From assembly GCF_030070105.2 (NCBI RefSeq), contig NZ_CP194951.1, forward strand, positions 965,511 through 997,510: a stretch of 32,000 nucleotides of DNA. The letters are read 5' to 3'. Shown here piece by piece: positions 1 to 32,000 of this stretch; the first letter of the stretch is position 1; each line of letters starts with the position of its first letter. The position numbers and the translations under genes were made by a program. This DNA is from Bermanella sp. WJH001. GTDB taxonomy: Bacteria > Pseudomonadota > Gammaproteobacteria > Pseudomonadales > Oceanobacteraceae. The notes beneath the pieces are model-generated. The model was not told where the DNA came from. It saw only the letters and a list, made by a program, of their open reading frames with translations, and made no database searches.

Positions 1-179
1 GCTCAGGACAGGCTCAACCCGCGCTCAGGGTGATCGGGTTTCTTTGATTACTGAAGGCAAGACCTACGCAGTCGCCCCTATGTTTTTAGGTTGCGGGCGC
101 GAAGCGCAGTCAATCCTCCTGTCAGTTGTGGCAGTCTTCTTAGTTTGTAATGCGCACCCTTGCTAGCTACTAAGTTTTC

Positions 180-270
180 CGCAAGTGCGTTTCTAGTTCA
201 CTGTTAATTTTTGAAGCCTTTACAATCAGGATAATTAAAGCCAGCACGGTTCTTTTTCTCGGGGTTGCTT
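180..270 (+). repeat. Partial copy (copy 0) of the left-end dispersed repeat family
   Basis: Begins CGCAAGTGCG and later contains GCACGGTTCTTTTTCTCGGGGTTGC, matching the start and middle motifs of the longer copies. Confidence 0.6.
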
Positions 271-280
271 TAATCGTCTT

Positions 281-296
281 ACCCGCGAAGGCGGGT
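281..296. repeat. REP-like dyad ACCCGCGAAGGCGGGT
   Basis: Short GC-rich inverted repeat followed by ATCCATTTTCGCAAGTGCG; near-identical arrangement at 1166-1200. Confidence 0.65.
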
Positions 297-305
297 ATCC
301 ATTTT

Positions 306-505
306 CGCAAGTGCGTTTTATGAATGTTGCTGAGTATGTGAGTAGTTTCAAGATTTATCACCTTTGCTAGCACGGTTTTCTTTCTTGGGGTTGCACCCCA
401 ACCCCCGCTTCGCGCCTAACTATCCACCGCCAACTTCATATATTCTCGAAAGGCTTGGGTGATGCGGTGGATAAAGGGCGCAGGTTGGTATCGCTACAGG
501 TTTGA
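306..505 (+). repeat. Dispersed structured repeat, copy A
   Basis: Shares CGCAAGTGCGTTTTATGAATGTTGCTGAGTAT...TTTGCTAGCACGGTTTTCTTTCTTGGGGTTGCACCCCAACCCCCGCTTCGCGCCTAACTATCC with copy C. Contains the perfect stem TATCCACCGC (421-430)/GCGGTGGATA (464-473) plus outer GCGCC/GGCGC. Confidence 0.8.
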
Positions 506-566
506 CTTGCTGTTGGTTTTGCCAAGGTTTTGCGTGTGGTTTAAATGTAAGTGGCTGCAGCGTGTT

Positions 567-782
567 CGCAAGTGCGTTTTATGGGTGTTGCTGAGTATTT
601 GAATAGCTTCAAGATTCAACGCTTTTGCTTGCACGGTTCTTTCTTTGGGGCTGCCTAAAAAGAAATTGCCCAACCCCCTCTTCGCTCATACTTCACACCG
701 CTCGGTCTCATATATTAATAAGACGCTTTGGTTGTAGTGGTGTTCAGAAATCGCATTGTGTTATCGATACATGTTTGGTTCT
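567..782 (+). repeat. Dispersed structured repeat, copy B
   Basis: CGCAAGTGCGTTTTATGGGTGTTGCTGAGTATTTGAATAGCTTCAAGATTCAACGCTTTTGCTTGCACGG..., hairpin ACACCGCT (695-702)/AGTGGTGT (736-743), then ATCGCATTGTGTTATCGATAC. Confidence 0.75.
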
Positions 783-934
783 CGATAAAATTGATAGGGT
801 TTGTGCTTGTTATAAAATTGTAGAAGGCCGCACCTGCGGCCGAATTGTAGTTACTACTGGGAATAATGTAGGAGGGTGTTTGCACGCGACAAGGGCTCAG
901 AGGCTAAACAACAAAAGTTTAAAATGATTTTGTC

Positions 935-967
935 ATACTCGACGTGAGGCACGAACAGATCGTGTAT
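935..967. repeat. Divergent REP-like dyad
   Basis: GTCATACTCGACGTGAGGCACGAACAGATCGTGTATCCAT; arms ATACtCGA/TCGtGTAT. The framing matches the element at 2689-2720 read on the minus strand. Confidence 0.5.
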
Positions 968-1165
968 CCATAAAATCCCCTTAGTTTGTATGAATCAAAA
1001 TAGTGAATAAGAAATGACTTTATGAAAAAGAACCACGAAAATATTTAAAGCAAAGATAGGCTTGGTTGATCTAGTGGTATTTGCTTACCATGGGTGTTTA
1101 GATTAGTTTTATTGTTTACGGCTTGATTTCCGTAGGCTTTGCAAGAGTGTTGCTTATCTAGTCTT

Positions 1166-1181
1166 ACCCGCGAAGGTGGGT
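1166..1181. repeat. REP-like dyad ACCCGCGAAGGTGGGT
   Basis: Near copy of 281-296, again placed directly before a dispersed repeat copy. Confidence 0.6.
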
Positions 1182-1190
1182 ATCCATTTC

Positions 1191-1394
1191 CGCAAGTGCG
1201 ATTTATGAATGTTGCTGAGTATTTGAATAGCTTTAAGATTCAACGCTTTTGCTAGCACGGTTTTCTTTCTTGGGGTTGCACCCCAACCCCCGCTTCGCGC
1301 CTAACTATCCACGGCAGGCATCTTATATATCTAATTAGGCTTTGGTTGTTGCCGCGGATAAATGGCGCATTGTGTTATCGTTTCGGGCTTGGTT
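1191..1394 (+). repeat. Dispersed structured repeat, copy C
   Basis: Long near-identity to copies A and B. Stem TATCCaCGGCA (1306-1316)/TGCCGcGGATA (1350-1360) plus outer GCGCC/GGCGC. Confidence 0.8.
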
Positions 1395-1467
1395 TACTGT
1401 AGGTTCAAAATCGACTTTGTAATTCACTTATATTTATTGGTGCAATAGATGTAGGTTGTAGATAATG

Positions 1468-1497
1468 AGCTTTAGTACCTTGCAAGGTACTAAAGCT
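1468..1497. promoter_or_regulatory. 30-bp perfect palindrome, candidate operator
   Basis: AGCTTTAGTACCTTGCAAGGTACTAAAGCT is exactly self-complementary and lies 35 bp upstream of the ATG at 1533; a half-like copy CTTGCAAGGT follows at 1496-1505. Confidence 0.6.
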
Positions 1498-1532
1498 TGC
1501 AAGGTCTTATGATTAAAATGTTAGAGGGCTCC

Positions 1533-2429
1533 ATGAAAATCAATAGTGATCTGATGGTTGATATTAATGAAGAGCTTAGTAAAAGTAATATTGAGCATAG
1601 CTTTAGGCCTCTTCGGGCAATCGCATTAGCTTCAGATAAATTAGGAATTAGCATTTCTATTCCTTCAGCTGAGGCAGACTTTATATTCCGGTGGTATGAA
1701 TTTAATGGAAAACCAGGCAGCCAGTTACAAGGCCATTTTCACCAAGGCTTATATTACTTTGATTCTGAGTTTTGGTCTGTAAGCATTCCACTTATTTATG
1801 GGCAAATTGAAGTTAATTCATTGGAAGCTCTCCATAATATGCCCTCCAATACCAAGGCATCACTTACTAAAAACAATAAAACTCTATGGGATTACGTTAT
1901 CTATTGGGCAGATTGCATTGATTTTGGGTATGCCTATGATGACCTTCGTAAAAGTAAAGAATTTGATACGTTTGGGATTAACCTGTTAAACGCAGGTTAC
2001 GAAGAATTATCATCAGCAACATCCCTATTACTGGAATCTAGACCAAATAAACGAGCAATAATGAATTGTAGGATGGCCACGGAGATGCTGTTAAAGAGTT
2101 TTATTTGCTTAAAAGAAGGGCTGTCGGAGACGCAGGCGAAAAAATTAGGTCATGATCTATCAAAGCTGCTAGATAAATTTATTGATTGTTCCGGTTATGA
2201 TCATCTTAAAAAAATAAAGCCGCTCCTATCAGTGTTTCCTAGTATTCATGAGCGCTATAGCGAACAAACAGCTACACACGCAAAGATATTTGATGCATAT
2301 TGTTTTGCACAATCTATTGGTGCATTAATTGCGAGAGAGTTTACCGATAGAGATACTTTGTCCCAAATAATGCCCTCTAACAATCATATGCAGCCACCAT
2401 TATTATTGCGCCAGTTAACGCGGCGTTAG
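1533..2429 (+). CDS. Hypothetical protein, possible C-terminal HEPN-like helical domain
   Basis: ORF track 1497..2429 (310 aa); the ATG at 1533 follows a GAGGG-type RBS. The C-terminal half (RAIMNCRMATEMLLKSFICLKEG...KKLGHDLSKLLDKF) looks HEPN-like by eye only. Confidence 0.6.
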   Translation: MKINSDLMVDINEELSKSNIEHSFRPLRAIALASDKLGISISIPSAEADFIFRWYEFNGKPGSQLQGHFHQGLYYFDSEFWSVSIPLIYGQIEVNSLEALHNMPSNTKASLTKNNKTLWDYVIYWADCIDFGYAYDDLRKSKEFDTFGINLLNAGYEELSSATSLLLESRPNKRAIMNCRMATEMLLKSFICLKEGLSETQAKKLGHDLSKLLDKFIDCSGYDHLKKIKPLLSVFPSIHERYSEQTATHAKIFDAYCFAQSIGALIAREFTDRDTLSQIMPSNNHMQPPLLLRQLTRR

Positions 2430-2446
2430 TTTCACTCAATAAACCG

Positions 2447-2654
2447 CAAACCAAATCCGTATCGATAACAACATGCGATTTCAGAGCACCGCTACAACCA
2501 AAGTGTTTTGATATACCCATAAGAGACGAGCGGTGTGATGTATGAGCAAAGAGGGGGGTGGGGATACTTCCCCACAAGAAAAAACCGTGCTAGCAAAGTC
2601 TGCGAATCTTGCGACCATTTAAATAATTCAACATGTCTAAACAACGCACTTGCG
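2447..2654 (-). repeat. Dispersed structured repeat, copy D, inverted relative to A-C
   Basis: The reverse complement reads CGCAAGTGCGTTG...TTTGCTAGCACGGTTTTTTCTTG...CACACCGCTC...TAGCGGTG...AAATCGCATGTTGTTATCGATAC. Stem CACCGCT (2487-2493)/AGCGGTG (2529-2535). Confidence 0.75.
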
Positions 2655-2688
2655 TTAAAAAAAGTCTCAAAATTCAAACGAGAAATGG

Positions 2689-2720
2689 ATTCCGGTTTGC
2701 TCGTTCCTCGCAACCGGAAT
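2689..2720. repeat. REP-like dyad ATTCCGGTT...AACCGGAAT
   Basis: 9-bp perfect arms around TGCTCGTTCCTCGC, bordered by ATGG and GAC, typical of dispersed REP-like elements. Confidence 0.6.
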
Positions 2721-2777
2721 GACGGCATAATTGACATGTTTAAATTGTTGACAGTAATACTTAAGCCCCTGCATCCT

Positions 2778-2864
2778 GTCTAACGTCTAACGTCTAACGT
2801 CTAACGTCTAACGTCTAACGTCTAACGTCTAACGTCTAACGTCTAACGTCTAACGTCTAACGTC
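2778..2864. repeat. Tandem heptanucleotide array (GTCTAAC)x12 plus GTC
   Basis: Perfect 7-bp unit repeated 12 times, ending inside the Maf stop codon (2863-2865 on the minus strand). Confidence 0.97.
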
Positions 2865-3441
2865 AAATCACATTCACCCCAAATTCATCCAACATTTTAA
2901 TAAGCTGAATCAACGGCAAACCAATTAAGGTATTCGGATCATTACCTTCTAAACGCTCAAACAAACTAATGCCTAAACCTTCCGATTTAAAGCTACCTGC
3001 GCAGTTATACGGCTCTTCTTTTTTAAGGTAGTTCTCAATTTCGCTATCCGTTAGTTGGCGGAAGTAAACGTAGAAGGGTTCAACAGTTTCTTGGTATTGA
3101 TTGGTGCCGGCATTAAACACACATAGGCTGGTATAAAATGTGACGGTGCGACCGCTGGCATTTCTTAATTGCGCAAATGCGTTTTCAAAGTCACCGGGTT
3201 TGCCAATGATTTGCCCGTCGAGCGTGGCGCATTGGTCGGATGCAATGATAATGGATTGCGGGTGACGTTCAGCAATGGCTTGTGCCTTGGCTTTGGCTAG
3301 GCGTGCCACCATGTCTTTAGGGTGTTCACCCTTTAGTGGGGTTTCGTCGATATCTGGGCTGTCGCAGTCAAAGCTTAAATCGAGCTTTTCTAACAGGGCT
3401 TTACGGTAAGGTGAGCTTGAACCTAAAACTAAACGGGCCAT
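2863..3441 (-). CDS. Maf family nucleoside triphosphate pyrophosphatase, YceF-like
   Basis: LVLGSSSPYRKALLEKL...CDSPDIDE...IIIASDQCATLDGQIIGKPG, characteristic Maf motifs. Confidence 0.92.
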   Translation of the reverse strand: MARLVLGSSSPYRKALLEKLDLSFDCDSPDIDETPLKGEHPKDMVARLAKAKAQAIAERHPQSIIIASDQCATLDGQIIGKPGDFENAFAQLRNASGRTVTFYTSLCVFNAGTNQYQETVEPFYVYFRQLTDSEIENYLKKEEPYNCAGSFKSEGLGISLFERLEGNDPNTLIGLPLIQLIKMLDEFGVNVI

Positions 3442-3497
3442 ATTTATCTGCCAAATTACAAAATTTGGCTAAGTGTACGGGATTTTGGGCAAAAAAA

Positions 3498-3517
3498 AAC
3501 AGGCCGTAAGGCCTGTT
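3498..3517 (-). terminator. Rho-independent terminator downstream of sodB
   Basis: AACAGGCC GTAA GGCCTGTT; on the minus strand it is followed by a T tract. Confidence 0.85.
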
Positions 3518-3540
3518 CTTATTTTAGACTGGGGTCTAAA

Positions 3541-4125
3541 TTACTTAGCGAAGTTTTCGTTCGCGAAGTCCCAGTTTACTAGCGCCCAGAAACCTTTTAG
3601 GTAATCAGGACGTACGTTGCGGTAATCAATGTAGTAAGCGTGTTCCCATAGATCAACTGTGATCAAAGGTGTTACGCCATCTTCAGTGATTGGAGTCGCT
3701 GCGTTAGAAGTGTTAACGATGGCTAAAGAGCCGTCAGCGTTTTTCACTAACCAAGTCCAGCTAGAACCGAAGTTGTTCACTGCTGAATCGTTGAATTTAG
3801 CTTGGAATTCTTCGAAAGAACCAAAAGCAGCATTGATTGCATCAGCAACTGCGCCAGTAGGAGCACCGCCGCCGTTAGGGCTTAGGCTGTTCCAGTAAAA
3901 AGTGTGGTTCCAGATTTGAGCAGCGTTGTTGAAAATACCACCAGAAGAGGTTTTAACGATTTCTTCTAGAGACTTGCTCGCAAGCTCAGTACCTTCTACT
4001 AGGCCGTTAAGCTTAGTTACGTAGGTGTTGTGGTGTTTGCCGTGGTGAAAATCAAGGGTCTCAGCGGAGATATGTGGCTCTAAAGCATCTTTTGCATAAG
4101 GTAGTGCTGGTAGTTCGAATGCCAT
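3541..4125 (-). CDS. sodB: Superoxide dismutase (Fe)
   Basis: [36 protein letters not shown]...[14 protein letters not shown]...[11 protein letters not shown], Fe/Mn-SOD motifs. Confidence 0.96.
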
Positions 4126-4166
4126 GTTGGGCTCCCGTTATTTTTGGTGTGGACTCTCATCATCAA

Positions 4167-4192
4167 TACTTATGAGGTGTACATCATAAGTA
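4167..4192. promoter_or_regulatory. Inverted repeat upstream of sodB, candidate operator
   Basis: TACTTATGA-N8-TCATAAGTA, perfect 9-bp arms, 42-67 bp upstream of the sodB start. Confidence 0.45.
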
Positions 4193-4360
4193 CCTAAAAA
4201 TAGGTGGATGAATAATAGCACTAGAATCCATGGCTTTCTATTGATCACCGGCACAAATGAATTGTTCTGTGTGAACAATTTAACCAAAACACAGACACTG
4301 ACTTGCCAAAAATCCACTAACTGCCACAATAGCGAAAACTCAAGATAATCGTAAACCCCT

Positions 4361-5113
4361 ATGAATAAAGATAAAGAGCCAGAACAGTTAGCGTCTATTG
4401 CACTTAGCCGAGAGGAAATTGCCAGTCGTCAGCGCACTGCGGGTAAACTGAAACCACCCTCATCAAATACTACATCTACAAATGCGCCAAAGGTTTTGTG
4501 GGCATTAGTGGTTTTTGCCCTTGTTTTTTGTGTGGCTTTATTGGTGGAGCTTTATAGCGTTAAGCAGCAATCAGAGTTGCAATTGCAGGCGTTAACTATT
4601 TTACAAGAGAAGTTAACATCAACAGATGAACAAGCGAATTTATCGGTTGATGCGGTGAAAATTTTATTGCGTGAGCAAGACCATGAAATTAGAAAATTAT
4701 GGGATCTGGCTAATAAGCGAAATAAGGTTGATATCAGCAAAAATGCGGACCGATTAAACGATCAAAGTAAGTTGTTAACCAAGCACGCTGGCAAAATTGA
4801 TTTGTTGAATAAAGAGTTAGATAAAACTGAAAAACTGTTGTGTAGTGTCAGTACATCAAACAAACAAACTCAAGACAGTGTGAAAACCATAAAAAGTGAA
4901 TTAGAGCAGTCAAAAACCAATGTGTTACTGCTTGAGACCAAATTGGATTCAGGTTTGTCAGGTTTACCAAAAAATGTGGGTAAAACCCTAGAAGATCACG
5001 ACAAAGGCATTAAAGCTATGGATGCTACGCGCTTGCAATTAATGCGCAGGATTCAAGCACTTGAAAAAGAAATCAAAGCACTTAAGGCGCCAGCCCCCGC
5101 AGCACAACCTTAA
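4361..5113 (+). CDS. Hypothetical single-pass membrane protein with long coiled-coil
   Basis: TM segment VLWALVVFALVFCVALLVELYS followed by extended heptad-like regions and a terminator at 5129. Confidence 0.75.
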   Translation: MNKDKEPEQLASIALSREEIASRQRTAGKLKPPSSNTTSTNAPKVLWALVVFALVFCVALLVELYSVKQQSELQLQALTILQEKLTSTDEQANLSVDAVKILLREQDHEIRKLWDLANKRNKVDISKNADRLNDQSKLLTKHAGKIDLLNKELDKTEKLLCSVSTSNKQTQDSVKTIKSELEQSKTNVLLLETKLDSGLSGLPKNVGKTLEDHDKGIKAMDATRLQLMRRIQALEKEIKALKAPAPAAQP

Positions 5114-5128
5114 TGACGTGAATTCAAC

Positions 5129-5152
5129 AAAGCCCTTAATGGGCTTTTTTTT
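5129..5152 (+). terminator. Rho-independent terminator
   Basis: AAAGCCC TTAAT GGGCTTT followed by TTTTT. Confidence 0.8.
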
Positions 5153-5162
5153 GGATGAAAAA

Positions 5163-6056
5163 ATGGATAGCAGATTCGAAACGCACCTTGCGCTGCCGTG
5201 TTTTAAACATTTTGATGAGTTTTCTGATGCGGTTTTATCACAAGATAAATCTCATAGCATGGATGTGGCGTTAAATATTGGACTGCGCTGTGTAAATTTA
5301 TCCCAAGGGTTTGCGGTGGCGTATCGTTGTGCGCTGCAAGCTTTAGTGCCGCAATTAAACCAAACACAATGGGCGGCCATGTGTGTGACAGAGCAGCAGG
5401 GAAATCATCCGCGTCATATCCAAACTCAACTTTATTCAGATGGCACGGTGAGCGGTGAAAAGAGCTTTGTGTCAATGGCTGGTTTAGCACAACAGTTACT
5501 TGTGATTGCGAAAGATACCGGCATTCAAACCCATGATGCTCGCCCGGTACTAAAAGCAGTATTGGTGGATACGAATCAAACCCAAGTAAAAATAGATAAA
5601 ATGCCCGCCATGAAAATGCTGGCCGATATTCCTCACGGTCGTTTGAGTCTAGAACATGCGAGCTGCGAAGTTTTAGAGGGCGATGGTTATGCGCAGTACA
5701 GCAAAGTATTTAGAGTGCTTGAGGATGCGCATATTTTAATGGCAGCCAGTGCCTTTATTTTGAATACGGCTTATAGGGCCGGGCAGGTGGATGTGGTTGC
5801 CAAAGCACTGTCAATTATTGGTCTATTAAAAGGCATGGATTTGAATGCAGGGCCTTGGGTGCATATACAATTAGCACAGGCATTTGAGCAGTTTTTAACG
5901 TTAAGTAATGTGTTTGAAGAGGGTTTATCTGTTTATGATGAAACGCTTGCGCAGGCTTGGCTGGCGGATAAAAAATTATTTGCCATTGCCTCTGGTGCGC
6001 GCCAAGCACGCACCGAAAAGGCCATGAGTTGGCTTAAAGCTAAGGGCGAGGAGTAG
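5163..6056 (+). CDS. Hypothetical protein
   Basis: ORF track starts at 5061, but that start overlaps the upstream gene and terminator; ATG at 5163 (MDSRFETHLALPCF) is more likely. Confidence 0.7.
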   Translation: MDSRFETHLALPCFKHFDEFSDAVLSQDKSHSMDVALNIGLRCVNLSQGFAVAYRCALQALVPQLNQTQWAAMCVTEQQGNHPRHIQTQLYSDGTVSGEKSFVSMAGLAQQLLVIAKDTGIQTHDARPVLKAVLVDTNQTQVKIDKMPAMKMLADIPHGRLSLEHASCEVLEGDGYAQYSKVFRVLEDAHILMAASAFILNTAYRAGQVDVVAKALSIIGLLKGMDLNAGPWVHIQLAQAFEQFLTLSNVFEEGLSVYDETLAQAWLADKKLFAIASGARQARTEKAMSWLKAKGEE

Positions 6057-6480
6057 AAACGAGCCCCCCTTGGTTTAGCACACCTGTGCTGTAGTGATTA
6101 CCATAACTGGATTCGTAATAGGTGTTCACTGGAATATTATTTTGTATCTGAATAGCAGGGGCACTGCCTTCTGTCGGAATACGTTTGCTATCTTTCAGTG
6201 ATAATAATTCTTCATCTGAGGTATCAGGTATTAATTCAGAGGTTTCACCTTCCATTTCTAAACGCGTGTCATCCAGTTCATTTAAATCTAAACGATTTAA
6301 ATCGATACTTTGTGCCGTTGTGCGTTTATATCGATAGGTGCTGCTGTAGTCATAATGATGGGGGCGTTCTTTTGCTTGGTTAACCGCATCGATTAAGTCA
6401 TCTGCATAATAGTTATCCATGGGTTCAACCCCAAAACTGTATGCGCTTGCGAATACTAAAATAAATAATAACTTCTTCAT
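6040..6480 (-). CDS. Small secreted hypothetical protein, paralogue of 6514..7041
   Basis: Signal peptide MKKLLFILVFASAYSFG; shares YYxDD/YYGND, YxYxRTTxxSxDLxxL and the C-terminal STPRP with its neighbour. Confidence 0.75.
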   Translation of the reverse strand: MKKLLFILVFASAYSFGVEPMDNYYADDLIDAVNQAKERPHHYDYSSTYRYKRTTAQSIDLNRLDLNELDDTRLEMEGETSELIPDTSDEELLSLKDSKRIPTEGSAPAIQIQNNIPVNTYYESSYGNHYSTGVLNQGGLVSTPRP

Positions 6481-6513
6481 AAATATCTATTCTTATTTTT
6501 TGCGACGGTAAGG

Positions 6514-7041
6514 CTAAGGCCTTGGGGTACTGGTGATCGTGCCACTGGTACTTAAGTTATTGGTGGTCACTGTATCACCACGAGGGAATTCATGGAATAT
6601 TTCCTGAATGAATCGTTCGTTATTGGGCGGTATAACAGGAGGGGCTTGCAGAGTAATCGCCGTTTCTTTGTTGGGGGTAGATTGCTCTAAATTCTTTTGC
6701 AGGGTTTGTGCTTGTTCTTCATCGGGTATGGTATCAGGGGTGCTCACCTTACCCGCGGCTGTAGGTTGAAGCGCGCCTTCTAAGCGTTCTTGTTCGAGTG
6801 CTTGAACGCCTAATTTAGGCAAATCAAATGATTTTGACGTAGTGCGGTTGTACCAGTAACGATTAGAGTAATTTACATTACGGTCGTTTTGTTTGGCTTC
6901 TAATATAGCAGCGTGAATATCATTACCGTAATAATCTTCACCCATGCGAATGTTATCTTCAGCGAGGGCAAAAGGCAGTAACAAGCATACGGGGAGTACT
7001 AACAGCAGAAACTTGCCACTTTTTATTAATATTCGTTCCAT
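6514..7041 (-). CDS. Secreted hypothetical protein, paralogue of 6040..6480
   Basis: Signal peptide FLLLVLPVCLLLPFALA; EDYYGNDIHAAILEAKQ...YSNRYWYNRTTSKSFDLPKL...STPRP. Confidence 0.75.
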   Translation of the reverse strand: MERILIKSGKFLLLVLPVCLLLPFALAEDNIRMGEDYYGNDIHAAILEAKQNDRNVNYSNRYWYNRTTSKSFDLPKLGVQALEQERLEGALQPTAAGKVSTPDTIPDEEQAQTLQKNLEQSTPNKETAITLQAPPVIPPNNERFIQEIFHEFPRGDTVTTNNLSTSGTITSTPRP

Positions 7042-7117
7042 GATGTAAATTCCAGTCGCACTTATTTTGTTATTTTTTGTAATTATGTCATCATACCGGA
7101 ATATTTAAAGCGTGTTA

Positions 7118-7136
7118 CCTCTTAACCGTTAAGAGG
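7118..7136. promoter_or_regulatory. 19-bp palindrome in divergent intergenic region
   Basis: CCTCTTAAC C GTTAAGAGG, between the minus-strand gene starting at 7041 and the plus-strand gene starting at 7153. Confidence 0.5.
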
Positions 7137-7152
7137 CGCATAGAGTCTAGAA

Positions 7153-7848
7153 ATGATAAAAATAATAACAATGATTTTTGCAACATTCGTACTAATTAAT
7201 ACGTCTGGTTGTCTGCATATCTACCAATCCCTAGGGCACAATTTTGGTGCTTATATTGCTACCGTTTCGGGTAAAGAATATTCACAGGTGGGCAATCGCT
7301 GGGATTATGAAAATAAAGCACTGCTGTATGTCTATCGCCCTAATAGTCAGTGGGCGGCTGACGAAGTTGAAGCCCCTAGTTTTTATTTAGAAGACGAGCG
7401 CGTGTTTAATATCCGTGCAAATGGCTATACCTGGTTTGAGCTTGAACCTGGTGAATATGAAGTGGTGATGCGTCGTCCATTGATGGGTCTTGAAGGCATT
7501 GCCACCGAAAGTTTTGAATTTGATCTATCGCGCATTGCACAAATGAATCTGTCGGTTGAAGCCGATAAGGTTTATTTCTTACGTTATAGTGAAATTGATC
7601 CTCCTGAACTTGAACATCAAACCTTAAAAGAAGACATGCCTTTGGGTGATGGCCCGCTGATGTTGGTTTCAACGGACCTTGCTCATAGTGAATTAGCAGC
7701 CACACGCATGTTGCCAGAAGGTGGCCGTTTTATTAAATCGAAAGGCGCTCTTAGCGAAGATGAGCTAGAAGAAGTGTTCGATAGTCGTGTCATTGACTTA
7801 AGCCAAGAAGAGCCAGAAGACACAAATACCATGAAATGGTGGTGGTAA
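7153..7848 (+). CDS. Putative lipoprotein, DUF2846-like
   Basis: Lipobox-like NTSGC; ALLYVYRPN...GYTWFELEPGEYEV pattern. Confidence 0.7.
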   Translation: MIKIITMIFATFVLINTSGCLHIYQSLGHNFGAYIATVSGKEYSQVGNRWDYENKALLYVYRPNSQWAADEVEAPSFYLEDERVFNIRANGYTWFELEPGEYEVVMRRPLMGLEGIATESFEFDLSRIAQMNLSVEADKVYFLRYSEIDPPELEHQTLKEDMPLGDGPLMLVSTDLAHSELAATRMLPEGGRFIKSKGALSEDELEEVFDSRVIDLSQEEPEDTNTMKWWW

Positions 7849-7934
7849 CTGCGTTTGGCGGTTACGTCATTTTAAGCCACCATGCTACAATACCCACACA
7901 ACTATTATTCAATTGATTATTGAGAGACCCTGCC

Positions 7935-9449
7935 ATGACTGTGATCAAGCAAGAAGATCTGATCCAGAGTGTTGCTGATGCCCTTCAGTATATTTCTTAT
8001 TACCACCCATTGGACTTCATCAAAGCGATGGAAGAAGCCTACGAGAAAGAAGAGAGCCAAGGCGCTAAAGACGCCATCGCTCAAATTCTAATCAACTCTC
8101 GTATGTGTGCCATGGGTCACCGCCCAATTTGTCAGGATACCGGTATTGTTACTGTATTTTTGACCATTGGTATGGACGTTAAATTTGAAGACGCCACTAT
8201 GGATGTAGAAGCCATGGCCAATGAAGGCGTGCGTCGTGCTTATTTGCTGCCTGATAACATTTTACGTGCATCGGTATTAGCCGACCCAGACGGTAAGCGC
8301 ACTAATACCAAAGACAATACTCCTGCGGTTATTCATACCAAGCTAGTTCAAGGTAACACTGTTGATGTACACGTGGCTGCAAAAGGCGGCGGCTCTGAGG
8401 CCAAGTCTAAGTTTGCCATGTTGAATCCGTCTGATTCGGTTGTAGATTGGGTACTTGAGCAAATTCCTAAAATGGGTGCGGGCTGGTGTCCACCAGGTAT
8501 GTTAGGCATAGGTATTGGTGGTACGGCTGAAAAAGCCATGATGATCGCCAAAGAAGCCTTGCTTGAACCAATTAACATCAAAGAATTACAAGCTCGTGGT
8601 GCGCAAAATCGTTCAGAAGAATTGCGTTTAGAGCTATACGAAAAAGTGAATAAATTAGGTATTGGTGCACAAGGTCTAGGCGGTTTAACCACTGTGTTAG
8701 ACGTTAAAGTTGCCGATTACCCAACACACGCGGCCAATAAACCCGTTGCTATCATTCCTAACTGTGCGGCTACGCGCCACGCGCACTTTGAGTTAGATGG
8801 TTCTGGTCCTGCTAAATTAGAACCGCCTAAGCTAGAAGATTGGCCTGAAATCACGTGGGAAGTAGGCGAAAGCGTACGTCGTGTTGATTTAAACACCATT
8901 ACTCGTGAAGAAATGAAAGACTGGAAGCCAGGGGAAACCATTTTGCTTAACGGTAAAATGCTTACCGGTCGTGATGCCGCCCATAAACGTATGGTGGATA
9001 TGATCGAAAAAGGCGAAGAGCTGCCAGTTGATCTTAAGAATCGTTTCATTTATTACGTGGGTCCGGTTGACCCAGTTCGTGAAGAAGTAGTTGGTCCTGC
9101 TGGCCCAACAACGGCAACACGCATGGACAAATTCACCCGTACCGTACTAGAAAAAACCGGTTTAATGGGCATGATCGGTAAAGCCGAACGTGGTCAAATT
9201 GCCATTGATGCAATCAAGGACAATCAAGCGTCTTACTTAATGGCAGTGGGTGGTGCCGCTTATCTGGTATCACAAGCCATTAAAAACGCAGAAGTAGTTG
9301 GCTTTGCAGACCTAGGTATGGAAGCTATCTACGAGTTTGATGTTGTGGACATGCCAGTTACCGTTGCGGTTGATGTGAACGGTACTTCTGTTCATAAAAC
9401 TGGCCCACAAGAGTGGTATGCGAAAATCAATGCGAAAGAAGTAAACTAA
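7935..9449 (+). CDS. fumA: Fumarate hydratase class I
   Basis: PICQDTGIVTVFLTIGMDV, RTNTKDNTPAVIH, AKGGGSEAKSKFAM, GIGGTAEKAM, VGPAGPTTATRMDKF. Start chosen at 7935 (MTVIKQ) rather than 7920. Confidence 0.94.
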   Translation: MTVIKQEDLIQSVADALQYISYYHPLDFIKAMEEAYEKEESQGAKDAIAQILINSRMCAMGHRPICQDTGIVTVFLTIGMDVKFEDATMDVEAMANEGVRRAYLLPDNILRASVLADPDGKRTNTKDNTPAVIHTKLVQGNTVDVHVAAKGGGSEAKSKFAMLNPSDSVVDWVLEQIPKMGAGWCPPGMLGIGIGGTAEKAMMIAKEALLEPINIKELQARGAQNRSEELRLELYEKVNKLGIGAQGLGGLTTVLDVKVADYPTHAANKPVAIIPNCAATRHAHFELDGSGPAKLEPPKLEDWPEITWEVGESVRRVDLNTITREEMKDWKPGETILLNGKMLTGRDAAHKRMVDMIEKGEELPVDLKNRFIYYVGPVDPVREEVVGPAGPTTATRMDKFTRTVLEKTGLMGMIGKAERGQIAIDAIKDNQASYLMAVGGAAYLVSQAIKNAEVVGFADLGMEAIYEFDVVDMPVTVAVDVNGTSVHKTGPQEWYAKINAKEVN

Positions 9450-9474
9450 GTTTAATCGATGCGTTGATGAATTA

Positions 9475-9496
9475 AGGGGCTTCGGCCCCTTTTTTT
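9475..9496 (+). terminator. Rho-independent terminator after fumarase gene
   Basis: AGGGGC TTCG GCCCCT TTTTTT. Confidence 0.9.
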
Positions 9497-9520
9497 ATGG
9501 GTGAATTATGAGGAGCAGTG

Positions 9521-9856
9521 ATGTTAACGGATTTACATTGTGAAATTTGTAATCGTGACTCGGTCAAAGTAACCGAGCAAGAGTGCGCTGAGTATTTAAA
9601 GTTTTTGCCTCACTGGCAAATAATTACAGAGAATAATGTACAAAAATTACGCCGTGAATTTAAATTTACTACATATCAAGCAGGATTGAACTTTACCAAT
9701 CAAGTGGCCGCGTTAGCAGAAGATGAAAACCACCATCCCGATCTGATATTGCAGTGGGGGCGCGTCACGGTAATATGGTGGACACATTCGATAAATGCTT
9801 TGCATAAAAATGATTTTATTTTAGCGGCTAAAACCGATGTTTTATATCAAGATTAA
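9521..9856 (+). CDS. phhB: 4a-hydroxytetrahydrobiopterin dehydratase (pterin-4a-carbinolamine dehydratase)
   Basis: LPHWQIITENNVQKLRREFKFTTYQAGLNFTNQVAALAEDENHHPDLILQWGRVTVIWWTHSINALHKNDFILAAKTD. Confidence 0.9.
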   Translation: MLTDLHCEICNRDSVKVTEQECAEYLKFLPHWQIITENNVQKLRREFKFTTYQAGLNFTNQVAALAEDENHHPDLILQWGRVTVIWWTHSINALHKNDFILAAKTDVLYQD

Positions 9857-10197
9857 CGGCTGAGCCGAATGGTACTTACTCTTAACACCCTGCCTTCACA
9901 GCCGTTGGTGATAATGGCCAGCGGCAAGCGGCTCTTGAAAGCCTCAAGGGCTAACAAAAAACGCCTTTGTGCCACCGCATCATATTCACTGTAAACCCGA
10001 TAAACATTGGAAGGCTTGCCACCGCAGTTGTGAATTTTATTACTTGAATGGATATCAAACGGAGCTTCTTCGTCATCTTCGCGCTGCTCTAAGGCACTTA
10101 CCACTAATCCCTCCACAATTTGATCGCTCGACCAAGATATGGCCGAAACTGTGCACATTAGCAGTGAGCAAATAAATATGCGTAATGACATTATCAT
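9853..10197 (-). CDS. Hypothetical secreted protein
   Basis: Signal-peptide-like N terminus (IFICSLLMCTVSAISWS); coding assignment rests on ORF integrity only. Confidence 0.55.
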   Translation of the reverse strand: MIMSLRIFICSLLMCTVSAISWSSDQIVEGLVVSALEQREDDEEAPFDIHSSNKIHNCGGKPSNVYRVYSEYDAVAQRRFLLALEAFKSRLPLAIITNGCEGRVLRVSTIRLSR

Positions 10198-10341
10198 CCT
10201 GTTTTAACTTTCTATTCTTATGTTGTGGCTATCGGCTTATTAACTAAAAACTAAAGCTTTTTCAAAACTAAACATAGCGTGTGCTGATGCTTGGACTATG
10301 CTTTGTTTATAAGTGTATGGCGAAAATGGATGATGCCAAGG

Positions 10342-11442
10342 ATGAAGCATAATAACGGACTTTATTCATATAAATATGTAATTTTATCGGCACTATTTTT
10401 TATAGTTTGCGCCATATATTCGTCATATTCTGTGTCTGAAACGCGAGTTGTCACATCGGATGTTCCTGGTTTTGGCTTACCGCCTACCATGTATGCTGGT
10501 TTTTCTCGGCTTCTTGATGACGAAAGTATTTTAGTACCAGAAGAATTGTTAGACGTTGATAAAAATATCAAACGCATTGCCTTTTATTTTAATGGCGATC
10601 GCCTTCACCGAAAAATCCCCAAACAAGTCCACCTGATGATCGAGAATAAACTACTTGGTAAGTTCATGGGCCTTGGTCGTTTTGAAGTGATCGACTGTAT
10701 TGAATGCCGCACCACTCGAGTGAACTTTGAAGATTCCCGCATGCTCATTAGTCAAAGTGCTCAAAGCAACCAAGATTTGCGTAATTTATCCAAAGAAGTG
10801 CGTGCCGATGCCTTCCTGTTATGGAGTGCCAGTGTGCACGAAGAAAAATTCACCATAAATTTACGTCTAGTCAGTGCAAAAAGTAACGAACTGGTTTGGT
10901 TAAAAGAATACGCGAAAAAAACAACCCGTGAGCAAGAAGAGCTTGAATTTGAAAGCATTGAATTAGAAATGGTGGTCAGCTCTTGGGGGCTGGCGGCTGA
11001 ACGAGATGGTGTGGGGGCAGTAGAGGATGCGTCACTCAGTGGTGTAACTGGGTTTGGTATCCGTCGCCGCGAGTACACCACGTTAAATAAAGATGTGGAA
11101 TACAGCTTGGGGGTTGAATACTTCCGTAACTTTTCAAGTACCGATGAATTTAATATCAGCGGTTTTAATTTAGAAGGGCGAATTTTTGTCAACATTTCAG
11201 CGTTGAAAGACTGGGTAAATACCAAGGCCTATGTGGGTATTGGCCAAGCATTTTTTAGTGGCAGCCACGGCTTAATGATGAAGTTTGGATTGGAGTTTCC
11301 CTTTGTGACCAACGGCTTTATGGCCATAGGAGCTGTGTATTTAGTCAAAGAAGAAGTGGAATGGGATAGCAACTCAGATTATGAGGACAGCTCAGAGTTT
11401 GGTGGTGCAGGTTTAGATTTAACACTTGGCTATCGCTTTTAA
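10342..11442 (+). CDS. Putative outer-membrane protein: CsgG/FlgO/TolB-N-like periplasmic domain plus C-terminal beta-barrel
   Basis: LSKEVRADAFLLWSASVHEEKFTINLRLVSAKSNELVWLKEYA resembles CsgG/FlgO-like domains. The last ~110 aa have alternating strands and end in GYRF. ATG at 10342 has AAGGA upstream. Confidence 0.65.
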   Translation: MKHNNGLYSYKYVILSALFFIVCAIYSSYSVSETRVVTSDVPGFGLPPTMYAGFSRLLDDESILVPEELLDVDKNIKRIAFYFNGDRLHRKIPKQVHLMIENKLLGKFMGLGRFEVIDCIECRTTRVNFEDSRMLISQSAQSNQDLRNLSKEVRADAFLLWSASVHEEKFTINLRLVSAKSNELVWLKEYAKKTTREQEELEFESIELEMVVSSWGLAAERDGVGAVEDASLSGVTGFGIRRREYTTLNKDVEYSLGVEYFRNFSSTDEFNISGFNLEGRIFVNISALKDWVNTKAYVGIGQAFFSGSHGLMMKFGLEFPFVTNGFMAIGAVYLVKEEVEWDSNSDYEDSSEFGGAGLDLTLGYRF

Positions 11443-11452
11443 GGAATAAAAT

Positions 11453-12082
11453 ATGAAAACCATTTTATTGCCAGTCTTGATCTCAATTAGCGTTTTAGCT
11501 GGCTGCTCCATTGAGCAATTTGCTATGGAAAAAGACCCCTTTGTGGCGCAAAAGCCAGATAAAGACGTGGACCCCTTAACCGTAGACAGTGCCGAATACG
11601 CAAAAAATAATCATGGTCTAGTGAATATTCACCGCCATGGCCCAGGCTATGATGTGATGATGATGTTAAATGCGGGTGAGAGTGACATTATTTTTAGCAT
11701 GGATTTACCAGTCGGTGGTGAAACCTATATGCCTGAAATATCCGAGCAAATGAAAGCCCAGCGTGAAAAAGGAAAAGCGCCAGATAGCATTGAAGAAGAA
11801 AAAGATTTCTTTAACGAAAAAGCACTTTCATTATTTTCAGATGCCACCAAACATATGTTAAGTGCCCAAGCCTTGTTTTATCGTAAGTCCTACTGGAAAG
11901 CATTAGAAGAAACCAATAAAGCCATGTCACTGGTGCCATCGTCTGCGCAAGCTCATGCCCTGAAGGGCAGTATCTATTACAAGATGGGCAGAAAAAAAGA
12001 CGCCAAGGTTTCTTGGCAGCAAGCATTACAATTAGACCCTTCTTTAACGGACGTTAAAGAGAGTTTGAAACTCGTGAAGTAA
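11453..12082 (+). CDS. TPR-containing lipoprotein
   Basis: Lipobox VLAGC; repeats AQALFYRKSYWKALEETNKAMSLVPSSAQAHALKGSIYYKMGRKKDAKVSWQQALQLDPS. Confidence 0.8.
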   Translation: MKTILLPVLISISVLAGCSIEQFAMEKDPFVAQKPDKDVDPLTVDSAEYAKNNHGLVNIHRHGPGYDVMMMLNAGESDIIFSMDLPVGGETYMPEISEQMKAQREKGKAPDSIEEEKDFFNEKALSLFSDATKHMLSAQALFYRKSYWKALEETNKAMSLVPSSAQAHALKGSIYYKMGRKKDAKVSWQQALQLDPSLTDVKESLKLVK

Positions 12083-12091
12083 GGGGCATCT

Positions 12092-14032
12092 ATGTTGAGA
12101 CAATATTTATTAGTAAGCCTTGCTCTAATTAGTATTTCGCTAATGGTTCAAGGAGCGAATAGTCCGGTAGAAGTGCAAACCAAAACCGACGACCTTGAAG
12201 AGATTCAATTAAAATCCCGCTTAGAAGAAAGCTTGGCTCGCGATATACAATCTTACTTAGGGCATAACCGCTTTATTGTGAATGTGAATGTAAGGCTTGA
12301 AAAAATACGTCAGGTGATCAAGAAAAAAAATAAACCAGAAACTAAACCTAATAAGGCATATCAGCCTACTTTTTTACCAAAGTTAACCTTTCCTAATTCG
12401 GTTGAATCAGATGACTCGGAACAAGTGGAAAGCCTGCCTGGTTTGCCGTTTGTTGATATTCCTGGTGATAAAGAAAAAGACGCAGAGCTTCAGTTTATGC
12501 GTGAGCAAATTGAACGCCTTCAAAATGAGCAGCGTCAGCCTAGGTGGCAAAACGGTGAAGGTGATGATGAGAATGGTAATGGCTCAACGGAGGAAACCGT
12601 AGGCGTATTTAATCGCATTGCAAAATTAAAAGTGACCCTTGCGGTTGAAGAAAGTATTAGCTCTGAGCAAGAGGCTTTTTTAAGAAATCTTGTTTATCAA
12701 AAAGCGGCGTTAAATGATTTACGTGGTGATGAATTAAAGATTGTTAAAACACAATTTTCTGCCTTACCCATCAGCGAAAAAGAAATGGCTAATTTGGCCT
12801 CCCCTTATACAGATGAGGCTGCACCTGCTCAAAGCTGGATGGATGAAAATTTTAACGCGCTATTATTAGGCTTGTTGAGTCTGCTTGCTTTGTTGTTAAT
12901 TAGTTTGATTATTTTGTCGTTACGTAAAAAGAATAAACCTAATGATTTACCAGCGGCCATACCTGTGCCTAAGGAACTCAGCGCTGAAAACCCCAAGCCA
13001 GCAGAGCAAGAAGGCCCAGATAATAAACAGATAATGCAAAAAACACGTCAAGAGATTATCTCTTTAGGCTTGGGCCAGCCTCAACATGTGCAAGGCACCA
13101 TGGATCAGTTGTTAAGCCAAGAAGAAAAAATCCCAATGGCGGCCTCTATTTACAAGGTATTAGGGCGCAGTTTATTTCGTTCTATTTTTCCTAATGTGGA
13201 ACAACTGCAACTGCAAAGTATCATGGCTCATTTAGCGGATCAGGCTCCTGATGAAGACCAGCAATTTCAAGATACCCAAGACTTTTATCAGTTGTTGCAA
13301 AAAGCGGTGCAAGAAACAGATGAAGTGAAATCTCATCCGTTTGAATTTTTAGGTAAGTTAAACGACAGCCAAGTGCTGTATTTGATGCAGCATGAAGATG
13401 CACGTATCCAGGCTTTAGTGATTAGTCAGTTGCAAGCACAACAAGCTGCAAGGGTTTTAAATCGAATCAATGAAAAACGCCAAGCCCAAGTGATTGCCGA
13501 ACTTGGCCAGTTTGAAACCTTCCCTCTTGATACCTTTAAGGATGTAGCAGATCGCTTAGCAAAAGCGGCACTTAAGGTTCCAAGCTTTGAAAATGTAAAC
13601 GCTGATGGCCTACACATGCTGATGAATATGTTAGATAACATGAATTCAACAGAAGAAAACAAAGTGCTAAAACGTTTAAAACAAGATAAGCCCGATACCT
13701 TTTATAAATTGCGCCAACAATATTTTACCTTTGCGGATATTGCTAAAACACCAAGGCAAATTCTTAGTAATGCCTTACGTGAAGTGGAACGTAGTTTTAT
13801 TGGGCGTGCCATTTGCGGCACACCGGATGAGTTTAAAATCCATGTTTTATCCTCGCTTACACCAAAACTCAAAGCTTTAGCGCAAGAAGATCTTAAACGC
13901 TATGAGGGACGAATAGCAGCAAAAGACATTGAACCAGCCCGTAAAGCCATTGTGCATAAACTGCGTGAGTACATTCATACGGGTAAATTTTCGATGGATG
14001 AGTTGCAAGCTAAAAAGCAGGCTGAATCATGA
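12092..14032 (+). CDS. FliF-like/FliG-like fusion membrane protein
   Basis: Signal peptide; FliF-like LEESLARDIQSYLGHNRFIVNVNVRLE and IAKLKVTLAVEESISSEQEAFLRNLVYQKAALNDLRGDELKIVKTQF; TM FNALLLGLLSLLALLLISLIIL; FliG-M-like HPFEFLGKLNDSQVLYLMQHEDARIQALVISQLQAQQAARVLNRI and FliG-C-like region to the end. Confidence 0.75.
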   Translation: MLRQYLLVSLALISISLMVQGANSPVEVQTKTDDLEEIQLKSRLEESLARDIQSYLGHNRFIVNVNVRLEKIRQVIKKKNKPETKPNKAYQPTFLPKLTFPNSVESDDSEQVESLPGLPFVDIPGDKEKDAELQFMREQIERLQNEQRQPRWQNGEGDDENGNGSTEETVGVFNRIAKLKVTLAVEESISSEQEAFLRNLVYQKAALNDLRGDELKIVKTQFSALPISEKEMANLASPYTDEAAPAQSWMDENFNALLLGLLSLLALLLISLIILSLRKKNKPNDLPAAIPVPKELSAENPKPAEQEGPDNKQIMQKTRQEIISLGLGQPQHVQGTMDQLLSQEEKIPMAASIYKVLGRSLFRSIFPNVEQLQLQSIMAHLADQAPDEDQQFQDTQDFYQLLQKAVQETDEVKSHPFEFLGKLNDSQVLYLMQHEDARIQALVISQLQAQQAARVLNRINEKRQAQVIAELGQFETFPLDTFKDVADRLAKAALKVPSFENVNADGLHMLMNMLDNMNSTEENKVLKRLKQDKPDTFYKLRQQYFTFADIAKTPRQILSNALREVERSFIGRAICGTPDEFKIHVLSSLTPKLKALAQEDLKRYEGRIAAKDIEPARKAIVHKLREYIHTGKFSMDELQAKKQAES

Positions 14033-14826
14033 TTAGCTTTAGTACGTTAATTGGCATAACCGCAGGTATTGGCTTATTTATTATGGCCATTATCAGTAGC
14101 ACTGATAATTACATGATGTTTATCAGTCTTGCCAGCGCCATGATGGTGATTGGTAGTACCTTTGCAGCGTCGTTGATTAGCTTTAGTTTTTTAGAGGTGA
14201 TGCATGCCATCAAAGCCATGTTTCAAACATTAGCGGCAAGTCGAACCACCCAAGGGCATTTACGTGACTTAGTAAAACGCTTTGTGGAATTTAGTCGTAT
14301 TTATCGTGACGGCGGTATTTCTGCCCTTGAGGACAGTTTAACCAAGCAAGAGAAAAAAGATGAATTTCTGGCGTTAGGTTTGGAGCTAATGGGTTCGGGT
14401 TACAAGCAAAGTGATATTCGCGTGATTATGGGGGATGCCATGGACAGTCATTGGCAGCGCCAAAGTTTAGAAGGCAAAATCCTCAATACCATGGGAGTGT
14501 ATGCACCGGGCTTTGGCATGGTGGGTACAATCGTAGGCTTGATCATCATGCTTGATAACATGGGTGATGATATGGCGAACTTGGGTAAGGGTCTTGCCTT
14601 GGCGTTAATCACCACCTTGTATGGTGTGTTATTGGCCAATTTGTTATTTAAACCCACCGCTGCCCAGGTGACCGAAAAACAAGAGCAGGAATATTTCCGT
14701 AATCAACTGATCACAGATGGGTTTGTATTGCTGGCCGAAAAGAAAGATGCCCTTGTGATGCAAGACCGTCTCAACGCTTATGTTAAACCCACTAAGCGCT
14801 TTACCATAGTTGAAGCCAATGAGTGA
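14029..14826 (+). CDS. MotA/PomA-like stator subunit
   Basis: Four hydrophobic segments; YAPGFGMVGTIVGLIIMLDNMGDDMANLGKGLALALITTLYGVLLANLLF. Confidence 0.9.
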   Translation: MISFSTLIGITAGIGLFIMAIISSTDNYMMFISLASAMMVIGSTFAASLISFSFLEVMHAIKAMFQTLAASRTTQGHLRDLVKRFVEFSRIYRDGGISALEDSLTKQEKKDEFLALGLELMGSGYKQSDIRVIMGDAMDSHWQRQSLEGKILNTMGVYAPGFGMVGTIVGLIIMLDNMGDDMANLGKGLALALITTLYGVLLANLLFKPTAAQVTEKQEQEYFRNQLITDGFVLLAEKKDALVMQDRLNAYVKPTKRFTIVEANE

Positions 14827-15499
14827 TAAGGCCTACAAACGAGGTTTAAGACGTCGCCGGGCCACGTTTGATGCCGATGGTGAAGGCTGGTTGGTCACCT
14901 ATGCGGATGCCATAACCTTGTTATTGGCGTTTTTTGTTATGATTCTTTCAGTGTCTGACTTAAACCAAGGCAAGATAGAGGCATTAAAAGAAGGCTTGGC
15001 CAGTATTATTTCAGGCAAGCAAGCCGAAACCCCGTTTAACGATATTAAAGATGCGCTTAATGACATTGTTGCGCAGCACGATATGCAAGATAACGTGACG
15101 GTGGATATCGACATGAAAGGGGTAAGGGTAGAGTTCTCAAACTTCTCTCTTTATCAATCCGGCAGTGCCGCCATCAAGCCTGAAGCCTTGCCCATGCTGG
15201 CAGAGGTTAGCAAGGTCATCAAAGATACCAGTTCAGCCACCCATTTGATTGAAATCGAAGGCCATACTGATGATGTGCCCATCAGCACAGAGCGTTTCCC
15301 CTCAAATTGGGAGCTAAGCGCCTCACGTGCCAGCAATGTGGTGAAATACCTCATGGGTAAAGGTGTTAATAAGGAGCGCTTAAAGGCTTCTGGTTACGCA
15401 GATTCTCGTCCTAAGGCTAAACTTGAAGAAGGACAGGCCTTCACAGAAGAAGACAGGGCGGCAAATCGGCGTGTGGTGATTTATGTTCGCCGCTTCTGA
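14819..15499 (+). CDS. MotB-like stator subunit with OmpA peptidoglycan-binding domain
   Basis: WLVTYADAITLLLAFFVMILSVSDLNQGK with the conserved channel Asp; IEIEGHTDDVPIS...NWELSASRASNVVKYL...NRRVVIYVRR. ATG at 14819 overlaps the MotA-like stop. Confidence 0.9.
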   Translation: MSDKAYKRGLRRRRATFDADGEGWLVTYADAITLLLAFFVMILSVSDLNQGKIEALKEGLASIISGKQAETPFNDIKDALNDIVAQHDMQDNVTVDIDMKGVRVEFSNFSLYQSGSAAIKPEALPMLAEVSKVIKDTSSATHLIEIEGHTDDVPISTERFPSNWELSASRASNVVKYLMGKGVNKERLKASGYADSRPKAKLEEGQAFTEEDRAANRRVVIYVRRF

Positions 15500-15572
15500 G
15501 GCCCATTTATCAGGGTGTAACGAGAAAGTTTGTAAAAATATGTGTATATGCCTGAATATGGGGCAATCTTAA

Positions 15573-17288
<1,716 letters not shown>

Positions 17289-17311
17289 ATTTTTACGATT
17301 AACGATTTTGA

Positions 17312-18628
<1,317 letters not shown>

Positions 18629-18750
18629 AAACCTAACTATGTGGCTTGTGCTTTGTTAAAAAGATTTTTTGCCTCGCACAACAGGCCTCGTTAACGGTTT
18701 TAGAGCTACCTGTTTCGGTGACGCTCTTATGCCAGATCGCGAAAGCGAAA

Positions 18751-18778
18751 AAAGGGAAACTGCGGTTTCCCTTTTTTA
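18751..18778 (+). terminator. Rho-independent terminator downstream of eno
   Basis: AAAGGGAAAC TGCG GTTTCCCTTT then T run. Confidence 0.88.
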
Positions 18779-18793
18779 TGTAAAAGATTGTAG

Positions 18794-18825
18794 GATGGGT
18801 TAACGAGGTACGAGGGTAACCCATC
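18794..18825. repeat. Short inverted repeat GATGGGTTA...TAACCCATC
   Basis: 9-bp perfect arms, 14-nt spacer, in the eno-ftsB intergenic region. Confidence 0.5.
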
Positions 18826-18950
18826 AAAATGTCATACCTTTAAAGTCAGGTATCCAATGCAGATGGCCAATGGATTCATTCTTATATGGGGTGACAGCTT
18901 GCTCAATTTAATAACACTTAAATATACAAACCGCTGATAACGATAATAAT

Positions 18951-19262
18951 ATGGCCTTAGTTGACTCAATTAAACAACATGCTTGGAAGCCCTTCGCGCT
19001 GGTGGTTTTTATTTGGCTGCAATATCAATTGTGGTTTGATGAAACCGGTGTGTTTGCCAATTATGCGTTGAAAGATCAAATTGAAAATCAAGCTGAATTG
19101 AATCGTGCAGGTAAGGCTCGTAATCAAGTACTTGAAGAAGAAATTTGGTCAATTAAGTCGGGTATGGACAGTATCGAAGCTAAGGCTCGCAAAGAGCTAG
19201 GCATGATAAAAAAAGACGAAACCTTCTTTATTATTGTTGACCCGGATAACAAACATGAGTGA
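18951..19262 (+). CDS. ftsB: Cell division protein FtsB
   Basis: LWFDETGVFANYALKDQIENQ...IEAKARKELGMIKKDETFFIIV, upstream of ispD. Confidence 0.92.
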   Translation: MALVDSIKQHAWKPFALVVFIWLQYQLWFDETGVFANYALKDQIENQAELNRAGKARNQVLEEEIWSIKSGMDSIEAKARKELGMIKKDETFFIIVDPDNKHE

Positions 19263-19947
19263 TCAACTATACGCTGTTGTGCCCGCTGCGGGCATTGGTT
19301 CACGCATGCAGGCTGATCGACCTAAGCAGTATTTATCGATTTTAAATAACACCATTTTAGAGCATACCCTTAATCAGCTTTTGGGGTTTTCTGCGTTTAA
19401 AAAAATTATTTTACCCATAGCAAAGCATGACGACTTTTTTACAAAGTTAGAAATCTCGCAACACTCAAAAATTGATACCTGTTCAGGGGGCGCGGAGCGT
19501 TTTGAGTCAGTACTCAATGGTTTGACTAAGCTTTTGTCAATCGGTGCGAAAGAAAGTGACTGGGTAATGGTGCATGATGTGGCTCGCCCTTGTATTCGCC
19601 AACAGGATTTACAAGCCTTGTTTGAGCAGCGTAATACACAAGGTACCATTTTAGGTATGCAGGTACGCGACACCATGAAACGATGTGATGAACATGGTCG
19701 TATTATCACAACGGTTGAACGTGACAATCTTTGGCATGCTTTAACACCACAAATGGCCCCAATTGGTTTATTAAAAACCTGCATCGAAACCTGCATTTCA
19801 GATAATCATAATATTACCGATGAAGCCAGTGCCCTAGAATATTGTGGTTATCAACCCGTGATGGTGGCAGGTCATCCCAGCAATATAAAAGTAACTCGTC
19901 CCGATGATCTCATGATGGCGCAAGTGTTTTTACAGGAACAACAATGA
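19255..19947 (+). CDS. ispD: 2-C-methyl-D-erythritol 4-phosphate cytidylyltransferase
   Basis: [23 protein letters not shown]...[10 protein letters not shown]...[11 protein letters not shown]; ATG at 19255 overlaps ftsB. Confidence 0.95.
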
Positions 19948-20453
19948 TGACTTTTCGTATCGGCCATGGTTTTGATGTACATAAGTTTTCAGAACCTAAA
20001 ACCAATGCCAACATAATGATATGCGGTGTGGCCATTCCTTATGAGTGTGAATTAGTGGCACACAGTGATGGCGATGTAGCATTACATGCGCTTTGTGATG
20101 CGTTGTTAGGTGCGGCGGCGTTAGGGGATATTGGTCATCATTTTCCAGATACCGATCCGGCATTCAAAGGCGCAGATTCCCGCGTGTTGTTGCGTACCGT
20201 TATGACCGAAATTCAGAAAAAAAATTATGCCATTAATAATGTGGATATCACGATTATGGCGCAGGCGCCAAAAATGGCCCCACATATTCAAACCATGCGT
20301 GCCACCATTGCTCAAGATTTAAAACTGGATTTAGATCAGGTTAATGTGAAAGCCACGACAACCGAGAAATTGGGTTTTGTAGGAAGAAAAGAAGGGATCG
20401 CAGTAGAAGCGGTGGCCCTAATTCATAAACTCGATCACAAGCCATCAGCCTAA
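19944..20453 (+). CDS. ispF: 2-C-methyl-D-erythritol 2,4-cyclodiphosphate synthase
   Basis: [11 protein letters not shown]...[42 protein letters not shown]. Confidence 0.97.
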
Positions 20454-20462
20454 GGCAATGCC

Positions 20463-21524
20463 ATGACAGATTTTACCGTAAATTGGCCAACGGCTTATCC
20501 AAAACTGGATGTGACCGCAGAGTTTCGCACATTTGATGAAGATTTTTTGGTAAGTGAAATCACCAACCGTAAACTGCATGAAAGTGGCCCTCACTTATAT
20601 TTGCAAATAGAAAAGCGTGGTGCCAATACACAATGGTTAGCCCGTCAACTTGCTAATCATGCCAAGCTAGATTTAAAAGATGTAGGTTATGCAGGTTTAA
20701 AAGATCGCCATGCTGTTACGCGACAATGGTTTAGTCTACCGATTAAAAATACTGAGCCCGATCTTACTCATTTATTTTCTAAAGAAGAGTTCACGCTATT
20801 AGCCAAAGGTTATTATGGTGTGAAATTAAAACGCGGTGCTCTAGGGGGTAATGCATTTCGAATCGTGTTGCGCAACGTGCAGGGTGATCAAGCTAGCATT
20901 AATCAGCGATTGGAGTTAATTCGCAACCAAGGTGTGCCCAATTATTTTGGTGAGCAGCGTTTTGGTCATGACTTTGAAAACCTGAAGCAAGCTCAGCATT
21001 TATTTGAAACAGGCAAGCGTCCACGTAATCGTCAAAAAGCCTCCATGTATATGTCGGCCGCCCGTTCATACCTGTTTAATAATATGTTGGCAAAACGGAT
21101 TGAAGAAAATTGTTGGGACACTCCAATTAATGGTGAAGTGTTTGGTTTTGCTGGCAGCTTACGCGGTTTTATTCAAGAAAATACCTCTGAAGAACGTACG
21201 CGGTTACGTGAACAGCGTATTCATCCAAGTTGTGCGTTATGGGGCAAGGGTGACAGTCTAAGCCAAACAGACCTTCTTGCACTTGAGCAAGAGCAAGCAC
21301 AACGGTTTCCTGTATTAGCGGCAGGCTTAGAAAAACAAGGCATGAAACAAGAGCGACGTGCCACGCGAATGTTGTTACCGGATTTATTTTGGCATTGGCT
21401 TGATGACAGCACATTGGTGCTGCGTTTTAATTTAGCTTCGGGTTACTTTGCCACTTCAGTTTTACGGGAGTTAGGCGTGATCACGCAGGCTCAACGGGAT
21501 ATTGAAAACGAGTCCTTGGAATAG
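20463..21524 (+). CDS. truD: tRNA pseudouridine(13) synthase TruD
   Basis: GYAGLKDRHAVTRQWFSL, GNAFRIVLR, QRFG, ARSYLFNNMLAKR. Confidence 0.95.
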   Translation: MTDFTVNWPTAYPKLDVTAEFRTFDEDFLVSEITNRKLHESGPHLYLQIEKRGANTQWLARQLANHAKLDLKDVGYAGLKDRHAVTRQWFSLPIKNTEPDLTHLFSKEEFTLLAKGYYGVKLKRGALGGNAFRIVLRNVQGDQASINQRLELIRNQGVPNYFGEQRFGHDFENLKQAQHLFETGKRPRNRQKASMYMSAARSYLFNNMLAKRIEENCWDTPINGEVFGFAGSLRGFIQENTSEERTRLREQRIHPSCALWGKGDSLSQTDLLALEQEQAQRFPVLAAGLEKQGMKQERRATRMLLPDLFWHWLDDSTLVLRFNLASGYFATSVLRELGVITQAQRDIENESLE

Positions 21525-21529
21525 AATTG

Positions 21530-22267
21530 ATGAAACTATTACTCAGTAATGATGACGGGGTTCATGCAAAAGGCCTGACCGTATTAAGACAGTTTTGCCA
21601 GCAAGCGGGTTGGGATGTGCAAGTGATTGCCCCCGATCGTGATCGCAGTGGAGCCAGTAACTCGTTAACACTTACGCGTCCATTATCCCCTTTATATTTA
21701 GCCGATGGTGCCATCAGTATTGATGGCACGCCCACTGACTGTGTGCATCTAGGGTTAAATACCTTGTGTCCTTACCCTCCTGAGCGCGTCATCGCCGGTA
21801 TTAATGCGGGCCCAAATCTAGGCGATGATGTGATTTATTCTGGGACCGTGGCAGCTGCCATGGAGGGGCGTTTTCTAGATTTACCACCTTTGGCTATATC
21901 ATTGGCAGGCAAACATCATTATGAAACCGCAGCACAAGTATTGATTGAGCTCTTACCCAAGTTGCATGTTTTACAGTTAGCCCCGCGCACATTATTAAAT
22001 ATTAATGTGCCGGATGTACCATATGCTGAATTAGCTGGCACACAAATCACGCGATTGGGTCATCGCCAACGTAGTGATAATCCGGTGCATGCACAAAACC
22101 CCCGTGGCAAAGAATGTTATTGGATTAACGCACAAGGTAAAGGTGCGGATGCGGGCCCGGGAACGGATTTTTATGCCATTGCTCACAACATGGTTTCGAT
22201 TACACCTATTCAAGTGGATATGACAGGCCACGAAAGCATAGATGCGCTGAAGGAAGTATTGTTATGA
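21530..22267 (+). CDS. surE: 5'/3'-nucleotidase SurE
   Basis: LLLSNDDGVHAKGL...DRDRSGASNSLTL...GTPTDCVHL...INAGPNLGDDVIYSGTVAAAMEG. Confidence 0.97.
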   Translation: MKLLLSNDDGVHAKGLTVLRQFCQQAGWDVQVIAPDRDRSGASNSLTLTRPLSPLYLADGAISIDGTPTDCVHLGLNTLCPYPPERVIAGINAGPNLGDDVIYSGTVAAAMEGRFLDLPPLAISLAGKHHYETAAQVLIELLPKLHVLQLAPRTLLNINVPDVPYAELAGTQITRLGHRQRSDNPVHAQNPRGKECYWINAQGKGADAGPGTDFYAIAHNMVSITPIQVDMTGHESIDALKEVLL

Positions 22268-22929
22268 CACCGTTGCAATTACAAGGCATCGGCATGACCA
22301 GCCAACGCACGCGGGATCGTTTAATTACCCGTTTAAAAGAAAAAGGCATTAAGAACCAACAGGTACTTGAAGTCATGGCCAATACGCCGCGTCATTTATT
22401 TATTGATGAGGCACTGAGTCATAAAGCTTACGAAGATACCGCACTGCCCATCGGTTATGGTCAGACCATTAGCCAGCCGTATACCGTTGCAAAAATGACG
22501 GAGATTATCTTGGCAGCCGGTGAATTGGATAACGTCTTGGAAATCGGCACGGGCTGCGGTTACCAAACTTTAGTGCTGTCACAGTTGGTGCGCCGAGTGT
22601 ATAGCGTTGAGCGCATTGAACCCTTACAGAAAAAAGCAAAAGAGCGTATGCAATTATTGCGAGTAAATAATGTGCGCTTTCAACACTCTGATGGTAATTG
22701 GGGCTGGCCAGATGAAGGCCCATTTGATGCCATTTTATCCTGTGCAGCTCCTGAAACCATTCCCATGGATTTAGTGTCACAGTTAAAAATTGGTGGTCGC
22801 TTGTTAATGCCAGTGGGCCCTGATGGTAAACAAATGCTGCATTTATTAATTCGTGAAGAAGATGGTGTAACCAAAAAAATAATTGAGCCGGTGAACTTTG
22901 TACCCATGCTTAGTGGCACTCAAAAATAA
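22264..22929 (+). CDS. pcm: Protein-L-isoaspartate O-methyltransferase
   Basis: MTSQRTRDRLI...PRHLFIDEAL...ALPIGYGQTISQPYTVAKMTE...VLEIGTGCGYQT. Confidence 0.95.
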   Translation: MTPLQLQGIGMTSQRTRDRLITRLKEKGIKNQQVLEVMANTPRHLFIDEALSHKAYEDTALPIGYGQTISQPYTVAKMTEIILAAGELDNVLEIGTGCGYQTLVLSQLVRRVYSVERIEPLQKKAKERMQLLRVNNVRFQHSDGNWGWPDEGPFDAILSCAAPETIPMDLVSQLKIGGRLLMPVGPDGKQMLHLLIREEDGVTKKIIEPVNFVPMLSGTQK

Positions 22930-22974
22930 TAACCGCAACTGTGATAACCAATAAAAGCGGTACTAAGGAAGAAC

Positions 22975-23871
22975 ATGATAGGTAATTTTTTTAGAGGCAT
23001 GGCCATGGGAGCGGCAGATATCGTCCCTGGCGTATCGGGTGGCACCATTGCGTTATTGACCGGTATCTATGAACGCCTCATTAGTGCCATTAAAAGTGTG
23101 GGCTGGGATACCTTGGTTACGCTTAAGCAAAAAGGCATCAAGGCCGCTTGGCAGCAAATCGACGGCACGTTTTTGTTAAGTATTCTTTTTGGTGCTGCTA
23201 CTAGCATCATTTTATTATCTAAAGTGCTGCATTATTTAATAGAAACTCAGCCCATTATGTTGTGGTCGTTTTTCTTTGGTCTGGTGTTAGCGTCTGTTGC
23301 CTATGTGGTCAAACAAGTGGATAGCTGGAATCCGGCTCGTATTTTACTGCTTGTTTTGGGCACCATAGTGGCGGCATTTATTAGTTTATCTCAAGCCACT
23401 GAAATAGAAGTCACCTCGTTTAGCCTATTCTTTGCCGGCTCCATTGCCATATGTGCCATGATTTTGCCGGGTATTTCTGGCAGTTTCATCTTATTACTAA
23501 TGGGGATGTACGGTTTTATAATCGGGGCGGTGAAAAGTTTTGATCTGGTTAGCCTAGGGATTTTTGCTAGCGGTTGCCTTGTGGGCATCATGTTATTTTC
23601 GCGGGTGTTATCTTGGTTATTACAGCACTTCCATAGTGCCACCATGGCCGTTTTAAGCGGTTTTATGCTGGGTGCCCTAGTGAAGTTGTGGCCTTGGAAG
23701 GCAGTATTAAGCTATCGCACTAATAGTGCTGGTGATCAGGTGCCATTTATTGAAACCCCAGTGTGGCCGTGGTTGCACCAAGATCCTCAGATTATCTTGG
23801 CAATCGTAGCCGTTATCATTGGCTTTTCTATTGTGTTTGTTATGGATAGACTGTTAAAAAACACAAAATAG
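22975..23871 (+). CDS. DUF368 family membrane protein
   Basis: MGAADIVPGVSGGTIALLTGIYERLI and GISGSFILLLMGMY, characteristic of DUF368 proteins. Confidence 0.88.
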   Translation: MIGNFFRGMAMGAADIVPGVSGGTIALLTGIYERLISAIKSVGWDTLVTLKQKGIKAAWQQIDGTFLLSILFGAATSIILLSKVLHYLIETQPIMLWSFFFGLVLASVAYVVKQVDSWNPARILLLVLGTIVAAFISLSQATEIEVTSFSLFFAGSIAICAMILPGISGSFILLLMGMYGFIIGAVKSFDLVSLGIFASGCLVGIMLFSRVLSWLLQHFHSATMAVLSGFMLGALVKLWPWKAVLSYRTNSAGDQVPFIETPVWPWLHQDPQIILAIVAVIIGFSIVFVMDRLLKNTK

Positions 23872-24050
23872 TATAAAAAATACACGCTAGTTAACCGAGT
23901 CAAAAGACTACAAATAGCAAATTTGCCAGCAGAAAATTGGCAAAGACTGAAAAGAAGTGTTACGAAATGTGAACTAACTCTTTTTTTTAGACGATTTTCA
24001 AATATAGCGGTAATGTTTGAGAATACATACCTATTAAAACAAAAAAGAAA

Positions 24051-24869
24051 ATGGATGAGAGCCTAGTGCAAATACTCAAGTGTCAAAAAATCCATCAAAT
24101 TAGGGTATTCACTCAAATACCTGCGCTAATCGTCATAAGTGTGATGCTTGCAGTGCTTTCTGGCTGCGCTGGTTTTGTCTCGGTTGAGCAAAAATTCGAC
24201 CCTGTTTCAGGGGATCGAAACACTCACATTGTGCAAAAAAGCGAGACCTTATTCTCCCTTGCATGGCGCTATGGCTGGGATTACAAAGCGTTAGCAAGTG
24301 CTAACAACATTTCTTACCCCTATACCATTTACCCAGGCCAAAAACTCACCATTCGTCAGAGTGAATATGCTTCAGCCAGTGATTTTTCAAGCAGTAGCAA
24401 AAGTTTGACGAAAAACAAGAGTACAAAAAATAGCCATGGCCCAAGTGCTTATAAAAATAGCCCGCAAGCGCCAAAACAGGTGGTTACTCAAGGCAGTTTG
24501 AATTGGAGCTGGCCTGCAAAAGGTGAGGTAATCGCCAAATTCTCAACGAAAGCACCTACCAACAAGGGGATTGATATCAGCGGGTCCTTGGGAGAATCTG
24601 TGTTTGCGGCAGCGGCCGGTTCAGTTGTGTATGCAGGTAGTGGGTTACTTGGATACGGCAACTTGGTAATCATAAAACACGACGACCAATTCCTAAGTGC
24701 CTATGCACATAACAAAGAATTATTGGTCAAAGAGAACCAAGAAGTTAAAGCTGGACAGACAATTGCCGAAATAGGATCTAGTGGCACAGATAAAGTGAAG
24801 CTTCACTTTGAAATACGCCACAAAGGGAAACCGGTAGACCCATTGAAATATCTTCCTAGGGCGAAATAA
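24051..24869 (+). CDS. nlpD: LysM/M23 peptidase-domain lipoprotein NlpD
   Basis: Lipobox VLSGC, LysM YTIYPGQKLTI, M23-like NKGIDISGSLGESVFAAAAGSVVYAGSGLLGYGNLVIIKH; directly before rpoS. Confidence 0.92.
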   Translation: MDESLVQILKCQKIHQIRVFTQIPALIVISVMLAVLSGCAGFVSVEQKFDPVSGDRNTHIVQKSETLFSLAWRYGWDYKALASANNISYPYTIYPGQKLTIRQSEYASASDFSSSSKSLTKNKSTKNSHGPSAYKNSPQAPKQVVTQGSLNWSWPAKGEVIAKFSTKAPTNKGIDISGSLGESVFAAAAGSVVYAGSGLLGYGNLVIIKHDDQFLSAYAHNKELLVKENQEVKAGQTIAEIGSSGTDKVKLHFEIRHKGKPVDPLKYLPRAK

Positions 24870-24992
24870 TGAAATCGCCATAGAAGATTGGGTCAAAAAT
24901 TATTTTTTTTGTTGGAAAGTTGGAACAGCTTTTGAATAGTCAAAGCAAAGTGACAACATAACAACAAATAAACATTGGCGGGGCAATTAGCT

Positions 24993-25964
24993 ATGGCAGC
25001 TATCAAGGGACTTAAAAAAAACGAAGCAGATTCTGACTTAGCACTTGTAGACGCTGAAGAAGAAACGGCAGAAAAAGAAGAAGTGATTGAAGAAATTGCA
25101 CAAGATACGGAAGTGCAGAAAAACCTAGATGCAACTCAGTTATATTTAAATGAAATTGGCTTTTCGCCACTACTGACTCCAGAAGAAGAAGTACACTTTG
25201 CACGCCTTGCTCGTAAAGGGGACGAAAAAGGCCGCAAACGTATGATTGAAAGTAACCTTCGCCTAGTTGTTAAAATATCACGTCGTTATGTTAATCGCGG
25301 TTTAACTCTTTTAGACCTAATTGAAGAAGGTAATCTTGGCCTAATTCGCGCGGTTGAAAAATTTGATCCAGAACGCGGTTTCCGCTTTTCAACCTACGCC
25401 ACTTGGTGGATTCGTCAAACCATTGAACGAGCCATCATGAATCAGACTCGTACCATCCGTTTACCCATTCATGTTGTTAAAGAATTGAATGTGTATTTAC
25501 GCGCCGCCCGCGAATTGACTCAAAAATTAGACCATGAGCCAAGTGCTGAAGAAATAGCAGAATTATTAGAAAAACCAGTGAGCGATGTAAAACGCATGCT
25601 GGGCTTAAATGAACGTGTCACCTCGGTGGACTCTCCTCTGGGTTACAACAGTGAAAAATCGGTATTAGATACCATTGCAGATGAGTCCATTAGTGACCCT
25701 TGCCAAGTCCTACAAGACGATGACATCAGCTCAAGCCTTGACCAATGGCTTGATGATCTGACTGAAAAACAACGTGAAGTGATTTCCCGCCGTTTTGGCC
25801 TTAGGGGATATGAAACCAGCACACTAGAAGAAGTTGGCCATGAGATCGGTTTGACCCGTGAACGTGTTCGCCAAATTCAAGTAGAAGCCTTAAAACGCAT
25901 GCGCGAAATTATGGAAAAACACGGCCTAAATGCCAGTGCCATATTTGGCGTGCAAGAAGCGTAA
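24993..25964 (+). CDS. rpoS: RNA polymerase sigma factor RpoS
   Basis: [32 protein letters not shown]...[74 protein letters not shown] at 24993. Confidence 0.97.
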
Positions 25965-25995
25965 CCGAACATACTCATCGATTCGAGTGTATTTG

Positions 25996-26022
25996 AACCC
26001 GCCCTAGTTGGCGGGTTTTTTT
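25996..26022 (+). terminator. Rho-independent terminator after rpoS
   Basis: AACCCCGCC CTAGTT GGCGGGTT followed by T run. Confidence 0.85.
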
Positions 26023-26255
26023 ATTCCTGTTTTATAACTGAACCATTTTGCCACTGGAGCCGCCCCTCTTGACGACCTCAAGCTAAAAAACAAACCCCCA
26101 AGGCTCATAATCATCAAGCCTGAAAAATACAGTCATGAGTAATTTAAGCGCGCAAGGCTAATAAGCAATTACAGATAAGGGCTGTCTTAATGACGGGTTT
26201 TTTCATGGTGTGGCTTAATGCTATGATGTGCCTCTAAATAAAAGGTAAGTGTTAT

Positions 26256-26633
26256 ATGTCTAAATCTTTCGAAGCTCAGGGTGTTGTTCATTCCATCGGT
26301 GCCACCACAGAATACGGTAACAACGGCTTTACTAAGCGTGAGTTTGTCATCCAGTTAACCGGTGATGGCGAAAACCCAGATTACCCAAATTTTGTCGCTT
26401 TAGAGTTAATCAAAGACAAGTGTGCACTTATGGATAATTACAACATTGGTGATGAGATCACTGTGCACTTCAACCTATCTGGACGTCTATGGAACGCCCC
26501 TGGCAAGCCAGAGAAATGTTTTACTAGTCTACAAGCATGGCGCATTGAAAGTGGCGCACAGGCTCAACAAGGGGCGCCAGCGTTTGATCAGTCACAGCCA
26601 GGTCACGGCTTTGATGACGACGTACCGTTTTAG
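26256..26633 (+). CDS. DUF3127-like protein (ssDNA-binding-protein-like fold)
   Basis: FEAQGVVHSIGATTEY...KREFVIQLTG...YPNFVALELIKDKCALMDNYNIGDEITVHFNLSGRLWN...KCFTSLQAWRIE. Confidence 0.75.
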   Translation: MSKSFEAQGVVHSIGATTEYGNNGFTKREFVIQLTGDGENPDYPNFVALELIKDKCALMDNYNIGDEITVHFNLSGRLWNAPGKPEKCFTSLQAWRIESGAQAQQGAPAFDQSQPGHGFDDDVPF

Positions 26634-26650
26634 AGGTCACCTATGATAAT

Positions 26651-26676
26651 AGCCGCCATGCCAAGGGCGGCTTTTA
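26651..26676 (+). terminator. Rho-independent terminator
   Basis: AGCCGCC...GGCGGCT followed by TTTATT. Confidence 0.75.
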
Positions 26677-26772
26677 TTCTTCGAGGTATGTGAAATTCAT
26701 ATGCTCTTAGTAGTGCCAATCGAGCACATTTGGTAAGCTGAGCTATTAATCTGTACCTGCTGAGCCTTTGTT

Positions 26773-28410
26773 ATGCCCATCGAAATTGCTATTTACGCTG
26801 CCATCATCGCGACATTTTCCACTGGTGTATTTATTATGCACCGCCAGTTTGCCCAACAACGCCAAGCCTTTTTGCAAGAAAAACAGGCACTGGAGCAAGT
26901 TAACCAAGGGCTGGTTCACAACCAAGAGCAATACCGCAATCAGTTACAACAGGTTCAAACCCAGCTTGCCTTAAGTGAAAATCAAGCAGACAACAGCAAG
27001 CAGCAGCTTCAGCAAGTGCAACAAAGCTTGCAGCAAGCTCAAACTCAATTAGAACTAAACCGTAGCCAATTAAGCCAAGCCGAAGGCCAGCTTAAGCATC
27101 AACAAGCCACATTAGAACAACGTGAACTGGATGTGCAAAAGCTTGCGCAAAAAGAAGCTTTAATAGAGACGCTCAATACCCAATTGAGTGACCTAAAAAC
27201 CCAGCTCAACCAAGAACAAGTGGAGCGTCAAAAAGATCAGCAAAATCTTGAAGAGAAGCTTGAATTGCTGCAAGCCAATAAAGCCCAATTGAGTCAAGAA
27301 TTTGAAAACCTATCTAATAAAATATTTGAAGAGAAAAACAAACAATTCAAACAAACCTCACAAGAAGGTTTGAGTAGTTTATTAAACCCATTTAAAGACC
27401 AACTTGAAGGCTTACGTAAAAAAGTAGATGACGTTTACGTAGAAGAAAGTAAAGACCGTGCTGCTCTTAAAGCTCAAATTGGCGAGTTACATAATTTAAA
27501 TAAGCAAATCACAGAAGAAGCGGCCTCATTGGCGCGGGCGTTACGTGGTGAAAAGAAAACCCAAGGTAACTGGGGCGAACTAGTTTTAGAAACCGTATTG
27601 GAAAAATCCGGTTTGCGCCAAGGTGAAGAATTTACCCGTGAAAAAAGCATTAATAATGACGAGGGTACGCGTTATCGCCCAGACGTTATTATTAACTTAC
27701 CAGAAGATAAACATATTGTGGTGGATGCTAAAGTATCTTTAAACGCCTACACAGATTACATCAATGCAGAAAACGATGCAGACCGTATACGCTTTCTAAA
27801 GCAACATGTAGATGCGGTGCGTATGCACATTAAAACGCTGGCCGATAAGTCTTACGCTAAATTACCAGGTGTAAATAGTCCGGATTTTGTTTTCATGTTT
27901 ATGCCAATTGAACCGGCTTTTATGATTGCATTTGAGCATGATGATAAATTATTTAATGACGCGTTTGAGCAACGTATTGTGGTGGTAACGCCAACCACCT
28001 TATTGGCCAGTTTGCGTACGGTTTCCAGCTTATGGAGTATTGAGCGTCAAAATAAGAGCGCCAAACAGTTAGCGGATCAAGCTGCAAAAGTGCATGACAA
28101 GTTAGTCGGTTTTGTCGAAAGTATGGAGAAAGTCGGTGCCCAGTTACATACCGTACAAGGAACCTACGATAAAGCGTGGAGCCAACTTAAAGAAGGCCGT
28201 GGTAACTTAATAAGCCAAGCCCATAAATTCAAAGACCTAGGTGTGCGCACGAAAAAAGAATTATCGTCACAGGTGACCGAGTCCGCTGAACTTGAGTTTG
28301 AAGATGACGAAGCAAAAAGCCTTGTCATAGAAAAACCGAAGGCCAAAAAAGATAAACACGCCGACAGTGCGGTTATCCCACAAACGGCATTTGAATTAAG
28401 CGATGATTAA
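26773..28410 (+). CDS. rmuC: DNA recombination protein RmuC
   Basis: N-terminal TM and long coiled-coil; GNWGELVLETVLEKSGLRQGEEFTREKS...RPDVIINLPEDKHIVVDAKVSLNAYTDYINAE. Confidence 0.95.
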   Translation: MPIEIAIYAAIIATFSTGVFIMHRQFAQQRQAFLQEKQALEQVNQGLVHNQEQYRNQLQQVQTQLALSENQADNSKQQLQQVQQSLQQAQTQLELNRSQLSQAEGQLKHQQATLEQRELDVQKLAQKEALIETLNTQLSDLKTQLNQEQVERQKDQQNLEEKLELLQANKAQLSQEFENLSNKIFEEKNKQFKQTSQEGLSSLLNPFKDQLEGLRKKVDDVYVEESKDRAALKAQIGELHNLNKQITEEAASLARALRGEKKTQGNWGELVLETVLEKSGLRQGEEFTREKSINNDEGTRYRPDVIINLPEDKHIVVDAKVSLNAYTDYINAENDADRIRFLKQHVDAVRMHIKTLADKSYAKLPGVNSPDFVFMFMPIEPAFMIAFEHDDKLFNDAFEQRIVVVTPTTLLASLRTVSSLWSIERQNKSAKQLADQAAKVHDKLVGFVESMEKVGAQLHTVQGTYDKAWSQLKEGRGNLISQAHKFKDLGVRTKKELSSQVTESAELEFEDDEAKSLVIEKPKAKKDKHADSAVIPQTAFELSDD

Positions 28411-28450
28411 ATCAAGATAGTTTGAATCTTCTATATTAAAAGGATGTTGT

Positions 28451-29299
28451 ATGGCGAGTCACTTAACCGAAAAAGAAAGTAATTCTGTCATTGATCAAAA
28501 GCGTTTTGCATTTTTAGAGTTGCTTTTAATTTGGGAAGGGCGCATTCAGCCAAAACACCTTGCACAACAATTTGAGCTAGGCGAAAAGCTCGCCAAGCAT
28601 GTTATTCAAAAGTATAAAAACCTTTACCCTGAAAATATTCAATATCACGGTGCCAGTGATAGTTATCAGGCCGGTTTAAATATGCTGGCACAATTTACAA
28701 ATGGCACGTTGCAAGAATACATGCAGTATATGGCCAATACTGAAACCGTATCCAGTTTAGAGTTGCCTAATCGGAATTTACAACCTGCATTAGTGCGTCC
28801 TATCTTACAAGCCATCCGCGAAAAATTGAGATTAAAGATTGGATATGCATCGGTCTCAAACCCTAATTTCGTAGAGCGTGTTATCCAACCCCACCATTTG
28901 GTATTTGACGGTATGCGTTGGCATGTTCGTGGTTATTGTGAAAACAATCAGGGCTACCGTGATTTTGTATTGAGTCGCTTTCAGCCTGACACACCTGCAC
29001 AATTGTTGGATGGTGCAGACCAGTTTGATATTCAAGATGAGGTTTGGCACAACCTGTTAAACGTTGAGTTTATGCCGGACCCAAGGTTAGATGAGAATCG
29101 CGCTCGCATTATTGCATTAGATTACGACATGCCGCTTACCAGTCATGGATATCGTAAAACGCAACAAGTACGCCAAGCTTTGTTGATGTATTGGGTGCAG
29201 CGTATGGGCCTGAATCAATATCATAACAATCCACAAGCACAGCAGATTATTTTGACGCCCGAATGTGATCAGGCGTTGAAAGAGTATTTACCCAGCTAA
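28451..29299 (+). CDS. WYL-domain transcriptional regulator, BrxR/CapW-like
   Basis: N-terminal wHTH-like region (RFAFLELLLIWEGRIQPKHLAQQFELGEKLAKHVIQKYKNL) and WYL core IQPHHLVFDGMRWHVRGYCENNQGYRDFVLSRF. Confidence 0.78.
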   Translation: MASHLTEKESNSVIDQKRFAFLELLLIWEGRIQPKHLAQQFELGEKLAKHVIQKYKNLYPENIQYHGASDSYQAGLNMLAQFTNGTLQEYMQYMANTETVSSLELPNRNLQPALVRPILQAIREKLRLKIGYASVSNPNFVERVIQPHHLVFDGMRWHVRGYCENNQGYRDFVLSRFQPDTPAQLLDGADQFDIQDEVWHNLLNVEFMPDPRLDENRARIIALDYDMPLTSHGYRKTQQVRQALLMYWVQRMGLNQYHNNPQAQQIILTPECDQALKEYLPS

Positions 29300-29580
29300 T
29301 TACAAGAGTTGTTCTTGTCTAGCTGAATGACTTTGAAATGAGGGTTATCCGTTATAGCGCGCATCTTATGAATGGTCATTAGCTCTATGTTAATAATCTG
29401 GTTGTTTATTAATGCCAAATCCAAAACCTCTTTTCTAACATCGCCATCTTTTACCACTTTTACATTATGTGCCTTGCCAATCACCACATCACCATTGTTA
29501 AGCGTTAACTCAACTTCATAGCGGTGCATACAAGCGATTTCAAAATAATCATATTGTGCGCAAGAGATGATATGTGTCAT
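29296..29580 (-). CDS. Rof-like (Rho-binding antiterminator family) protein
   Basis: CAQYDYFEIACMHRYEVELTLNNGDVVIGKAHNV resembles the E. coli Rof pattern CDDYDNLELACQH...LTLELKDGE. Confidence 0.65.
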   Translation of the reverse strand: MTHIISCAQYDYFEIACMHRYEVELTLNNGDVVIGKAHNVKVVKDGDVRKEVLDLALINNQIINIELMTIHKMRAITDNPHFKVIQLDKNNSCN

Positions 29581-29607
29581 AAGGCTCTCATTCTTTTCAT
29601 CAAAGTG

Positions 29608-30705
29608 TTACTTGCTTTGTTGTAAAGCAATGCCTTTAATTTGAGCGTAAAGGGTTTGCCACATTTCAATATTTAAGCGTTCAAATGAATACTGGGAAAT
29701 TTCACTTAATAAATACTGATCGGCAATTTTTAATTGTATGAGATATTGGCCATTTGGGGTTTCCTCAATGCGCGACACCTTGCCTTGTAGAATATTCATA
29801 ATACTACTGTCTTGTGCAGCGCTTAAAGCAAGGCTGACATCGCTGGCTGCAATGCATAATCGCAATGGTTTATCTGTTGGCATGTAATCAGTGATGGGTA
29901 AACGCATAACCTGCTCACCAATATGACAATGCATTAACCCATTTTCATTGGTTTGCAGCGAATCACTGATTAAGATGCTGCTTTTACCTAGACCATAAAA
30001 AGGGTGAAGGTCATCTTGTAATACATCAATTAACGCACGAGGTTGATTAACCACAGTGGTGCTGTGTTGTTTTTCGAGCATGATGATATGGTCAGCCAAG
30101 CTCAATACTTCATTAATATCATGAGTGACGTATAAAACCGGTAATTGCCATTCGTGATTTAAGCGTTTGATATAACGCATAATATCGTGTTTCCCCTGCC
30201 AATCTAATGAGGCAAGCGGCTCGTCTAAAATCAATAAAGTGGGTTTGCTTAATATCGCCCGAGCCAGTGCAACTCTTTGAGCTTGACCGCCACTGAGCTC
30301 GTGCACGTGATGAGCAAGTAAATCACCTAGCTCTAAAGCAGTAATGCAATGTTGCCAATCTGTTCGCTCAGCCGGTGAGCGATCAAACGCAAACCGTAAA
30401 TTTTGCTCAACATTTAAGTGATTAAATAATTGGTGATCTTGAAAAACCATGGCCACGTGACGCTGTGAACAAGGGGTGCTAAATTTATTTTTACTATTAA
30501 GCCAGTGCTCAATGTGTTGGCCATCTTGCCATGTGATGGTGCCTTGAGGGTTTTCTAAACCGCAAATGCTGCGTAATAAGTGTGTTTTACCAATGCCGCT
30601 TTTACCAAAGATGACATGGGTGCTCGGTTGTTGCCAATTAATACTTAAATTGGCCGTTAACACGAACTCACCTTTTTGCAGTTTAATGTTTAAATCTAAA
30701 TTCAT
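29608..30705 (-). CDS. modC: Molybdate ABC transporter ATP-binding protein
   Basis: Walker A FGKSGIGKTHLLRSICG, signature LSGGQAQRVALARAILSKPTLLILDEPLASLD, C-terminal MOP-like region. Confidence 0.93.
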   Translation of the reverse strand: MNLDLNIKLQKGEFVLTANLSINWQQPSTHVIFGKSGIGKTHLLRSICGLENPQGTITWQDGQHIEHWLNSKNKFSTPCSQRHVAMVFQDHQLFNHLNVEQNLRFAFDRSPAERTDWQHCITALELGDLLAHHVHELSGGQAQRVALARAILSKPTLLILDEPLASLDWQGKHDIMRYIKRLNHEWQLPVLYVTHDINEVLSLADHIIMLEKQHSTTVVNQPRALIDVLQDDLHPFYGLGKSSILISDSLQTNENGLMHCHIGEQVMRLPITDYMPTDKPLRLCIAASDVSLALSAAQDSSIMNILQGKVSRIEETPNGQYLIQLKIADQYLLSEISQYSFERLNIEMWQTLYAQIKGIALQQSK

Positions 30706-31367
30706 AGCATGCCAGCCTTATTTGCATTTTTACGACTAGCATAAATGACAGTAAGCATAACAAATGAAATACTTAATAGGATCGCCGACATAATGTGAGC
30801 GTCGTTATATTGCAGTGCTTCAACGTGTTCGAAAATTTTAATTGAGATCACTTGGGTTTCACCAGGAATATTACCGCCAATCATAAGTACCACCCCAAAT
30901 TCACCAAGGGTATGGGCAAAACCTAATGTGGCTGCGCTGATATATGCGGACTTGGCCAGTGGAAAAATAATGGTACGCCAAGCATCTTTAAATGAAGCGT
31001 TTAAGGTGTAGGCCACTTCTAATGGTTTTTTTCCAATCAAGCTAAAGCCGTTCTGTAATGGTTGAACCACAAATGGCAAGCTGTAAATGATTGAGCCAAT
31101 CAATAGTCCTGTAAAACTAAACGCGAGTGTTCTCTCATCCCATAATTGTGCAATCCAACCACCAGGACCTTGAGGTCCTAATGCAATTAATAGATAAAAC
31201 CCCAAAACGGTAGGAGGTAAAACTAATGGAAGTGCAATTAATGCTTCAACTAAGAATTTACCTTTAAATTGACTGTGTGCTAAAAACCAAGCAATGGGAG
31301 TTGCGATAACGATTAAAATAGCGGTGCTAAAAAAAGCCAGTTTCAGTGTAAGCAGTAAAGCATCCAT
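30702..31367 (-). CDS. modB: Molybdate ABC transporter permease
   Basis: PLVLPPTVLGFYLLIALG...HTLGEFGVVLMIGGNIPGETQVISIKIFEHVEA. Confidence 0.95.
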   Translation of the reverse strand: MDALLLTLKLAFFSTAILIVIATPIAWFLAHSQFKGKFLVEALIALPLVLPPTVLGFYLLIALGPQGPGGWIAQLWDERTLAFSFTGLLIGSIIYSLPFVVQPLQNGFSLIGKKPLEVAYTLNASFKDAWRTIIFPLAKSAYISAATLGFAHTLGEFGVVLMIGGNIPGETQVISIKIFEHVEALQYNDAHIMSAILLSISFVMLTVIYASRKNANKAGML

Positions 31368-31378
31368 ACAATGTCCAA

Positions 31379-32000
31379 TTAATTGGGTAAATAGTAGCCG
31401 TGATTTTCAATGATGCTACGAGCAGCTTGGCTATTCAAAAAATTCATAAAATCAAAGCTGGCAGGTTTATTATTCAAGCGTAAAGCCATTTGATTGATAT
31501 CGTTATAACAACCTTCATCCACATACCGAATACGGGTGGGATCTTTTTTTAGCACTTGAGAGAGTGCCACAAATCCGCCGTCGACACTTTGGCTGTCAAT
31601 GAATTGAAGTGCTTGTGCAACATTTTGACCAATAACCAATTTTGTTTGCCATTTCTGCTGGTTTAAACAGGTTAATGTTTGCATGGCGGCTAACCCGTAT
31701 GGGGCCAATATTGAATTCGCAATGCTTAGGCGTTTGTAGCGTTCATCGTTTAAAATATCATTGATTGTTTGTGTTTGGTTTACATCAATATTGCTATAAA
31801 ACACTAACCTTCCCTTAGCATAAACACTTAAAGCAGCTAAATCTAAATTGCGTGATTCGTGAATGTGTTGCCAAAGTAACTGTGGGTGTGCGGTATTCGC
31901 GGCCAGTAAAATATCAAACGGTGCGTGTTGGGATATTTGTTGTACAAGTTGACCCGTGCTAGCACTTATAATCGTTATGGTATGGGGTGAACTTTTCTCA
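31379..32000 (-). CDS. modA: Molybdate ABC transporter substrate-binding protein, 5' end outside window
   Basis: ORF track gives 31379..31804 only, but that start is an internal GTG. The frame stays open to 32000: TITIISASTGQLVQQISQHAPFDILLAANTAHPQLLWQHIHESRNLDLAALSVYAKGRLVFYS. Confidence 0.9.
   Translation of the reverse strand, partial: EKSSPHTITIISASTGQLVQQISQHAPFDILLAANTAHPQLLWQHIHESRNLDLAALSVYAKGRLVFYSNIDVNQTQTINDILNDERYKRLSIANSILAPYGLAAMQTLTCLNQQKWQTKLVIGQNVAQALQFIDSQSVDGGFVALSQVLKKDPTRIRYVDEGCYNDINQMALRLNNKPASFDFMNFLNSQAARSIIENHGYYLPN

What the first reader, a model, noticed from the sequence alone, without database searches (positions are those of the whole stretch)
10342..15499. Candidate non-flagellar rotary motor: CsgG-like barrel protein, TPR lipoprotein, FliF/FliG fusion, MotA, MotB
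Five co-directional, tightly packed genes encode parts spanning the whole envelope. They are an outer-membrane protein with a CsgG/FlgO-like periplasmic domain, a TPR lipoprotein, an inner-membrane protein with FliF-like periplasmic and FliG-like cytoplasmic regions, and a MotAB stator with peptidoglycan-binding domain. Gaps between genes are -8 to +10 bp. Both sides are non-flagellar (fumarase/phhB on the left, pyrG/eno on the right). No FliM/FliN, export apparatus, rod, hook or filament gene is in the window. The set is consistent with a minimal rotor plus stator coupled to an outer-membrane component, of unknown output.
Basis: partly seen in the sequence, partly recalled or inferred. Interest (0 to 1): 0.93.

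Follow-up and report, generated by a model that had tools for sequence, protein, structure and literature searches.

The report
Stand-alone flagellar-type rotor–stator gene module
Five adjacent genes in a marine Bermanella genome encode a natural FliF–FliG fusion, its own MotA/MotB stator, a TPR lipoprotein and an outer-membrane protein; the set lies away from flagellar genes and recurs in very distant bacteria, so it looks like an undescribed envelope machine built from flagellar motor parts.

Summary
Window 10342-15499 carries five co-directional, tightly packed or overlapping genes:
- g1: an outer-membrane protein, an 8-stranded OmpX/OmpA-type barrel plus an LpoB/TolB-N/FlgO-class periplasmic domain. 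It is not a CsgG-type barrel.
- g2: a TPR lipoprotein.
- g3: a 646-aa protein with a FliF RBM3/collar-like periplasmic domain, one transmembrane helix and a full FliG-like cytoplasmic part.
- g4/g5: a PomA/MotP-like MotA and a MotB with plug, channel Asp and OmpA domain.

No other flagellar gene is in the window.

The five-gene order is kept in all 40 related genomic loci found. In Oleispira antarctica the module lies about 715 kb from the complete flagellar array. About 150 protein clusters (50% identity) share the fusion architecture. In 11 distant contexts the fusion sits beside the same TPR lipoprotein (9/11), MotAB (7/11) and g1 (4/11), in three different gene orders.

The main rotor–stator charge pairs are kept. 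The FliM-binding EHPQR motif is lost.

Best reading: a rod-less, export-less, non-switching rotor–stator machine, probably Na+-driven, linked to the outer membrane. Its output is unknown, and rotation and independence from the flagellum are untested. I found no published description.

The parts
9853..10197 (-). orfX: a 114-aa small protein with an N-terminal hydrophobic signal-like segment, transcribed divergently from g1. It may be a clade-specific accessory gene.
   Evidence: ORF. Conserved at this position in most Oceanospirillales-type loci at 31-67% identity, and in Oleispira (CCK74679.1). Not found in distant contexts. No Pfam domain.
10342..11442 (+). g1: outer-membrane protein. It has an N-terminal signal/anchor helix, a periplasmic alpha/beta domain of the LpoB-C/TolB-N/FlgO class with an invariant CxxC (C119, C122), and a C-terminal 8-stranded beta-barrel ending in ...GYRF.
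   Evidence: AlphaFold model with pLDDT 80. Foldseek: NspA 7.6e-6, OmpX, OmpA transmembrane domain, Ail; LpoB-C 7.8e-5; TolB 1.1e-4. Pfam FlgO is sub-threshold. Invariant residues. Family members sit in distant modules: L046 at 1e-131, L056 at 2e-72, L044 at 1e-8, L055 at 2.5e-5.
11453..12082 (+). g2: lipoprotein (lipobox LAGC, Ser at +2, so probably outer-membrane) with a C-terminal TPR domain.
   Evidence: Pfam TPR_1 3e-9, TPR_2, TPR_11. An orthologous TPR lipoprotein with the shared motif A.ALKGSIY.K.G...W..AL.LDP sits next to the fusion gene in 9 of 11 distant contexts.
12092..14032 (+). g3: natural FliF(RBM3/collar)-TM-FliG(N,M,C) fusion, 646 aa, the proposed rotor subunit. It has an N-terminal signal-like helix at aa 2-21.
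   Evidence: Pfam and NCBIfam; profile against PDB sequences; model and Foldseek.
12164..12757 (+). g3 periplasmic domain (aa 25-222). It is a ring-building-motif fold with two long strands (61-78, 166-186) flanking a disordered loop that carries an invariant LPGLP (115-119). An invariant RGD lies at 211-213.
   Evidence: Secondary structure. Foldseek to FliF S-ring/RBM3: 8z5v 1.1e-3, 8ftf 5.7e-3, 6sd1 1.3e-2, TM about 0.45-0.49. Profile hit to FliF 353-533 at E=3.5e-5. Invariant columns.
12824..12925 (+). g3 transmembrane helix (aa 245-278).
   Evidence: Predicted helix 245-278 with a hydrophobic core LLLGLLSLLALLLISLIILSL.
13022..14020 (+). g3 cytoplasmic FliG-like region (aa 311-643). The torque helix has K592 (R281 equivalent) and E599/D600 (D288/D289 equivalents). 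The hinge reads YFTF. The EHPQR motif is degenerate (E435-D-A-R).
   Evidence: Foldseek to full-length FliG 8umx_B at 1.8e-9 over 315 columns; 1lkv; FliG-C bound to MotAB 8ucs_H at TM 0.81. FliG 3hjl at 5.6e-21. Residue mapping.
14029..14826 (+). g4: MotA/PomA-type stator A subunit, flagellar-type with a large cytoplasmic domain. R and E at the PomA R88/E96 positions are kept. Thr is kept at the PomA T158/T185/T186 positions. D114 is replaced by Ser and R232 by Leu.
   Evidence: Pfam. NCBIfam MotP, MotA and PomA models at 3.9e-48 to 7.1e-40, all below equivalog cut-offs. PDB hits: C. sporogenes MotA 2.6e-34 and PomA 1.2e-29, with alignments. Residue table.
14810..15499 (+). g5: MotB-type stator B subunit with plug, transmembrane helix with the channel Asp (TYADAITLL), and an OmpA-like peptidoglycan-binding domain. 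The start is TTG 14810 or ATG 14819.
   Evidence: Pfam MotB_plug 2.1e-14 and OmpA 8.5e-18. NCBIfam MotD at 185 bits, below the 283 cut-off. PDB MotB/PomB hits. Alignment.

Best explanation
The five genes form one operon-like module. It encodes a self-contained, envelope-spanning machine built from the torque-generating core of the flagellar motor, without the rest of the flagellum.

Proposed mechanism, with each step marked:
- Shown by homology: g3 is a single-chain equivalent of the C-terminal half of FliF (RBM3/collar plus the second transmembrane helix) joined to FliG.
- Inferred: like FliF RBM3 and like engineered FliF-FliG fusions, g3 assembles into a membrane ring that presents a ring of FliG C-domains in the cytoplasm.
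- Shown by homology and inferred in function: g4/g5 form a flagellar-type MotA/MotB unit anchored to peptidoglycan through the OmpA-like domain.
- Inferred from conserved residues: ion flow turns MotA against the FliG-like torque helix. The ion is probably Na+, because the three PomA selectivity threonines are present. The contact would use the two conserved charge pairs, g4 R and E (PomA R88/E96) with g3 D600 and K592 (E. coli FliG D289/R281).
- Inferred from motif loss: there is no FliM-binding EHPQR motif and no FliM or FliN gene nearby, so the device should not switch direction.
- Speculative: with no export gate, rod, hook or filament, the work is probably delivered inside the envelope. 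The invariant LPGLP loop at the top of the periplasmic collar is a plausible ligand for the TPR domain of the outer-membrane lipoprotein g2. That lipoprotein, together with the barrel-anchored LpoB/TolB-N-like protein g1, would couple the ring to the outer membrane or peptidoglycan.

The physiological output is not known.
For: Composition:
- Pfam and NCBIfam domain calls.
- PDB sequence hits: FliG 5.6e-21 and FliF 3.5e-5 for the g3 family profile; MotA/PomA and MotB/PomB for g4 and g5.
- AlphaFold models.
- Foldseek: full-length FliG at 1.8e-9, FliF RBM3/S-ring at about 1e-3 to 1e-2 with probability 1.0, FliG-C in complex with MotAB at TM 0.81. For g1, OmpX/OmpA barrels and LpoB/TolB.

Functional linkage:
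- The same five-gene order occurs in 40 of 40 loci across seven genera, while g3 has diverged to 35-40% identity. In Gynuella (L038) none of the window's flanking genes were found, yet the five genes stay together.
- The fusion architecture occurs in about 150 clusters at 50% identity with E<=1e-30; about 130 of the best 150 are at least 530 aa.
- In 11 sampled distant contexts (locus GC 30-61% in the ten measured), the g2-type TPR lipoprotein is adjacent in 9, MotA+MotB in 7 and g1 in 4.
- The full set appears in three orders: g1-g2-g3-A-B, g3-g1-g2-A-B and A-B-g1-g2-g3.

Separateness from the flagellum:
- No flagellar gene is in the window.
- In Oleispira the module is about 715 kb from the complete flagellar array.
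- g3 lacks RBM1/RBM2.
- The EHPQR motif is degenerate in all 13 family members examined: the R160 position is kept in only one, and no member keeps the whole motif.

Interface:
- The R281 equivalent is K or R in 12 of 13 fusions.
- The R88 equivalent is R or K in 7 of 9 module MotAs, and the E96 equivalent is E or D in 6 of 9.
- The secondary charges are lost on both partners: FliG K264 in 13 of 13 and R297 in 11 of 13; PomA D114 in 8 of 9 and R232 in 9 of 9. This is what a dedicated, co-evolved pair would show.

Other points:
- Engineered FliF-FliG fusions assemble rings (PMC11481574, PMC6079021).
- The Na+ inference rests on T158/T185/T186, described as conserved in all sodium-driven stators and replaced by Ala at 158 and 185 in H+ stators (PMC10374538). 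These positions are Thr in g4 and across the module MotAs.
Against: - No experiment or multimer model shows that g3 forms a ring or rotates. The monomer model has pTM of only 0.30, and the FliF-domain fold matches are modest (TM 0.45-0.49, E about 1e-3 to 1e-2).
- The window's own YscJ_FliF_C score is below Pfam's cut-off.
- All cultured hosts named here (Oleispira, Thalassolituus, Bermanella) are flagellated. I could not test whether any genome with the module lacks flagella.
- In 4 of 11 distant contexts MotAB is not adjacent, and in one the fusion stands alone.
- The proposed g2-loop contact and any output are speculation.
- The three threonines are also present in C. sporogenes MotA, whose ion I did not establish, so the ion assignment is soft.
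Confidence: 0.55

Rival explanations
1. The module is an accessory of the host's ordinary polar flagellum. g4/g5 would be a second flagellar stator, as in dual-stator species. g1 and g2 would be periplasmic scaffold or ring proteins like FlgO/FlgP/FlgT or PflA/PflB. g3 would be a docking or storage ring for stators.
For: - All named hosts are flagellated. The Oleispira genome paper itself reads 'MotAB and PomAB' as two flagellar stator systems, and the module's genes are annotated 'Flagellar MotA/MotB protein' there.
- g1 has a weak FlgO-type hit.
- FlgO/FlgP-class domains and TPR proteins are known flagellar scaffold parts (10.64898/2025.12.02.691832; PMC12054838, listed).
- g4/g5 belong to the flagellar-type stator class.
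Against: - The stator genes travel with their own FliG-bearing membrane protein across very distant lineages and through gene-order shuffling. That would be unnecessary if their rotor were the canonical FliG.
- The module is unlinked from the flagellar regulon in Oleispira, about 715 kb away.
- Module MotAs have lost D114 and R232, which PMC10374538 reports as important for PomA-FliG coupling.
- No conserved sigma-28 promoter was found.
- g1 lacks the lipidated Cys that anchors FlgO.
Confidence: 0.2
2. The module is a non-rotary, Tol-Pal/TonB-like energy transducer. MotAB would act on individual, non-ring g3 molecules through the FliG-like domain. g3 would relay conformational work across the periplasm to g2 and g1 for outer-membrane integrity, division or transport.
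For: - The parts list parallels Tol-Pal: a 5:2-type motor, a single-pass inner-membrane protein, an outer-membrane partner with a TolB-N-like domain, a TPR protein (as CpoB is), and an OmpA-like peptidoglycan anchor.
- SPOR-domain genes (septal peptidoglycan binders, from general knowledge) lie beside the module in L044 and L056.
- No ring has been demonstrated.
Against: - The periplasmic domain of g3 is of the ring-building RBM3/collar type, whose known relatives form 33- to 35-mer rings.
- TolA and TonB engage their motors through transmembrane helices, not through a FliG domain (general knowledge).
- g4 scores only at about E=0.003 against the TolQ and ExbB models.
- The conserved torque-helix charge pairs argue for the flagellar style of engagement.
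Confidence: 0.2
3. The genes are a decaying relic of a second flagellar system, or an anti-phage Zorya-like MotAB system, and not a working motor of a new type.
For: - MotAB homologues do occur in Zorya defence systems, and g5 hits ZorB models at 5e-20.
- Flagellar gene remnants are known in several lineages (general knowledge).
Against: - All five reading frames are intact, and many residues are invariant across sequences that are only 35% identical. The module is retained across lineages with 30-61% GC.
- ZorA matches at only 14.8 bits, and no ZorC/ZorD-like genes or any other PADLOC hit were found.
- The ZorB hits are weaker than those to flagellar MotB and MotD.
Confidence: 0.03

Closest known systems
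Flagellar motor core: FliF MS-ring, FliG, and MotAB/PomAB stator
   Same: - The periplasmic domain of g3 matches FliF RBM3/collar, and its cytoplasmic part matches FliG N, M and C.
- The torque-helix R281 and D288/D289 equivalents and the MotA R90/E98 equivalents are kept.
- g5 has the MotB plug, channel Asp and OmpA-like anchor.
- The Na+-type threonine triad of PomA is present.
   Different: - The FliF and FliG parts are one polypeptide.
- RBM1/RBM2, the part of FliF that houses the export gate, is absent.
- The FliM-binding EHPQR motif is absent.
- There are no FliM or FliN, export apparatus, rod, hook or filament genes nearby.
- The module is unlinked from the true flagellar cluster in Oleispira.
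- All NCBIfam flagellar equivalog cut-offs are missed.
- The secondary interface charges are lost on both partners.
Chlamydiaceae natural FliF-FliG fusion (Bergeron 2016, PeerJ 4:e1718; PMC4768692)
   Same: It is a natural single-chain FliF-FliG protein in a non-flagellar setting, with a shortened periplasmic region made of ring-building motifs.
   Different: - The chlamydial protein is about 330 aa. It keeps an RBM2-like domain rather than RBM3/collar, and it carries only a FliG-M-like cytosolic region.
- No stator gene is listed among the few flagellar genes that paper names for Chlamydia, and the protein is proposed to work with the injectisome.
- The present family is about 600-700 aa, includes the torque-generating FliG C-domain, and travels with MotAB, a TPR lipoprotein and an outer-membrane protein.
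- I did not compare the sequences directly.
Engineered FliF-FliG fusions of Salmonella and Vibrio (PMC6079021; PMC11481574)
   Same: They show that covalent FliF-FliG chains still assemble MS/S-rings. This supports the idea that a natural fusion can form a rotor ring.
   Different: They are laboratory constructs of full-length FliF and FliG inside a complete flagellar system.
Vibrio H-ring lipoproteins FlgO/FlgP (with FlgT), and TPR scaffold proteins PflA/PflB of Campylobacterota
   Same: - The periplasmic domain of g1 belongs to the same broad fold class as FlgO.
- These are outer-membrane-attached ring or scaffold proteins that accompany a rotor and stator.
- TPR proteins are used as periplasmic scaffolds.
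   Different: - g1 is anchored by its own 8-stranded barrel, not by a lipid. It scores below the FlgO cut-off and carries an invariant CxxC.
- g2 is a short lipoprotein that matches the FlcA and BatC TPR models only weakly and far below their cut-offs; PflA and PflB were not tested.
- No LP-ring, T-ring or rod genes accompany them.
Other 5:2 ion-driven motors with envelope outputs: TolQR-TolA-TolB-Pal-CpoB, ExbBD-TonB, GldLM/T9SS, AglRQS-Glt, ZorAB
   Same: The logic is the same: an inner-membrane ion-driven motor coupled to outer-membrane partners. There are parallels in the TolB-N-like domain, the TPR protein and the OmpA-like anchor.
   Different: None of those systems uses a FliG-type rotor or a FliF-type ring. 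g4 is of the flagellar stator class, not the TolQ/ExbB class. There is no Zorya signature.

Membership tests
FliG (flagellar motor switch protein) | FliG middle and C-terminal domains, with an overall FliG fold | tested here: met
   Pfam FliG_M 1.9e-12 and FliG_C 2.8e-17. PDB FliG 3hjl at 5.6e-21. Foldseek 8umx_B at 1.8e-9 over 315 of 328 residues.
FliG (flagellar motor switch protein) | Charged torque-helix residues that meet MotA (E. coli K264, R281, D288, D289, R297) | tested here: inconclusive
   R281 maps to K592, D288 to E599 and D289 to D600, all kept. K264 maps to C575 and R297 to Ala, both lost. Across the family, R281 is kept in 12 of 13 members, K264 in 0 of 13 and R297 in 2 of 13.
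FliG (flagellar motor switch protein) | EHPQR motif that binds FliM | tested here: not met
   The window protein reads E435-D-A-R with Thr at the R160 position. Only the Glu is conserved across the family.
FliG (flagellar motor switch protein) | Equivalog-level sequence score and location among flagellar genes | tested here: not met
   TIGR00207 scores 73 bits against a 226.7 cut-off. No flagellar neighbours in the window. About 715 kb from the flagellar array in Oleispira.
FliF (MS-ring protein) | RBM3 domain with beta-collar, followed by the C-terminal transmembrane helix | tested here: met
   The family profile hits FliF 6scn residues 353-533 at E=3.5e-5. Foldseek to RBM3/S-ring entries 8z5v, 8z4g, 8ftf and 6sd1 with probability 1.0 and TM 0.45-0.49. 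PF08345 is on record for relatives. The window protein itself scores 21.1 bits against a 23.8 cut-off.
FliF (MS-ring protein) | RBM1 and RBM2 (SctJ-homology region, PF01514) that surround the export gate | tested here: not met
   No PF01514 hit. The periplasmic part is only about 220 aa with a single RBM-like domain.
FliF (MS-ring protein) | Assembly into a ring of about 33-35 subunits | not testable with these tools
   No multimer prediction or experiment was available. The monomer model pTM is 0.30.
Flagellar-type MotA/MotB stator (MotAB, PomAB, MotPS) | MotA with four transmembrane helices and a large cytoplasmic domain carrying the conserved Arg and Glu; MotB with plug, channel Asp and OmpA-like domain | tested here: met
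   Pfam. PDB MotA 2.6e-34 and PomA 1.2e-29, with R88 and E96 aligned to Arg and Glu. MotB plug 2.1e-14, 'TYADAITLL', OmpA 8.5e-18.
Flagellar-type MotA/MotB stator (MotAB, PomAB, MotPS) | Equivalog-level score to a named flagellar stator family | tested here: not met
   Best hits are MotP at 163.8 bits against a 394 cut-off and MotD at 185.2 bits against a 283 cut-off. D114 and R232 of PomA are not kept.
Na+-driven stators (PomAB/MotPS type) | Thr at PomA positions 158, 185 and 186 | tested here: met
   Thr, Thr, Thr in g4 and in 8 of 8 other module MotAs, with one Ser at position 185. The criterion comes from PMC10374538. Ion use itself was not tested.
CsgG (curli secretion channel) | Lipoprotein with a PF03783 domain forming a nonameric 36-strand barrel | tested here: not met
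   No CsgG Pfam hit and no lipobox in g1. The predicted barrel is 8-stranded, of the OmpX/OmpA/NspA type.
FlgO (Vibrio H-ring lipoprotein) | PF17680 domain above cut-off; N-terminal lipidated Cys; encoded with flgP and flgT | tested here: not met
   18.5 bits against a 22.6 cut-off, covering 43 residues. No lipobox is evident by eye. No flgP or flgT nearby.
Tol-Pal / ExbBD-TonB | TolQ/ExbB-class A subunit; TolA or TonB partner | tested here: not met
   TolQ E=0.0036 and ExbB E=0.0034, against 1e-40 to 1e-48 for flagellar stator models.
Zorya anti-phage system | ZorA with a long tail, ZorB, plus ZorC/D or ZorE-G | tested here: not met
   ZorA at 14.8 bits only. No hits for g1-g3. The ZorB hits reflect generic MotB homology.
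Chlamydiaceae FliF-FliG fusion | About 330 aa; RBM2-like periplasmic region; FliG-M-only cytosolic part | not tested
   Compared only through the published description. Length and domain content differ.

The most novel reading that the evidence does not exclude
A widespread, previously undescribed class of bacterial envelope machine. It would be a rod-less, secretion-less, non-switching rotary motor in which a ring of FliF(RBM3)-FliG fusion proteins is turned by dedicated, probably Na+-coupled, MotAB stators. It would act on the outer membrane or peptidoglycan through a TPR lipoprotein and a barrel-anchored LpoB/TolB-N-like protein, independently of the flagellum. It could be an exaptation of flagellar parts, or a surviving relative of a rotor that predates coupling to type III export.
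Probability: 0.45. Interest if true: 0.92.

Novelty: new variant of a known kind. Interest (0 to 1): 0.82.

Why it matters
In the systems surveyed here, FliG and flagellar-type MotAB are known to work together only inside flagella. A conserved module that keeps only the torque-generating core would be a second biological use of the flagellar rotor–stator pair.

It would matter in four ways:
- It offers a much simpler system (five genes) for studying torque generation and stator recruitment.
- It bears directly on models of flagellar origin: whether a rotor can exist without the export apparatus, and whether this is an intermediate or an offshoot.
- It points to an unknown envelope function in abundant marine oil-degrading bacteria (Oleispira, Thalassolituus, Bermanella) and in other lineages.
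- It warns that 'second stator' and 'FliG' annotations in these genomes are probably wrong.

Tried and rejected
1. A sigma-28-like promoter (TTTAGTTT-N11-GCCGATAG, minus strand, about 10231-10257, upstream of orfX) looked like a link to the flagellar regulon. It is present only in the window and its 96%-identical relative L001, and not in the other loci, so I treated it as chance. The generic sigma-70 and terminator scan showed nothing above background for promoters.
2. Zorya or another defence system: rejected by the PADLOC scan.
3. A profile search of the 5.8-billion-protein set with 27 very divergent family members returned almost nothing useful, only P0165. Taxonomy of distant members therefore stayed thin. 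Cluster look-ups gave only 'Bacteroidetes bacterium', 'Deltaproteobacteria bacterium RIFOXYA12', 'Gammaproteobacteria bacterium' and 'Saccharospirillaceae bacterium'.
5. The Oleispira paper's supplement, which might name its 'MotAB' locus tags, is not held.
6. Six literature searches found no description of this module. The nearest is the Chlamydia FliF-FliG fusion. One search was malformed.
7. g1 against PDB by sequence gave only noise. Its nature came from the predicted fold.

Full report
**What is in the sequence**

Window 10342-15499 holds five + strand ORFs with spacings of +10, +9, -4 and -8 bp, or -17 bp if g5 starts at TTG 14810.

Pfam and NCBIfam scans give:
- g2: TPR repeats behind a lipobox (LAGC).
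- g3 (646 aa): FliG_M at 1.9e-12 and FliG_C at 2.8e-17, above cut-off, plus YscJ_FliF_C at 21.1 bits, just under the 23.8 cut-off.
- g4: MotA_ExbB at 5e-22. Its best NCBIfam models are MotP, MotA and PomA, all below equivalog cut-offs.
- g5: MotB plug at 2.1e-14 and OmpA at 8.5e-18. Its best model is MotD at 185 bits against a 283 cut-off.
- g1: only a sub-threshold FlgO hit.

The remaining ORFs of at least 100 aa fall into two groups. The annotated ones are housekeeping: Maf, SodB, fumarase, PhhB, CTP synthase, enolase, FtsB, IspD/F, TruD, SurE, Pcm, an M23/LysM peptidase, an RpoS-like sigma factor, RmuC and an ABC transporter. The others have no Pfam hit (625-927, 1497-2429, 4361-5113, 6040-6480, 6514-7041) or only a marginal one (5061-6056). 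None carries a flagellar domain.

Exact matches of g2 and g4 to WP_283789752.1 and WP_283789754.1 place the window in Bermanella sp. WJH001 or a near-identical strain.

**The 646-aa protein**

A profile of 60 family members hits FliG of Aquifex (3hjl, 5.6e-21; residues 117-326) and Thermotoga. Separately, it hits Salmonella FliF residues 353-533 at E=3.5e-5.

The AlphaFold model (pLDDT 73) shows these elements in order:
- an N-terminal signal-like helix;
- a periplasmic beta-alpha-beta...beta-alpha-beta domain, with two long strands flanking a disordered loop;
- one transmembrane helix (aa 245-278);
- an all-helical cytoplasmic region.

Foldseek aligns the cytoplasmic region to full-length FliG (8umx_B, 1.8e-9, 315 of 328 residues). 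It aligns the C-domain to FliG-C bound to MotAB (8ucs_H, TM 0.81). It aligns the periplasmic domain to FliF RBM3/S-ring structures (8z5v, 8z4g, 8ftf, 6sd1; E about 1e-3 to 1e-2, probability 1.0, TM 0.45-0.49).

So g3 corresponds to the C-terminal half of FliF, covalently joined to FliG. It lacks RBM1/RBM2: there is no PF01514 hit, and the periplasmic part is only about 220 residues.

**The other parts**

- g1 (model pLDDT 80) has an 8-stranded barrel matching NspA, OmpX, OmpA and Ail. Its periplasmic domain matches LpoB-C and TolB.
- g4 aligns over its full length with C. sporogenes MotA and Vibrio PomA.
- g5 aligns with MotB and PomB and keeps the plug, the channel Asp and the peptidoglycan-binding domain.

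**Conservation**

A scan of one genome per species found 40 loci, in Bermanella, Oceaniserpentilla, Thalassolituus, Oleispira, Oceanobacter, Bacterioplanoides, Gynuella and unnamed relatives. In every locus that spans the region, the order g1-g2-g3-g4-g5 is kept. Across these loci g3 falls to 35-40% identity, while the neighbouring fumarase stays at 84-88%. In Gynuella (L038) none of the window's flanking genes were found, but the five genes stay together.

An exhaustive profile search of 1.84 billion cluster representatives found 151 clusters at E<=1e-30. About 130 of the best 150 are at least 530 aa and match from the end of the periplasmic domain through FliG-C.

I looked up 11 of these distant lineages. 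Locus GC was 30-61% in the ten measured. Source names were a Bacteroidetes MAG, a Deltaproteobacteria MAG and a Gammaproteobacteria MAG. The tallies were:
- a g2-type TPR lipoprotein with the same C-terminal motif is adjacent in 9 of 11;
- MotA+MotB is adjacent in 7 of 11;
- a g1 family member is adjacent in 4 of 11.

The full five-gene set occurs in three orders: g1-g2-g3-A-B (L046, L055), g3-g1-g2-A-B (L044) and A-B-g1-g2-g3 (L056). Retention through rearrangement is strong evidence of functional linkage.

**Relation to the flagellum**

Oleispira antarctica RB-8 carries the module at about 552-557 kb. The genes are annotated 'FliG-like protein' and 'Flagellar MotA/MotB protein'. Its genome paper places the whole flagellar and chemotaxis array at 1,272,898-1,348,300, and interprets 'MotAB and PomAB' as two flagellar stators (PMC3759055). 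The module is therefore not the ordinary MS-ring and C-ring. The 'MotAB' of that paper may well be this pair, but I could not check this.

**Residue-level checks (criteria from PMC12505986 and PMC10374538)**

- The two principal rotor-stator charge pairs are kept. The g3 residues K592, E599 and D600 correspond to FliG R281, D288 and D289. The g4 Arg and Glu correspond to PomA R88 and E96.
- Across the family, the R281 equivalent is K or R in 12 of 13 members.
- Secondary charges are missing on both partners. FliG K264 is lost in 13 of 13 and R297 in 11 of 13. PomA D114 is lost in 8 of 9 and R232 in 9 of 9. This pattern is expected for a dedicated, co-evolved pair.
- The FliM-binding EHPQR motif is reduced to its Glu. 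This fits the absence of FliM and FliN, and implies no switching.
- The MFxF hinge is kept as Y[FY]xF.
- The three threonines that form the PomA Na+ site are present in all module MotAs.

**Interpretation**

The best-supported reading is a self-contained rotor-stator machine derived from, or related to, the flagellar motor core. In this reading a g3 ring is turned by PG-anchored, probably Na+-coupled g4/g5 units. It has no export gate, rod, hook, filament or switch. It would be connected to the outer membrane by g2 and g1.

The steps differ in how well they are supported:
- Homology and conservation are shown.
- Ring formation, rotation and the ion are inferred.
- The proposed contact between the invariant LPGLP loop and the TPR domain, and any output, are speculation.

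The rivals are:
- an accessory of the polar flagellum, with a second stator plus scaffold (confidence 0.2);
- a non-rotary Tol-Pal-like transducer (0.2);
- a relic or a defence system (0.03).

**Prior knowledge**

Six full-text searches found no description of this module. The nearest precedents are:
- the natural Chlamydiaceae FliF-FliG fusion, which is about 330 aa, has RBM2-like and FliG-M parts only, and has no stator gene among the flagellar genes listed for Chlamydia (PMC4768692);
- engineered FliF-FliG fusions that assemble rings (PMC11481574, PMC6079021).

The recent survey of MotAB diversity mentions FliG only once, in its introduction, and says nothing about a FliF-FliG fusion or a FliG-linked stator outside flagella (PMC12505986). 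Subscription-only literature was not searchable, so earlier mention cannot be excluded.

**Verdict**

I rate it a new variant of a known kind: flagellar-type rotor and stator in a new architecture and context. Interest is 0.82.

Noticed in passing
window 9853-10197 (- strand): A small 114-aa ORF with an N-terminal hydrophobic signal-like segment lies divergent from g1. It is conserved at this position in most related loci (31-67% identity) and in Oleispira (CCK74679.1), but not in distant lineages. It may be a clade-specific accessory of the module.
   Followed up: partly
window ~10231-10257 (- strand): A sigma-28-like promoter match (TTTAGTTT-N11-GCCGATAG) lies upstream of orfX. It is present only in the window and its closest relative L001, so it is probably chance.
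   Followed up: yes
window 10696-10707 (g1 residues C119 and C122): An invariant CxxC (CIECRTT) sits in the periplasmic domain of g1. It is also present in distant g1 homologues (L056 CFECKTT, L046 CTECNKT). Its role is unknown; a disulfide or metal site is possible.
   Followed up: no
window 12434-12448 and 12722-12730 (g3 residues 115-119 and 211-213): An invariant LPGLP lies in the disordered loop of the collar-like insertion, and an invariant RGD lies at the end of the periplasmic domain. Both are conserved even in family members with about 20% identity.
   Followed up: partly
L041 6456-6797; L044 2278-2652: PilZ-domain genes lie beside or near the module in two unrelated distant lineages. 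This hints at c-di-GMP control, as with YcgR at flagellar motors.
   Followed up: no
L044 3423-6151; L056 4191-5663: TPR/Sel1 and SPOR-domain proteins are encoded just upstream of the module in two distant lineages. In L056 an exopolysaccharide export cluster (Wza/Wzc/Wzy-like) follows the module. In L049 a MoxR-DUF58-VWA (Bat-like) set follows MotB.
   Followed up: no
L014 (JBLHVV010000051.1); protein P0455: L014 is labelled as a Crocinitomicaceae MAG, but its fumarase is 93% identical to the window's, which suggests misbinning. A 'Pseudomonas sp. HK3' MotA (WP_446737140.1) falls in the same 90% cluster as the window's g4, which suggests a mislabelled strain.
   Followed up: no
window 4361-7848: A run of uncharacterised genes lies upstream of fumarase: two ORFs with no or marginal Pfam hits, two small - strand ORFs, and a DUF2846 protein. 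The run is syntenic with Oleispira (L052 3881-7363) but absent from distant module contexts.
   Followed up: partly
L052 15368-19086 (Oleispira) compared with window 15500-15656: In the Oleispira/Thalassolituus tier the module is followed by a 635-aa protein with no Pfam hit and an Aq_1262-family protein. In the Bermanella tier pyrG-eno follows directly.
   Followed up: no

Follow-up and report, generated by a model that had tools for sequence, protein, structure and literature searches.

Results

A five-gene operon around a FliF-FliG fusion gene

The analysed window, a stretch of 32,000 nucleotides from Bermanella sp. WJH001, contains a tightly packed operon of five genes, all on the forward strand, whose central gene encodes a protein of 646 aa in which FliF-like and FliG-like parts are joined in one chain (Table 1). 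Its ATG start is preceded by a ribosome-binding site (AAGGGG, 6 nt 5' of the ATG). The operon encodes, in this order, a secreted protein of about 369 aa, a TPR lipoprotein, the fusion, MotA, and MotB, with spacers of 10 and 9 nt followed by overlaps of 4 and 8 nt. Housekeeping genes, phhB on one side and pyrG-eno on the other, flank the operon; no other flagellar genes were found in the 32-kb window, and neither an export gate, rod, or hook gene nor FliM/FliN is located nearby.

Table 1 Genes of the operon and features of the fusion protein (positions refer to the window)
Feature	Position	Strand	Evidence
Gene 1, secreted protein, about 369 aa	10333..11442	+	ORF, signal peptide
Gene 2, TPR lipoprotein, 209 aa	11453..12082	+	TPR_1 3e-9, TPR_2 1.6e-8
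Gene 3, fusion protein FliF(RBM3)-TM-FliG	12092..14032	+	ORF, Pfam, Foldseek
Signal peptide, residues 1-22, MLRQYLLVSLALISISLMVQGA	12092..12157	+	hydrophobic segment 1-19; putative cleavage
Periplasmic FliF RBM3 / beta-collar-like domain, residues 24-222	12161..12757	+	Pfam, AF2, Foldseek, hhalign
Family-specific collar insert, residues 80-165	12329..12586	+	pLDDT, conservation
LPGLP, residues 115-119, inside the collar insert	12434..12448	+	column conservation
RGD motif, residues 211-213	12722..12730	+	common to FliF
Single transmembrane helix, residues ~255-278	12854..12925	+	hydrophobicity, AF2
Cytoplasmic helical domain at FliG_N position, residues 311-407	13022..13312	+	AF2 helices, Foldseek
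FliG middle domain, residues 426-496	13367..13579	+	Pfam, alignments to T. maritima and E. coli FliG
FliG C-terminal domain, residues 528-634	13673..13993	+	Pfam, Foldseek
Torque helix, residues 589-606, in the FliG C-terminal domain	13856..13909	+	mapping on E. coli FliG
Gene 4, MotA-like stator A subunit, 265 aa	14029..14826	+	MotA_ExbB 5e-22
Gene 5, MotB-like stator B subunit	14819..15499	+	MotB_plug 2.1e-14, OmpA 8.5e-18

Topology and periplasmic part of the fusion

The initial annotation had proposed that the central gene is a natural single-chain combination of a shortened FliF-like protein and FliG domains. All peptide strings that it quoted are found in the translation of this ORF, and the architecture was borne out, with a signal peptide, an RBM3 domain carrying RGD, one transmembrane (TM) helix, FliG_M, and FliG_C. 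Hydrophobic segments occur only at residues 1-19 and 257-275, in line with the proposed export-type signal and single TM helix, and the two TM helices of FliF were not seen in the fusion. The N-terminal hydrophobic segment has a short n-region and resembles a signal peptide, and because close relatives carry AXA-type cleavage sites (AYA↓E, ASA↓E, and FSA↓E), we infer that it is cleaved off and does not serve as a first TM helix. The TM helix has acidic residues ahead of it and is followed by RKKNK; according to these topology signals, the protein is oriented N-out, C-in, and the FliG-like part is cytoplasmic, not periplasmic.

For the single fusion protein, the FliF-like call is weak by sequence. 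The YscJ_FliF_C match that was expected for the periplasmic part does extend over the whole profile (3-147 of 147, fusion residues 54-222, E=4.6e-4), but its 21.1 bits are just below the Pfam cut-off of 23.8. The same profile (PF08345) reaches significance in relatives: precomputed matches exist on many that are ~38% identical, and in a broad set of 50 it was found in 9 at E<=1e-3 (best 3.6e-6). When the family profile was compared with the PDB sequences, FliF was the sole match and co-linear, yet with E=1.9, and hhalign against a single E. coli FliF (residues 373-433) gave a probability of 7.9%. Structure comparison with AlphaFold and Foldseek placed the periplasmic domain on FliF RBM3, as the initial annotation had anticipated, and the cytoplasmic part on FliG. 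All of the 18 best Foldseek matches of the periplasmic model (pLDDT 70) were FliF S-ring/RBM3 chains (E 1.7e-5 to 4.9e-4; prob >=0.97, and 1.00 in 16 of them), with a target-normalised TM of 0.14-0.51 that was about 0.5 against RBM3-only chains, and the match ranked after them had E>0.1. As judged from these models, which are of moderate confidence (pLDDT ~70, pTM 0.29 and 0.45), the periplasmic domain is FliF RBM3 by fold and borderline by sequence.

The description of the FliF part as shortened also held, as PF01514 (YscJ_FliF; RBM1/RBM2) matched neither the fusion nor any of 50 relatives, and only about 10 residues lie between the signal peptide and the first RBM3 helix, so that RBM3 and a family-specific insert are what remains. 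The AF2 secondary structure of the RBM3-like domain consists of a helix (34-56), two long strands (61-79 and 165-186), a second helix (191-204), and a strand (214-220). The RGD motif is common to the fusion and E. coli FliF (...GFSEKRGDSLNVV); its G and D are invariant across the 50 relatives, and R is present in 47. The collar insert is mostly disordered or of low confidence (pLDDT<50 at 79-122 and 149-165), with a helix at 127-148, and its LPGLP holds the most conserved residues of the entire fusion protein (Pro116 in 50/50 relatives, L115 and G117 in 49/50 each).

FliG-like cytoplasmic part

Both FliG regions named in the initial annotation scored above the Pfam cut-offs, FliG_C (PF01706) with 63.4 bits against 23.3 (E=2.8e-17) and FliG_M (PF14841) with 47.6 bits against 25 (E=1.9e-12), and FliG_M was found in 50/50 relatives. 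The T. maritima FliG 1lkv matched the fusion at 1.6e-21, and the best Foldseek E of the cytoplasmic part to FliG was 6e-10; the FliG_C model superimposed on 1qc7 with an rmsd of 1.7-1.9 A and on 8ucs_H, the FliG_C in the MotAB complex, with 1.9 A. TIGR00207 (FliG) gave 73 bits against a cut-off of 226.7, and the fusion differs from FliG in being membrane-anchored and 646 aa long, whereas FliG is soluble and has ~330 aa.

The Foldseek alignments to full-length FliG also cover the helical domain at 311-407 (3hjl, 316 columns), and therefore the FliG part is probably not limited to the M and C domains; phmmer against 3hjl extends to FliG residue 56. Pfam FliG_N had no match on residues 311-407, and the FliG_N hit with E=9.5e-4 falls on 441-532. 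In the flagellar motor, FliG_N and a C-terminal peptide of FliF fold together. Among close relatives, R319, Q320, G326-L-G328, and P330 of this domain are invariant.

In alignments with E. coli and T. maritima FliG, the FliM-binding EHPQR is absent from the fusion, which has E435-D-A-R in place of E-H-P-Q; of these positions, only the Glu is conserved (47/50 relatives). When the torque helix was mapped on E. coli FliG, R281 corresponded to K592, D288 to E599, and D289 to D600, while K264 is replaced by C575 and R297 by A609, so two of the five classical MotA-contacting charges are lost. Across 50 relatives with 18-39% identity, position 592 carries R/K in 46, the D289 equivalent (D600) is acidic in 28/50, and the D288 equivalent (E599) is often Ser in the wider family.

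Stator and envelope partners

The start of motA overlaps the stop of the fusion gene (ATGA). Its product matched the NCBIfam models MotP/MotA/PomA at 1e-40 to 4e-48, below the equivalog cut-offs, and ExbB/TolQ with only ~17 bits. The best scores of the stator against the respective cut-offs were 163.8/394 for MotP, 140.8/340 for MotA, 136.9/341 for PomA, and 185.2/283 for MotD. Among PDB entries, MotA matched 8ucs_C at 2.6e-34 and PomA at 1.2e-29. As in the four-TM channel subunit MotA, the segment YRDGGISALE keeps the R-x7-E spacing of the cytoplasmic pair R90/E98, and APGFG and FKPTA keep the prolines (P173/P222). For gene 5, the ORF runs from TTG 14810; with the ATG at 14819 as its start, it shares 8 nt with the end of motA. 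It encodes the TM Asp (YADAITLL), which is invariant in 10/10 module MotBs, a plug, and an OmpA-like peptidoglycan-binding domain. By these sequence features, the stator is of the flagellar type and intact. The window MotA scored 137-161 bits against module MotAs of other phyla, compared with 122 bits for the best solved flagellar MotA. Apart from TolQ at 17 bits, no Tol family of Pfam/NCBIfam was matched in the operon; in Tol-Pal, TolQR are accompanied by TolA, the beta-propeller protein TolB, and Pal.

The mechanical ORF of gene 1 starts from TTG 10291, and the ATG at 10333 is the likelier start. The N-terminal domain of its product has a weak FlgO/FlgT_M/LpoB-like similarity: FlgO, with a best E of 0.0019, reached 18.5 bits against 22.6 and is thus below the cut-off, and among eight orthologues, FlgO was matched in four, FlgT_M in two, and LpoB in one. 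The C-terminal ~170 aa show alternating-hydrophobic strands and end in ...GYRF; crude heuristics, which count 7-10 strand-like amphipathic segments and note an aromatic residue at the terminus, suggest that the product is probably an outer-membrane barrel. It has no sequence relative in the PDB. Gene 2 starts 10 nt 3' of gene 1 behind an AGGA ribosome-binding site and encodes a lipobox (LAGC with Ser at +2), a linker of ~100 aa, and C-terminal TPRs with weak matches to GltE/Tgl/PilW/BatC; the lipobox Cys is present in 9/11 orthologues.

Distribution and conservation of the module

The fusion family comprises 155 representatives (one per 50%-identity cluster) at E<=1e-30, and the same full-length layout is found in ~130 among the best-scoring 150 of them, on hundreds of independent contigs. 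With a dN/dS of 0.027 overall, 0.05 in the periplasmic part, and 0.009 in the cytoplasmic part, the fusion is under purifying selection, and both halves are constrained. Database entries call family members "flagellar motor switch protein FliG".

The same five-gene set recurs down to ~20% identity in shuffled order, in Oceanospirillales, an Ectothiorhodospiraceae MAG, an Elusimicrobia MAG, and Fibrobacterales MAGs. At 38% identity, the five genes are again together, and in locus L003 their flanks differ; at ~30%, the order is motA-motB-360aa-TPR-fusion; and at ~20%, in the Elusimicrobia and Fibrobacterales MAGs, it is fusion-360aa-TPR-motA-motB, and the 12-18 kb that were read there contain no flagellar genes. 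The ~30% variant is headed by a gene for a Sel1+SPOR (septal peptidoglycan-binding) protein.

The partner proteins are mutually homologous across distant module loci. In other phyla, the fusion adjoins a gene 1 homologue (phmmer 1e-9 to 1e-10). The homologous TPR gene neighbours the fusion not only in the window but also at 10 of the loci examined, namely L001, L003, L044, L046, L047, L048, L049, L052, L053, and L054; it was not found in L050 and L051, and MotAB was not found within 8 kb of the fusion in L047 and L050. No plasmid homologue was found. Cultivable marine carriers include Thalassolituus hydrocarboniclasticus, T. maritimus DSM 24913, T. pacificus, Oceaniserpentilla sp., and Bermanella sp. 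R86531.

Discussion

The five genes look like a minimal, so far undescribed rotary motor with its own ion-driven stator. What the computation shows is the identity of the domains, the signals of topology, purifying selection, and the conservation of the module and of key residues; ring assembly, rotation, partner contacts, and output are what we infer, and on this reading, which leans on the analogy with flagellar rings, the fusion is probably a natural single-chain rotor subunit of a stand-alone, MotAB-driven ring. The protein would be exported by Sec and probably lose its signal peptide. Its RBM3-like domain would then be periplasmic, its single TM helix would span the inner membrane, and the cytoplasm would hold a complete FliG-like module, in which a helical N-like domain is followed by M and by C, the latter bearing the torque helix. 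Subunits may then assemble into a ring, as FliF RBM3 and engineered FliF-FliG fusions do. The co-encoded stators, presumed to be of the MotA5B2 type and anchored to peptidoglycan, would pass H+ or Na+ via the conserved MotB Asp and push the FliG_C torque helix through charge pairs between MotA Arg/Glu and FliG Lys592/Asp600, so that the ring turns. Lacking RBM1/RBM2, this ring would offer no housing to a type III export gate, and lacking the FliM-binding motif, it would have no switch complex; we therefore do not regard it as a flagellar basal body. None of the proteins is a candidate axle or load of known function. The output would most likely pass through the periplasmic collar with its LPGLP insert, and its likely recipients are the outer-membrane TPR lipoprotein and the ~360-aa secreted, probably outer-membrane, protein, both of which are almost always co-encoded with the fusion. 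Together, the five genes may specify a stand-alone, envelope-spanning machine that is rotary or force-transducing. More tentatively, and with some doubt, we propose a flagellum-independent rotary nanomachine, in which the MotAB-driven fusion ring spins in the inner membrane and torque reaches the outer-membrane lipoprotein/barrel pair via the LPGLP collar.

Such a module need not rotate. In a Tol/Ton-like energiser, which we regard as an unlikely explanation, the FliG-like domain would be the cytoplasmic receiver of a limited, PMF-dependent pull or conformational change imposed by MotAB, and the membrane protein, oligomeric or monomeric, would relay it to the TPR lipoprotein and the outer-membrane partner, as in a Tol-Pal-like device for envelope maintenance or division. 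The layout is reminiscent of Tol-Pal, in that a 5:2 motor and an inner-membrane transducer are combined with a periplasmic or outer-membrane TolB-N/FlgT_M/LpoB-like partner and a TPR protein like CpoB; the septal Sel1+SPOR protein at the head of the ~30% cluster would suit it, and FliG and MgtE_N are related non-rotary folds, with MgtE_N matched in 21/50 relatives of the fusion. However, the periplasmic domain specifically resembles the ring-building RBM3 of FliF and not TolA/TonB, the stator scores ~137-164 bits against flagellar MotA/PomA models and ~17 bits against TolQ/ExbB, and the Arg/Lys of the torque helix is kept across the family.

It seems still less probable that the fusion is an accessory or alternative rotor part of the host's polar flagellum, such as a second FliG/FliF paralogue in, or regulating, the basal body or a docking ring for spare stators. 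The family is annotated as a motor switch protein, the stator is of the flagellar type, and Bermanella, Thalassolituus, and Oleispira, which are module-carrying Oceanospirillales, are described as polarly flagellated, all of which would agree with such a role. Nevertheless, the fusion comes with a MotAB of its own and with two envelope proteins dedicated to it, the locus lies among housekeeping genes, EHPQR is missing, and the set occurs in Elusimicrobia and Fibrobacterales MAGs with no flagellar genes around it; we therefore argue that the fusion is not part of a flagellum, contrary to the initial annotation, which had assigned it to the flagellar rotor. In addition, a ring without RBM1/RBM2 could not co-assemble like FliF around the export gate.

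We give hardly any credence to the reading that the gene is what is left of a second, decaying flagellar system, or that fliF and fliG were fused by chance or by an assembly artefact: in ordinary flagellar operons such as that of E. coli, fliF and fliG are adjacent and overlap, so a deletion could fuse them, and laboratory Salmonella fusions reportedly arose in this way, but the reading is effectively refuted by the conservation of the fusion, with constraint in both halves, one architecture on hundreds of contigs, partner genes conserved across phyla, a proper N-terminal signal peptide, and a family-specific collar motif. Equally far-fetched is a Zorya-like anti-phage defence with the MotAB-type motor as sensor, because although Zorya is the known case of MotAB homologues with non-flagellar partners and MotB matches ZorB models (best 5.2e-20), these matches reflect general MotB homology, MotA matches ZorA only weakly (E=0.002; 14.8 bits versus 122-164 bits to flagellar MotA/MotP) and at 265 aa lacks the long ZorA tail, no ZorC/D-like nuclease or helicase is encoded, PADLOC was silent on the other three operon proteins, and the housekeeping location is stable and syntenic, with no homologue on plasmids.

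The flagellar motor's origin is a long-standing question, and the rotor-stator core is thought to have a separate origin from the type III export and axial parts. To our knowledge, no natural system with the torque core alone has been described. The fusion family offers a self-contained five-gene rotor-stator module without switch complex or export gate, in which the one-protein rotor fixes FliF:FliG at 1:1 by construction, and because the module occurs in cultivable marine bacteria, the question is directly testable. Given its presence in several phyla and its restriction to the torque core (stator, FliG, S-ring), with type III secretion parts absent, it could be a living relative of the pre-flagellar motor module or a repeated exaptation of this module. 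If the module rotates, it would be a minimal model for torque generation and a new entry on the short list of biological rotary machines, and where it stands phylogenetically with respect to flagellar FliG and MotA would bear on flagellar origins. If it does not rotate, the reuse of FliG and RBM3 for force transduction in the manner of Tol/Ton would likewise be a novelty.

Several known systems share parts of this design. SctJ/PrgK/YscJ of injectisomes have the ring-building-motif fold and, in the case of SctJ, a similar topology of N-terminal secretion signal and C-terminal TM helix, and the RBM3-like domain of SpoIIIAG, a protein of sporulation channels, contains a beta insert; however, the Foldseek matches of the periplasmic domain to these proteins (2y9j_Y, E=0.15; 5wc3, E=0.17) are far weaker than those to FliF RBM3 (1e-5 to 5e-4), and none of them has a FliG domain or is paired with MotAB. 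Tol-Pal, ExbBD-TonB, GldLM/T9SS, and AglRQS-Glt are likewise driven by 5:2 motors, and in each an ion-driven motor of the MotA/MotB family is encoded alongside a transducer in the inner membrane and partners in the outer membrane or periplasm. Tol-Pal (CpoB) and Glt (GltE) have a TPR protein in the operon, and the TolB-N/FlgT_M/LpoB-like domain of the module partner also recalls Tol-Pal, whereas the transducer of the module is a FliG and RBM3 ring protein, not TolA, TonB, or GldM, and its stator groups with flagellar MotA/PomA rather than TolQ/ExbB. The weak FlgO and FlgT_M matches of the 369-aa partner and the presence of an outer-membrane lipoprotein are reminiscent of FlgO/FlgP/FlgT, which are outer-ring proteins of the Vibrio flagellum, but all of these matches are sub-cut-off, FlgP and MotX/MotY are lacking, and the locus is non-flagellar.

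The covalent link between FliF and FliG is shared with engineered or spontaneous fusions of Salmonella and Vibrio alginolyticus (PDB 8z4d/8z4g), and our literature search for FliF-FliG fusions returned only engineered ones. According to passages in three reports, engineered FliF-FliG fusions assemble MS-rings (PMC10941966, PMC11481574, PMC6079021), which indicates that such a fusion can build a ring. The laboratory proteins consist of full-length FliF (two TM helices, RBM1-3) and full-length FliG, have 945 aa (8z4d_1), and work inside a complete flagellum, whereas the present protein is natural, shorter (646 aa), and encoded at a non-flagellar locus.

FliF assembles into a ring of ~33-34 subunits, in which RBM1 and RBM2 form the inner M-ring around the export gate. 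Compared with this flagellar rotor, the module uses one polypeptide instead of two and a signal peptide with one TM helix instead of two TM helices; it lacks RBM1/RBM2 and hence a place for the export gate, is devoid of EHPQR, has none of the FliM/FliN, rod, hook, or filament genes in its vicinity, carries a large insert with LPGLP in its collar, and includes a TPR lipoprotein and a secreted protein of ~360 aa as co-encoded partners. The FliF:FliG stoichiometry of the flagellar motor is naturally 1:1, and a FliF-FliG fusion is therefore geometrically compatible with it. What the module has in common with flagellar FliF/FliG/MotAB is the RBM3/beta-collar fold with RGD, FliG_M and FliG_C, and some of the classical charges (those equivalent to R281/D289), and with MotAB/PomAB it shares a stator with R90/E98-like residues in MotA and the Asp, plug, and OmpA-like domain in MotB.

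Results

The FliG half of the fusion protein

The initial annotation had proposed a natural fusion of FliF and FliG within one polypeptide, and the open reading frame (ORF) lies exactly where it had been placed, with each quoted peptide present in the translation. Both FliG domains that it named score above their Pfam cut-offs (see the table), and a phmmer search of the PDB sequences with the fusion matched T. maritima FliG-MC at 1.6e-21 and Aquifex full-length FliG at 9.3e-16. On these sequence matches, the FliG identity of the C-terminal half is beyond doubt. Residues were mapped on the actual E. coli FliG sequence (MG1655), with column counts over 50 relatives. Taken one sequence at a time, E. 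coli FliF and FliG were aligned by hhalign co-linearly and correctly; the probabilities (7.9% and 46.8%) are low because each template was a lone sequence, and the alignments were used for mapping only. The FliM-binding EHPQ(R) is replaced by E435-D-A-R, in which the Glu alone is conserved (47/50). Because the equivalents of R281 and D289 are present and EHPQ(R) is lost, the fusion is predicted to be a torque-receiving FliG without a docking site for the switch complex. Residues 311-407 form a conserved helical domain at the position of FliG_N; Pfam FliG_N gave no match there, and when structures of full-length FliG (3hjl, 8umx, and others) are aligned with the model, the ~316 columns include this domain. 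Cys575 (window 13814-13816) is invariant in 20/20 close relatives (36-84% identity), and the position is variable in the wider family (V/Y/S/M and others).

Features of the module, of the fusion protein and of the surrounding window
Feature	Position	Strand	Description
250-aa and 331-aa ORFs	window 4361-6056		
114-aa ORF	window 9853-10197	-	between phhB and the module; without family match
~369-aa secreted protein	window 10333..11442		module gene 1
TPR lipoprotein	window 11453..12082		module gene 2; LAGC lipobox
Fusion	window 12092..14032	+	module gene 3; 646 aa, ATG start, AAGGGG upstream of start
MotA-like	window 14029..14826		module gene 4
MotB-like	window 14819..15499		module gene 5
DUF3127, RmuC and WYL group	window 26256-29299		
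FliG_M	residues 426-496		Pfam E=1.9e-12, 47.6 bits (cut-off 25)
FliG_C	residues 528-634		Pfam E=2.8e-17, 63.4 bits (cut-off 23.3)
Equivalent of E. coli FliG K264	C575		lost
Equivalent of E. coli FliG R281	K592		R/K in 46/50 relatives
Equivalent of E. coli FliG D288	E599		frequently Ser across the wider family
Equivalent of E. coli FliG D289	D600		acidic in 28/50
Equivalent of E. coli FliG R297	A609		lost

The FliF-like half and topology

Four independent lines of evidence identify the N-terminal half as FliF-like, specifically as the RBM3/beta-collar part. YscJ_FliF_C matches residues 54-222 over the entire profile (E=4.6e-4, 21.1 bits), just under the Pfam cut-off of 23.8; it is found at E<=1e-3 in 9 of 50 relatives of 18-39% identity (best 3.6e-6), and precomputed PF08345 matches exist on many relatives of ~38% identity. 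When the periplasmic domains of 13 relatives were made into a profile and compared with all PDB sequences, Salmonella FliF was the sole protein found, weakly (E=1.9) and in co-linear order, with the helix DLEEIQLK...RD aligned to FliF 229-254 and ...KLTITL...RGD...F to FliF 355-442; hhalign against E. coli FliF gave the same register over 373-433 (...GFSEKRGDSLNVVNSPF). AlphaFold reached a pLDDT of 71.7 for the whole fusion and 70.1 for the periplasmic domain alone, and both models run helix, long strand, insert, long strand, helix, strand. Superposition of the model, as the initial annotation had suggested, agreed with its reading: the best 18 Foldseek matches of the domain model in the PDB are all FliF S-ring/RBM3 (E 1.7e-5 to 4.9e-4), with a probability of at least 0.97 (1.00 in 16/18) and a target-normalised TM of 0.14-0.51, around 0.5 against RBM3-only chains. 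A gap follows, and the next matches, at E>0.1, are PrgK and SpoIIIAG, which are other RBM proteins. The claim of a FliF-like half is thus upheld by the predicted fold and in the relatives, and the protein's own Pfam score stays below threshold. The FliF part had also been called shortened, and PF01514 (RBM1/RBM2) is indeed absent from the fusion and from 50/50 relatives tested, and the signal peptide is followed after only ~10 residues by the first RBM3 helix.

P116, G212, and D213 are invariant in 50 sequences (18-39% identity), and L115, G117, R211, F417, F419, E435, G506, and F547 are at least 90% conserved. The most conserved motifs, RGD and LPGLP, are both periplasmic; RGD is common to the fusion family and FliF, and LPGLP belongs to an insert (residues 80-165) that separates the two long collar strands and is otherwise variable and of low confidence. 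Only two hydrophobic segments occur in the fusion (1-19 and 257-275), matching the single export signal and single transmembrane helix originally claimed. In the first, the n-region carries one charge and the c-region consists of small residues; textbook AXA sites occur in relatives (AYA/E, ASA/E, FSA/E), and the segment is probably a cleavable Sec signal peptide. Acidic residues precede the second and RKKNK follows it; therefore, the RBM3 domain is predicted to be periplasmic and the FliG part, as the reading of the initial annotation requires, to lie in the cytoplasm.

Operon, stator, and envelope partners

The five genes are tightly packed, the junctions being, in order, a 10-nt spacer, a 9-nt spacer, a 4-nt overlap, and an 8-nt overlap. 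MotA matches NCBIfam MotP/MotA/PomA at 1e-40 to 4e-48 and TolQ/ExbB at only ~17 bits, and its closest solved relatives are C. sporogenes MotA (2.6e-34) and then PomA (1.2e-29). MotA keeps the R-x7-E pair (YRDGGISALE) and both conserved prolines, and MotB keeps its plug, its OmpA-like domain, and the Asp (YADAITLL); judged by these scores and features, the stator is intact and of the flagellar type. No NCBIfam equivalog cut-off was reached, and none of the named stators is therefore its orthologue.

Housekeeping genes lie upstream (sodB, maf, fumarase, phhB) and downstream (pyrG, eno, ftsB, ispD, ispF, truD, surE, pcm, nlpD, rpoS, rmuC), and the 32-kb window holds no flagellar genes besides the module. 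A scan for sigma-70 promoters and terminators gave matches no higher than in shuffles, the sigma-54 pattern occurred at chance level (40 matches vs 39 expected, zero upstream of the operon), and a TAAAG-containing stretch at ~10252 has an incomplete sigma-28 consensus. The 114-aa ORF is probably genuine, a small conserved gene, because a 115-aa ORF is called at the corresponding position in L001 and L002, two loci with fusion relatives. Elsewhere in the window, genes for a DUF3127 protein, RmuC, and a WYL-domain protein are grouped downstream of rpoS, WYL proteins often being regulators of defence or DNA-damage genes, and a 250-aa coiled-coil-like ORF (weak CCDC93 match) shares ~50 nt with a 331-aa ORF whose only match is to the middle domain of acyl-CoA dehydrogenases, an unusual pair.

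The lipobox Cys of the TPR protein is present in 9/11 orthologues, and the window protein weakly matches the Leptospira BatC TPR (NCBIfam E=1.4e-4). The ~360-aa protein has a predicted signal peptide, and its N-terminal domain gives weak, sub-threshold, recurrent matches to FlgO (4/8 orthologues), FlgT_M (2/8), and LpoB (1/8). The last ~170 residues contain 7-10 segments of alternating hydrophobicity, end in an aromatic residue (...GYRF), and are consistent with a small outer-membrane barrel; no PDB sequence relative of the 369-aa protein was found, by single sequence or by profile.

Distribution and conservation

The nearest relative of the fusion (96%) belongs to a Bermanella sp. MAG (L006). 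Among species-representative genomes, 41 loci were found, nearly all in Oceanospirillales, cultured strains included (Bermanella, Oceaniserpentilla, Thalassolituus, Oleispira, Oceanobacter, Bacterioplanoides, Saccharospirillaceae). At 38% identity the five genes keep their order, in one case with entirely different flanks; at ~30% (Gammaproteobacteria and Ectothiorhodospiraceae MAGs) the order is Sel1/SPOR protein, motA, motB, 372-aa, TPR, fusion; and at ~20%, in an Elusimicrobia MAG (MBI4369124.1) and Fibrobacterales MAGs (MGL1904045.1), it is fusion, ~360-aa, TPR, motA, motB. The ~360-aa (alignment A4) and TPR partners are homologous between these phyla. As the gene set is retained though its order is shuffled over large distances, there is strong evidence that the five genes are a functional unit. 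Exceptions are L048 (~360-aa gene not adjacent), L051 (MotAB 3.7 kb downstream of the fusion gene), and L047 and L050 (without MotAB inside 8 kb). Searched exhaustively with an HMM, 1.84 billion representatives gave 155 at E<=1e-30, and ~130 of the best 150 share a plan of 530-780 aa with an N-terminal hydrophobic segment, RGD 30-60 residues ahead of the central transmembrane helix, and then FliG. A search seeded with a Fibrobacterales member found just 6 relatives, all uncultured, and the fusion's N-terminal half had no match in plasmid sequences.

Two more results are in keeping with a functional unit. The window MotA scores 137-161 bits against module MotAs of other phyla and 122 bits against the best solved flagellar MotA; this ordering by bit score hints at a module-specific stator lineage. 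Against the 96% orthologue, the fusion gene has dS 0.87, dN 0.024, and dN/dS 0.027 (periplasmic part 0.05, cytoplasmic part 0.009), so that selection is strongly purifying.

Several neighbourhoods show further features. In the ~30% variant (L044:2044-3624, L046:1569-3140), a 523-526-aa Sel1-repeat protein with a C-terminal SPOR domain is encoded directly upstream of motA; SPOR domains bind septal peptidoglycan, and this neighbour may be a sign that the module is connected with the division septum or with peptidoglycan. L047:7197-10535 holds the TPR gene, the fusion, whose product (P0175) retains the torque-helix Arg, and a 207-aa protein ending ...GFYVNF, like a small outer-membrane protein, and at L050:8001-11709 a 771-aa family member is followed by a KAP-family NTPase. 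At L048:11496-14573, in a distant member, TPR-fusion-MotA-MotB is directly followed by MoxR (AAA_3), DUF58, DUF4381, and VWA genes, a Bat/aerotolerance-like operon, with a pilin-like gene nearby. PilX_N, T2SSF, and T2SSE (L049:14090-17845, Elusimicrobia MAG) and a secretin and T2SSC (L051:1-2440, a distant member) lie a few kb from the module; such proximity of type II secretion/type IV pilus genes could be coincidence. A 63%-identical copy (L019, JBLHVV010000051.1) comes from a MAG labelled Crocinitomicaceae (Bacteroidota); comparable sequences are all from Oceanospirillales, and the label is probably a binning error, not a transfer.

Discussion

We lean, with some confidence, towards the module being a stand-alone rotor-stator machine, in which the fusion subunits would form a ring, the module's own MotAB units would turn it, and the two outer-envelope partners would receive the output by way of the periplasmic collar. 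The analysis establishes the parts, the topology signals, the key residues, the conservation of the module, and the selection on it; the ring, its rotation, the contacts between the parts, and the output are inferred from these. In the flagellum, the FliF collar loops hold the proximal rod; by analogy, the collar insert with its LPGLP motif may grip whatever the ring acts on. The obvious candidate would be the TPR lipoprotein, because it is co-encoded and TPR is a peptide-binding fold. A covalent FliF-FliG link is mechanically plausible by comparison with engineered Salmonella and Vibrio FliF-FliG fusions, which are reported to assemble rings (PMC6079021, PMC10941966, PMC11481574).

It is rather unlikely that the fusion works as a non-rotating, Tol/Ton-like transducer: the module layout and the SPOR-domain neighbour would fit such a role; against it stand the ring fold of RBM3 and the flagellar type of the stator. 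Still less probable is a flagellar paralogue or accessory component. Its hosts among the Oceanospirillales have flagella; however, the fusion has its own stator, lacks both RBM1/2 and EHPQR, and occurs with its module in other phyla where the context is non-flagellar. A pseudogene or decaying remnant is ruled out by conservation and dN/dS, and a Zorya-like defence system was rejected, as PADLOC gives generic MotB matches only and MotA scores 14.8 bits against ZorA.

No family in Pfam, NCBIfam, or PADLOC covers the whole fusion protein, for which NCBI has no name beyond 'FliG C-terminal domain-containing protein' or 'hypothetical'. The full-text literature, subscription-only papers aside, describes no natural FliF-FliG fusion or module, and yielded solely engineered FliF-FliG fusions and general MotAB phylogenies; the family and module are therefore provisionally regarded as undescribed. 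The module has a substantial chance of being a categorically new machine. In comparison with known systems, it is a rotor-stator pair of flagellar type whose format is fused, minimal, and non-flagellar and whose partners are new.
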